Assembly (NCBI GenBank): GCA_964106645.2
Contig: OZ067043.1
Origin: Podarcis pityusensis
Lineage: Eukaryota
Direction: 5' to 3' (one strand)
Length of the DNA stretch: 64,000 nt
The position numbers and the translations under genes were made by a program. Below, in pieces: positions 1 to 64,000 of this stretch (its first letter is position 1; the number at the start of each line of letters is the position of its first letter). Below the pieces are notes generated by a model. That model was given only the letters and a program-made list of their open reading frames with translations, was not told where the DNA came from and searched no databases.

Positions 1-159
1 TTCTACATGATATGCAGCCTGCTGCACTGAACGCTTGAAAAGAAATTAGATTCTCAAGATCATCCCATTTGAATTGGTTTGCTAAAAATGTAAATTTGTT
101 GGGATGGCATTCTTGGTTACATTTATGCATACTCAAGATTTCTTTATAATTGTTTGCAG

Positions 160-272
160 TGAATTCTGTGGTGATATCGATAGCCTGGAACTTGGCGATA
201 TGGTTGAATACAGCTTATCAAAAGGCAAAGGAAACAAAGTCAGTGCAGAGAAAGTGAACAAGACACATGCAG
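160..272 (+). CDS. CSDE1: CSDE1/UNR internal coding exon (EFCGDIDSLELGDMVEYSLSKGKGNKVSAEKVNKTHA)
   Basis: Translation matches vertebrate CSDE1; tgcag acceptor, G|gtaaag donor. Confidence 0.95.
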
Positions 273-1550
273 GTAAAGCTGTTTTTAAATTTCTTTTAAA
301 GCCAAATATTGGTCCTCAAATGGTATGTACTTGGTGCTGACAATTTTGTGGATGCCTGCTTGTTGCATTTATCCCAGGTTTGAAAAACAGGAACTTAATT
401 CCAGCCTCGGACTGTTCCACTGTAATGGTTTATTATCCAAAACTAGAAGTGAGAATTAGATCTGTCTTGGTTTCCTGAGGGCAATTCTTGCTTAGAAACA
501 AGGCTAATTACAAACCTGTTCTATTAGTGTTTTGGATTAGATAAAACTAACACATATATGACATGAAAAGCAGGACAAAGGGGACAAATAAGTTGACAGC
601 AACTGCTGCAACTTCTACTGCTGCAACTGTGAAAGCAGTGAAAAGCTTGCATTTTAAAGCGTAGCCTTCTTGCTTGGGAACCCCACAAAGGATTTTGTCA
701 AGTGTGGAGTACAAATCAATCAATCATGATATCATAATGATGTGTGATTGGCAGATGGCTGGCTCCATGTACCTGTCATATTTGGTCTGTGAGGTTGATC
801 CTGATCAGGCTCTAGCCCATGAAACCCAAAAGGTTCCTCACCCTTGCTATAAAGTGTTGTTTGGCTCTGTATTCCTATATGGTATTTTGACTGAAGCGTG
901 GGAACCTTACTCTCTTCATATGAGTTGCAGATTCTGATATAAAATATTTCGGAACACTGTATTGGAAACTGAATAGCAAGGATACAGAACTAAAAAACTT
1001 TACCCTATAATTGCCACAAATTGGAGAATTGCACTACTCAATATTGGGAAACAGTGCAGTAGAAAAATTGACAGTGTAGCTACCCAGTGAGCTTATTTAA
1101 ACTTCTGTGCTAGAGATGTAGTGTTACATCTTAGAATGTATGTGGGGAGTTGCACATTGGAATGTGATTCCCTCAGGTTCCATATACAAGGAAAACGTGA
1201 AGTGCATAGCTAGGTGTACTTTGTGCCCTTCCCAGACATATGAAGAAAAGCCAATACTGACAGTATGTGGATGAATTACTGTTTTCAGAATTATCAGAGA
1301 CTTTCCCATGACATCTAGTGATGTACTACTGTGTTTCCAGATAGCAAATATTAGGAAAAAAATATTAAGGGCTAGCTTTCTACCTAGATTCCATTTCCCC
1401 CCCTGCATTTTGCAAACCTGCCGCTTTTAGATTTCCATACCTTTAGCCATGGTACGACAGGTTTTACTTGATACAGGGTGACTCTGCTAAGCTCCATAAA
1501 GTTCTTTGGGAAAGATGGCCACTTGTAATGCGGATGACCTTGTTTTATAG

Positions 1551-1670
1551 TGAATGGCATCACAGATGAGGCTGATCCAGCTGTTTACACGGGTAAAGTA
1601 ATTCGTCCTCTCAGGAGTGTAGATCCCACCCAGACTGAATACCAGGGAATGATTGAAGTCATGGAAGATG
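1551..1670 (+). CDS. CSDE1: CSDE1 coding exon (VNGITDEADPAVYTGKVIRPLRSVDPTQTEYQGMIEVMED)
   Basis: ttttatag acceptor, gtgagt donor, frame continuous with neighbouring exons. Confidence 0.95.
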
Positions 1671-1859
1671 GTGAGTAGTGTGCCTTTCCAGTATTGGTTG
1701 ATCTAATTCCATAGTTGGTTGGGTACCCTAATGAATCTTTCTAGGAAAGTTGGTTGAAGTGAGACTTGCATGTTACAATGTGATGTCTAAATGACATGGA
1801 AGCTGCTGCTTGAGAATTCTTAACCATGACACGTCTTTGTGTTATGCTTGCTTCTCCAG

Positions 1860-2038
1860 GAGAAATGAAAGGTGAAGTCTATCCTTTTGGAATTGTTGGT
1901 ATGGCAAACAAGGGGGACTGTCTGCAAAAAGGAGAAACCGTAAAGTTCCAGCTTTGTGTCCTTGGTCAGAATGGACAAACAATGGCTTGTAACATTACAC
2001 CTTTCCGCAGAGCCACCGTGGAATGTGTGAAAGATCAG
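1860..2038 (+). CDS. CSDE1: CSDE1 coding exon (GEMKGEVYPFGIVGMANKGDCLQKG...VECVKDQ)
   Basis: ORF 1826..2086 contains CSDE1 sequence; ctccag acceptor, gtgaga donor. Confidence 0.96.
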
Positions 2039-2592
2039 GTGAGAGGACTTCTTGAGATGCAAGCCATGTCTTTGCTGTTTGTGTGATTTTTCTGCATTAG
2101 GGCCTTCTCTGTTTAAATACTGGAAGGAAATTATTGAAATTTAACATAGCATTCTTGTTCTTTTGCACCCAGCTAGATTTTGAAGGCTCCAAGTTTGACC
2201 TTCAAGCAGTTTAATTAGCTGAATTTATAACTTTCATTTGGGTGTAAAAGACAAGATTACAGTTCTTGAATCTTGATAGAAGCCAGGAAGTATGAAAATA
2301 TTATTGATCATGGAGAGACCTGTTACAAATGTTTTCTCTTTTAGTATCTTACCGGGCGGGGCTAAAATGTTTTTCCAAAAATGAGGTCCGCATCCCCTTT
2401 TGTCAGGAAACATTTAAGATGATAGTAGAATCCATTTATTTCAGTGGGTCTACTTTGAGTATGACTATCATTGGATATCACCCTAAAAAGTCTAAATTAC
2501 GTGCTGTCTGTAAATAAATTTCAGTCCTACTTGTAAACCATTTGATTGCTCATGTTGTGCAATTGATAAGACAATTTCCATTCCTTTTTCAG

Positions 2593-2756
2593 TTTGGTTT
2601 CATAAACTATGAAGTGGGTGACAGCAAAAAGCTCTTTTTTCACGTGAAAGAAGTTCAGGATGGTGTGGAACTGCAGGCTGGTGACGAAGTAGAGTTTTCA
2701 GTCATCCTCAATCAACGCACAGGGAAATGCAGTGCCTGTAATGTGTGGCGTGTTAG
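2593..2756 (+). CDS. CSDE1: CSDE1 coding exon, last cold-shock domain ([21 protein letters not shown]...CNVWRV)
   Basis: CSD RNP1/RNP2-type motifs FGFI and LFFH; tttcag and gtaagc splice sites. Confidence 0.97.
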
Positions 2757-5165
2757 GTAAGCAAAAGATACTAATTTACCGTACTCCCTTGCAGGGGGAA
2801 AACCAAGCAATCCTGATCTGATTTCTTGATAGAAAATTGGCAGACATCCTTGAGCTGTCTCGAGTTGGAATCTTGAAAGTAGCTGCTGATGAACAAATTA
2901 TTGAAAATCCATTAAGCTTTGTGTATAGGGGCCTTTCAGTGGCCCTTATTTCCCTTCTTTGTACCACATGGGATGAGTTAATGTTGAGGGTGTTGGTTTA
3001 AAAGGAAAAATTGGGAAAGAAGAGGAGGAAATTGGCCTACTTTGCACCATATTGTTATACATACTCCATTCATTGATTCTCTTCATTTATAGCAGCCTTC
3101 CTCAACTCTGTGCACTCCAGATGTTTTGGACTGGATAGCTGTCATCAGCCTCTGCCAGCACAGCCATGTTGGCAAGAGCTGATAGTTAAGTAGTGCCACA
3201 TCAAAGATGTTTTTCATGAGCTGATTTCTTTAGCATTCAACATACATCTGTTTGGGTTTCCCCCTCTGTTCGTTAATAAACTTTTAATGTTCTATTTCTT
3301 CACCTGTTCCTTTCAGGAACTCATTTTACACATTTGTAAGCTTGAAATACTACTGTGCCACTCATTTCCAAAACCTTGACAAAAATAATCAGTACTCCAG
3401 ATACTGTGCAAGGACCATTTCCTAAATGTATTAATTCCTTGAGTAGTTACTCTTTATATACTTTGTTCTATCAGCTCTTTAACATCCTATTCTCCCATGT
3501 TTTTTGGATCTGCGAAACATAATGGGTTGCAATGTTTTGTGAACAAATGATCACTCATGCAACATGGCTTACCTGTCCTCTTTTTTGTATTTCAGCCTCC
3601 TTCATCCCCCCCCCCCCAAAAAGGTGCAGGGGATTGGGACTCTCAGGAGAGGTCTGGGGTGCAGCATATAGGGGCAGCAATGGGAAAACCAGAAATTGGG
3701 TGGGGCCATCTTGTGACAGCAAAGCTCCCTATATGCTGTAGTCATGGGGAGGGGTGGCAAAGCCAGGTTTTGTGAGCAGTCTTCTACAGGCAACTCCCAG
3801 TTTACATGCGGGTTATGTTCCAAGGCACTGTGTGTTTTAGGTTTATTCATGTGCATTTGAAACCTTTTTTAAAAATTCAAACACCCCATTCCACCCCTTT
3901 TTGTGACTTTTGGGGTCACTTCTGGGTTCAGCGCAATGTGTGCGTGCACAGTCAGTCATATGTCAGGCACGCCTAAAGTGGTCCCTGCCTGTACTTGCTT
4001 TTGGACACAAACCATTGTGTGCACAAAAATCACTATAGTTTCATTACTGTTTTCCTTCTCGGTTCTTTCTTACCCCATAATTCAGTTATCATTGGTGGGG
4101 GTTTTTTTTAACATTAAGGCTGAAGCACAGTTATACTTACCCTAAAGGTTGTAGTATTAGTATCAGTGGAACCACTTCAAAACATTTTGATCTTATTCAT
4201 TAGCTGCAGTATTTCTTTCATTGCGCCTTTCTTGGCACTTTCATGTCTCCAACTTATGTTGTGGATTTCTTGCACTTTTTTGTACTTTGTTTTTGTAATC
4301 CTGTTTTTCTTCATATTTTATTGCTTCCTGCATTCCCATTACTGTCAGCTTTATTTTGCATGTGTGCAGAAACAGAAGATAGGCACTTCAAATTCTCACA
4401 TATTTCCACTTTGTAATCATAGTTTATGAAAGGTTTTCACATGGTTCATGACTTCTGGGGGTTGGCTCAGCAGAAAGCTCACTTGCATTCCCAACAGCTT
4501 ATCTTCTCTTTCACTTTGTGTGTATTCTCACTCCCCTCCTTTGCCTCTTGGAATCCTCAGACTGCACATCCAGTCTGAGATTTTATCTAGATTTGGGAGA
4601 GATGTGGTTCTTTGGGTGGGAAAAACATTCTCAGGGATTCCCTTTACCTAATTTGAAGCCCCCTGCATTGGTCCACAACTTACTTAGTGATGGGACTGTT
4701 CAGTACTGGTGTCTAATGAGAAATGTGCAAATACAGATGAATAATAGTTGAGCATTGTCTACATGCCAGAGTTCTAAAGATACTGGCAGTCCAGAAGCAC
4801 ACTTATATCTATTAAAGCTGCAGTCTTAACTGAGTGAAACTTTCACGCATGCCATGATTACTACCATGAGCATAATATTACTGCAGATTAGGAATGCATC
4901 TACCTGTTAGGATGCATTTTGATAATGGAATTTTATCCAACATCAAAACTACATTTGTCATTGTAGGATGTCCATATATCTTGCACTGAATTCCCCTTCA
5001 AAATTAAACAGTTATTCCAGGGCAGTGTGGAAAAAGATACTAATAACCAGCATGAATGCTGTTATAGTAGAAAGTTGGCTTTTTCTCTCTTTAAAAAAAA
5101 CAACAAAACATTAAAATACACATCTACGTGTTTCCCCTAATGATTTAGTTTCTTTCTATTTACAG

Positions 5166-5298
5166 TGAAGGTGCTAAGGCCATAGCTGCTCCACGTCCTG
5201 ATAGACTTGTTAATCGCTTAAAGAGCATTACTTTGGATGATGCCAGCGCTCCTCGTCTAACTGTTCTTCGTCAGCCAAGGGGACCGGATAATTCAAAG
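5166..5298 (+). CDS. CSDE1: CSDE1 penultimate coding exon ([44 protein letters not shown]), SUZ-C motif
   Basis: Manual translation; ttacag acceptor, gtatgt donor. Confidence 0.95.
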
Positions 5299-5409
5299 GT
5301 ATGTTATAGGATATTTGCCTGATGTGTGGTCATAACATTGGGATTTCCGCTTCTGTGACATGCTGGATAAGAAGCCAAGCAACTTCCTTTTAATTGGTAG
5401 GAATTCTAG

Positions 5410-6420
5410 TAAATGTTAATCATCAGCAAAAGATGGAAGGACATAAAAATACTTTAGGAACTCAATTTTTCCCAAAGGCAGTTGAGACAGGATATTGGAT
5501 TTCTTAGGTTGCTGAGACTGTGAGTTGAACATGGAAGTACAAAGGACTTAAATGATAAACTGGAACACAGTGCAAGATTTTAGAGTGCCTCTTCTCTAGT
5601 GAGTGTAAATCCAAAATAAACGAAAGAGGGGGATAGAAAATGGTAGGAGTACATGAATGTGTGAGAAGATTGACTTACATACGAGAATGTAGGTAATGGG
5701 TCAGCCAAAAACCCTTTGAAAAAAGAGGGATTTGATGGGAGAGAAGAGGTACTAAATGTTTAAGTTATCTTAGAAGACAGAGAGACTGTCAGATTGCAGA
5801 GGATTCTATAAGAAAGTGCTGTCATTAGCAGGGATGTAACTGGCAGACCAAGGGCTAAAAAGACTTGGTAAAACTGAAGAGTTTTAATGGTAAAGATGTG
5901 GAGCCTCTGCTGATTTTGTTATTTTTTTTAAGGATGCCAGTAAAGAGATTTGGGGAATATTGTGTAGTCTTCAATGTTGGTGAGGGGACTAAGTGTTGTG
6001 TAAATTGCGGAAAAACTCCTCTCTGCGAAAGGTATCTAGTTGGAGAGGGCAAGGGCACCTCACAGAGCTTTAGGTTTTGTAGCAAAATATGATGTGTTAT
6101 TTCTAGCAAAAGCAGTCAGTGGAGTCAAGAATAGAACTGGAAGGAAGGAAGGCAAGATTGCACGAATAAACAATGCCCATGAGTTTGGAGCAAAGGGGGG
6201 AAAGGAGCAAGCAGCTGGCAATTAGACGTTGAGGTTGAGTCAATGGAGGTTTCTATTTTTAGAAAATAGGATGTTTAAACATGGTAGAGAGACAGGTTAA
6301 TAAGGAGTGATGGCACAAGAGGTGGAATAGCATCAAGGGGGCATGTGGCATGATTGGGTGTGGACAGATGGCAGTGGAGCAGAGCATGTTATGAAAATGA
6401 ATAAAGGATTTCCTGCTAAT
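5410..6420 (-). mobile_element. Highly degraded L2-like LINE ORF2 fragment in the last CSDE1 intron
   Basis: Reverse strand near 5420-5438 reads FHLFADD (RT YADD-like motif); purine-rich + strand composition. Confidence 0.4.
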
Positions 6421-6531
6421 ATGCTCAGTAGCAATATTGATTATATGTGACTGCTTGCAGCTCTCTTTACTTTCCTTATTCGTGATTTCAAGTTCCAATT
6501 TAAACTCATTCAGTTACTTCACTATTTACAG

Positions 6532-6579
6532 GGATTTGGTGCAGAAAGAAAGATTCGTCAAGCTGGTGTTATCGACTAA
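6532..6579 (+). CDS. CSDE1: CSDE1 terminal coding exon (GFGAERKIRQAGVID*)
   Basis: Matches the vertebrate C-terminus; TAA at 6577-6579. Confidence 0.96.
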   Translation, partial: GFGAERKIRQAGVID

Positions 6580-7835
6580 CTGGTCTCAAAGCAAATAACT
6601 ATGTTGGAGCAAGTGGTGGGGTCTGGTGAAGGGTACTGAATATCCCCATATTCATCCCTTCCAAATTCTAAAGAGCTATTACACCAGTTTTAACACCTTC
6701 CTCATGTTATGTTTAAAAATAAATTTATGAAACAGTTTTAAAATATGCACAGTTGCATCCTGGAGAACCTAAGGTGGCGCCTTATAGTATCACGTGTTAG
6801 AAGCTTTTTGAATGGTGCATTTAACGCAACTGGTAACTGCAAATCTACTTTGCCTCTTTAAGTAAACATTATAGACAGTTCTACTCTGGTAGACCTTATG
6901 AAATTCTGCACTGAAAGGATATACATATATCTATCTATATATATATTTCCTTAATTCACATCTTGCCAAGGTGTTAAAATGCCTTAGCTTTCAGTTGCTT
7001 TACTCTCTCTTAAGACAGGAGAGGTTAAGTTCCTGTTCATTCTGCTCTAGTTTTGAGGACCATATGAGGATGAATATACTAACTGTTTATATAGAATCCT
7101 GTATGAGCACTCAAACAAGTTCCTTAAGTTGATGGCCAAATGTTAAAATGTTTTGTATGTCTCATTTAAACTAAAGTCCATATAGCAAGCAACGTTATCT
7201 CCTAGATCACATTGAAAGTATCTTCCAGAGTAGACTTGATAGTTTTTGTAATTATCTTCAATTAGCATGCACAGTGCAGAATTTCATAAGGATGAGGTGT
7301 GCCATCAGTGTGATAACTTAAAGATATTTAAAACAATGCACAAATTTGCTGCTGCTTAGAACACTGCAGCTTCTAAACCCAGTTTATTTTACTGAATAAA
7401 AAATTTAAAAAGTTGTGCCTGAAGTGAATACATTTTTTTTTTTTGCAGCCAGCACCCAGTGTACTGTAAAAGAATACTTAGGCTTTCCATAGCTGTATTG
7501 AGACTTTCATCAAGGTGAAATAGTTGATGTCTGTGTGCTTTTTTTTTTCTCCCTCCAGGCCCCTTCTCTCCCCTCCCTCCCTTTCCTCAGCCACACTTTA
7601 TCAAGCGAGCAAACTAAATGATTGGTCTAAGTATTACTTTAACCAAAAAGATCAGGAGTTATTTTCTTTGAATAGAGGGCAGTACTGTGTTTTTTTCCCA
7701 TGTTACCTCTATTCTCAATTTAGGGTTTTTCTTCTCTGGGAGATGCATTATCTTTGTAAAACAAACATTGCTTTCTCCAATTTTTCTGTTAATGGCGAAG
7801 AATGGAAATAGAATAAAGTTTTACTGATTTTGAAA
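6580..7835 (+). other. CSDE1: CSDE1 3' UTR with three AATAAA signals (6718, 7395, 7812)
   Basis: AT-rich UTR; the distal end ttctgttaatggcgaagaatgg...gaataaagttttactgattt resembles the mammalian CSDE1 3' end as recalled. Confidence 0.8.
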
Positions 7836-8347
7836 AACTGCCTCAATCTTGTAACTCCTTCATTAAGACTATTCCTAGTCGCAAAATATGCTCCATGTGG
7901 TATAGATCAGAGTTGACTAACTTCTGTATTCTCAGGCCATTCTAGACACTTTGTCCAGCCTCTCTAAGGATGAGCTGGCTCAATGAAGTGTTGTAACCTA
8001 CTGGTAAGGGTTTCACTGGTACAGAGCACATGTCCTTGGATGGTATGAGGTCAGATTCTGAGCACAGGTTGGCAAGGAACAGTGGTTTTTTCCCCAGGCG
8101 GGGGGGGGGGGGTGTCCTCTTCCATACATCCCACAGTGAAATGGATGTCATACCAGTCACACTGAGTAGCTGGAGTTGAAATTGCCATGTCTAAGTAGAA
8201 TTAGAATAACTTCAAGGAAAGCTTTGGGTTTTTAAAAGATTGCACCTTTTTTTTTTTTTAGTATCAAGGATTTCAGTTCAAACATTTTGGACTATGAGAC
8301 AGAATCTTGAGAGTTATACAACATGTAAAATTAAAGATGTTCTTCAT

Positions 8348-8373
8348 ACACACACACACACACACACACACAC
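8348..8373. repeat. (CA)n microsatellite
   Basis: Seen directly. Confidence 0.95.
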
Positions 8374-9834
8374 TTCAAACATCTCAGATTTGTTGTCGTT
8401 AATTTAGGGCATGTATTCCGATTAAAATTTGCCAGGAAACCTTTCTCACTGGTATGCTGAAATCAAACTTTGATACAACTGTGTGTTTGCATTCCCCACC
8501 CCAATAATTTGCATTGCTAAACAGGCAAGCTGATCTTAAGCTTGTCATGCACTTGCATTAGAAACTTTACACACCACCTCAATGCAGTCATTTCTTGTGC
8601 ATGTGTCCTAGGGCTGTGCGTACTCCTGGTCCGCCAGTAGGCCCCACTAGATCTGGCCTGCAAATGGATTTGGGGACCAGCCCTCATGTATAATCAGGAT
8701 TTTAACCTCTATTAAATGTGCCCAGGAGTGGGAAGACAAGTAAATGCAGCATTTCCTTTCCCCTGCGCTCCTGACCACACTGTAGAGAGCAGGACTGAAC
8801 CTTTCCCTCAGCAGCAGGTGAGCAGAGAGTTAATTACTGCAGTGTGCTTCACCAACACCACCTCTGTAGGGAATGCAAAACAGATGCCTGCAGCCAGTAG
8901 GATTGCACTCTGTTCCTCAGTTGGTAAGGTTGTGCTAGGGACCGCAGGTTCAATTCAAAGTGCAATGTGGCAACAATTTGAAAGCCCTTCTGCAAATTGT
9001 GTCACGTGGCTCTTCAATCTTGCAGAAGCTGCTTGCCTTTCCCTTTCCTCTTCCCCTACCCACCTGACCTGACTTTCTGAGATCGCCCCAATTCACTATA
9101 GGTGGGCTGACTAGACCCATGGCAGTCTCAACCAAATAGTCAAAGCCCAGATCTGCCCAATTCAGTGTGTGATCTGGGTTTCAGTCAGATCTGGTGCACA
9201 ACATTAATATGTACATATCATCGTTGTGATATAAAGCAGGGGTGGACAGATTAGGTTTGTACACTTAGAACATACAGGGGGTGAGTCTACAGTACCTCTC
9301 CACAATGGTGTTTTAAAACATTTCTTCCCTGCAGTATATTAGGGTTGAGAGAGTTCAGTTCTTGTCAGCCAAAATTTGGGAGTAGCTTGAGAAGTCTGTT
9401 GCTGGGGAATAAATCCAACTTCAGATTTCTCTGTATTTGAACAAAAACACATTCTTTCCCAATAAAAGTAGTCTACTTCCAATTCCATTCACGTTTTCTT
9501 TCATTTAAGCAAAACATTGCAAATTATATAGAAAAAGGGTGCCTCTTTAAATGACTTGATATCAATTACACTTGCTAAACAATAGCAGGTACCAATATTC
9601 CACTGGGAACAATGCAATATGATGTCTATTAGATTAGATAAACCAAAATGTCACAAAGATACTAGCATGCCATCAACTTCAGAACTATCTCTAAATAAGC
9701 CAAAGGCATTGTCTGAAAGCTTACTTTATTGAGGGGGGGAGGTAAGCAGGAATACTCCTAGGAAAAGCATGATATATCTTCAAATAATGGTACCAAGTGA
9801 TTAGTTACTTCCATAGCTGATACATCCTCATCAT

Positions 9835-10314
9835 GGGTGGTATTCAACTAAATTTTACACCGAACAGATGTGCTAAAATTAATGTACCTAACTTAATCTC
9901 ATGTTTGTTAATTTCAATGGGACCCGGGTGGCGCTGTGGGTTAAACCACAGAGCCTAGGACTTGCTGATCAAAAGGTCGGCGGTTCGAATCCTCGTGGCA
10001 GGGTGAGCTCCCGTTGCTCGGTCCCTGCTCTTGCTCACCTAGCAGTTCGAAAGCACCCCTAAGTGCAAGCAGATAAATAGGGACCGCTTTATAGCGGGAA
10101 GGTAAACGGTGTTTCCGTGTGCGGCGCTGGTGCTGGCTCGCCAGATGCAGCTTCGTCACGCTGGCCACGTGACCCGGAAGTGTCTTCGGACAGCACCGGC
10201 TCCCAGCCTCTTGAGCGAGATGAGCGCGCAACCCTAGAGTCGGTCACGACTGGCCCTGACGGGCAGGGGTACCTTTACCTTTACTCTTGATTAAAACTAA
10301 ATTTTCTACTACCC
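9835..10314. mobile_element. Palindromic MITE (GGGTGGTATTCAACTAA family) interrupted by a Sauria SINE
   Basis: The SINE flanks join into a sequence like the intact copy at 63014-63132. Confidence 0.65.
9919..10284 (+). mobile_element. Sauria SINE, full length
   Basis: GGGACCCGGGTGGCGCTGTGG head, B-box GGTTCGAATCC, (ACCTTT)n tail. Confidence 0.93.
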
Positions 10315-11348
10315 ATAAATCCTTTCTACAATGAAATTATCAGACTGATAAATGAGTTCATAGACAGATTCTGACAATAGTTATTCTCAGTGTGTAGTGT
10401 ATTGTAGTGTATATATGCAGCTATTTGTTTATTTAAAGTATAAGTGCTTTGGTAAAAACTGATCACTCTCTAAAGTTGGTCAACATGTCTAGCATGTTGC
10501 CAACTAGATGTTTCCAGAAGGCACAAGAACAAGAAATCAATAACAGACTCCTGCTGTTGTGCATGTGTGTACACAATGCAGCGGCTATTACTTTCTCTGA
10601 ACGGTTTTGAATTGATGTTTTATTTATTTAATAAAATTTATACACTGCTTGATTGTAAAAAAACAACCCTCAAAGTAGTTTACATAGGATCTTGTTAATT
10701 ATATTGTAAGAAAGTAACTTTATTTTGGCTATCCTGAATCTAATGAATTTCAGCTTCATTATGTAACTGATTTCAAGTGTTTGTGGATAAAGGTTCTCTT
10801 TATTCACTATCTCTATACATGATTTTGTAAAACACTTGCTTATGTTAGGCATATATACTATTTTTGCTATAATGGTGATCACTGGGTGCCCACTGTGATT
10901 TTACAAGTGTCATGAAGTACCTATTGGCCATTATAGGGTGGGTGTTGGGTGTAAAATATGTGTTTTCAGTATATTATCTCCCCCTCTCCTATCTTAAAAG
11001 GCTTGACTAGAAGCCAAGTCTAGCTGGATTCAGAGGTGATGGGAAAAGAACTGTTTCACTGGTCCGTTCACATTGTGAGGAAAGGGAAGAAGAGCGAGGG
11101 TGGGACACCATGCAAAGAACACATTTTCACAAAAGCACACTATCTTCTTGAGAAGGGATTTTGAAAAGTTCAATTTGTTTCATTTACACTCCAGTGAGAC
11201 CTGTGCTCTGTAAGTGATAACATGTGCAAGGTCCTGCATTCAATCCCCTGCCATGACCACTTTAAAAGGGCAGCATGAGATCATTGTGAGAATATGTAGC
11301 AGTGGCTACAATGGACACACAAGTGTGCCTGATGGGCAGGGATGATGA

Positions 11349-11515
11349 AGTTGACCTCCATCTGCCTTGAGAATGGAGTGCGCCTCGGGTAAAGTACAAT
11401 CGCTGCAAAGTGACCTCCCCAGGGCGCAAGCTTGGGCATTGTGCATGGAGGTCTTGGGCTGCCCAGACGGAAAGGCCTCCCTCCCAGTTTTGCGGATGTA
11501 GCCCAAAGGATGATG

Positions 11516-11561
<46 letters not shown>

Positions 11562-11711
11562 CCCGCCCATCTGGCTAGGTTTCCCTAGGAAAGCAGAGCA
11601 ATATGTTTGGCACCAGCTTGGCTGTAGGAGCTGCATATAAGCTGGTGCAGGAGGAGGAGGCGTACAAGGCGCCATCCAACCATCTTAGGGACCCCACTCC
11701 GGATCCGTGTA
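11349..11711 (-). mobile_element. Short RTE-like/SINE-like lizard repeat abutting the NRAS promoter, with a nested (AAT)n plus LINE-tail insertion at 11511-11587
   Basis: Recognised from memory as a lizard interspersed repeat (family unverified); the insert splits ccaaagga|aagcag and duplicates agga. Confidence 0.5.
11515..11560. repeat. (AAT)n microsatellite
   Basis: Seen directly. Confidence 0.95.
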
Positions 11712-11779
11712 CTCCCAACAACAAACGAAGGGCTACAGTTCAGCGGCACTTGGCTCCATAAAGCCACTGCTGTGGTCCT

Positions 11780-12530
11780 GTGGAAAGCGACTTCCATCAA
11801 CTCCCGGGGGCTGGAGCGGGCATTGCGTTTGGCTTCGGAGTCCTGCCGGAACGAATCCGGCGCTGTCCTTCCTTCCTACTTGCCGCAACTGGGGTGGGAA
11901 GCGGCGTCCCGCGAGCCCTCCTCCCACCTGCTCTCGTCAGGCAGAAGGACAACAACCGCCCAGCGCTCCCCGCGGAGCCCTTGCTTTCAGTGAGCCCCGC
12001 CCAAGCGAGCGACGTCTCCGAATGTTTCCGGCGCCGGGGGATGACGTCAACCGTACGGCGGGTCGGAAGGACCGATCTTGGGAAGGGCGTTCTGGCGGCT
12101 GTGGAGCCTGGAAGTGAGGTGAGAGGCAAGTCGTAAGGAGGAAAAGGGGAGGCAGGGCAGCCCCGTCTCCCCTTCGGGCTGAGGGGCTGGTCGGGAAGGT
12201 GCGGCGCTGTCTTTCTCCGCCTGGTGCCGGGAGACGCTGCCTTGGGCGGCTCTTCGTTCGCTGCCCGGGTTGGGTGTGCCCGTCCCTTCCGCTGGAGTCG
12301 CTTCTCCCCTGGACCTCCATGCGGGCTGATAGGGGCTCTATCTCAGTGGCTCTGTATGTTTGGGGGCCGGCAGCCTGAGGGCTTGGTGGGCGCTGCCCTG
12401 CTCGTATGGGGAAGGGTCCTCCGGGGCCTGCCCGGCTGCCCTTGGTGGTCCCAAGGCGTGCAGAGAGATGGGGTGTTGGGGCTGCCAAGCGGACATCAGA
12501 TGTTGGCAGTCGCAAGCTAGACGCGAGTGA
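11780..12530 (+). promoter_or_regulatory. NRAS: NRAS CpG-island promoter and non-coding exon 1 (donor GAG|gtgaga after 12118); full CRE TGACGTCA at 12042-12049; several ETS GGAA cores
   Basis: CpG-rich, TATA-less, about 2.3 kb upstream of the ATG exon. Confidence 0.8.
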
Positions 12531-12990
12531 ACGTAAGAAGAGCCCTGTTGATGGATCAGGCCAGTGGTCCGTCTAGTACAGTGGTACAGTACCTCGGGTT
12601 ACATACGCTTCAGGTTACATACTCCGCTAACCCAGAAATAGTGCTTCAGGTTAAGAACTTTGCTTCGGGATGAGAACAGAAATCGTGTTCTGGCGGTGCA
12701 GCAGCAGCGGGAAGCCCCATTAGCTAAAGTGGTGCTTCAGGTTAAGAACAGTTTCAGGTTAAAAACGGACCTCCGGAACGAATTAAGTACTTAACCCGAG
12801 GTACCACTGTAGTCTAACATCCTGTACCCACAGTGGCGGGACAGGTGCCTGTGGGAAGCCCGAAAGCAGGACACGGGCGCAACAGCACTCTGCCCACCTG
12901 CAATTCCCAGCCGCTGGTATTTGGAGGTGCACCGAATGCTATCAGTGGAGGTGGAAAATAGCCATTGTGGCTTGATAGCTTTCTCTGCCA
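12528..12990 (-). mobile_element. CR1-type LINE 3' end interrupted by a mariner MITE
   Basis: gaacgtaagaagagccctg...ggatcaggccagtggtccgtctagt is a reversed CR1 tail; homology resumes after 12811. Confidence 0.6.
12579..12809. mobile_element. Tc1/mariner(Tigger)-type MITE
   Basis: TIR CAGTGGTAC(C)TCGGGTTA, TA flanks; near-identical to the copies at 17488 and 45871. Confidence 0.88.
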
Positions 12991-13429
12991 CAAGTTTGTG
13001 TCCTGAAATGTTTACATTTTGACACGAGACACCGCCTAAATCTATTCACTGTATGCTCTGTATTAAAATAACATTTCTGTTTATAAAATCATTTGTATGC
13101 TAGCCTTCTGTGCAAAGCCATCCAGTGCGGATTGCAGCACCATAAAACCATACATATACAAAATATAACAGCAGCAGTATTTACAGTCATTTAAAAACCT
13201 AAGCTAGTTTGAAAACAGTTTAAAACAGTTTAAAAACATCAGTATACATTGCTAATACAGAACTCTCTGCACCAAAATTACCAATTCTAAAAGAGCAACC
13301 TTTAAGAGAAATTGGACCAAAAGAGAAGTTTTTAAGGACGACATAATGTTGAGGCCATACAAATCTGCTAACCACAGATGTCAGCTTCAAACTACAAATT
13401 TTGATGTCACCCTTCAGGAAATGCAATAC

Positions 13430-13640
13430 AATCTGAGGCCAGTTGTTCCTCTCTATCCAGATCAGTCAGATTCCCCATTCAGAACAGCTCTATCTTATCT
13501 GAATTGAGTTTCAGCTGGGTTATCTTCATCCATCTCAAAATTGTCTCCAGTTTCCTATTCAGAAATCATTTACATATTTTTCATCTTATTCTCACATCAG
13601 TTTAGGTTGAGCAGTAGCTTGCCCAGCATCACCCAGTAAC
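13430..13640 (-). mobile_element. L2 LINE ORF2 fragment
   Basis: Reverse strand reads WMKITQLKLNSDKIE, similar to the L2 motif WM..N.LKLNPDKTE. Confidence 0.55.
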
Positions 13641-14420
13641 TTTCTTTCCACTGTAAAAGTTCCTTAATGGCCTTGTGCAAGCTACTGCTCAACCTAAACC
13701 GATTCACAGTATTGTGAGACTAAGGGGACCCTCAGGCCCAGGGGCCATATGTGTCTCTGCAGGCCTCTCCACCTGGCCCACAAGACTCTTCCTAGGCCAC
13801 ATACACTCCCGAGCCACACCCCTCCTTAAATATTTTTGCCTGTCTGGAATGTGCCTTTGACTTCTGATAACATTTCTTGTTTGCCTGGCTGGAGTTAAGA
13901 GAGGGGTGTGTAACTTACAGTACAAACATATATCTACAGTTGCTCCCCCCACTAATGTTCTGGCCATGCTCACCACTGTCATGTGGCCCCAGACAGGTTG
14001 CCATGAAGGGAATGTGGCCAGAGGCTGACCAAGCTTCTCCACTCCTGTGGCAGAGAATGGATTTGAGCCAGTGGCTACCTAGGCTAATAATGCAGTCCTG
14101 TGCGTGCCTACTCAAAAGTAAACTCCACAGAACTTTCTCTCAGGTAAATGTGTACAATATTGCAGCCCAGGTCTAAGATCTTACACTGCTGAGCCTGTAT
14201 TGGGGGCGGGGGGGTTGGGTCCAGATCAATCATCCGTGAATTCTCAGACTGAGTTTGGCCTTGTTTTGTTTAATTTATCATCTGCCTTTCAGCCTGTGGT
14301 AAAGCCCTCTTGCTGGCTACTACAGTACCAAACACGTTGGGTGTTCAGAATTTTTATTCTGTCTCTGCATTTGCTATGTGTTTCTGAAAGACGCTCTCTT
14401 GGAGATCTCGGCTCTGCTAA

Positions 14421-14624
<204 letters not shown>

Positions 14625-14831
14625 TGAACCTATGTTTCTTGTGTTTGCTTTTCTACCAGCATACAAGAGGTGCAGCATACTGTCGTCAGTCCTAAGTGTT
14701 AGAAACCCAGAGTTTCACACTCATTAAACTTATCCTGTCTTTAAAGAAGTGGATAGAAACTATGGATTCATTTATCCTTATAATATCAGAAAGCTCAGAA
14801 CTTTTTTGCAAAAGTATTGATATTTTTTCAG

Positions 14832-15178
14832 AGGTAAAGGTAAAGGGACCCCTGACCATTAGGTCCAGTCGTGACCGACTCTGGGGTTGCGGCGCTCATC
14901 TCGCTTTATTGGCCGAGGGAGCCAGCGTACAGCTTCCGGGTCATGTGGCCAGCATGACTTCTGGTGAACCAGAGCAGCACACGGAAACGCCGTTTACCAT
15001 CCCACCGGAGCGGTACCTATTTATCTACTTGCACTTTGATGTGCTTTCGAACTGCTAGGTTGGCAGGAGCAGGGGCCGAGCAACGGGAGCTCACCCCGTT
15101 GCGGAGATTCGAACCGCCGACCTTCTGATCGGCAAGTCCTAGGCTCTGTGGTTTAACCCACAGCACCACCCGCGTCCC
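14832..15178 (-). mobile_element. Sauria SINE, full length
   Basis: Reversed (AAAGGT)n tail; head ends cacccgcgtccc. Confidence 0.93.
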
Positions 15179-15760
15179 GTTTTCACATATGCTTAACTGT
15201 TAATCAGTGGTATCTTTTTAAATCATTGATATCAGTGGGATTAAATTACTGTAGTTATGCTAACATAAATCCGTTGGTTCCAGTGGATCTACTCTGAGTA
15301 TGATTTAGCCAGACACCACCCAGTATGTGTAACAAAATTAAAATATTTGAGTTTTGGGAATTATTTGGTAAAGAATTGGGAGAGACTGGGGGCAGAGGTT
15401 GCTGTAGGATTAAAAGGATGAGGGACAGAGCTCTCCCAGAACTGAGGCACAGATTCCTCCCTTATTCTAAGTTTGGTTTCTGGAACTTTACCAGAAACTC
15501 CCATGTTTTCAAAATCTCAACTGATGTCTTTTCTTGTTTGAAAAGAGATCGTGAGGTTCTTCAGTTGATTGAACAAATAGCCCGTAAACAAGCATGTGTG
15601 GAATCCCCCAACAGCTCATGCTTCTGGAAGCACATCATCCTTTAAATCACCAAATACAGTAAAGATTGGAGAAGGGCTGATTTCGAAACTGTGGATCATC
15701 ACAGTGTGTTGAAGTGTGTGGCAAACAGGATTTGGTGGATCAGATAATGCTTAGTTCTGA

Positions 15761-15961
<201 letters not shown>

Positions 15962-16689
15962 TAAGCTGTGCTTGCAGGAAGGAGGTGAGAAAGGCACAGC
16001 TGCGTGCTAGTGCTGAGCCAAAATCCACCGTGGCCCTTGAATAGACTGTATTGCTAAAGCGGTTGGTAGTCATGTCTAGAACAGAGGTGGTAACTGGATC
16101 CTGCCAGCAGGTCAGATCCTGCCCTCCCCCAGCCCCCATAGACTGTTTTGACAATTAGGTGAGGGCTGCCCACCTGTCAGTCAGCTGCTATCTGATAAAG
16201 CATTTTCATTTGCCTGTGTGGTTTAAAATCAAACTGCGCATTCAAAAGCTCAGGAGCTTATGTACAGCTGAATATGCTGTTCAAGAGGTTTTTGCTCATA
16301 AATCAATCAAAATATTCAAAATAGTTCTGGAGAAATAGGGGACAATTGTGATAGATGCCCTGGCATAGGAAGGGATGGAGAGGATCATACTCAGGTGAAT
16401 AAAAGGATGGTTGGAGCATCTTTCTGTTTTCATTACCTGGTTCATATAGTTAATGGTATGCTGATTTGATTTCTATCCCACTTTCAATTCAGAAGGACAG
16501 CTTATATAAAATTATGCAATCATGTGATATCAAAAGGCCATCTTATGGCATTGCTCTGAACTGCAGGATTTTTCATTATCTGAAGTCAGAAGAGAAGCAG
16601 CCAGGTGCAGCTGCCGTGTTTTGGGGCCAATGGCAATTTGAACAACATGTAAAATTGAGGCTGTGATCTCTTCCCACCCATTTCTCCAG

Positions 16690-16849
16690 AGAACAGATTA
16701 AAAGAGTGAAAGATTCTGAAGACGTACCAATGGTATTAGTGGGAAACAAATGCGACTTGCCAACACGGACAGTAGATACCAAACAAGCTCATGAAGTAGC
16801 CAAGAGCTATGGGATTCCCTTCATTGAGACATCTGCCAAAACGAGACAG
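16690..16849 (+). CDS. NRAS: NRAS coding exon 3 ([24 protein letters not shown]...ETSAKTRQ)
   Basis: 160 nt, NKCD and SAK motifs. Confidence 0.98.
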
Positions 16850-17487
16850 GTAATGGATTCTTGTGCTTCTGTTTTGCTCTCTTGAGAACTGCCAGCACTG
16901 TTCCGGTACACTGATTGAGAAGCCAGCACTAGGCAGGCAGAGGGTTGGAGCTTGTTGGTAGGAGTACTATCCTATAGGCTGCATAAACTTGGAACCTTTA
17001 AAAAAAAGGGGGGGAGCAAGCACACTTCCTGCATGTGAGGAGTAAGGTTCCATTGAAGAAAGAGGTAGCTTTTTTAAAACCCTATTTGTCATGTAGGGAT
17101 GACCCTTTCTGGGGGGAATCACAGCTGGGGTTAACCTTTTTCTCCCCCTCCAGTGCCCCAAATGCCATGCACGCAGCAATCAGGCCTGAACAATTCTAAT
17201 TAATGTCAATAGGAGGCTTTTCCCCAAGCCTACCTGATTGATGTCTTGTGGGCACATTTGTGGCTTGGGAGGAAAGGGTTAGACTTCCATGGCACGTGTG
17301 GCACGCACACCCCCCTTTTGGGTGTGGCAATTAGGTTTCAAAAACAACAACAGCACCCTCATGTCGGCTCAAAATATGAAGCTCTTTTTAAGTCTATTTG
17401 CCACACAGGTAGGGGTGGGCAATCTTCATGGTAATTACAGTTGGGGGGGGGGAAGGATTAACTCCCCCCCCCCATTGTGCTGTAATA

Positions 17488-17728
17488 CAGTGGTACCTCG
17501 AGTTAAGAACTTAATTCGTTCCGGAGGTCTGTTCTTAACCTGAAACTGCTCTTAACCTGAAGCACCACTTTAGCTAATAGGCCCTCCTGCTGCCGCCACA
17601 CCGTCAGAGCACAATTTCTGTTCTCATCTGAAGCAAAGTTCTTAACCCGAGGTAATATTTCTGGGTTAGTGGAGTCTGTAACCTGAAGCGTATGTAACCT
17701 AAAGCATATGTAACCTGAGGTACCACTG
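17488..17728. mobile_element. Tc1/mariner(Tigger)-type MITE, opposite orientation to the 12579 copy
   Basis: TA|CAGTGGTACCTC ... GAGGTACCACTG|TA. Confidence 0.9.
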
Positions 17729-18060
17729 TACCCACAAAATGACCTTCTCAACCTCAGCTTCAGTTTTTATTTTCAAGTCCAGTGGCTGCTGTTGTGCATG
17801 AGTGAACGTGAATGGATGAATGAATGAATGGTGGGGATTAAGGTTTATGTATGTTTTTATGCATGAATGGGGGTGGGTGTATATAAGGGAGAGTGTAGTG
17901 GGAGAGTTCCCCTATTTATTGCATTGATTCTGCCGACTACTGTAATGCAGTCCCCCACTCGGTAAATTTGATATGAAACCTTTCAAGAGGGATGTGTGGA
18001 GAAGGGGCAACAAGGAAAACATCTCCTAGGCCCAGAATCACTTGTTTCTTTCCCGCTCAG

Positions 18061-18180
18061 GGTGTTGAAGATGCCTTTTACACACTGGTGAGGGAGATCC
18101 GCCAATATCGGATGAAAAGACTCAACAGCAGTGAAGATGGGAATCAAGGCTGCATGGGACTCTCATGCCTTGTGATGTGA
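18061..18180 (+). CDS. NRAS: NRAS last coding exon ([39 protein letters not shown])
   Basis: NRAS-type hypervariable region, single palmitoylation Cys181, CAAX CLVM. Confidence 0.98.
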
Positions 18181-18782
18181 TCAGGTGGGTGGCAGTTTCT
18201 GCTAAACAAGTGATTGAGAAATATGAAGGCACAGTGTTTTTGAAGAAATCTCTTATTTTGAAGGACAGTGATAAAAACAAGTTTTGCAAAGTAGGCGTAG
18301 GAGACGGCGAGAGTCAGAAAGCTGAGTGGCAAATGAGAAAATGCAGATGAATGCCTCATAAGAAGGACTTGTCAGCTTGCATCTTTAAAGCAGGCTCCTA
18401 CAAAGCTCAAATAGACAAAAAGGGCTTGGCAAAAACCTTTGGAAACCTCTGACATAGGGGCTGTAGCTTCCTAATGCTAAAGTTCATGTAATAGGTGTCA
18501 GGTCTCTATAGCCTCTTTTAAAAATAGATGTTTAAATAACATAAAAATCTATCAGTTGGACTACAGTCTTTCTGATAGGGATAAAATGCCTACAGCCTGT
18601 TCCCTCTGCTGTAGCGTCATTATCTACAGCTTTCTTGGTTTTTGTGGGTTTGATTCACTGGAAATTAATGCCGCATGTGGAGTTCTCCTGGGACTCTGCT
18701 TTGGCAGTCTTAAACTTCGCCCTGTTTATGTTATAGAGCGTGTAGTGGAGCAAAACTAACACGATGTATCTCTTCGTTTCAG

Positions 18783-20680
18783 CTGTCAAAAACATCTGGC
18801 CAAAGTGCAGCTAGAGGGTGAATCTTAAGTCCACTGTTGCATTTCACCAGTACCCTGGTGCCAGTTCTAATTCTTTTCTGCTGGCACCTGAAGAGAATGT
18901 CTCTGAACATCTACCTCTTTGCTCAGCTGAGCAAGCAAAGAAAGTCTCCTCTGTTGGTGGTGGGATATCCCCACTCCCACCCTCTCTTTCTCGGATAGGT
19001 TCAAACAGAGGAACTGGTGCGTGAAACTGTAGAGGCCGAATACTTTGAAAGGACCATATACCTGTTTCTGGAAGGAAAGCTGGAGAAAATTGTGATCACA
19101 CTGTACTGAAAAGCCTGACGTCTCTCCACCATTTTTGGACAGGGAAATGCTAGCAGCATGCCCCTGCACTGTATATCTAAAATATTTCTATAGCACACCA
19201 ACTTATTGCACTTATTTTGACCTCTAGCCCTTGGCTTTCTTTCTAGTAAGAGATCTTGAATAACCAAGTGCCTATTTGCAAAGGCAGGACAGGCCTTAAA
19301 CTTACCCTGCAAAGTTCCTAGCTGTCCCATCTTGAGCACCTGAACTTGCCTCAGACCCTTGGTCTGCCTGCTCTTGACCTGCAGTGGGTCTTCAGTGTCC
19401 TCCTTCCCTGCTCTGTTCACTGATCCTTCTTAATAGGACTTTCAGGGGATTGAATGTGGAACCTTCTACATGCAGAGCATGTGTTCTGCCATTGAGCTAT
19501 ATCACCTCCCCAGTAATGCACAAGGACGTCTCTGCACTCTTGACTGAAATACACATTGATCTTTAAGACCTGTGGGGAACTCCAGCAGTCATTCGCCATC
19601 CTCCAGTGTTAAATACATTTCATTTAACTCTTCTTGACAATGCTGGAAGCCATTGGTGCCTCTCACCAGGCCCAGTTAACAGCCATGGACATTAAAACTA
19701 ACAGTTACTCCAATGCCGGTCATAAATCATGGCTCTGTGAGGGCTATGTAGAGGAGATGGAACTGCCCCAGCTTTCTATGCACTTCTCTCTCTTTTTTTT
19801 AATTCGTTCAACAACTTTGTCAGGCACAGACTCTTTATTTTTGATCTGTGAAAAATGAACCAGGGGGAAACACACTTCATCAAGATTATATACTTTGAAA
19901 GCTCTTTCCGGGTGACTGCTGTGCAGTTAAGCTACAGGTAAAGAGCTAGGGGAACAAAAGGGGAACACAAAGGGATTTAGCCACACAGTTTGATGCTGCT
20001 TGGATAAAGAAGTAAATTGCTGTTGTGTATTCAGCCTTACGAACTTTGGAACTGGATTTTTCATGAGCCTATGTGCCCCATAATTCTCTGTTCAAATGAA
20101 TATTTGCTGGGAAAAGAGCTGATTGACTAGATAACCACTATTTATATGAAAGCCATAATATTTGATCTTGGTTCTCATGTCTTGTTCCTGTTTTGCAACT
20201 GAATGTGTGAACTGCCTTGATTCCGAAGTGTTCTTGCTTGATATGGTGGAAATTCGTACAAAAGTGCTGTCTGTGGTAGTTGTTTGATACATACATGTCG
20301 TTGCTAGATGTTGTGGTTATTGCATTTATAAATTCTTCCTAAGTGGGGGGCCAGACTGCAGTAGAAATGGAGTACAGGACCGTAAGTCATTTATTGGTGG
20401 TTTTATTACATTGCCATTTTACTGTACAAGCTCCAAGTTGGAGAAATCACTGTGCAATCACAAGTAGCGAGATGGTGGACACCTATTTCCTAAAAAATCT
20501 TTGCTCTTGCCTAATATGATGATGATGTATCGTTTCAGAGATGTGCAGTATTCTGAGAGGGTCTTAATATGTCTTGCATCTAGGTAAACTGTTAATCAGG
20601 TCTAGGCCTTAAGATATCACAGAACTCCCTTTGTTAAGGGGCTGGTATCACTTAAGCAATAAAGTGGTACATTGTTTAAG
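18783..20680 (+). other. NRAS: Probable NRAS terminal 3' UTR exon (AATAAA at 20658; may extend further)
   Basis: Donor tcag|gtgggt 4 nt after the stop; branch actaac 18755-18760 and tcttcgtttcag acceptor ending 18782. Confidence 0.55.
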
Positions 20681-20810
20681 TCCATTTCCTTTGTTTTTAC
20701 GGACAGAGTTCCTATGTCCCTTTCTGTTTGCATGGCATGTATAAATGTAACAGGTACATTGATGGAGGGGGCAGTATTTGTTGATTTTCTGCTCATCTTG
20801 TAGCTGTTCA

Positions 20811-20935
20811 GGATGTTGAACATAGGAGTACTGCCAGATAACATAGGAGTACTGCCAGGATGTTGAACATAGGAGTACTGCCAGATAACATAGGAGTACT
20901 GCCAGGATGTTGAACATAGGAGTACTGCCAGATAA
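20811..20935. repeat. Compound minisatellite of alternating 26-bp and 21-bp units (ABABA), core AACATAGGAGTACTGCCAG x5
   Basis: Seen directly; copies are perfect. Confidence 0.95.
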
Positions 20936-22601
20936 AAGTGGCAGTCCTTGTACCACTTTAGGAAGTCTCCCTCCACTTTTTACCATGTAGAGGTTGTGTC
21001 TGCAGAAGCCTGAAGATTAAGTGTCATTTCTGGCTGAGCTTTCTGCATATTAGCCAGCGAAAAAGCAGCAGTGAAGAAGATATTGGCCAGTTTCACACCC
21101 ATTGTTAATCTGAGTCCAGTTGCTGCAGATGATATTCTTTCACTAGACTAACTTTGCATTCTCTAGAGATAAAGCACTCTTCCACCTTCAGAATAATAAT
21201 TATTATTGTTATGATTGTTATTATTATTTGCCCTGATGAACACCTCATCGATTAACTGAAACTAGTGGTCAGTATTTTTTAAAGTATTTGCAGTATTGTT
21301 TTTAAAAATACTATTTGAATTCTTCTGGTTCGGGGGCAGGGGTGGTACCCTGCAGATGTTACATCTTCCCATCTTCCCTGACTAGTGGGCTGACAATTGG
21401 GACCCAGCAGCATTGCCTGCCTCTGCTCTGTGCCTTTGTAAGTGGCCAGTTTTGCCGCATGTGACTGAATTAATGGTTAGAGAAAGCACAGATATGGAGT
21501 TGAAAAGGGAAGAAAGTGCCTATTTGCTGCCTGATGAATTTGAGTTCTGGGGTGTTTAAATATAATTTTAAAATGCTCACAATGGTGCTTGCATCTTCAG
21601 AGTCTCCAGCATAATACAGGATGGTCATAAGCTACGAGAAATAATAGTAATATACATGAGCAAATGGCAAAGTGCACATTAATAAGATCTCTACCGATTT
21701 TACAGCTAATTGAAGAAAAGCTCCCTTGTATGTTCTTGAGTTATGGGAGTGACACTTTGCCAATTTCCTTCCATTTGGATAGTAGAAAAGGTGTCTTGTC
21801 TTAATTGGTCTCTAACATAACTGATTCTGCCACTGTTTTGCTCTTGCTGACAGGCAATCTCATTTCCTACAGCAGAATACCACAATTAATATGGGGCAGT
21901 AGAGTCTGTGTGGTTAGGAAGCAAGGCATGCTTCAGCTGTGATTGCACAACACTGGATGGGCTCTCTTTTTAATGAAGTATCAGAACCCAGCATTTAAAC
22001 ATGGAATGTCACCAAAGGACTAATGTCAACTCTATTACTATGTAATCCATTTCTCACTCATTTTGTGTTTTAATCAAATAATGTTTGTATAAAAATTCTA
22101 AAATACATCAATATTATTCCTTGGTGTGTGCGCAATTCTTATTATCCATTTCATTTCTATACTGCTTTATATTTTTAAAGGGGAAACAAATCTCAAAGCG
22201 GTTTGCAACCTTGGGATACTAGTAGTAACTTCTAAGTGGCAAAGAAGCATGAGCCTGCTTAAAAGTCAGTGTAAATCTATAAGTAATGACAGAGTGATCT
22301 GAACTGGTCTGAACCCTATATTACTCAATCAAGCCACAGCAAGCCTGCTGCTGTGTCATAGACTCTGTCTGACAGTAAGGAAATTGATTTACACTTATCT
22401 GTCTTTATCTTCACCTCCCACTTGCTTTAGATAAGTCTATCGTGGGAGAAGTCTCTAGGTTTCCTGTTCTCTCTTCAGCTTAGAGGGTTTCCCCCTTCCT
22501 AAATCATACTTTGTAGCTGGACTAGAGATTTTCCATTAGTTATACATGGGTGATGGTGGAAAGTTCCTGAGTAAAGGCTGATATGAAAGCTTGCATGGTG
22601 T

Positions 22602-22772
22602 AGTGGTACCTATTTATCTACTTGCACAAGTGTGCTTTCGAACTGCTAGGTTGGCAGGAGCTGGGACAGAGCAATGGGAGTTCACCCCGTTGTGGGGATT
22701 CAAACCGCTGACTTTCTAATCGGCAAGCCCAAGAAGCTCAATAGTTTTACACCACAGCGCCACCTGTGTCCT
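22602..22772 (-). mobile_element. Sauria SINE 5' half (inverted part of a split element)
   Basis: Head and B-box on the minus strand, truncated at about 22602. Confidence 0.88.
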
Positions 22773-22867
22773 ATGCTGAAACAAGGTGGCAACTGAGGAT
22801 GTCAGCTCAGGTACTTTAGGAAAAAGAAAGCGGGAAGCAAAGGAATGAGAGAAGGGCGCTGCTCAGA

Positions 22868-22950
22868 CATTTCCCCAGTGCAATAATAATTCCTGCATTG
22901 CAGGGGGGTGGACTAGATGATGCTCACAGTCACTTCTAACTCTACAATCA
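22868..22950 (+). mobile_element. CR1 LINE 3' end fragment
   Basis: cctgcattgcagggggGTGGACTAGATGA...tctaactctac, a CR1-type tail. Confidence 0.6.
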
Positions 22951-23720
22951 GGGTTCAAATGTAAGGTCTCACTCTTAGTGGCAAAACTTCATTTTAATTC
23001 AGATATTGCCATGAGTGCTCTGCCTCTGATTTTAATTCATAAAAACAAATTGTGACCTCTAGCAGAAGTATGGGAAATGCTGTTTCTGTTTGTACACTCA
23101 CACAAATAGTCCACACATCACAGACTAGCTCTTACTACTCTTTCTTGAAGCAACAGCCCTTGTCCAAGTCACACTTGCATGTGGTCATATCAGATAACTA
23201 AGGGATTGAATTTCCTCTGCGTGGCAAGCATTGAAAGCCACCAGCCAGCTCCAGTATTTAGGGAGAAGTAAACATACGTAGATTCTGCTTGCTCCTTTCT
23301 GATAATTTATACCAGAGTAACACACCTGCAGCAGCTTTAGAGGAGGAATGAGAACTGCTTTTGATAGGCTGTTTTTGACTATGTCATCCCTGAGCATTGG
23401 CCATACTGGCTGAGGCAAGTTCAAGAACACCTGGAGTGCCACAGGTTTCCCATTCCTACTTTAGAGGAAAGGGATGGGCTCTTATAGTTACCAAAAAAAA
23501 AACAAAAAAAAACCAACCCTCTGCCCATTTAGTGTACCAATTCAACAGTACAGTACAGTTCTGTAATTGTTCTACCCAGCCACTATTATTCAAAGAAAGC
23601 TGGTAAGACACGTCCTGCATAACATTTTCCTGGTTAGTGTTTCTCCTTCAAATGAGCTTCTTCACACTGCTTCTACAGAACCAAACTTCTTCAACAGAGA
23701 GGTAAAACAACATAGGTCTG

Positions 23721-23831
23721 CTGTCTGCAGACAAACGCTGGCTCCGTTGGCCTGAAGCGAGATGAGTGCCGCAACCCCATAGTCACCTTTGACTGGATTT
23801 AACCATCCAGGGGTCCTTTACCTTTTACCTT
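23721..23831 (+). mobile_element. Sauria SINE 3' half (partner of 22602-22772)
   Basis: gcgagatgagtgccgcaacccc body, accttt tail, followed by TSD accttgtttcagcat. Confidence 0.85.
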
Positions 23832-25059
23832 ACCTTGTTTCAGCATGGAGTATACACATTGGTCTCAGCAGCACCCTAGTTCTGTGCATCAACAGCAGCT
23901 TCAGCCTGAATGTCTAATGTCAAAAAGCCTGCCACATCTTGGTGTCATACGTGAAAAGAGCAGAAGCCTAAACTGCTTGGGTTAAGAATCTTGGTCTTGA
24001 AACTATTGGATTTTTGCATACACGTGTATGCCAGGAGAAGTTAGGCAGTGAAACTTCCCAGCCAAGGAGGAAAATGTACTTTTAATAAAGCCCTGCCAAT
24101 GGGACACAGCCGTCATGGAGCACAAGGGTCTGTCTGCTCTGCTCATATCCTCACATTCTCTGTTCACCCTTTTCCTTCTGACCCCAAGGAAGCTTAGCTA
24201 GTTAATTTGATATTCTGGATAAAAGAAGGCGCAAGAACTCAAAAGAGAATTAACAAGACTGTAGAGCCTGAAGGTCATTCTTGGTTTCAGATGCAAATTT
24301 AATGCCGTTGACATTCAGTGCAGAAAGATTAGAAGCAAATGCACTCTTTATAGATAGCCATAGAGGGCAGATAGTTTGCGCATTCAAAAGAGTGAGCCAT
24401 TGGCCTTGGCTGTAAGGTTTGGTTAAATTGATGGGGGATAAGGAATTTGGAGCGCCTGGTCAGAAGACATTGGTGACTGGAAATAGTTTTCATGGTTGTA
24501 CATCAGAAGCAAAGCAGCGTTTTAGGAAGGCCACTCAAATACTTGGCCGTGTTTCAGTAGTCATAATATTCATTTCTTGTGCTATCCTTGCTTTAAAATC
24601 TGATTTTATATCCCACCATTCTAGCCCTTAGGATGACTAATGCCAATTGAAGTTAGTTATAAAATACACTAACATTAAATAATGTAACATCATAAAACAG
24701 GGGTAGGTTCAGTAGAGGGTAGATGAAACAAATGTACCCCTGGCTACCACAGAAACTTGAGCATCCATTCTCAGGAAGGATTGGAGCCATATAAAGCCAT
24801 ACAATAACATTTCAAAAAAGCACTAAACATATTTGGTATGTATTGATGAATTCAATATTTCTTAGTTTTGCCATGCAATCTTGCTCTGAGGGAGCAGAGT
24901 ACCCACTGCTAGCCTGGATGGATACAGATTTTGAAGAGGCAAAAAACTGCTTGAAAGGATGCTGCAGATAAGTTCCAGTGCTGAACATATCCCAAAGGAT
25001 TGTGGTGCAAAGTCAGTGCTTTTTTATTCAGTGTAAATAGTTGTGCTAATCTGGTCTCC

Positions 25060-25426
25060 ATTCATGAGTCAGTGACAGGGGCCACCTGTGACCAACTCAA
25101 AAGCACCCAGTCCTGGCCATGATCCTGGCAACATTCTCTCATTTGTGGTGGGTGGAGCAGAGCTCCCAGATTTACTGCCCATACATCTCGGGACAAACAG
25201 AGTTAACCCCCAAGCTTGCAGCTTCACCTGTTAACAACTGAGACTTTGCCTGGCTGCAGCTTTAAATAGTCTGCTGCGTATTCCTTCACTCCTTTTAGAT
25301 GGGAGAGTTGGGTTACAAGAGCAGAGATAAATAGTAAAATGAGTGTTGGGTGGTTGTGCAGTTTCGTTCTTCCACTCGTCCACGCCACACTTGGTTTCTC
25401 AGGACTCTCCTGAGGTAGTAGGGAAA
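25060..25426 (+). promoter_or_regulatory. AMPD1: AMPD1 muscle promoter/5' UTR: MEF2-like CTTTAAATAG at 25260-25269, TATA-like ATAAATA at 25327-25333, E-boxes CACCTG at 25083 and 25225, AP-1 TGAGTCA at 25065
   Basis: Motifs seen directly upstream of the ATG; CpG-poor, tissue-specific promoter type. Confidence 0.6.
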
Positions 25427-25448
25427 ATGCCGAAGGTGAAAGTTCCAG
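25427..25448 (+). CDS. AMPD1: AMPD1 exon 1 coding part (MPKVKVP)
   Basis: 22 coding nt as in mammalian MPLFKLP; CAG|gtaggt donor. Confidence 0.85.
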
Positions 25449-26780
25449 GTAGGTCTAAATTCCCACGTAGCCTTAGGCAAGTTGGGAAGAAGCCTTCTTT
25501 TATGATTAGGCTGGTGTCAAAAGCCAGACTCTCAAGAATGGATTCACAAAGCAGCTCTGATTGCCTATTTAAGTTGTGCAGGGCACAGGAGGTGGAAGGA
25601 GTGAGAGCTTGAGCCATTAGCTTTCCCAATATGAGTAGTTTGGATAGACGGTCAGGCAAGTGGCTTTTAGGCTACAGAAGTGAAATTGGATGAGACCAGT
25701 CGATTCAGCAGAACCCAGTTTTGCTGTGTTAAAACTTTATCAGAGGTTGGATAAACTTACACAGGAGCACCCCTAGACATTGGTGTTTGCCAGATAAAAG
25801 AGAAATTGAAGGGTTTTCAGTAACCTTTAATGGCTTATCATTAGCAGCAAGGTAATTAAGACATGCACCAGGCTGGTAGCCAAAAGGGGGCTGAATTTAG
25901 CTTCTCTTTGTCATCTCGTAAAAGACCTGAATAATCCTTACTCGGAACATGTTGCCTTCCAACTCTGTGGTTCTGTGCTGTTACTAGCAGAATAGCAACA
26001 TGGTCCAAGGAATCTAGAACAAAACTGATTAGATTTATTGTATTTTTTGAAGCAGCAGCAACTATCCACATATTAAATCTATGATAAGCTTAAAAATTAC
26101 ATAAATAATCCTTTCAACTTGCTCTTATTTTGTTATGCTCCTAAAGAAACATTTCTTACAGCAAACAGAATGGGTTTTAAAAGTGTTTTGTCGCTTTTCT
26201 CTTTGTCCAATATTTCAAGTTGTTATCAAAGGGTTCTGTTCTCTCCCACCCCCCACCATATCAGAGTACAAAGATGCTTCCCTTTTAAATGAAAATAATA
26301 AATATCCACAGCTCATAATCAAATATTCCTACAATGTCCATGCCACATGAACAGGTAGCCTCAGGTCTGTTGATTTCATTTGACAGAACGCGAATGGTGC
26401 AATAGTTTCCCTTTGTGTATGACAGTTATATTTAACAAACAGACCTTGGTTCCAGTTTGTACTTTTGCATGTTTTTTTAAAAGGGTAAGTTCTGCTGCTG
26501 TATCCTTTTACTTCCTTTGAGCAAGCAAGCTGAGAAGATGAATCCTACTGGTAGACATGCTAATAAATTGTCAGGGGAGAATGAAGAGCATGGATGGACC
26601 TGTGCTTTGTAATGGTAGAAATGCTGAATAATACCCATAGGTGCCTACTAAGAAGACCTGGACCACATTTTTGTGTTGCAGTTTCAACTGATATACCACA
26701 CTAACTTTTTTTAAAAACTGTCAGTCTGCACCCCCTTCAGATACAGTGGTATCTTCCATGCTTGGAAACACTCCAGCTAA

Positions 26781-27005
26781 GGGCTCGTACACACTTCTGC
26801 TTGACCCGTGATTTGTAGGCATGGATCTGAGTGGTTTTCCTCTTGCTTCGCTCCAGCCCCAGGGAAAACACACTCTCTAGTGCTAAATTGGAGCAAATGT
26901 CAATCTGGAGAAAACCTGAATTGCTGTTTGCTCTGATTGAGCGCTAATGGGAGTGGTTTTCCCTGGGGGAAAGCAGTGGAACAAAAGGAAGTGGGGTTAG
27001 GCCCT
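26781..27005. mobile_element. Palindromic MITE-like element in AMPD1 intron 1
   Basis: Inverted arms cccagggaaaacacactc...ggagcaaa and tttgctct...gagtggttttccctggg; AGGGC...GCCCT ends. Confidence 0.55.
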
Positions 27006-27668
27006 CAATCTAGTCTAGGCTGATTTTCTCCTTACCAAACAACTGTTCTAAGAAGTACTACATAGTAGGTTTTAGGTTTTAGAATATTTGTGTGTGGAAA
27101 CTGCTGGACTAAAGGATTATCTTTTCATATTATTACCTTGGCATACATGGAAGGTGGTAATCAGACCACCATATGTTCACAGTTCAGAGTTACCATTTGC
27201 AAAGAGAGTATTACATTTTTAGGCAAATGTTCCAAATCATGCATACAAGAAGCTATATACCTTCAGATGTACAAGCACAGAGTCTGTGAAAACAGTATTT
27301 TATGAATACATGGAGTCATTGAGATCAGGCCCTCACAAGCCCCTTCCATATGCTCACTTGTATCCAAATAAATGCATGGAAAGGGATATTGGTGGTGCCA
27401 ATCCCAGGTTCTGAGGTAGAATTTAAAAGACTGCATCCGTCATATCAGGATGCCTGGGCAAGTTGCCCCAAATTGCTTTCTTGACTGTTCTTTCTTCCCA
27501 TTGTAGAGCTGTTCAACTACTATGGTATGTAGAGTATATATTTCTGCAAACATTTGCTCATTAAAAATGTTCGTTTCTGTATATAAATGTGGACAACGGG
27601 TTAAAAAAAAACTTTAGGTGCTGCATCCTGTGATCTGATTACATTTATTTTATTTCACTCTCAAACAG

Positions 27669-27680
27669 CAGAGGAGAAAC
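27669..27680 (+). CDS. AMPD1: AMPD1 12-nt mini-exon 2 (CAGAGGAGAAAC, A-E-E-K-Q)
   Basis: Pyrimidine tract plus aacag acceptor, gtgagt donor; phase fits exons 1 and 3; matches the mammalian AEEKQ mini-exon. Confidence 0.9.
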
Positions 27681-28038
27681 GTGAGTATAACTCGGCCTTC
27701 CTTGTGCCGCCTGCTGCTTTGTTAAGCAGTTGATCATATCCAAAAGACAAATGATCACAGCAACTCAGCGACTGTCCGTTTCTCAGCAGTCATTGCCAGG
27801 AGCTATTGATGCATCTGGGGTGAGGAAGAAAGCTTGTATGGGGCTTGGAGGAAGGAAGGGTGTCATAACGGGACCTGCATGGGGTGTGCTGTCCTCGTGA
27901 GTCTGAATGATTCAGCCCTTCATCAAACCGGCCTTTTCAAGGAGCTCAGATACCTTCCTTTGAGTTGCAATACTAGGAAGGAATGCTGGAGCCCAGTTCT
28001 CTCCACCAAGTCTTTTACCTGGGCACCAACTAAAGGCA

Positions 28039-28383
28039 GGGATGCGGGTGGCACTGTGGGTTAAACCACAGAGCCTAGGACTTGCTGATCAGAAGGTCAG
28101 TGGTTTGAATCCCTGCGACGGGGTGAGCTCCCGTTGCTCGGTCCCTGCTCCTGGCAACCTAGCAGTTCGAAAGCACGTCAAAGTGCAAGTAGATAAATAG
28201 GTACCGCTCTGGCGGGAAGGTAAATGGCGTTTTCTTGCTTCTCTGGTTCACCAGAAGCGGCTTATTCATGCTGGCCACATGACCCGGAAGCTGTACACCC
28301 TTGGCCAATAAAGCGAGATGAGCGCCGCAACCCCAGAGTCAGCCACAACTGGACCTAATGGTCAGGGGTCCCTTTACCTTTAC
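28039..28383 (+). mobile_element. Sauria SINE, full length
   Basis: Head, B-box and accttt tail. Confidence 0.92.
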
Positions 28384-29512
28384 AACTAAGCTGGACCCTC
28401 AAAAGCACCCTGCTTGCAGGGAAAAAAGGAACACGAGTGGATGGTTGAAGTTACTTGGTAGTGGGCCCACTTTGACTCTTGGGTTATATAGTCGGACTCT
28501 AAGGTTCTCTCCTCATTAAGCTCCTGGTATATGACTGCATTTCAACCTAAAAACTGGGCATTGGCACAGATTGCCCTGCTGAGAAATGGCTGTCTTTCTG
28601 GGCTGCCTGGCTACCGCTGGGTGCACAGGTGAGCATGAGCCACATTGCCCAGCAACCCCTGTGCGCAAGGGCATTTGCTGGGAACAATGTTGCTTCCCTG
28701 TTCTTGTGGAATTGAGATGTGGATCACTGGCTGCTTTGACAACACAAGAGGTCTCTAGGCAGGACTTAGGAGCTCGGAATAGGACGACAACCCCTTATGT
28801 CCAAACTTCTAGTCTGGTGTGAGTGTGGACTTCATTCCCCGCTCAATCCCCATGCACATTGTCTGTTTGGAAAGTGGCATTGCATGAACTTGCCATTTGC
28901 ATGGCCTCTGGCATTCCCATCTCATTGTCATGATCCCCTATGCCCTTCCTGCTTATTCCACTTGCATTTCTCCTGCTGAACCAGATTACTTCCCTGCTTC
29001 CTCAATGTCCACCATTAAAGCAGCGCTTGCACACACATGCCCTTCTGATAGCCTACGTGTGTGGATGGATTACAGTGATTGAGATATTAAATTCTTATAG
29101 AAAAGCATTTTCTCGGCAGCAAAATAGTCACCGATCACCAAAACATTTTACTATATGAATTTAATGTATCCAATAAACTAATCCCATTAGTGCAAGGATT
29201 TCCATTTGGGCAATGGAACTTTCCCTCCTCCTCCTCCCCACCCCCATTTCTTCCCCAAATCTGCTCCAAAGAGTTGGAGAAAACTTCAGAACAGATTTAG
29301 GGGACGCTCAAAGAAAGCAAGAGAGAGGAGGTTCTGTTGCACAGTCCAAAGTCCTTGCACTAAGAGAACCACTTTGCTGGGTACCACCCAATATCTCTGT
29401 TTTGTTAGTCACTGTAATAAATATATGCTTTTAATAATTAATTTCATCCTTCCAAGATCCAGAGCAACACACACACACACACACACACACCCCTGCAGCC
29501 TTTTGTATGATA

Positions 29513-29754
29513 CAGTCGTACCTTGGTTGTTGAACTTAATCTGTTCCGGGAGTCCGTTCGACTCCCGAAATGGTTCAAAAACCAAGGCGTAGCTTCCGAT
29601 TGGCTGCAGGAGCTTCCTGCACTCAATTAGAAGCTGCGTCAGATGTTCAGCTTCCGAAAAACATTCACAAACCGGAACGCTCACTTTCGGGTTTGCAGCA
29701 TTCAGGAGCCAAAACGTCTGAGTACCAAGGCTTTTGAGAACCAAGGTATGACTG
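29513..29754. mobile_element. Second Tigger/mariner-type MITE family
   Basis: TA|CAGTCGTACCTTGGTT ... AACCAAGGTATGACTG|TA. Confidence 0.85.
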
Positions 29755-30975
29755 TACTAAGGCTGCAGTTCTGGGCACACTTACTCGGGCAATGGTGACT
29801 TTTACTTGTGAGTAAACATGCATAGAATTGGACAGTAAAATTGTAAGTCATAGCCAATGCTTGATTCTCAGCAGACGTGACTATCCTGCGAAACACCATA
29901 ACCTGAAAGGTCTCACACTATCCATACTCAGAAGGACCTGTACAGATCTGTATAACATATCCTTTCATGGGACTGTACCTGCATACACCATCATTGCTGG
30001 CTACAACAAGAAACATCATGCAGTAGTCTCAGGCTGTTTGAAAGATCAGAGCCTGCCTTTTGGAGCTCTGACCCCACAGTTATTTGTGAGCACTCCTTAT
30101 TGTGCACCTTGAGATCTCTAAGCAGAAACATCTATGACTGTTGCCCTTTCCTGTACACGTTGCTCAGTGGCAGAAGGGTGATATCCAGGCTCTGATTTCC
30201 ACAAAAACGGGCTAAGACTACAATGAGGAAGCCCAAAACAGGTAAGACACTTCTTTTCTAAGTCACCTGGTTTCACATTAGCTTGGAATTTAGTTTAGAT
30301 CCAGTTCACAGTCCAAAGCAGGTTGCACCCACTATGGTGATGCCATCTACACTTACTGGCTGAGAAAGCCAAACCTATCAGTCCAAATTCAGCTTCATTC
30401 TTATTCTCATTGCCATGACAGCATACTCAGTGTAGAGAGGCACAAACATTTCCAGACTATGGAGAAACGCAGACTCTAACCACCCAGAATCTAGAGCCAT
30501 GAGTGGATACCATGAAGCATTTATGCACCCCAACACATCCATGGTTCGTCACCGGTGTTTCACCTTTCCTCACTGAAGCCCTGGAATCTCGCTGTAAAAG
30601 GTTATCAGTAGAAGTACTAAGAATACTATCTGCTTAAAACCCTGCAGCGACATTGAGTCAAAGTAGACTATGTTGAGGCTGATGGATCAATTGTGTGACA
30701 CATGATAAGTAAGCTTTGTAAATACTCCGCAGCCCTGTAGCTGCATTCTCCCCTAGAACTATCAAGCTGGAATGTGGTGCAGGTAAGTCTTCAGTTTCAG
30801 AGCACATGTGACATACTGTTTTAGCCTGTCAGTTCCCTGTCATGCGTACAAAGAGAATGCAGGCATGAGGTGGCCTCTGAGTGCACACAGGGCTGGTGTG
30901 CTGAGTGACGCAATTGATCCATCCTCCCGCAATGACCAAGAGCTGGCCTAGTGACCTTCTGCTTTCTCCTGACAG

Positions 30976-31153
30976 AAACGGATGATGCCATGCGCTCCTT
31001 CGCAGAGAAGGTCTTTGCCTCAGAGGTGAAGGATGAAGGGGGCCGGCACGAAATATCTCCCTTTGATGTGGAGGATGTCTGCCCCATATCACATCATGAA
31101 ATGCAACAGCATATGATCAAGGAGGAGGAGAGTTCAAGTGACACTGGGAAAAA
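30976..31153 (+). CDS. AMPD1: AMPD1 exon 3 (TDDAMRSFAEKVFASEVKDEGGRHEISPFDV...)
   Basis: Matches the AMPD1 N-terminal region; gacag and gtgaga splice sites. Confidence 0.95.
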
Positions 31154-31428
31154 GTGAGAGTTCTGTATGTGTGCATGCACTGCTGGGATAATGGGAAATT
31201 GGGGGTGAGGAAGGAGGAGCCATGAAAGATTGGATGGGTAACCTAGTAAGGTGTGGCTCAGATAGATCCTGTGCCAGATGTGTGCTGATCACAGTACCTC
31301 TGAAGCATCATAATGCAGGCGCCAGATACACTTGCACTCACACTAAGGAAAGGTGGCAACGGATGTGAAAAGAGCTGGTTCCTGAACCTTGGAAGACTTG
31401 TGTTTATGGGAAACTACAGAGTGGCTGT

Positions 31429-31798
31429 GGGACGCGGGTGGCGCTGTGGGTAAAACCTCAGCGCCTAGGACTTGCCGATCGCATGGTCGGTGGTTCGAAT
31501 CCCCGCGGCAGGGTGAGCTCCCGTCATTTGGTCCCAGCTCCTGCCCACCTAGCAGTTCGAAAGCACCCTTAAGTGCAAGTAGATAAATAGGTACCGCTTT
31601 ATAGCGGGAAGGTAAACGGCGTTTCCGTGTGCTGCGCTGGTGCTGGCTTGCCAGAGCAGCTTCGTCACGCTGGCCACGTGACCCGGAAGTGTCTCCGGAC
31701 AGCGCTGGCTCCTGGCCTCTAGAGTGAGATGAGCGCACAACCCTAGAGTCGGACACGACTGGCCCGTACAGGCAGGGGTACCTTTACCTTTACCTTTA
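31429..31798 (+). mobile_element. Sauria SINE, full length, with 12-bp TSD tacagagtggct
   Basis: TSD at 31415-31426 and 31797-31808; same subfamily as the 9919 copy. Confidence 0.95.
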
Positions 31799-32806
31799 CA
31801 GAGTGGCTAATTCCAATCGGAGCAGCCACCAGCACAGAGTGCACCGTCTGTACTAGCACCCCTTAATCATCAGAGCAGACCAAGTGATTAAGTATTTTGA
31901 AGATTAGGTTAAAGCGAAACCATTTGCTCACGTAGATTTTCAAAACTGATGTGGATATAAAACATTCCCCAAGCCACTTGGCTGGAATTGTTGGAAGAGT
32001 AGCCTTTGCCCTATGTTTCTAGGCACTGAACAGTTTTGAGCAGATATATTCTCAACCACATTGCCTTCCTACGGAAGAATGGAGTATTTCCATGTGATAA
32101 TGACGGCAGATAGGTAGCTTTTCACTACAAGCAAGTGTGAAAGCCATGGTCTTATTTGTCCTTTTGATTTCCATAAGTGTGCCTCTTGTCAATACTACCT
32201 GAGCAGTGGCACTTTGCTCCTATTCCTCAGTGGCTTACTCTGACCCCATAATTTGTATGCTCTGCTTCCTCGTGGAAATGTCTTTAGATGCAGATTACAA
32301 ATTTGCTGAAGAAGCTAGTCAATTCAGAGAAGGTCCAAAACCACACCAGAAAGATGCTAGTTCTGAATCTATTTATAGAATGTATAGTTCAGCTTCATCA
32401 CAAGTGATCCTTGGGCAGATCACAACAACAACAACAAAAGACAAAATGTAATTAAAACATACCACTATTACTTCCTCTCTCCTTTTTCAAAAACCAATTC
32501 AAAGGCTTTTTGAATTGGAGGAAGAGATAGATCTTTACTTGGTGCCACAAAATAGGCATGGTAGGTGCCAGCCAGTCTTCAGGGTGCCATTACTGACAAG
32601 GCCTTCCACAATACAGTATATAAAGACATTTGTATATTCCTTTGCTACCTCCCTCCAGGATCATGAAATATCAGCCAAACTTTCAATGTAGCCAGAGCTA
32701 TGGGAAGTGTATGGTGAACTGACAGATGATTGCTGCCAAAGCATAGACAAAACTATATGAAATGAGTTTCCATTTGTGTTGCTTTCCTTTTCTTCATCCC
32801 TCCTAG

Positions 32807-32972
32807 GAAGAAGAGGCTCTTGCGGCTGAAGACCATTGCACTGCTTGTTCCTACTGCGGGAAAGTCTTCGACCAAACTGTCCACCTTAGATGAGGTCATC
32901 TCCAGCAGTGCTTCGTATCAAGCCGTTCCCAAATTCCAGCGTGTTCAGATCACGGGCGACTATGCTGCAGGG
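32807..32972 (+). CDS. AMPD1: AMPD1 exon 4 (KKRLLRLKTIALLVP...FQRVQITGDYAAG)
   Basis: 166 nt, FQRV motif, phase consistent. Confidence 0.95.
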
Positions 32973-34042
32973 GTCAGTAGCTGGAGGTGCCAAACCATCT
33001 CCTGTCATGGATGAGCCTATTCTGCTGCCTCTTCTTCCATTTTCTTAGATGTGGTACTCCCAATACTGTGGTACTCCCAATACTGCAACTTGAAATTGGG
33101 GGGGGGGGGTAACCCTCCTGTTTTTCAGGGCTTCCCTGAATAATAATAATAATCATATATTAAAAAGTCTGTTCAGGGTTGGTACACACCATATATTTAA
33201 AGCAGACCTTACCTGTAGTATGTTAAGGGTGCTGGGTTTTGTAGCTCACTGGTAAACTACAGTTCCCAGGTTTCTTTGGGGGTGCTTTAAATGTATAGTG
33301 TGTGTGCTAACTGCAAGTGGGATCGACAAGGGAAGTAAAATAAAGTGTGTTCAGAGAATTTAAAAAAATAGCCCTCTAAAACTAAAATGTCATGAAGTGG
33401 ATATAATCAAGCATTGTGCTTACAGAGCACTTGGAAAATGTGGTCCACTCCCCTCCTCCAGCACTGCCTTGAGAGAGAATATCTGCCGGCTTTATAGATG
33501 GGCAACAAAGGCGCATTTATTGGGCACAAACCCCGATCACATAGAAAAGGCTTGCTGCTCTTTCCAGATCTCCACCCCCCATATTCCCCCACCCCCCATT
33601 TCAAGTTGCAAGAGACACAGCCCCGAAATGGAATGGGAGGAGATGGAGTTCAGTGGGACTCCTGCAACTAACCTTAGCTGTGTCCTTAGGCTAGCTGCGT
33701 CTGTGTTTTGAGTGGCCTAACTTGAACCTGTTGAGAAATAAATCAAATATGGGGGGATTTGCTGGGTCAAGGGATATTGATGAAATTGAAGTGGGAACAT
33801 CCTGGTGCTCAAAATAGCTCCAACAGCTGGATCCTGCCATGTCCCTGATCACCTTTCATTGCCAGCCTTGGTGGGTTATTGGAAGACATGGCTGCTGCTG
33901 GAATATACGCTGTACTCTCTCCTTCACTCGAGCAACCATACTGGGCTCTATCCCACAGACGGCTCCAGGTTTAAGCAAAGTTCTTGCTGTGGCCTCCCTC
34001 CTGGGTGGGCTTCCTTTGCAGCATTGCAAAACAGTGGCTCTC

Positions 34043-34089
34043 CCTTCCTTCCTTCCTTCCTTCCTTCCTTCCTTCCTTCCTTCCTTCCT
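34043..34089. repeat. (TTCC)n microsatellite
   Basis: Seen directly. Confidence 0.95.
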
Positions 34090-34750
34090 AATTGTAAGGA
34101 GCAGAAAGCTTCCTGTGAGTGACAATCTCCCAATGTCGGCCATTTTGTTTTCCTTACCATAGCCCAGGAATTGTGATGGCCCAGAGCATTGTAGGGAAAA
34201 TAAAATGGCAGGCACCAGCTAAATGGCAGCCACCATTTAGTCAACGAGGACAGGCAACTGTCAGTGCAATCGGCCCTGCCAAGGACATGGGAGCCGCAAT
34301 AGCTGCCATGTGCTGACGCTGGGCCTGCTTCATTCTCATTGCTATTGTTATCCCCACCACCACCTCCAACCAGGCATGCTGGGAGACGACTCTTTATCTC
34401 ACAGTGCAAGAGTAGGGAACTTTAGGCCCATGGGCCAAATGTGTCCCCCATGCCTCTCCATCTGGTCCTTGGGATTCTCCACAAGCCGCTCCCTCCCCCT
34501 ACCAGCCACATTATCTGTCCTCAGGTTACAACCTCTGCCAGTTTTGCCTCACACCTTCCATGAGCGTTTTGGTTTTTGCATGATTTGAACTCTGAGAATC
34601 CCCTTTCCTTGCCTGCTGTATTATTTGTATCATTTATTATTCCTATGACAGACCCTCCAAGTGTCCCTATTTTCCAGGGACAGTCCCAGATTTACTGAAG
34701 CCATCCTGGTTTCTGATTTGATCCTACAATGTCCCACTTTTCCTACAATG

Positions 34751-34920
34751 TCCCTATTTTCATTGGAGAAATGTCAGAGGGTTTGGAATAGGGCATCCCT
34801 ATTTTCCTCAGAGAAATGTCAGAGGGTATGGAATAGGATATCTCCATTTTCATTGGAGAAATGTTGAAGGGGAAGTCTCTATTTTCATCAGAGAAATGTT
34901 GGAAGGTATGGAATAGGGCT
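34751..34920. repeat. About 45-bp tandem repeat x4 (tccctattttcatcagagaaatgttggagggtatggaataggg..) at the end of a MITE-like element starting near 34647
   Basis: Units start at 34751, 34796, 34841 (shortened) and 34876. Confidence 0.85.
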
Positions 34921-35028
34921 AAAGTGCCCTTTTGTGGTTTTCAGCACACCTGGGTTTTTCCCCCTTTTGTTTTGTAATTTCTGTCTTTTTTTTATCAGTG
35001 CCAGAAGTTTTAACAAATATTTCCACAG

Positions 35029-35194
35029 GTGACAGTGGAGGATTTTGAAGTGGTCTGCAGAGGCCTGTATCGTGCCCTGTGTATCCGGGAGAAGTACATG
35101 CACAAATCTTTCCAGCGTTTCCCCAAGACTCCCTCCCAGTTCTTGCGCACTATTGAAAGTGAGGTGTGGAAGCCAAATGACGACCTGCTTCCAG
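35029..35194 (+). CDS. AMPD1: AMPD1 exon 5 (VTVEDFEVVCRGLYRALCIREKYM...)
   Basis: 166 nt; ccacag and gtaagg splice sites. Confidence 0.96.
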
Positions 35195-35403
35195 GTAAGG
35201 ACCCAGGCAGACTGTGCAGGCTGTACTGGGTGACTGGGCTTGTGGGTGTGTCCCAGAGCAAGACAGCAAGTGTCGGGGTGGGGGTGGGGGGGGGAGGGCA
35301 CTGTGGAGAATTGCATTAGCTGCTTTAATCTTTTTTAAAAAAAAACAACAACACCACACTCTGTCTGTGCAGAGCTGGTGTGCTGAGCATGCAGAACGCT
35401 TAC

Positions 35404-35582
35404 GAACACAGGGAGCTGCCTTAGACTGTTGGTCCATCTGGTTCAGTATTGTTTACACTGACTGGCAGCAGCAATCCAGGGTTTCAGACAGGAGTCTCCT
35501 CCAGCCCTGCCTGGAGATGGCCAGGGGTTGAACCTGGGATCCACTGCCTTCCATTCGGATGCTCCACCACTGAGCTATGGGC
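35404..35582 (-). mobile_element. tRNA-headed SINE with CR1-like tail
   Basis: Reverse strand has TAGCTCAGTGG A-box, GGTTCAACCC B-box and an agatggacca...aggcagctccctgtgttc tail; related copy at 57362-57537. Confidence 0.75.
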
Positions 35583-36950
35583 CTTCCTTACTTAGAAGTA
35601 AGAGCACAGTGAGAGCAGCTTTCTGCCGGGGCCAGTGAGAGCCAGGCCTTTGCAAAGACTTGAGGAGAGGAGCTTCCCAGATGGAGTTGTAGAGGTTTGG
35701 CACCTCCCCTCCACCTTGGCTCTCATTCTTATCTGAGCAAGTATCTTTTTGAATTTACTATGAATACTGTCAGGTAGTCAGAGAATCTGAATGACATGTA
35801 GCCTTGGCCTTAGGGCTATATTTCTTGTGCTGGACCTCTTTCCAGTGTGCAATATCATGCCATATTTTGGCTTAGCTTTGGTGACTCACCCAGTCTACCA
35901 TTTTCAACCTCACCCCCCTGTTTTCCCATGTTACAAAGAACAGCCTGGCCTAAGTGGAGTTCTCATGCTTCTGTCACACATGCTTGTTCATAACAGGTAG
36001 GAATATAGGAAATTCCCTTTTGCCACATCATCTAGCCTGCTGTTGTCTACTGTGACTGGCAGAGGCTTTCCAAAAGACATCTTAGCTAGGGTTCCTTCAT
36101 ACCATCCTCCATCTGATCCTTTTTTTAACTGGAGAGGGCTAGAATTGAGCAAGAAACTTATTGCATGAAAAACATGTGCAAAGGGGTATTCTTCTTAGTC
36201 TGTACCTGAATCAGACTTTAATTCTCTGGTCTAGACTTCCATTATATCAGATCTATCTACATACAAGAGGAAAAGGGGCCTGTGAATCAAACGAGGATAT
36301 GATGTAAAGCAGGGATAGCCGACAGGTACCCTTGGGATGCTGTTGGACTTCAACTCCCATCAGCCCTAGCTAGCATGGCCAGTGGTCAGGGGTGGTGGGA
36401 GCTGTAGTCCAGCAATAAATGAAAGGCGCTGTGTTGGCTAGCCCTGGTGTGAGGTATGAAAAGCCTAGGCACCCGTTATCTTAGGGCTAGAGCACTGACC
36501 GTGCTGCTTCTCCTTCTGCCTTTGAGGCGGAGGCAGGACTTTCACATTTCTGGGAATGCTTTTCACTACACACTCAAAACAAAAGATATGTGCAATTACT
36601 AAAACACACCTAAGCTTGTTATTAGTCACGCAGAATAAATTGGATTTTAGGATTGTGCTACAAGAGGCGCCATCTTGTTAAAGGATACTCATGCAGTCGG
36701 GAGCCAAAATTAGCTAAAACAAAGACAGAAATTGTAGCAAAAGCATCTGCATGCAGGGGATGGATAGTGGTGGCGTTCTCTCATGGGGATTTCAGCCAGT
36801 CTCAGTCCTGGCAGTCATGCGGTTTCCTTAGCGGTATAGAATTTAATTCTTGTAGGCTGATAGCTGTAAGAGAAGCATGCTAAAGACCCCCAAGCCTTTT
36901 CCTTTGCCCTTTCCTTGTTCAACGTTAGCGCACTTTCCTCTTGATTTTAG

Positions 36951-37170
36951 TGTTCTCTCCCCCTGTGAAGAAAGACGAAGATCCCTTCCAGTCTGGCAAC
37001 TTGCCCGAGAATCTGGGCTACCATGTGGAAATGAAAGAAGGTGTGGTATACATCTATGCTGACAAAGCAGCTGCTGCCAGGGGTGAGCCCAAGGACCTGC
37101 CCTACCCTAACCTGGATGTCTTCATTGATGACATGAACTTCCTGCTGGCCCTTATAGCTCAGGGACCTGT
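36951..37170 (+). CDS. AMPD1: AMPD1 exon 6 (VFSPPVKKDEDPF...FLLALIAQGPV)
   Basis: 220 nt, canonical splice sites. Confidence 0.96.
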
Positions 37171-37615
37171 GTAAGTGTCTTAGAGGTATGGCCCCTTCGC
37201 GCATAAGCAGGGCCAGCCCAAGAGATTATTGAAGCCTCAGGCAGAAAATCCAAAGGGCGCCCAGCCTGCAATGAAAAATGTAACAGTGAGCTAACAACCA
37301 ATGTGCTTCCTTTTATTGATGCCCAGGGTTTGCTGCCTAAGGTGGCTGCTGCTGACCTGGGTTTGCCCTGAATAGGAAAAGGGCAAAAGTCTAGCCACCC
37401 CAAGGCAGCACACATATATCCCTGTTGCAAGGACTTCTGCTGTCTCGGGTCACTTGCTCTGGAATGTGACCTTTATTAAGCTGTCGTGTGACAGCAGCAG
37501 GGTTACTGCTGGCTGGCAAATGTTGGTTGCGTTGGCAAGCTGGTGAACCTGGGCTTGGTCTCTTATTCTGCGAGTGGCTTATTTGAGATGATGCTCTTTC
37601 CTTTGACTGTTGCAG

Positions 37616-37745
37616 CAAAACCTACACACACCGACGCCTTCGGTTCCTCTCCTCCAAGTTCAGTGTGCATGAGATGCTGAATGAGATGGAAGAGCTGAAG
37701 GAGCTGAAGAACAACCCGCATCGGGACTTCTATAATTGCCGTAAG
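37616..37745 (+). CDS. AMPD1: AMPD1 exon 7 ([43 protein letters not shown])
   Basis: Manual translation; PHRDFYN motif. Confidence 0.96.
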
Positions 37746-37972
37746 GTGAGGGATCTGTCCAAGGTGTTGCCTCCTCAAGCAGGAGTGGCTGATCTTTGTC
37801 ACCCTCTGGGGCTGCAGATCAAAGTGGGTGTGGCCAAAGTGTAGGTGTGGGTGTGGCCAATATTTTTAAAGGGCAAATTTTGCTGGAACATAAAAATTAC
37901 AGCAAAGGATATTTATTTTATTATGTGAACTGCCCTGAGACCTCTGGGTATAGGGCGGTATATAAATTCATT

Positions 37973-38020
37973 TAATAATAATAATAAGAAGAAGAAGAAG
38001 AAGAAGAAGCAGCAGCAGCA
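37973..38020. repeat. Compound microsatellite (AAT)n(AAG)n(CAG)n at a LINE-tail end
   Basis: Seen directly. Confidence 0.9.
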
Positions 38021-38581
38021 AAAATGGTCAGTATCTTTTTTTAATTTAAATTTTTTTTTTTTAATGTTTATTCATAATGGATGGATTTGGGGGTTTGGGG
38101 GATTAACAAAACCTTTTGGACCCAGTGCTGCCAGAGGAGAAGTAGTCAGTAAACATATTTTTAAATATTATTATTTTAATTTACAAGATTTGGGGGGGCC
38201 TTGGATGGCCACAAAAACCCCACACACATGTGGCACCATAATATTACCATAATATCACATTCTGGCCTCCCCCTGAAAAATCAGTGGGAGTGCATTAAGA
38301 GCTACAAAAAAAGTCTGGTGTCACAGTAGAAGGCCAATAGGGGCAGTAAATAAAATAAAATAAAATACAGCATTTAACTATTATTTTTTTAAGGCAAATG
38401 GGAAAGGGTTGTGGGGGATGAATGAGACCTGCAAGTTGTGGGTTAGGTACCCTGGCCTTAAGGTACAATGATGTACCTCATCAGTGCCTCCTCCAATATC
38501 ATTGCTGTGGTGGGTTCTGTGGGAGGGAGGCATCTGCAGTCACCATCACCTCCTCGGCTGACTTTTCTCTTCTCTTAACAG

Positions 38582-38776
38582 ATCGACACGCACATCCATG
38601 CTGCAGCTTGCATGAACCAGAAGCACTTGCTGCGATTCATTAAGAAGTCTTACCGGGAAAATTCTGAAAGGGTTGTGTACAAATCCAAGGACAAGACCTT
38701 GACGCTCAAGCAGCTTTTTGAGCAGCTCAACCTTCACCCTTATGACCTGACTGTGGACTCCCTTGACGTCCACGCA
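38582..38776 (+). CDS. AMPD1: AMPD1 exon 8 ([23 protein letters not shown]...LDVHA), Zn-binding HxH
   Basis: 195 nt, DTHIH motif. Confidence 0.97.
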
Positions 38777-38964
38777 GTGAGTCCTGCTTTTCCTTTCCAG
38801 TACAGGAGATCTCCCACCCTTCCCCATGGTCTCTGTCATATGACTGGCTGTGGCTAATTACTCCCCCCCCCCCAGCTGTTGCTGCCCCGCCATCTCTACC
38901 TCCTACAAGTATTCTTTGCTCTGTGCGTCTAGCCAATGACTCCTCCTCCTCCTCCATGTCACAG

Positions 38965-39096
38965 GGCCGGCAGACCTTCCAGCGCTTTGACAAGTTCAAC
39001 GCCAAGTATAACCCGGTGGGTGCCAGTGAGCTGCGTGATCTCTACCTCAAGTCTGAAAATGCCATCAATGGTGAATACTTTGCCACCATCATCAAG
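38965..39096 (+). CDS. AMPD1: AMPD1 exon 9 ([19 protein letters not shown]...ATIIK)
   Basis: 132 nt, RFDKFN motif. Confidence 0.97.
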
Positions 39097-39205
39097 GTTA
39101 GAGACTATGGTATGCAAGGGTTTGTGTCTGTGCGGCTGGTAGACTGAGGATAAGGCCAGTTCCTGGAAGCAGATCAGGTAATCCCTTTCCCTTTTTATTT
39201 CGCAG

Positions 39206-39369
39206 GAGGTTGGCTCTGACCTGGAGGATGCCAAGTACCAGTACGCAGAGCCACGGCTCTCCATCTATGGGCGTTCACCGGAAGAGTGGCCAAAATTAGC
39301 CAGCTGGTTCAACGCACACCGTGTTTATTCACCCAATATGAAGTGGATGATCCAAGTGCCCAGAATCTA
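39206..39369 (+). CDS. AMPD1: AMPD1 exon 10 ([24 protein letters not shown]...WMIQVPRI)
   Basis: 164 nt, RLSIYG and QVPR motifs. Confidence 0.97.
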
Positions 39370-40031
39370 GTAAGTACTGGTGGGGGCAAAGTTTGATAAG
39401 GTCAGAAGTGCCAAATTCCATGTATAGATCTGATCAACCCAGATTCCTTCCCTTTCACTAATTATGGGCCCCTCCATGCAGCCTACCCCTTCAGTACTTC
39501 CCCTCTCTCCCCTATCTCCTGGCCTGAAAGTGAAGGTTTCTCTTCCTTTCCATGCCTGTTTCCTAGTGTGTTGTGCCTATGGTCTTGGGCAGGTGCAGTG
39601 GAGTGGGAGAATATTGGATCCTTCAAGGGGACTGGACTCAGGGGAAGCCATCTACAAGGATTCTGGCTCAAGTCTGCAGACTTATGACCACTAGCCTCAG
39701 GTTCAGTAGCAGGAGCCTGGCTCAGTTCCTTACCTGGTAGTATCATAGCCCTGAGTTTGGCTGGCTCTTCTTCCTCTGACTCTGATTAAGTTCAAGGCCA
39801 GGGCCATGACACTATCTGGATTTTCTTTGGTTTCCTTTGTGTTCTGTGGGGCAAAGCAAAATGAGCAGGAAGCTGAGACACAGCTGGGACAAAGTATGTG
39901 CTTCAGGACTGAGTTCACTTGCTTCATCTCAGTTGCTTCTGCCATTTGCAGCCCGGTTACATTTTCCTTTCTCTCAAACATCCCATGTAAGTGATATGGA
40001 AACGAGCAAAAGTGTTTCTGTCTCCTCTCAG

Positions 40032-40158
40032 TGATGTGTTCAGGTCAAAGAACTTTTTGCCACACTTTGGGAAGATGCTGGAGAACATTTTTGTGCCAAT
40101 ATTTCAGGCGACAATCAACCCACAGGACAACAAGGAGCTGAGTGTGTTTCTGCGCCAT
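40032..40158 (+). CDS. AMPD1: AMPD1 exon 11 ([20 protein letters not shown]...FLRH)
   Basis: 127 nt, phase consistent. Confidence 0.96.
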
Positions 40159-40562
40159 GTGAGTACTGTTGCCCAGAGGCACCTTGGGCCTAATCCTAGG
40201 TAGTGACAGGCTTTGCTCTTTGAAAGTAGGTGACAGAGAGAGTGGCCAATACAGCACCAGAAACCCGAGGGTGTATCTAAGTCAGCATATTGTCAACCAG
40301 ATCTGGCCAAGGGTCCACCTCACTGAAGGTGATGCCTGGTAGATACTACATAAGAAATGACAACACCTAACCACTACTGGATTCCAGTCTTCCAGCTTCA
40401 ACAAGGTAGCACCTTGGACAGAGGTGGCCACTCTGTCCCCCTGCAGCAGAGGGTGACTGTTGGGTGATGGGAATTAGAGGTTATCGGCTTCATGTTATTT
40501 GGTGAAGGTGGACTTGCTTTTGGAGTTGGTCCCTTCCTCAGAACCAATTGTACGATTTGCAG

Positions 40563-40726
40563 ATTACTGGTTTTGACAGTGTGGATGATGAGTCCAAGCA
40601 CAGTGGACACATGTTCAGCACCAAGAGCCCCAAGCCGGAGGAGTGGTCCCATGAGAAGAACCCCTCCTATACATACTATGTGTACTACATGTATGCCAAC
40701 ATCATGGTCCTCAATCATCTCCGACG
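40563..40726 (+). CDS. AMPD1: AMPD1 exon 12 ([12 protein letters not shown]...[14 protein letters not shown])
   Basis: 164 nt, [10 protein letters not shown] motif. Confidence 0.97.
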
Positions 40727-40804
40727 GTGAGTCCCAGCCTGGGCAGAAGGATTATTGCCAGGTGAAAGGCTTCGATTACAAATAACCTGCACCAACATTT
40801 AGTA

Positions 40805-40929
40805 CAGTGTTTCTCAAACTTGAGTCCCCAGCTGTTGTTGGACTACAGCTCCCTTCATCCTTAACTACTGGTCCTGCTAGTCAGGGATGATGGGTATTAT
40901 AGTACAACAACAAGTTTGAGGAAACACTG
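40805..40929. mobile_element. hAT(Charlie)-type MITE
   Basis: TIRs CAGTGTTTCTCAAACTT and AAGTTTGAGGAAACACTG; degenerate 8-bp TSD atttagta/ctttagca. Confidence 0.75.
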
Positions 40930-41935
40930 CTTTAGCAGGAGTAACACTGCTGGTTCTGATAAGACCACCCACTAACCCTGACTAAAGCATATTGCATTTC
41001 AAGAGCTTGACGGCATCAATCCTTCGCCTTCATTGATCCAAAGCCCTAAGAGGCACAGTTCCAGGTTCTGCTAGATTTAAATGCTTGGATTCTAACCTGC
41101 CTTCTGTAAATGCAACAGAATTCACATCTGCATAAAAGAGGTTTGCCGCCTCTTCTCTCCCTCTGCAGCCTCCTGCATTTCCCCAAAATCTGCTCCTGGG
41201 GATTGGGGGGCCCTTAGGAATGGTGCAGTAGGGAGCTCAAGATGAAAGGGGGAATTGGTGAAAGCCACTCCTTTACGTGAACTGAGGACTAAGTAAGGAT
41301 CCAATCTAGTGTTGGCAAAAGTAATGACTTCATATAATAAGACCAGGACTGCTGAAATAATCTCTCAGATATTTATATATTTTTTCCTTTGCTAGTTTGA
41401 GAATGGGTTTTAAACACCATAATAATATTGTCTAAGCCTTCTATTAAAAGAGCTAATGAGACTCTGGGGCCTAACTAAATATTATCTGCAGACAACTGCA
41501 ATGAAACAAGACAGGTGCTTTTATAAAGAAGAGAAAAATGCTTTAAGAAAGATCAATTTAATACAGAGAGGCAGTGAAGGATTGCTTAATCCTTTCTGTG
41601 CTTGCAGCTTCTCTCAACCAAACTGCACCCCCAATTTATCCCCCCGCCCTGCATGAGTTTCAAACTTTGTGGGCAGAAAAGCAACTGGATTTGTGTGGCT
41701 GTGGAGCAGAGAAGTTACAGTACACTCATCTGCATGTTAACATGGATTTTTATCATTCACCAATGCAAAGCACAAAAGTGAAGTCCCTGCTGCTTGCTAA
41801 TACCAGCATTACACCAGCATGTTTGGTCCCTTCAAGTAGGAAGCTGTCTGGGGCCATCTGATGGTTGCTTCCTAAATATTGCTAGATGTGTCCAGTAATC
41901 TGGGTTTTGCATAAAGGCTGCCTTGCCACCCTCAG

Positions 41936-42056
41936 GGAACGCGGAATGAACACTTTTCTGTTTCGTCCTCACTGTGGAGAAGCTGGTGCTATCACCCATC
42001 TGCTGGCTGCCTTCATGACTGCAGATAATATTTCCCATGGCCTGAACCTCAAGAAG
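41936..42056 (+). CDS. AMPD1: AMPD1 exon 13 ([17 protein letters not shown]...ISHGLNLKK)
   Basis: Catalytic PHCGEAG motif. Confidence 0.97.
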
Positions 42057-42477
42057 GTGAGTTGCAAGGGCTGTGGAGATCCCCAGGTGTCCTTTCATGC
42101 TCATGTTACACCAGCGGAGTTATCACTGATCCATCCAGCTCATTCTTGGAGCATCCCTTTTCAAGGGAGCCTTGTGACCTGTCAGAACTTGATGGGACTC
42201 CTCCATGAGCTGCTGATGTCTCCTAAGTGTTAAGATCCTGCCAAGGATGTTTGGTGGGCCCATAACTGGGAAAGCCAGGATTTTGTACTTGGCACGTGGT
42301 GCTGAGAAGTAACTAAGGAACAGTGCGAGCAATTCTGCACTGCATCTAGAACACAGAGACAAAATGACTCCCATTTAGAAAGAACCTGGAAGCCCATTCT
42401 CATGATGTTTGCCGGGAGGGAATAGAGGTCCTGCTGCCTGCCTTGACTTGATCTATCCTTGCCATGTCTCTTTGCAG

Positions 42478-42651
42478 AGTCCTGTGCTGCAGTATCTGTA
42501 CTACCTGGCCCAGATCCCCATTGCCATGTCCCCACTCAGCAACAACAGCCTCTTCTTAGAATATGCCAAGAACCCACTTCTTGATTTCCACCAGAAGGGC
42601 TTAATGGTGTCTCTATCCACTGATGACCCTATGCAGTTCCACTACACCAAG
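42478..42651 (+). CDS. AMPD1: AMPD1 exon 14 ([23 protein letters not shown]...[14 protein letters not shown])
   Basis: SLSTDDP AMP/adenosine deaminase signature. Confidence 0.98.
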
Positions 42652-42790
42652 GTAGGCAGCTGGATCCTTTCCTAGGATTGCTGTTTGCTTTCAGAAGTGT
42701 GAGGGCAGCTAGCGTTCAGGGGGATACATTGCAGCTTCTGCGATAACCTTTGCAATGGCCACACTTTGTATTTCACTTTTTATTCCCCAG

Positions 42791-42901
42791 GAGCCTCTCA
42801 TGGAAGAATATGCCATTGCTGCCCAGGTCTTCAAGCTCAGCACCTGTGACATGTGTGAGATTGCGCGCTACAGTGTTCTGCAATCTGGCTTGTCTCATGA
42901 G
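42791..42901 (+). CDS. AMPD1: AMPD1 exon 15 ([37 protein letters not shown])
   Basis: 111 nt, canonical splice sites. Confidence 0.96.
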
Positions 42902-43663
42902 GTATGGTGTTCAATGGAAATCTCAAAGGGGTATAGAGTGCTCCCTGATATGGGTGATTTAGCAGCACCAAATCACTGCTGTTCTGCTTTAAGCTCCAAG
43001 TGGAATAACAATTCTGGTTCTAGACTTCTAACAATCTGTAGCCAAATGATCAGTACCCCTTTCCTCAGCTGCCATTTTGGGAAGGGAGGTTCATTTGGAA
43101 TTTTTTTTTTGGGGGGGGGATAGTGCTAAATACTGCCTACTTACTGCATTCATTATTATGGTTCCTCACTGCAGTGGTCTCCCCACTGCAATCTAGGGGG
43201 TGGGGAAAAGGAAAAAGAAAGAAAGACCATGCTATTTGGAAAAGGAAGCGTTGAAGTAATATAGCCAACTCCTAGAGATGGAAATGGCTAGTTCGAATTC
43301 TGTAAAATATCTAGGCCATCTACACCAGGGAAGACTGTGGAGATTTTTCCACTGAATTTTCTGACTCTGGGGAGAGGAAAAAAGTGAAACAGTGGAACAT
43401 GACAGATTGATGTTTTATCTTACAGATGCTTTGTCAAAACTGAGTGAACTAAGTGTGGCTATTCCACAGTATGTACCCTGTGGCTGTGTGGAAGTAGATC
43501 ACCGCCTCAGGGCTTAGTGGCTAGGAATATAACAAGGGCTGAGCAAACAAAAGAGGGTACAAGAAAGCAATGGAAGCAATAGGGTTTTCTTTTTATGGAA
43601 AAGGTGATGGGAATGGCAGTCTGAGTGAGGGGGTGGCTCTCATTTACTGTATCATTTCCACAG

Positions 43664-43822
43664 GAAAAGCTCCATATTCTGGGAAAGAATTACCAAGAAG
43701 AGGGGCCTCAGGGCAATGACATCCGCAAGACCAACGTGGCTCAGATCCGCATGGCCTACCGCTATGAGACATGGTGCTATGAGCTCGATCTTATAGCCGA
43801 AGGGCTGAAAAGTACTGAATAG
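43664..43822 (+). CDS. AMPD1: AMPD1 exon 16 ([10 protein letters not shown]...IAEGLKSTE*)
   Basis: AMPD1-type C-terminus; summed CDS is 2241 nt = 746 aa plus stop. Confidence 0.97.
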
Positions 43823-45520
43823 AACCATATAGCATGCTTGAGTAATGAAATCAGCAGTGCCATTCAACGCCAGGCAACTGTAGAGGTTGGAGAGTGAGGG
43901 ATTATTGGCTCCAACACTGTTGTTTCAGATTACATACAGTCTAAAAGAAATTATGTGCAGTGTGTTTACTAAACTCTTTGTGCTCCTTCATTCTGCGAGC
44001 AAGGTGCAGTTTGCCCTGCATCCTGGGTATCTCTTGCCATGAATACCACAAAGATATTTATGTGAAAAGGAATCCAGGAGCCCCTGTTTCCTGGTGTGAA
44101 CTGTTGTCTTTTATTTCAGTGCTTTCTTAAAAGAAAAGGTGGAACATAGGGTTAAAGTGATCCACACAGCCCCTTGACAAGGACGGAGGCAGGCAGCACT
44201 GCAGGCACATTAAACACGTCATTGTCTCACTGCCACAAACCATTTAAAGGGCAAAAGGAGGCCATGTCCACAAAGAAAATGACTGGATTTTGTAGTGCAG
44301 CAGGCACACTCTGGTCTGTATGAGGGACCCCCCAGAGGCTTAATAAGGGCCTTAACTTTGATGCCTCTGATGAGGTAAAAATCCGCTGGTGTTGACCCAT
44401 GCAATAGCACAGACTGTCTCATACTCCAGCTGGACTACAGAGCACCCCGTACTTTGTATAGGACAGCAGATACGCTTACATGTTCCACCAACCTCTGTCT
44501 CCCTTCCTGGGGCAGAATGCTTATTAAATAATTTCAGGATGATCAGCTGATCCCTGCAGATCACCTGCGTGGATGGGGGTTATCCATTCTCAGCAGATAG
44601 GTGACTGAGTAGAGATTTGCATCCCTGTTGTGTTACCGAGCTGGGAAGAAAGGTTTAAAGTTCTTAGCCCGGCCCAGCACCCTGATGAGGATGCTAATCT
44701 TTTCCTCCCTGCTCATCAGATTAGTTATCTGGTGTGTGATTTGTAGCTCATCTCTGCCATGGAGAGGCACACTGCATTTTTTTCTACTCTTGTAGCAGAG
44801 GCTTAAGCAGGTCAGTTTCTGTTTCACTCAACCCCAACAGATTTTCCCTTTCCCCTCCCGGCTGACACTCAACATTATTGGCTTCTGGACAGAGGCAGCC
44901 CACCCACAAGGCAGGGTGAAGCATGTGCCTCAGGCAGTGTAAGTGTAAGAGGTGGTGTTCTGCCTGCCTCACTGCTTCCGCTGCTATGAGGGGGGCATTA
45001 CAGTGTGCCATCGGGGAGAAGCTGAGTGGCAAGGCTTGAGGAGTGCCCCGACTCCCATCAGGTTCGGTGGGAGCCAGGGCATGGTGGTAGCAGACATCAG
45101 GGTGAGGACACAGTGGGAAGAAGAACAATTCCTGTTTCAGCTCATGAGCCGAAATGGGGTGGGCCGCCCCAGCCTCTGAGCAGCCTCTGTCCTCACCAAC
45201 TATCTTGTTTTTTGTTTTTAAATGTTTTGCACTTTTCATTATCCTCATCTGTTTATTTAGTTGTATGCCACTTCCCCATAAGATTGCGCTCAGAGTGCCT
45301 CACAACATCAAATGTACAGTATAACAATTCAAAACATTAGAAACAATTATAATCATAATATTGATAAGTACAGAAAAGTAATCCATACAACGTCGTGTAA
45401 AACAATACAAATAATCTATAACCTAATTCAGCAGTTTAAACTAAGCAGCGTTGCATAGAACAGGACAAATTCATTCAACTGAAACTAAACAGAAGAGAAA
45501 ATGACAACAGTACAAAAATA

Positions 45521-45742
45521 GCATGGCATAGTGGTTAGAGTGTCCGACTAGGATCTGGGAGAGCAGGGTTCGAATCCCAACTCAGGCATGAAGCTTGCTG
45601 GGTGACCTTGGGCCAGACACTGCCTCTGAGCCTAACCTACCTCATAGGGTTGTTGTGAGGCTTGAATGAGGACGGGAAGAACCATGTACACTACCTTGAG
45701 CTTCATAGAGGAAAAGGTGAGAGATAAATGCAAATAATAATA
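45521..45742 (+). mobile_element. MIR/Ther1-derived (Squam3-like) CORE SINE; a more degraded copy lies at about 46449-46610
   Basis: tagtggttagag A-box, ggttcgaatccc B-box, gtgaccttgggc CORE, cctacctcatagggttgttgtgagg. Confidence 0.8.
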
Positions 45743-45870
45743 ACATATTTCTGTTTTGTACTTCTGCACACCCGAGCATGCTGTTTCACAGGGTCTCCAT
45801 TTTGGCTGCTGTCCTCTTGGCACTCAACCACCTGAGCTCAGTATTAGTAGGGAACATACGAAGTACTGTA

Positions 45871-46096
45871 CAGTGGTACCTCGGGTTACATACGCTTCAG
45901 GTTACAGACTCCGCTAACCCAGAAATATTACCTCAGGTTAAGAACTTTGCTTCGGGATGAGAACAGAAATTCTGCTCTAGCGGCGCGGCGGCAGCAGGAG
46001 GCCCCATTAGCTAAAGTGGTGTTTCAGGTTAAGAACAGTTTCAGGTTAAGAACAGACCTCCGGAACGAATTAAGTACTTAACCCGAGGTACCACTG
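45871..46096. mobile_element. Tc1/mariner(Tigger)-type MITE
   Basis: Perfect TIR CAGTGGTACCTCGGGTTA with TA flanks. Confidence 0.92.
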
Positions 46097-48191
46097 TATT
46101 ACATTTTCCCAGGTATCAAGCAGTCTGTAACCTTGAGTGGAAATGTGTAACAAAGTGCTTTTTTGAACTGGTAAAACTAATTGTGAATGTGCAGAAAAGC
46201 CCATGGTATGTTTCAGCTGTGATCAGATTGTAAAATCATTTCTGACAGCTGCTCTCGTCTCTCTGAACTGTCATCACCACACAAAGTACCTGTTGCTCCA
46301 GATTCCTTTGTCTATATTCAGAGTTCTCATAATAGAAAGTTGCTCTCATAATATAAAAGTTGAAGGAAAATGGGAGGGAAACTTGAAACATCAGTTATAT
46401 AATTTATAGTCATCTTAGGTTTCTGAATTGACGTGGGAAATAGGTGAGGACCAGTGTGGTGGTATGATTCAAGTGTCTGCCTGGAATCTGGGAGACCAGG
46501 GTTCAAATCCCTGCTCAGCTACAAAGCTCCCTGAGTGACCTTGAACCAGTCACTGCCTTTCAGCCTAGCCTACCTTACAGGTTATTGTGCGGATAAAATG
46601 GGGAGGGAAAAATTCAGAAAACACAAACAGGATGTGAGGCAAAATGGCAGTGAAATCCTTGGAGTACACATAGAGTTAGCACAGATTCTGCCTCTTTCAT
46701 TTCATGGCTATGTTGCTTTGCAGTTTCGAATTTTCTCTATACCTGGGTGTGCATACATTTGTGTCTGCACACACATATATTCATCATGCCACTGATCTAA
46801 TCCATGAAAGATTTTGTTGCTGTTGCAGCTGTCAGCTACCTTACTGGCTGATATTTCATAGTTACACATTGCCACCTGCTGACTGCTGCTGCAGTAACTC
46901 ACACAGAAGACTTGAATTCACTTCTTTGCTCAGAAGGTTGGATGGTACTGAGGGCTCAAAAGAGGCCAAAATTAACACCAATGTCTCAACAAATGAAACT
47001 GATCTGTAGAAAATGTAACTTGAAAAAAGAGACATTGCACATACTTTTGTAAACCAGGAAATCTTTAATAAAAATACATTTTTTAAAAGGGGGGGCCAAA
47101 ATTCAAGACTATTCCATATATTGTGGGTGATTAGTGCCAATGAGTGGCAAAACAGGAAGACCTCTGAAATTTGAAAGCTTGAAAAGATAAGTGTCCTACC
47201 TTCTGGCCAGCAATGTTTAGCTTTTGTTTTTGAAGCATGGTCATAATAAGCCGCCCTGTATAATTAAACAAAATCCTGTTTGGGCCTCCCAAACCAAAGC
47301 CAAACAATTCTACTACTAAGGAGATCAAAGGCAGAGGCTTCAAAATAGTCCCCTGGTGGCCCTACAAGTTCTTGAAGACAGCAGAGATCCACAACTAGGG
47401 ACCCACAAATGCAGCTCCCCAGATATGCAATATGACATACTAAGGACTTGACTCCCCCTTCATTTTTGTACAAAAAGCGCTGCTTTACGTTCTATTGGGA
47501 GTTGGAACCCTGGGACCCAGAGTGGCACCAAAACTAGGAGGTTGCAGTACTGGCACTAGTCAAGTTGACTGTAATTTGTTTTAATTGATTTTAGTGTTGT
47601 ATTTTGAAATGGTGGTGACTCACGCTGGGTCCTTATGGTGAAGGGCAGGTGAGAAATCAAACAAATCACCACCACCACAGCCACTTCAAGTCTCAGTCAC
47701 ACATCTAATTCACACTTCACTGTTTGGATAGTGACAAATTAGCAGGCCACCTCCCAGCTTAATGAAAAGAAACCAAAACTGCTCTAGAAATCACATCTGC
47801 ACTTAGGCTGTAGAAGCAAGAAGTCCGAAACCACAGAATATCTCATAGTTTATTTTGGGTTGGTCCCCCCCCCCCATAGGTGAAAATCTAATTTGCCTGA
47901 TAAAAGAGGAGTCTGACGACATATGCTGCTGCCTAAGAAAACTCATGCCACACAAACAAGCAACACCCCCAAATAGTTTCTAAAGTGTAACCCACTTTTC
48001 TTCCTCAAATTTAGTCAGGTCAGGAAGGGTAATAGACCTCTCCTGGTGCTGGAGTGGCCTCAGCAGGCCAGCCTTTGTGAGTCATGCTTTTGCAAAACAA
48101 TATTTGAGACTAGCCCATGGCTCCAGAGAACCCTGCTAGCTAGTCATGTGTTTTGCATTAGACAGTGACATCTCACACCATTGCTCTAAAC

Positions 48192-48793
48192 CAATGGTTC
48201 CCAATTAGCTAATTACTGAGGACACCCTATTTTTCAAAAGCCAAGCCACAGACTCCCTACTTTTGAAAATTTAGATAACTCTATGGTAAGTTACCTGTGC
48301 AAAGCATTTTTTTGAAGAAAATGTGAGGTAGCCCCTAATAAGCAAAGGATTTTAGTATACTCTAAAAAACAGGCCATAAAATTTGTGATATTATCACAAA
48401 TTGCCTATCCCCAGACAGTAGGAAAAACTTGTCTCCATTGCTCCACTACAACTGAATAAAAGAAAAGCAATTGTGTCCCTAACTTGCAAGTGTTCTGTAT
48501 GCAGAAGGCTTTTTATATGAGAGTATCATAATAACAATAATTTATCATTTATACCCCGCCCATTTGGCTGGGTTTCCCCAGCCACTCTGGGGATTTCAAT
48601 AGCATTCAAACATGCTATTCCTTACTTGTAATATGAGATGCAAAACTTTGCAGCATATGATTCTGCTAACTAAGGCATCTTGCACCTTCAAGACATAGGT
48701 GAAGGCTTGGTCAGGGCTTGATAAAGTATTGGTGAAGACTGAGTAGAAAACAGCTGGAATTTTGTAATGTTGGTAATAGTAGTAGTAGGAGAA

Positions 48794-48833
<40 letters not shown>

Positions 48834-49631
48834 GTTATTTATTTAGTCCTCCTGTGCCCAAGTTTCATCCCTGGCTTAAAGAGATTAATTAGTTTAATGC
48901 AGTACCGTACATATTTGGAGTGAGGTTTTTATTCTTGCTGATTACCCAATAGGAACAACCAACTTTTTAATTTATTAGGATTCTGCCTTACATCTGTTTC
49001 CTTCCACCCCCAAATGTAGCCACATAGCTTCCCACAAAAAAAACAAGAAAACTGGTATTTAGCGGCTGATATATCGCGCTGTTGAAAAAAAAGTATCGCC
49101 CAGCCCTAGCACTAAACGAAATCATCAGAGGGTGAGCTGTTGTGCTAATCATAGTGGCAATTTGCTAAGTTAATTCCTGTGTTGGACTTCCAAGATGAGT
49201 CATGAATCCCAAATTCATAAGGCAAGATTCACTGAAAACCCCACCTACAAGCAGTGGGAGGGTCCTCAAAACTTGATAGCTGTTGAAAGCAATTGGAAGT
49301 TAAAAAGTAGAGAGCAAGGGGAAGGAACCCCTTACATTTTTTAAAATAAGCACGTGAGCCGTTTGCACTCTTTCCCCCCTCTCCCTTCCAGTCACAAGAG
49401 CCTTAAGAAACTGTGTCAAAGGTTTGTGTCCAATCTCAGTTCACTTGCCATCCAGCAATTCTTTCACTAAGTTTCCCCCCTGCCAGCAAGTAGTTGCTGG
49501 TTGTCAGCAGAGGCTGGATCATCTGTGGAAAGCTTTCATGGTGCAGTTAACAAGATAAGTGAGTCCCTGTCAGGGGATGGTGCTGCGGACCCCCTGGGTG
49601 TGTTCTGCGGACCCCTAATTGGGAACCACTA
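48192..49631. mobile_element. About 1.44 kb non-autonomous hAT element with nested insertions
   Basis: TIRs CAATGGTTCCCAATTA and TAATTGGGAACCACTA; 8-bp TSD ctctaaac/ctttaaac; subterminal gcggacccc repeats. Confidence 0.75.
48795..48833. repeat. (TTA)n microsatellite
   Basis: Seen directly. Confidence 0.95.
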
Positions 49632-50519
49632 CTTTAAACAATAACTGTGTGTTATTGCAACAGCTTGCTGCCATTTGCTTCTAATTGGTTTTCCCATTTG
49701 CTGACTTGAGCACTGGGTGAAATGGGCCTCTCTGCCTTGCCCGAGCCCTCTATCCTGCCTGATGGAGTCTCCCATGGGAACAAGAGGGAGCATGGAAAGG
49801 TATTTGCTAAGCCTAGCAGAGCCTATCTCACAGCTACACATCCCAGGGTGGGTCACGTGAGCCTAACTGGCTGGTGCCTGTCGGTGGGCATAGTGCCACT
49901 ACAGCACCTGAGGATGAGTGTGCAGTGGGTGAGCCTGCAGGGCGTTTTGCTCGTGGGTGTGTGGAACAAGATTCCAGGTGGTGTCAGTGGAAGCGTTGCT
50001 CAGATAATTTCAGCTTTGGCAACAAACGAAAAATTTCTTCCTGGAAGTGCAGACATTGCTTGAGTGCATTCTGAGCAAGATGTTCTAGGGAGCCATCATA
50101 ATGTATATATTTTAATTGTTTTATATCCGTATTATTTATTGTGCTTAACTTAACAGAGTGCAAATTTAACCTATATAGATTTGCATGTTCTCGGTTGCTG
50201 TTTACGTCCGTATTTCTGGTCTGTGAGCGTAATAAATCGATTCATTCATTCATCATAATTATCTGTAGGGTTCATGTTTTTTCCCCCATGAGTTATCATG
50301 ACAGTGGTTGAAAAGCCTAGTTGTTGTTTTTTAAAACAAGACTGGAATATAGCCTGAGGGTTTTAAAAAATGCTTTATTTGCCATCTCATGGATGAAAAA
50401 TGTTCATCATAACCTTGAGCCTTCGAGTGTTTTACTGAAGACTCTTGTAGCACCAGTACTCCCATTCCATGATGCAGAGAAACTGCACTGTGCACGTGTT
50501 GAAAGTGGACTGTGTGAAG

Positions 50520-51220
50520 GAAGCCCGAGCGCGCGGCTGCGTGATGATCGGGCTCAGACATCCTCCTGCTCGCCTTTCTGTTCCCTCATCCTTATTCACC
50601 ATCCCCGGGAGAGACGTGGGTTGCCGCGGCGCTGCAACAAGGAGCGCAGCAGAGCGCCAGAATGAGCCGAGCCTCCAGCTCGGCAGCGAAGCAGGGCCAG
50701 CGGCGCCCACGTGTACCGCGGGGTGGGAGGAGGGAGAGAGAAGCAGAGTAAGCGGGAGTCCATATAAGGCGAGGCGAGGGCGGGGCTTGAGGCCGGAGCG
50801 ACGCAGGCGCTAGCCAATGGGGGCTTGGCCAAATGTGCCCGCTCCGGAGAGCGCGTCTGGTGGCTGCTTGCAAAGTTGCGAGCGAGCCGAGGAGCCCGGA
50901 GTGCAGTTGGCCGGTGGGGAGCGCGGGTGCCTCCGCTGCCGCCATGGGAGCCGGTGAGTGGGAGACGTGGGGGGCTGTCTGCCTGGGGGCCCCTTGGAGG
51001 TATCGCCTGCCTTGGCTCGGAGCTGGTTGGCGAGGCGCCCTCCGGGTTATTGCCCCCTTGGAGAGCCGCTTTGGGCGCCGCTGCCTGCCTCCCTATCTCC
51101 CCTCTGGGACACCGAGGCTTCGGGAGGATGAGAGGACCTGACCTGCCTGAGGAAAGATTGGGGCCGGCACCCCTCCCGGTCCCAAGGGACCCCCCCCCCC
51201 CGTGGGGAGAGGCCGTGAGG
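50520..51220 (+). promoter_or_regulatory. CpG-island promoter and first exon (donor CCG|gtgagt after 50953) of the next gene, probably DENND2C by synteny; E-box 50708, CArG CCATATAAGG 50760-50769, GC box 50778, CCAAT 50814
   Basis: CpG density and motifs seen directly; identity inferred only from the conserved order CSDE1-NRAS-AMPD1-DENND2C. Confidence 0.7.
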
Positions 51221-51589
51221 ACTAGACACTCAGGAAACAGAGAGGCGTTTTCTTCTCTGTGTGGGTCTGGTTTGTTTGGTAGGGCTTAGGCTGAACCCTT
51301 CCTCACAACCGGAATCTCTCGTGAGTGTTAAGGAGCCATGGGAAGTAAGTAATGGAGGGCGCCTGAGCGTGTGCAGAGTGCCTTTTCTGCAAGCCCGGGA
51401 TTCAAAGAGAGAAAGAGAGTGATAGCGATTTTCAGGGTTCGTAAACATGCCCAGATAAAATGCTGGTGGCTGCTTGGCAAATACTTGGGATGCCTTTATA
51501 AGCTGGTTTGCCTTGCTGCTCTTAAATAATCTGTGTAATAGGGTGCGTAACTGGTGTTTTATACATAATAACAGTACTTGTTAATGATA

Positions 51590-51875
51590 GTACCGAAAGG
51601 AAGTTCTAATTTGCACAGCGCATAAACGATGGGATTTACTGTCACAAGATGTGGTGAAGGCTACCCGCCTGGATGCTTTCTGAGGGGATTCGACAAATAA
51701 ATGGAAGATAAGAGTAGCAATGGCCACTTGTCATTATGGCTGTTTAATATCTCCAGGACTGGAAACCCTGTGACTTTAAATATCACTTGCTGGAGAATAA
51801 TGGCCAGAAAAGGCTACTGCCGTCGTGTTGTGTGGGCTTCTTTTTGGGCACTGTGAGAAACAGGATGCTGGACTG
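51590..51875 (+). mobile_element. CR1 LINE 3' fragment
   Basis: cacaagatgtggtgaaggc...ggattcgacaaataaatggaagataag...aacaggatgctggactga. Confidence 0.6.
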
Positions 51876-53419
51876 ATCCTTCTTCATAAGTTATTATATT
51901 AGCTTAATTGTAATTGCTCAGTTTTGAAGTATTACCAGTTCAGGCAGCCAAATAGGGTGTTATAAAGGAAAATGTTTTGCTATGAGTCTTTTGACACATA
52001 TGCCTTGTTAATTTGGGAATTTGTATGTGCTTGTGGTGTTTGAGCCCTGACAGTTCGCATGCGCACCATGCACCCCTCTCCCAAAGTTAGTAGTGAGCTC
52101 TGCTGTCAGTGCAGGTTGGTGGTGGAAAAAGTTGACTGATTTCTCCAGGAATGCCTTCTGTCCTTCCAGTATAGTTGGGAACTTGGAATTTTGCTTGTGC
52201 ATCTAGCCCCAAATTAATAAGAAGTCACTGACCACCACAGTGTTGTTGTCAAAGGAATATTTTGCTAATTCTTCTTACTGGGGTTGCCAAAATGGAAAAT
52301 GTATCCCAAGTCTACCCTGATATTGAACCCTAGTGCTATAGCATTTTAGGATGCCATATATGTTATTATTCTTGTGGTTCAAGATTGCCATATGGTCTAC
52401 TGAACAAATGTTTAAAGTGGGGATTTTCAGATTCCCTAGAATCCTTTCTGAAATACTAATGCTGGTGTCCTCTGAGGAAGATTTATCACTCTGGATTAAA
52501 TGGAGGCAGGTGACAGCTTTCTGAGTGAAGGCGAAGCCAACACTCTTTGCTCTAACATCTGTGCAAACTCAAAAGGTTTGGGTTGGAGGAGAGTCAAAGT
52601 GTCTAAACAGCGGATTCCCCCCCCCCCCACCCGCACTGTTTTGAAGCAGTTTCACAGCAAAACCAGGAAATGGAGTAATGGTGTCCTGTGACCTTTTATT
52701 ATATTTAGGAGAGAATGACAATGGTTCTTTTCCTAATAGAGAAACAAAGGGAAAATGTTGGATCAGGAGTTTTGAATAATGCCGCAACAGCCTGGTTGAG
52801 GGGTCAAAAGGGACAGGACTTTTATTGAGTTGTCAGATTCTTCAGCCTGCTGAGGGGGTATCTGTGAGCCTGGATACTAGGTTGCAGTTATGAATTTGAA
52901 GAGCAGACAAATGCAAGCAACTGCAACTCTCAATACTGTGGTGGTAGGAAAGATATATTGTTTTGCTGTGTGGAGCTTTCAAATAACAGAGGAAGTACTG
53001 AGGTTTTTCCTGGCTTTGGGAGCTTTTTACAGGAAAAGATGTGAAAGTTTTCTGTCCTTTCAAAAAATGCAGAAATATTTTTTCTTTCTTTTCATATGTA
53101 CACTTGTCAGTTAAAAGAAATATGGGGGAGATGGAGGGAACTCCCTGTTTTGTTGGCACTGGATTGGCTTGGAAAGTCAGATTTTCTCTCTCTATATATT
53201 TTTGACCCATTACAAGGTTTGAGGTGATGTGGTGGTAGATCTTCTTGAAGATTACCAATGTCAGAAACAGGTAAGGTTATTTGCTATCTAAATTGCAGAC
53301 CTATACGCATTTACTTGGGAATAAGCCAGCATTTATTCCCTTTTCAACTTCCCATTCTTTAAGATCTGCTGATTACTTTTTCCATGTTCCTCTTCCATCA
53401 GAGGTGCAAATACTATGTA

Positions 53420-53520
53420 TAAGGAGAGGGCTTTCTTGGCAGTGACAACCTAGTTATGGAATGCACTCTTCAAAGAGGATCACCTGGCACCAACACTGCT
53501 ATCATTTTGGCAGCCAGACT
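53420..53520 (+). mobile_element. L2 LINE ORF2 C-terminal fragment
   Basis: Reads RAFLAVTT*LWNAL, similar to RAFSVAAPRLWNALP. Confidence 0.5.
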
Positions 53521-55100
53521 TGTAAATAAACCCACAAAAGTTGCTAGTCTGCAAAACCTTTTTTAAAAAAAAATTACTACCGTGCTGCAGACTGGGAAAG
53601 GGGATGGAGATAGTGCTGTCCCTCCTGCAGTAACCCACTACACTTTTGTGCTAGGTACACAGGAGGGAGAGACAGAGCACTTTGCACACCCATCTGCAAG
53701 CAATTCCATGCATATTCCTGCATCCAGTACCTTCTTACCTCACCTCTGGCTACCAGGCTACTGTTTAAATGCAAAGCACTCCCTAATTAAAAATAAATAA
53801 ATACTCAGATGTTTTAATAGATTTTATTGACTTAATTGTGCAAGTTGTAGTCTCTTTTAAATTTTATCTGCTGTTTAATTGTGTTTTTTATGCTGCAAAT
53901 ACTGCCTAGAATTTTGGTATGATGGAAGGGTGGTATTGAATCATTTGAATTTAATGAATAAAGTCCCATTTGATTAATGGGACTTACTTCTGTAAATGTA
54001 CAATGGATCAAAATATAATTGGACAAAGTAGTTTATCATTTTAAACAATTATCTCCTTGCTGAGAGGTTGAGCAGAATTGTTGGTACTTTTGCATTTGGG
54101 AACCGAGATTGAAGAGAGGGTCTATGAGTTCATAGTACAGTGAAGATTCAAAGCTAGTTTTCCTGGGTCAAGTCTGGCAGGCTTTTGAAATAGCCTGTGA
54201 AACATCCTTCATAACCACAATTTGTTTGTAGCTTTAGCAATATTATGTTTCTGTTGTGGGTGATGCTTGCACTGCTGCTTTATCTCTTTCATTGGAAAAC
54301 TGGTTTGTTCATCTGTGGAGAACGCTTAAAATGGCAAGGCTGCTTATTCTGCAAAATGTATATGCACAGCCACTTGATCTCACCTTCCATTCATGAACAA
54401 TTTTCCAGTTGAGTGGCTGTAGTTGAGGTTTGCAGCACCTGTGCTGGGATGACTGGTTTAAAGAACAGGCCATTTTTATGGATCATGGAGGTTCTTCTTC
54501 CATCATTAGCTTGAGGTATCAGTCTCACAAAACTGTTACATTTCGAATTCCCTAAGGATTTGGCAGTCCAGAGACAGATTGCTCTGATCTGCCACATCAT
54601 GGATTGGCAAGATTAACCCCTACTTAGACATACAGATGTGTTTTACTGGGAATTAGATGCTGTGATGGCTTTAAGTGACTCATTATGGTGTTATGATAGC
54701 ATTTGACTCTGATATCTTGTTTTTTAAAAGGTTTGATATTCCAGTGTGATATGAGAAATCAGCATTCAGAATCAGCGACCTTTTATGCATGCTTGTGAAA
54801 GGAGACCTGCAAGCAGTGGCTGTCTGTAATTTTTGTGTTTGCAAAGTGTTGAATGTTAAGATTGTTGGAAGATCAGCCCAGGTAGCTGCTGTACATGGAA
54901 CTGGGGTTTGTATGTGCGTTATCTTGTCATTCACCTCCAGCAGCAAAATGTCCTGGGCTTCTATACACATTCTTCTATCTTCACCACATTTGCAAGATTA
55001 GGATGATAAGGTTGTTGGATCTGGCCACAGGGCTGGCCCAGGACATTTGACAGCCCTAGACAAAACCGAAAATGCTGCATGCCGATGCATGCACACTGCT

Positions 55101-55101
<1 letters not shown>

Positions 55102-55133
<32 letters not shown>
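55102..55133. repeat. (AC)n microsatellite
   Basis: Seen directly. Confidence 0.95.
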
Positions 55134-55135
<2 letters not shown>

Positions 55136-57361
55136 CTGCGGTGAGCAAGGGACTAAAAAGAGGTGTGCGGCAGGCAGGCATTTGTGTGGGTGTGCAGGCA
55201 GATCCACCGTCCTAGGCAACCGCCTCACCCCACCTCTTTCATACCAGTTTTAGGATACTATTTCCCTTCTCCCATCTTTCGCCCCACGTCCATCTTCTTG
55301 CCTGTAGAGTTAAGCACTCCACCACATCTGTTTAGGGGGATTGATGACCAAAGTCTGACAAAATCACTTTTGCTCTGTGACCTTCCTTGCTGGTGCAGTG
55401 CAGCTGTCGTCTTGTGTTGAACTGTGAGGAACAGTCACTCCAGTATGAGTTCACATTTGCCATTAGCATAATTTCCTTAGAGGGAAAAGCAGAATGATCT
55501 TAGACTCTGTAAACCAGTGCCAGGGAACCTGAGGCCCTCCAGATGAAGTTCTGTTGCATGGACAGTGTTCTGCCCATTAACTACCAACACTTTCTAGTGA
55601 AAGTGCTGTGCACTTTTTATCTCTTGATCCTATAACTACATTTCAGAAATATATGGGTCTTACTCCCATATAAGTGTGCAGAACATTGCAAACAGGTAGT
55701 CTTCAAGTGCATGATCTTGCCTTGTGTCCTTGCAGAGAGCTAAACAAAAACCTATTCATCTAACTGAAGCTCCTTTCTCTCCTAGCAGGAATAGTTTTGT
55801 AGTGACGGCTGTAGGATGAAAGGTTTTGGATTTTGCTTTTGGTATAAAGTGCCTGTTTATTTGCACATTGAGATGTTTTAATTGATATAGTAGCAACCAA
55901 ACAGTGTGCATATTTGTACGGAGGGAGAGTACATGGATTACAGAATAGGAAATGTGATTTAAATCAGTTTGATCTTTTCTGGAAAGTTCCTTGCAGCTTG
56001 TCTTGGGAGGAGCCAGTAACCCTAGAATGTGAGGGCAAGGATGATGCTCAGAAGAAGCTGTGCAGGATGACTTGTGTAACATGCTTCCACAGTACCATAA
56101 GACCCTATTGTGTTGTGTGTTCCCCTGGGAGAGCCCAGCCCTGCAAGTTTGTATCGATATAGATTCCAAGAGGTTGTGTTGTCTCAATGAAGTGCTTCCT
56201 TTCTGCTGTTTTGTGTCAACTGTAAATCTCTAGGCTCTTTGCCAAAGTATTAGCCTGAATCTGCCCTGGCCTACTGACAGGAGGGAAAGGGTGTTAGCTA
56301 GCTAGCTGGATTGCTTTATATTCCTGTTCATATCACAGCTTGGAGCAGCAGAGAGCCAGCTTTCTCTCTGTGTGGTAGGATTTTCCCTCTTCCAAGAGGC
56401 TCATAGCAGAGTGAACTGGGAAATAATACCTCTGTTAGTTAGATCCTTTGCTGCTGTTAGAAATAACATATTTTCTGTTTGCATTTTGTTTTCTATTTTA
56501 TTTTAAATAGTCAAACTTTACACTTCTGGGGAGCAGGATAAGAAAAATTTAGTAGAATTTTCCTTCTCTGGAACACATTTTTAAACTGGCTTTTTTCTGT
56601 ATTCTAGAATTGACATTTCTGTCTTGGGGCCAAACTACACATGGCATTAATCACTTGGTTTTACACTGAGTGCAGGATTTTTCTTGTAGAAATGTCTAGT
56701 GTGGTATTCTGATGGGGACCCTGCAGTGGGCTGTGGGTGGGGCAGGGTTTTAGCTTTCTCTCTAATGGGATATTTTTCTCTGTGCAAATTGTGCTTGTGG
56801 GGCTCCAGATGTGATCTGTGACTCCAGGGTGTGGCAGAGGGTGAAGAGCCCGCTCCCAAGTCCTGCTCAGAATTAGGTCCCCCATACTGGCTGTTTCTGC
56901 AGGAAAAACCCTCCACTCAAAAGGCAAATAATTTGACTGGTATCACATATCTGTTTAAAACTGTTTTGTTTTTTAAAATTGTATTTTGCATTGCTGTGAC
57001 CTGCCCTGTATCTTTTTGGTGAAGGGCAGGTGAAAGTAGTAGTAATAATAGTTGTTATCATTTAGATTATTATTCTGGTTGTTGTTGTTATATTTATACC
57101 CCACCTTTCTCCCTGATGGGACTCAAGGAGGCTTACATATAAAAATGAGAACTGTTAAAAACATAGAAAAAACAATTAAACATTGTTAGAAGTAAAGCTA
57201 TATACGTATATAAAATCTATTTAAAACCATACAAATAATCACAATAAAACCAATAAAAGTTTAGTCTTTATTGTGCTACTTCCTGCCTGCTGTGGGATCG
57301 AAGTGGGAATTAAGCACTTTTTTTCTTTTCTTTGGGTAGCACCTGAATAACTTAGGTTCAT

Positions 57362-57537
57362 GGGAACATAGGAAACCGCCTTAGTCAGACCATTTGACCA
57401 TCTAAGTCTACACTGACTGGCCATAATTCTCCAGGGTTTCAAGCACTGAGTCTCTCTCTGCTTTACGTGGAAATGCTTGGGATCAAATAGGGGATCGCCT
57501 GCATGCAAAACAGATACTCTACCATTGAGCTTTGGCC
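57362..57537 (-). mobile_element. tRNA-headed SINE with CR1-like tail
   Basis: Same layout as 35404-35582. Confidence 0.7.
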
Positions 57538-59052
57538 TTTCTCCAGTACCCATGGCTTGGCTCGATTCTTTTCACCGCTTGTCACTCTTGTGAAACTGCC
57601 TCACAGTTGGGGCTCCTTGGTTACCTGTGAGACACATGGCCTTTTGACAAAGAGAACTAAAGCTTTGTCCTCAAGCTAAGGAAGTGCTGGAATTCCATGT
57701 GCAGGCCAAGGCTGAGAACGCACCATTTCTTTTCCTCTGCAAGCAGGTGCCCCTCCAGCCCCAAGCCTAGCTAGGCAAAGGTCAGGCTTGCTGTTCCTGC
57801 CTCTGAGCCAGTGACCTACTTTGTTGATGGGAGAGCTGTATATGCTTGTGTGTCTGCGTGTTCCGCTCCCTCTGGAGTGAGAGGAAAGCCAGACATGGAG
57901 GACCCACCCCTCATTATTAATGTCTGCAATCCAAGCTGTTGGTTTCTCACAGTTTTCTGCTTAAGACTAAGAACTCTTTGGAAGAGTCTTCACCAAGACT
58001 TCCTCGACTAGGGAACAGAAGCTGTCCTCGGATAAGCACAGAAATTTCTGCACAGACTAGGATAGCCAGGTGCCATGGAGGAAAGGGCTCAGATAAACTT
58101 AGATAACTGTGTAGGAGGGAGCTTTGAAAAAAGCAGCATTCCTCATTTTTGAAGTACTGTGACCTTGCAAGAAGCATCTGCTGAAATCCAGAGAGAAAGA
58201 GAAAGCAGTTTCTCAGTACAAAGAGGCAGGGACTAGTGGTTACTAGGAGGAAACAGAAACCATTGCAGAATAAAGCGCTCTTGCTTTTGGGACACTGAAA
58301 ATTATTCTCTGGTTACATTGAGGCCAATTGTTTTTAGCATTGTATCACCTATGGTTGTCAACTTGTTTCCCCCCCTTTAATCTGACAAGTTTCTTGCCAA
58401 CCAGAAGGAGCTCAACAGGTGTCACTTTCCTGGGTCTCAAAATATATGTGCAGCAAAAAGCCCCCACCCCTTTGGTGGTGGTAGTCACAGAATGTTTTGT
58501 CAGTGACAGCGGAGAGAGCCATCAACCCTATTTGCAATTTCATTGAAAGGTGATCCAGTTATGGACTCGCATTTTCCACTTTTAGGACACGTGCAAACTT
58601 TCAAATTGAATCAGACTTAGGAGCAATAAGTTCTTCCTATTTATTTCTAGAGAAACCAGCTGTATGGCAGAGCACTGATTAGGTGACAATCAATCACTTC
58701 CCTTCCATTTCCTTATCAAGCTGTGCAGTTTACTAATTAGCTGGTCCTTGTACGATGCTTCTAAACTGTCATTATGTTAGGTGGGATTCAACCACATACC
58801 AGTAAATTTGGATTAAAGCTGACTTGGAACTCTTGTACAACAAGCCTACTTCCCCAAAAAGATCAGAGTCTTTGTGATAAGGAAAGTAACAGTAAAGTCC
58901 ACTGGAAAGTGTGAGATAACTCTTCCTTTGACACAATGTCATTTTTCCTCCCCAGAAATAAGTCAGAATGAATGTTCATTACACAGCCAATGTTATCTAT
59001 TCTCCTTGTAAACAGGGTGAATACTCAATAAACAGGTCATTCGAAAACACAT

Positions 59053-59580
59053 ATAGAACCACAGAGTTGAAAGAGGTCTTGTAGTCCCTCTAAGCTTAAC
59101 ACAGGAAATCCAGAGATGGAGCATCCTTAACAGATGTTCATCTTTGGCTTGAAGACCTCCAGTAAAGAACAGTTCACCAACCCTCTAGGTAACTGTCAAG
59201 ATCCTGTAACCTTCAATAAGTTTCTTCTCATGTCAAACCAAAATCTGCTTGTAACTTAAGGTGATTGGAACAAATCCTGTTCTCTGGGCAGCAGAGTACA
59301 AGTCTTTGCCCTGTTTTGTGTGTCAATTCTTCAAATGTTTGAAGAGTACTATTATGAGTCTACCTCCCTTCATGTCTTCTCTCCTCCAGGCTAAAGGTAC
59401 CCTGTCCCTTCATAGGATTTCTTTTCCATACCACTGGCCATGCTTGTTGCTGTCCTCTGGTCCTGTTCCCATTTGTTTATACCATTCTTAAAGTGCAGCA
59501 CCCAAGACTATAGACACAGTGTTCCAGATGGAGTCTGACCAGTGCAGAATAAAATGGACCTGTTACTTCCTGTGACTTGT
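59053..59580 (-). mobile_element. CR1 LINE 3' end, degraded
   Basis: tagaaccacagagttgaaagagg reversed tail; cacagtgttccagatggagtctgaccagtgcagaataaa is reversed ORF2. Confidence 0.7.
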
Positions 59581-59686
59581 AATCTGTGGTACAAGGGCAC
59601 TCCTCACTGTTACCCAGAACATGCTTCCATCAAAAAATAAAATAGGTTTTTATTAAGGCATCAAATAAATATTTAAATACAGGTGC

Positions 59687-59687
<1 letters not shown>

Positions 59688-59725
<38 letters not shown>
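59688..59725. repeat. (AAT)n microsatellite
   Basis: Seen directly. Confidence 0.95.
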
Positions 59726-60484
59726 TGTTTGACTAAAACCTTCAGGGAGATATGAATATCCATACTGGAGCTATAACCAGATACCTGTGTCAGTAGAGGA
59801 GCAAAGGCAGGGAGAAGCACAAAGCAGGAAAACCCACAGTGACTGTTGGAGGGAGGGTTTGCCTTAGTTCTTAATGGGTGTTGCAGGAAATGAAGAGTGT
59901 TACAGGCACTCTTTTCCACCCGCTTGGCCTGGTGGTCTCTCCTTCCCCTGCCCAGCACTCCATGCCTATTGAGCATGGAGTTCTCATTGGGCTATCTTTC
60001 CTTCTTCCCCTTCCTTCCTTCCTTCCTTTCTTTTTTTTCTTTCTTTCCTCCATTTGGGTTTGGGTGGGGTGGGTGCCCCTGTACCCAATCCCAACTACAT
60101 GAAAAGTTTTAATTTCTCACTGTATCTCTCTGGGCAACGCTCCCTTCATTGGCTGTCAACATTTAAAAATAGCTTTTCATTGTGAACCTGGGAGTGACCT
60201 TTCCAGACAGTGGGATGGTTCCTATATTCTCTTGTTCCAGCCACTTTTCGCTATTTTTTTTTTTAATCCTGCTTTTCAGTCATTCTCTTTTCTCCTCCAT
60301 TTGCCATTTTTCTGTGTACTGTAAGTGTAAATAAGTATAAAGCAAACTGTTACAGCTAAATCCAGTCACATACTGCATAGTGTCCTGTATTTACTGTATC
60401 TAGGCACAGTGATTTAACCATCCCCTTCCTCCTTAAGAACAATCCAGGGTCCCAAGTCAGCCTCCCTTCTTTTCCTTGACCCAG

Positions 60485-60700
60485 GAGAAACCCTGCTGCA
60501 GGCCTGCATTAGGAGCCTTGCCAGGGAGTTGCATCAAACCCTGCTAAAAGTTGCTGACACCTGTGAGGAGCCTGCATTTAGCTAACAAGGATTCAACAGA
60601 CAGCGCATTGTGGAATTTTGGAATACTTTCCAAAGAGCAGTGAGCTGATGGACAATGTGGAGGAAGCAAGAGCCCAGAGGGAGAGAACTGGGGCCTTGCG
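60485..60700 (+). other. Candidate 5' leader exon 2 of the putative DENND2C, completing a spliced uORF (stop 60583-60585)
   Basis: Strong acceptor cctcccttcttttccttgacccag; possible donor GCG|gtaaaa; in phase with the exon 1 ATG. Confidence 0.5.
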
Positions 60701-63013
60701 GTAAAAACCTTGGATGCTGCCCAGAAACTTTAAATCTGCCTTTTGAAATCAGTGAAAACTGAAGAGCACAGTTAAGTGCTCATGCTTCACTGATTTCCAC
60801 AGGACAAGTTCAGCAGGAAAAAGTCAAGCTGTAGATTTGCTTTCTCTTTCCTGCATGGGAAGTTCTGTGGCATTTTCTGCTGTCATGATGTGATGGGGGA
60901 GGTTCTGTGGCTGTTGAATCTACTGCAGTCTCTGGCTGTGGGTCTAAGGGCAGAGAGTGTCAGGCGTGTGACGGAACGGGGAGGGGGAATTGATGGGTGA
61001 TGAATTCTGGGGGAGGAACGTTGGGATTAGAGCCGAAACCAGTTCTATCCCTACTTAGTGCCCAGATGAGTCACTCTTCCTGTGCCCACACCTTTGCTGG
61101 GGATGAGTGAAACAGGGTGTTTCTTATGGGCTGTCTATTTACAAACAGTGAACGATATTTTTAGATAAAGTTAAACTTTTATACCCTCTGGTGGATCACC
61201 CACGAGGATGAGGCGTCATTGAGCTCTCCTGACGCCTTTTGTTGGTTTGGCTTATGGTGAAGGCCTGGAGTGCTATTGAAATGGCTCCTGTTTTCTTTGA
61301 GACAATTAGTTAGTATAGATTAATGAACCCTTAACATGCTTAGCTTGTTCCCCATGCACCAAGAGGTGAAAGCGTAGTTAAAGTTTAGGTACAGCTTCCC
61401 TTTTATAGTACAATGCCTCTCCCCCCCGCCACTGCTCCTGTGAGTGAATTACCCTGATACAGTGTCAAGATTCTTTTTGCCTCTTGCGTATTTATTAAGT
61501 CTCCTTTTCAACTCTTATGTATTTTGTGTGAATGAAGAAAAGAGAGAGTACTGCATGTTAACCAGGTGCTATTCCTAAGTGACATTTTGAATTTTGAATT
61601 CCCTTAAACAAGTTGCATCAGGAAAATCATTAGTCTCTTGAAGAAGGTGTGGGTCTAACATGTGTTTAGAACTGTGTGTGGGTAAAAGTGCTAGTGGTGG
61701 AAAAATGAGCTAGCAGGGAAAGGATTAAGCATCCTTGTGTTGCTGCCCCCTGCCAAAGTTGGTTTTCCTTTCCTGATCATTCTTCATCAAGCTGTTTTTT
61801 TTAATTAAAAATAATATTGGGGTGTAATATATATCCACATGCAATATCTTTGTTGGCTCTAAAGTTCTTCTAACTTTGGTCTTGGTGACTGGGGTCATCT
61901 GATCCCCAGTAATGGAAGGAAGCCCTTGCAAAATTAGGACTCCCGGGTCTTTGTATTCCACTGCCCAGAGCATTCAGGTGGGGGTCCTTCAGGAAGGGCA
62001 GCTCCTAGAGATGTTTATAAGTTAACAATGATGTTTTGCATTGCCCACCATCCTTTGTGTTGTCCTAGAAGAGGAAACAACTCAACATAGCCCAGTAGGA
62101 GAAATATTCCTGAAAGAATTGGGAGGGAGGAAGACAATATGTTACTGCATGCAGTGCATCCCACCCCAGATCATTGAAAATAGATGGCTGATGGAGAAAG
62201 AAAGTGTTGCACTCTTTCACTGAGAATCTGCAGTTGTTATACACTCTATACTTTCCCTGCCCCACCGCTGTCATTTTTCCTGTTAGTGACAGTTCATGAA
62301 TGACGGTGTGTTCTCCATAACAGGACAGATGGTAGCCTTGGTTGGGGCTTGGTTTACATTTAGAAAATGTAATGTGGGTGAAAACGTTAACCTCCTTCTG
62401 CAGGGTCCAGATCCTCACCCCCACCCTGGCTATCTTTAAAAGATATGTAAAGACATAGGAGATTTGTGATCAGATCTCCAACATTTCATCTAGTTTAACC
62501 CTACTGTATGTTTTCTTTTGGCCAAAAGTATTGTACCTCTCTATAGGAGCTTCCGGACTGTTACTGTTTTGGGTGGGATTGAATTGCATACTGGCAAATT
62601 TAGGTCATGCAATTATAGTTGATTGGGAGGTCTTGCACAATAAACCTGCTTCCCCAAAAGATTGGACGTTTTTCAAGAAGGATTGTGTGAGAAAGTTTTA
62701 AGACAATAGCAGTGTGGCTGGACTTTGGTATGTGCTGCTGCAGAATACGTTTGACTGCTTCCTCTTCTCTCTTATCTTGGCTAATTCACCTAATTCCTTG
62801 TTCTGGAAAAATGTTAGGTTCCTACATAAAGAGTGTGAATCCATATGAGTCTTTGTTTCACAGGTCTTAGTTCCCAAGCCTATCGAATATTTATTTTGGG
62901 TGGACGGTCTTCTCCACTTTGGACACGGATACATTGTGTGTGTGTATTTATGTATGGATCTGTTCAAGGCTTCAAGTGGAAAACTGACACATTTGTGAGG
63001 TTTTGAAGTCTGG

Positions 63014-63132
63014 GAGTGGTATTCAACTAAATTTTATTCAGCCTGGACCCACTGAAATAAATGAACCCGACTAAGTTAGGTCCATTAATTTTAGTAGGTC
63101 TTTACTGAGTAAATCTTAGTTGAATACCACCC
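63014..63132. mobile_element. Palindromic MITE, about 120 bp
   Basis: TIRs G(A)GTGGTATTCAACTAA and TTAGTTGAATACCACCC, with internal dyad symmetry. Confidence 0.8.
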
Positions 63133-64000
63133 TGCATTTTCCAAATGATGAACCTTGGCTGAAATTTGACAAGGCAGTTCCATGCAGTTCTATAACATTA
63201 CCTTCTTGCATTTCTGAGAGGAACCTGCTGCCAAAGAACTTGGCCTTTACCCAGATAACTCTGTTCCTGTGACTGCCTCAGCCCATATCCCACTGATTAA
63301 TGGGATGGAAGAGCTGTCTCAAGTCGGCACTCATGTAGTAATTGGTGCATCCCTGGCCACGCTGGTGCACTTTCATCAGGCATGAGTGATTGGTAATGTC
63401 ATTTCACTATGGCTGTGATGCAAGCCTCTTGTTTACAGTATTTAGCAATTCTTGCTACTTGCAGCTTGAAGATGCATCACAGGAAGTGCTGTTCGGCTCT
63501 TGTCCTTGCCTGGGCTGGCAGAGGTGAATTACGTGCTTCAGAGCCAGCATTTCTCTTCCTTGATTCATCCATAACCAGTCATCTTTGGCATTTGATTTCA
63601 CTCTTTCCATAGCCACATGGGGCAACAAATGTTCCACTGAGAGGGTGTCTTGGATTGATACCAGCTTAGCTGAGGCCTTTTTCTTTTTTCTTTTTGGTTG
63701 GATTTGATGATCACCAAATGAAACTGGGACCTTTGTTCCTTGAAAAGGCAAGTTGGGATGACTCAGATATTAGCAATGGTAGGAAGTCAGTGTTGGCTTT
63801 TAAAGTGCTGAGGGTTCTTCTGATGCTGTACTTATACAAGGTCAACGTAAAGCATTACAAGATCCATGCTAAATGCTCTGATTAGTTAATGTTGTGGGCA
63901 CATTCATTGCTATACAATTGCTAAAGTGAAGAAGATGTGAACCAAGTCTGCGTGCCTGGATGGGCAATCATTAACAACTTCAGGTAAAGCAAGGGCAGCC

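What the first reader, a model, noticed from the sequence alone, without database searches (positions are those of the whole stretch)
50938..60585. Spliced 36-aa uORF microprotein with perfect Kozak context and myristoylation motif in the putative DENND2C leader
Seen: the CpG-island first exon ends GCCGCCATGGGAGCCG|gtgagt, a textbook Kozak ATG (50944) only 10 nt before the donor. A strong acceptor 9.5 kb downstream (cctcccttcttttccttgacccag, exon from 60485) continues it in phase to TAA at 60583-60585. The product is MGAGETLLQACIRSLARELHQTLLKVADTCEEPAFS. Known: MGxxxS/T is the N-myristoyltransferase consensus, and mammalian DENND2C is annotated with a non-coding first exon and a later ATG. Inference: hydrophobic residues L8/I12/L15/L19/L23/V26 have helical spacing, suggesting a lipid-anchored amphipathic-helix microprotein. 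The transcript could then be functionally bicistronic, with the uORF also throttling translation of the Rab-GEF. The ORF track misses it because it is split by an intron.
Basis: partly seen in the sequence, partly recalled or inferred. Interest (0 to 1): 0.85.

Follow-up and report, generated by a model that had tools for sequence, protein, structure and literature searches.

The report
Lizard-snake upstream start codon, DENND2C leader
A strong start codon at the end of the first exon of the lizard DENND2C gene is kept in lacertid, monitor lizard and boa, so it probably tunes translation of the gene, but the proposed lipid-anchored 36-residue microprotein is unproven because its anchor glycine is lacertid-only and its splice junction was not seen in RNA.

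Summary
The window is a lacertid lizard CSDE1-NRAS-AMPD1-(DENND2C leader) locus. The sequence features are as stated: the window's only GCCGCCATGG (ATG 50944), the top-scoring donor (after 50953) and acceptor (60485), and a joined 36-codon ORF. Orthologous exon 1 from four species shows ATG, strong Kozak context and phase-1 donor kept in monitor lizard and boa; gecko has AGG and falcon has no ATG. The start codon therefore looks selected within Episquamata. Codon 2 is Glu in monitor and boa, so the myristoylation motif is lacertid-only; it also appears by chance with 5 of 16 alternative acceptors. The exon-2 helix is unusually amphipathic (top 1%), but the exon's 3' end is uncertain: the best donor (60562) lies before the TAA. 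RNA showed no junction and no raw reads. Exon 2 was unreachable in other squamates and has no match in falcon. Best reading: a lineage-specific cis-regulatory uORF (0.6). Rivals: a true N-terminal start for DENND2C (0.2) and a functional microprotein (0.12). The scan has noted other uORFs in this genome, none at this place.

The parts
50501..51000 (+). CpG island holding the DENND2C promoter and first exon
   Evidence: GC 0.68, CpG o/e 0.82; orthologous island in Varanus, Candoia, Paroedura and Falco
50708..50887 (+). Conserved promoter-like motifs: CACGTG 50708-13, CArG-type CCATATAAGG 50760-69, GC box 50778-86, GACG/CCAAT 50800-18, and further conserved blocks to 50887
   Evidence: alignments; 63 of 86 columns identical in three squamates over 50801-50887; motif names from established consensus knowledge; function untested
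50833..50835 (+). Weak-context ATG inside a promoter motif, in frame with and open to ATG 50944; probably upstream of the start of transcription (inferred)
   Evidence: spacing 111, 114 and 102 nt in lacertid, boa and Varanus, all stop-free; stop in gecko; changes mostly non-synonymous
50938..50953 (+). Perfect Kozak, upstream ATG (50944) and the 10 coding nt of exon 1
   Evidence: ATG kept in Varanus (L007 41372) and Candoia (L005 37139) with codon 2 GAA; AGG in gecko; absent in falcon
50954..50959 (+). First-intron donor GTGAGT, phase 1
   Evidence: rank 1 of 825; aligned at the same place in all four squamates; a like donor in falcon at L003 17095
51333..51350 (+). Second Kozak-ATG (51338) plus phase-1 donor after 51344; would enter exon 60485 in the same frame
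   Evidence: donor rank 3; not found in boa, gecko or Varanus
60460..60484 (+). Strong acceptor (polypyrimidine tract and CAG)
   Evidence: rank 1 of 890 AG sites in 51-64 kb
60485..60585 (+). Candidate exon-2 part of the ORF, 32 codons plus TAA; amphipathic helix over the first 25-27 codons
   Evidence: codon usage intermediate; no homologue found; use in RNA not shown
60560..60568 (+). Best nearby donor (after 60562): defines a 78-nt phase 1-1 exon and would make the TAA intronic
   Evidence: score 7.0 against 5.0 (60639) and 4.2 (60700)
60648..60704 (+). Further ATG ORF (18 codons), exonic only if the weak donor at 60700 is used
   Evidence: one RNA? contig reads through 60700 unspliced (X3 record 9)

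Best explanation
A lineage-specific, cis-acting upstream start codon (uORF) in the DENND2C leader. Shown: an AUG in strong Kozak context, 10 nt before the first donor, is shared by lacertid, monitor and boa and absent from gecko and falcon. Inferred: it was gained after the gecko split (gecko has AGG; a loss in gecko is not excluded) and kept by selection. Inferred mechanism: it is the first strong AUG, so it captures most scanning ribosomes; these cross the first junction in phase 1 and stop in a downstream leader exon. DENND2C (a Rab GEF) is then made only by leaky scanning, re-initiation, or from isoforms with other leader exons, and the mRNA may be NMD-sensitive. The peptide is mostly a by-product and its length depends on the exon used: 36 aa if exon 60485 runs past 60585, longer if the 60562 donor is used, different if exon 60485 is skipped. 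I put the exact 36-aa product at about 0.25. Lipid anchoring is not part of the conserved function.
For: ATG and context conserved in 3 of 3 Episquamata: 7 of 10 Kozak/ATG columns identical against 20 of 86 in the flanks; binomial P about 0.002, or 0.18 against the better-conserved promoter background. Codon 2 is not conserved. No DENND2C CDS is listed from this ATG in the boa or Varanus gene lists. In falcon the 5' part of the first coding exon has stops in frame with the main ATG, and a phase-1 entry would be out of frame. Human DENND2C carries an unrelated young translated uORF, c1riboseqorf148 (PMC10032668). uORFs occur in about half of genes and their start codons are the most conserved leader sites (PMC7253449).
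Against: [quoted passage not shown] The exon-2 helix is more amphipathic than 99% of non-coding stretches, which a by-product need not be. No junction, Ribo-seq or transcription start data. The DENND2C coding exons lie beyond the window, so the frame relation is unknown in squamates.
Confidence: 0.6

Rival explanations
1. The ATG is the real start of an N-terminally extended DENND2C in Episquamata. Exon 1 (10 coding nt) joins a 78-nt symmetric coding exon 60485-60562 carrying an amphipathic helix, or another exon, and continues in frame into the main ORF; the TAA is then intronic.
For: A conserved strong Kozak ATG just before the first donor is the usual anatomy of a coding first exon. The best donor is at 60562 and gives a frame-preserving exon. 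The predicted helix ends about there. Codon score of these 25 codons is in the top 5.4% of non-coding stretches. The X1 contig depths fit a piece 60486 to 60561-66. The phmmer blank is uninformative because a 50%-identity representative may lack the extension.
Against: No CDS from this ATG in the boa or Varanus gene lists (annotation of GC-rich 5' ends is weak evidence). In falcon the matching 5' part of the coding exon is closed and out of phase.
Confidence: 0.2
2. One reading: the uORF makes a stable, functional amphipathic microprotein, myristoylated at least in lacertids, so the mRNA is functionally bicistronic.
For: The top donor and top acceptor, chosen independently of the peptide, give an open frame (18 of 60 top acceptors give 36 aa or more) with a hydrophobic moment in the top 0.9%. 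AlphaFold helix, mean pLDDT 90.6. A second lacertid ATG/donor pair enters the same frame.
Against: Gly2 is Glu in Varanus and boa. The motif arises with 5 of 16 acceptors by chance. No ATG in gecko or falcon and no peptide match in the falcon leader. No homologue in 1.84 billion representatives, Pfam or PDB, and only unnamed short clusters in the ESM Atlas. The codon score is below all 16 true AMPD1 windows. No RNA reads.
Confidence: 0.12
3. No translated unit of importance: the bases are conserved because they sit against the first donor or in a promoter-proximal element, and exon 60485 is a pseudo-exon.
For: Exon-candidate depth is no higher than intron depth in RNA? contigs, and 0 raw reads. 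No run on record as RNA holds the stretch. Downstream donors are weak. Against the promoter background the ATG conservation is not significant.
Against: Gecko keeps the donor without the ATG, so splicing does not need it. A transcribed perfect-Kozak AUG is normally used (established knowledge). The tools warn that holes in contigs prove nothing, and the tissues are unknown.
Confidence: 0.08

Closest known systems
Ordinary AUG-initiated regulatory uORFs of vertebrate leaders (review of properties in PMC7253449)
   Same: Upstream AUG in a leader exon; start codon better conserved than its flanks; expected repression of the main ORF
   Different: Perfect Kozak context and 36 codons are atypical for tolerated uORFs; the ORF crosses a 9.5-kb intron; limited to Episquamata among the species tested
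Human DENND2C uORF c1riboseqorf148 (PMC10032668, supplement)
   Same: A uORF in the leader of the same gene
   Different: 23 aa, unspliced, classed as young and de novo in Primatomorpha; no resemblance by eye to the lizard ORF; independent origin
Conserved-peptide uORFs / bicistronic microproteins (ESUCA CPuORFs, 10.1101/672840; ASDURF, MIEF1-MP, SLC35A4-MP from my own knowledge)
   Same: Spliced small ORF with strong start ahead of a large ORF; predicted helical product
   Different: Those show peptide conservation across vertebrates. Here the start is missing in gecko and falcon, no peptide homologue was found, and DENND2C is not in the ESUCA supplements held nor listed with a uORF in PMC4568590 (file cut)
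N-myristoylated proteins (NMT substrates, PROSITE PS00008-type motif, from my own knowledge)
   Same: Lacertid sequence has Gly2 and Thr6 if the junction is used
   Different: Gly2 is absent in both other species that have the ATG; no basic cluster near the N-terminus; the motif is at chance level

Membership tests
Regulatory uORF | AUG in the first exon upstream of the main ORF | tested here: met
   start of transcription inferred, not mapped
Regulatory uORF | ORF present in the spliced mRNA (junction 50953-60485) | tested here: inconclusive
   no joints, 0 raw reads, one low-depth contig piece starting at 60485-60492; no positive control
Regulatory uORF | Stops before, or out of frame with, the main ORF | tested here: inconclusive
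   TAA is exonic only if the 60562 donor is not used; the CDS is outside the window
Regulatory uORF | Translated, and represses the main ORF | not testable with these tools
   needs Ribo-seq and a reporter
Conserved-peptide uORF / bicistronic microprotein | Start codon and frame conserved across distant taxa | tested here: inconclusive
   kept in lacertid, Varanus and Candoia; absent in gecko and falcon
Conserved-peptide uORF / bicistronic microprotein | Peptide conserved outside squamates | tested here: not met
   whole falcon leader shows no DNA or peptide match above shuffles; one bird only
Conserved-peptide uORF / bicistronic microprotein | dN/dS below 1 in exon-2 orthologues within squamates | not testable with these tools
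   10-kb flanks of AMPD1 end before exon 2 in all four squamate loci
Conserved-peptide uORF / bicistronic microprotein | Coding-like codon usage | tested here: inconclusive
   top 7.6% of non-coding null but below all 16 true-exon windows
N-myristoylated protein | Gly2 with Ser/Thr at 6 in this species | tested here: met
   position 6 depends on the unproven junction
N-myristoylated protein | Gly2 conserved in orthologues | tested here: not met
   GAA (Glu) in Varanus and Candoia
N-myristoylated protein | Lipid incorporation, G2A-sensitive membrane binding | not testable with these tools
   experiment needed

The most novel reading that the evidence does not exclude
A start codon born by one base change in the lizard-snake ancestor recruited a leader exon into a selected coding unit: either a 36-40 aa amphipathic microprotein or a new helical N-terminus on the Rab GEF DENND2C, with a potential myristoylation glycine added later in lacertids.
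Probability: 0.25. Interest if true: 0.6.

Novelty: new member of a known kind. Interest (0 to 1): 0.3.

Why it matters
If it is a cis-regulatory uORF, it is an undescribed, datable example of a strong uAUG gained and kept in one reptile clade, ahead of a GEF for Rab8A/8B/10/15/35 (PMC8865772) whose overexpression alters the actin cytoskeleton (PMC11547113). That is useful but ordinary. If exon 60485 proves to be under coding selection, it would be a traceable case of de novo birth of a microprotein or protein N-terminus. It also flags a likely annotation gap at the 5' end of squamate DENND2C.

Tried and rejected
Papers: none for DENND2C with uORF or microprotein. RNA: searches gave no junction. 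Tarsier and toad loci had no DNA; the skink flank ended before the CpG island; the Poecilia AMPD1-like locus is not syntenic; three look-ups failed on non-longest isoforms. A falcon candidate exon of similar size (L003 23486-23638) is not alignable above shuffles. The ORF from ATG 50833 was rejected as coding: changes are mostly non-synonymous and gecko has a stop. The second ATG/donor at 51338 is not conserved. No Rfam match in 44-64 kb. No fold search was run because a single helix matches anything.
Full report
Setting. The window holds CSDE1, NRAS and AMPD1 exons in order, with the AMPD1 reading frame ending at 43819. Most AMPD1 exon matches to Podarcis raffonei are 93-100% identical, so this is a lacertid lizard. 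No N is present. A CpG island at 50501-51000 follows AMPD1. In falcon the matching island follows the AMPD1 stop and lies upstream of the annotated DENND2C CDS, which identifies the gene. No DENND2C coding exon is in the window.

Observation. GCCGCCATGG occurs once on the two strands. A splice matrix trained on 37 AMPD1 introns ranks the donor 1 of 825 and the acceptor 1 of 890, so this is the best pairing on sequence. The 3' end of exon 2 is the weak point. The best donor within 300 nt is after 60562 (score 7.0), before the TAA; those after the stop score 5.0 (60639) and 4.2 (60700). With the 60562 donor the exon is 78 nt and frame-preserving, and the TAA is intronic.

Chance levels. An ORF of 36 codons or more follows 18 of the 60 best acceptors, and MGxxxS/T follows 5 of the best 16, so neither is remarkable. 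The helix is: hydrophobic moment 0.535, reached by 0.9% of 1,987 stop-free non-coding stretches and 0.9% of shuffles. It was, however, picked out after the fact. AlphaFold gives one helix, residues 3-27 of the exon-2 piece. Codon usage is intermediate: top 7.6% of the null but below all 16 true AMPD1 windows.

RNA. No run on record as RNA holds 60400-61000. Laying two raw RNA runs and two contig sets of a close relative on 60100-64000 gave no joints and no raw reads on 60100-62457; the contigs were scattered intron-like pieces at depth 2-6. One unlisted piece in X1 must begin at 60485-60492 if its depth is at least 2. The bin depths fit, among other solutions, 60485 to 60570-72 or 60486 to 60561-66. 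This is a hint only. Exon 1 was outside the stretch, tissues are unknown and contigs are filtered, so absence proves little. The junction is neither shown nor excluded.

Orthologues. I walked from AMPD1 proteins to flanking DNA. In Varanus the exon ends GCCGCC ATG GAA GCC G|GTGAGT; in the boa Candoia GGAGCG ATG GAA GCC G|GTGAGT; in the gecko Paroedura GCC AGG CAA GCG G|GTGAG. Falcon has a like donor and no ATG in its island. Across lacertid, Varanus and boa, 7 of 10 Kozak/ATG columns and 11 of 12 donor columns are identical, against 8 of 41 just upstream and 12 of 45 just downstream. The binomial P is about 0.002, or 0.18 against the promoter background. The ATG and its phase are thus shared by three lineages, most simply by gain after the gecko split (inference). 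Gly2 is found only in the lacertid, which removes myristoylation as the conserved function. Exon 2 lay beyond the 10-kb flank in all squamates. In the complete falcon leader neither its DNA nor its peptide matches above shuffles.

Databases and papers. No homologue of the exon-2 peptide was found; these blanks are weak for a 32-residue query and say nothing about an extension on a clustered long protein. No paper links DENND2C with a uORF or microprotein in its main text. The human Ribo-seq catalogue lists one DENND2C uORF, a different, young, de novo one (PMC10032668). uORFs precede about half of genes, their start codons are the best-conserved leader sites, and tolerated ones tend to be short and weak in context (PMC7253449).

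Mechanism. Most likely (0.6) the AUG is a cis-acting brake on DENND2C translation, with a peptide whose length depends on leader splicing; the exact 36-aa form has about 0.25. A conserved perfect Kozak AUG next to the first donor is also the anatomy of a true start, so an N-terminal extension through a 78-nt helix exon is the main rival (0.2). Against it, the boa and Varanus gene lists show no CDS from this ATG, and in falcon a phase-1 entry into the coding exon is out of frame and closed. A functional microprotein gets 0.12, a non-functional coincidence 0.08. Shown: sequence anatomy, ATG conservation, absence of Gly2 outside the lacertid. Inferred: start of transcription, junction use, translation, repression.

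Operators' notes. The spliced model was searched exon by exon, by reference; the joined peptide and the junction sequence were not sent to any search or reads tool, so that step is left out. No contig that I take for human was fetched. A human AMPD1 protein (P0058) appeared in a cluster list and was not followed up. Human table rows were seen in paper supplements and not sent to any tool. Earlier findings did not bear on this locus.

Verdict. A real, clade-conserved upstream start codon in the DENND2C first exon; the myristoylated microprotein is unsupported as a conserved entity and unproven as a transcript. New member of a known kind, interest 0.3.

Noticed in passing
window 52477-52840 (core about 52645-52795); L007 43345-43711: Conserved non-coding block in DENND2C intron 1: 82% identical over 373 nt to Varanus, nearly invariant core, a 4-nt indel, so probably an enhancer rather than an exon; not detected in falcon.
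   Followed up: partly
window 51333-51350: Second strong-context ATG with a phase-1 donor, 394 nt after the first and sharing GCCATGGGA with it; it would enter exon 60485 in the same frame. Lacertid-only among the species checked.
   Followed up: partly
window 50833-50953: Upstream ATG stays in frame and stop-free to the donor in lacertid, boa and Varanus (111, 114, 102 nt) although the residues are not conserved; stop in gecko.
   Followed up: partly
window 60586-60648: The uORF frame stays open for 20 more codons after the TAA, to TGA; codon score is like non-coding DNA.
   Followed up: partly
window 50760-50769: Perfect CArG-type box in the promoter (one of four in the window), near-match in boa, degenerate in Varanus, absent in gecko; would fit SRF control of an actin-linked gene (inference).
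   Followed up: no
window 60488-60497 and 60536-60545: Exact 10-nt direct repeat 48 nt (16 codons) apart inside exon 2, giving T-L-L twice; may be a trace of an internal duplication behind the helical periodicity.
   Followed up: no
window 49638-50043: Two short blocks upstream of the promoter conserved in boa, gecko and Varanus (75-92% identity).
   Followed up: no
window 62570-62660 and 63016-63133: Short dispersed-repeat fragments that attract reads and contigs from other loci.
   Followed up: no
L003 16885-17100: In falcon the DENND2C CpG island begins directly after the AMPD1 stop codon; the first donor lies about 7 kb (lacertid), 6 kb (Varanus) and 9 kb (boa, gecko) after it in squamates.
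   Followed up: no
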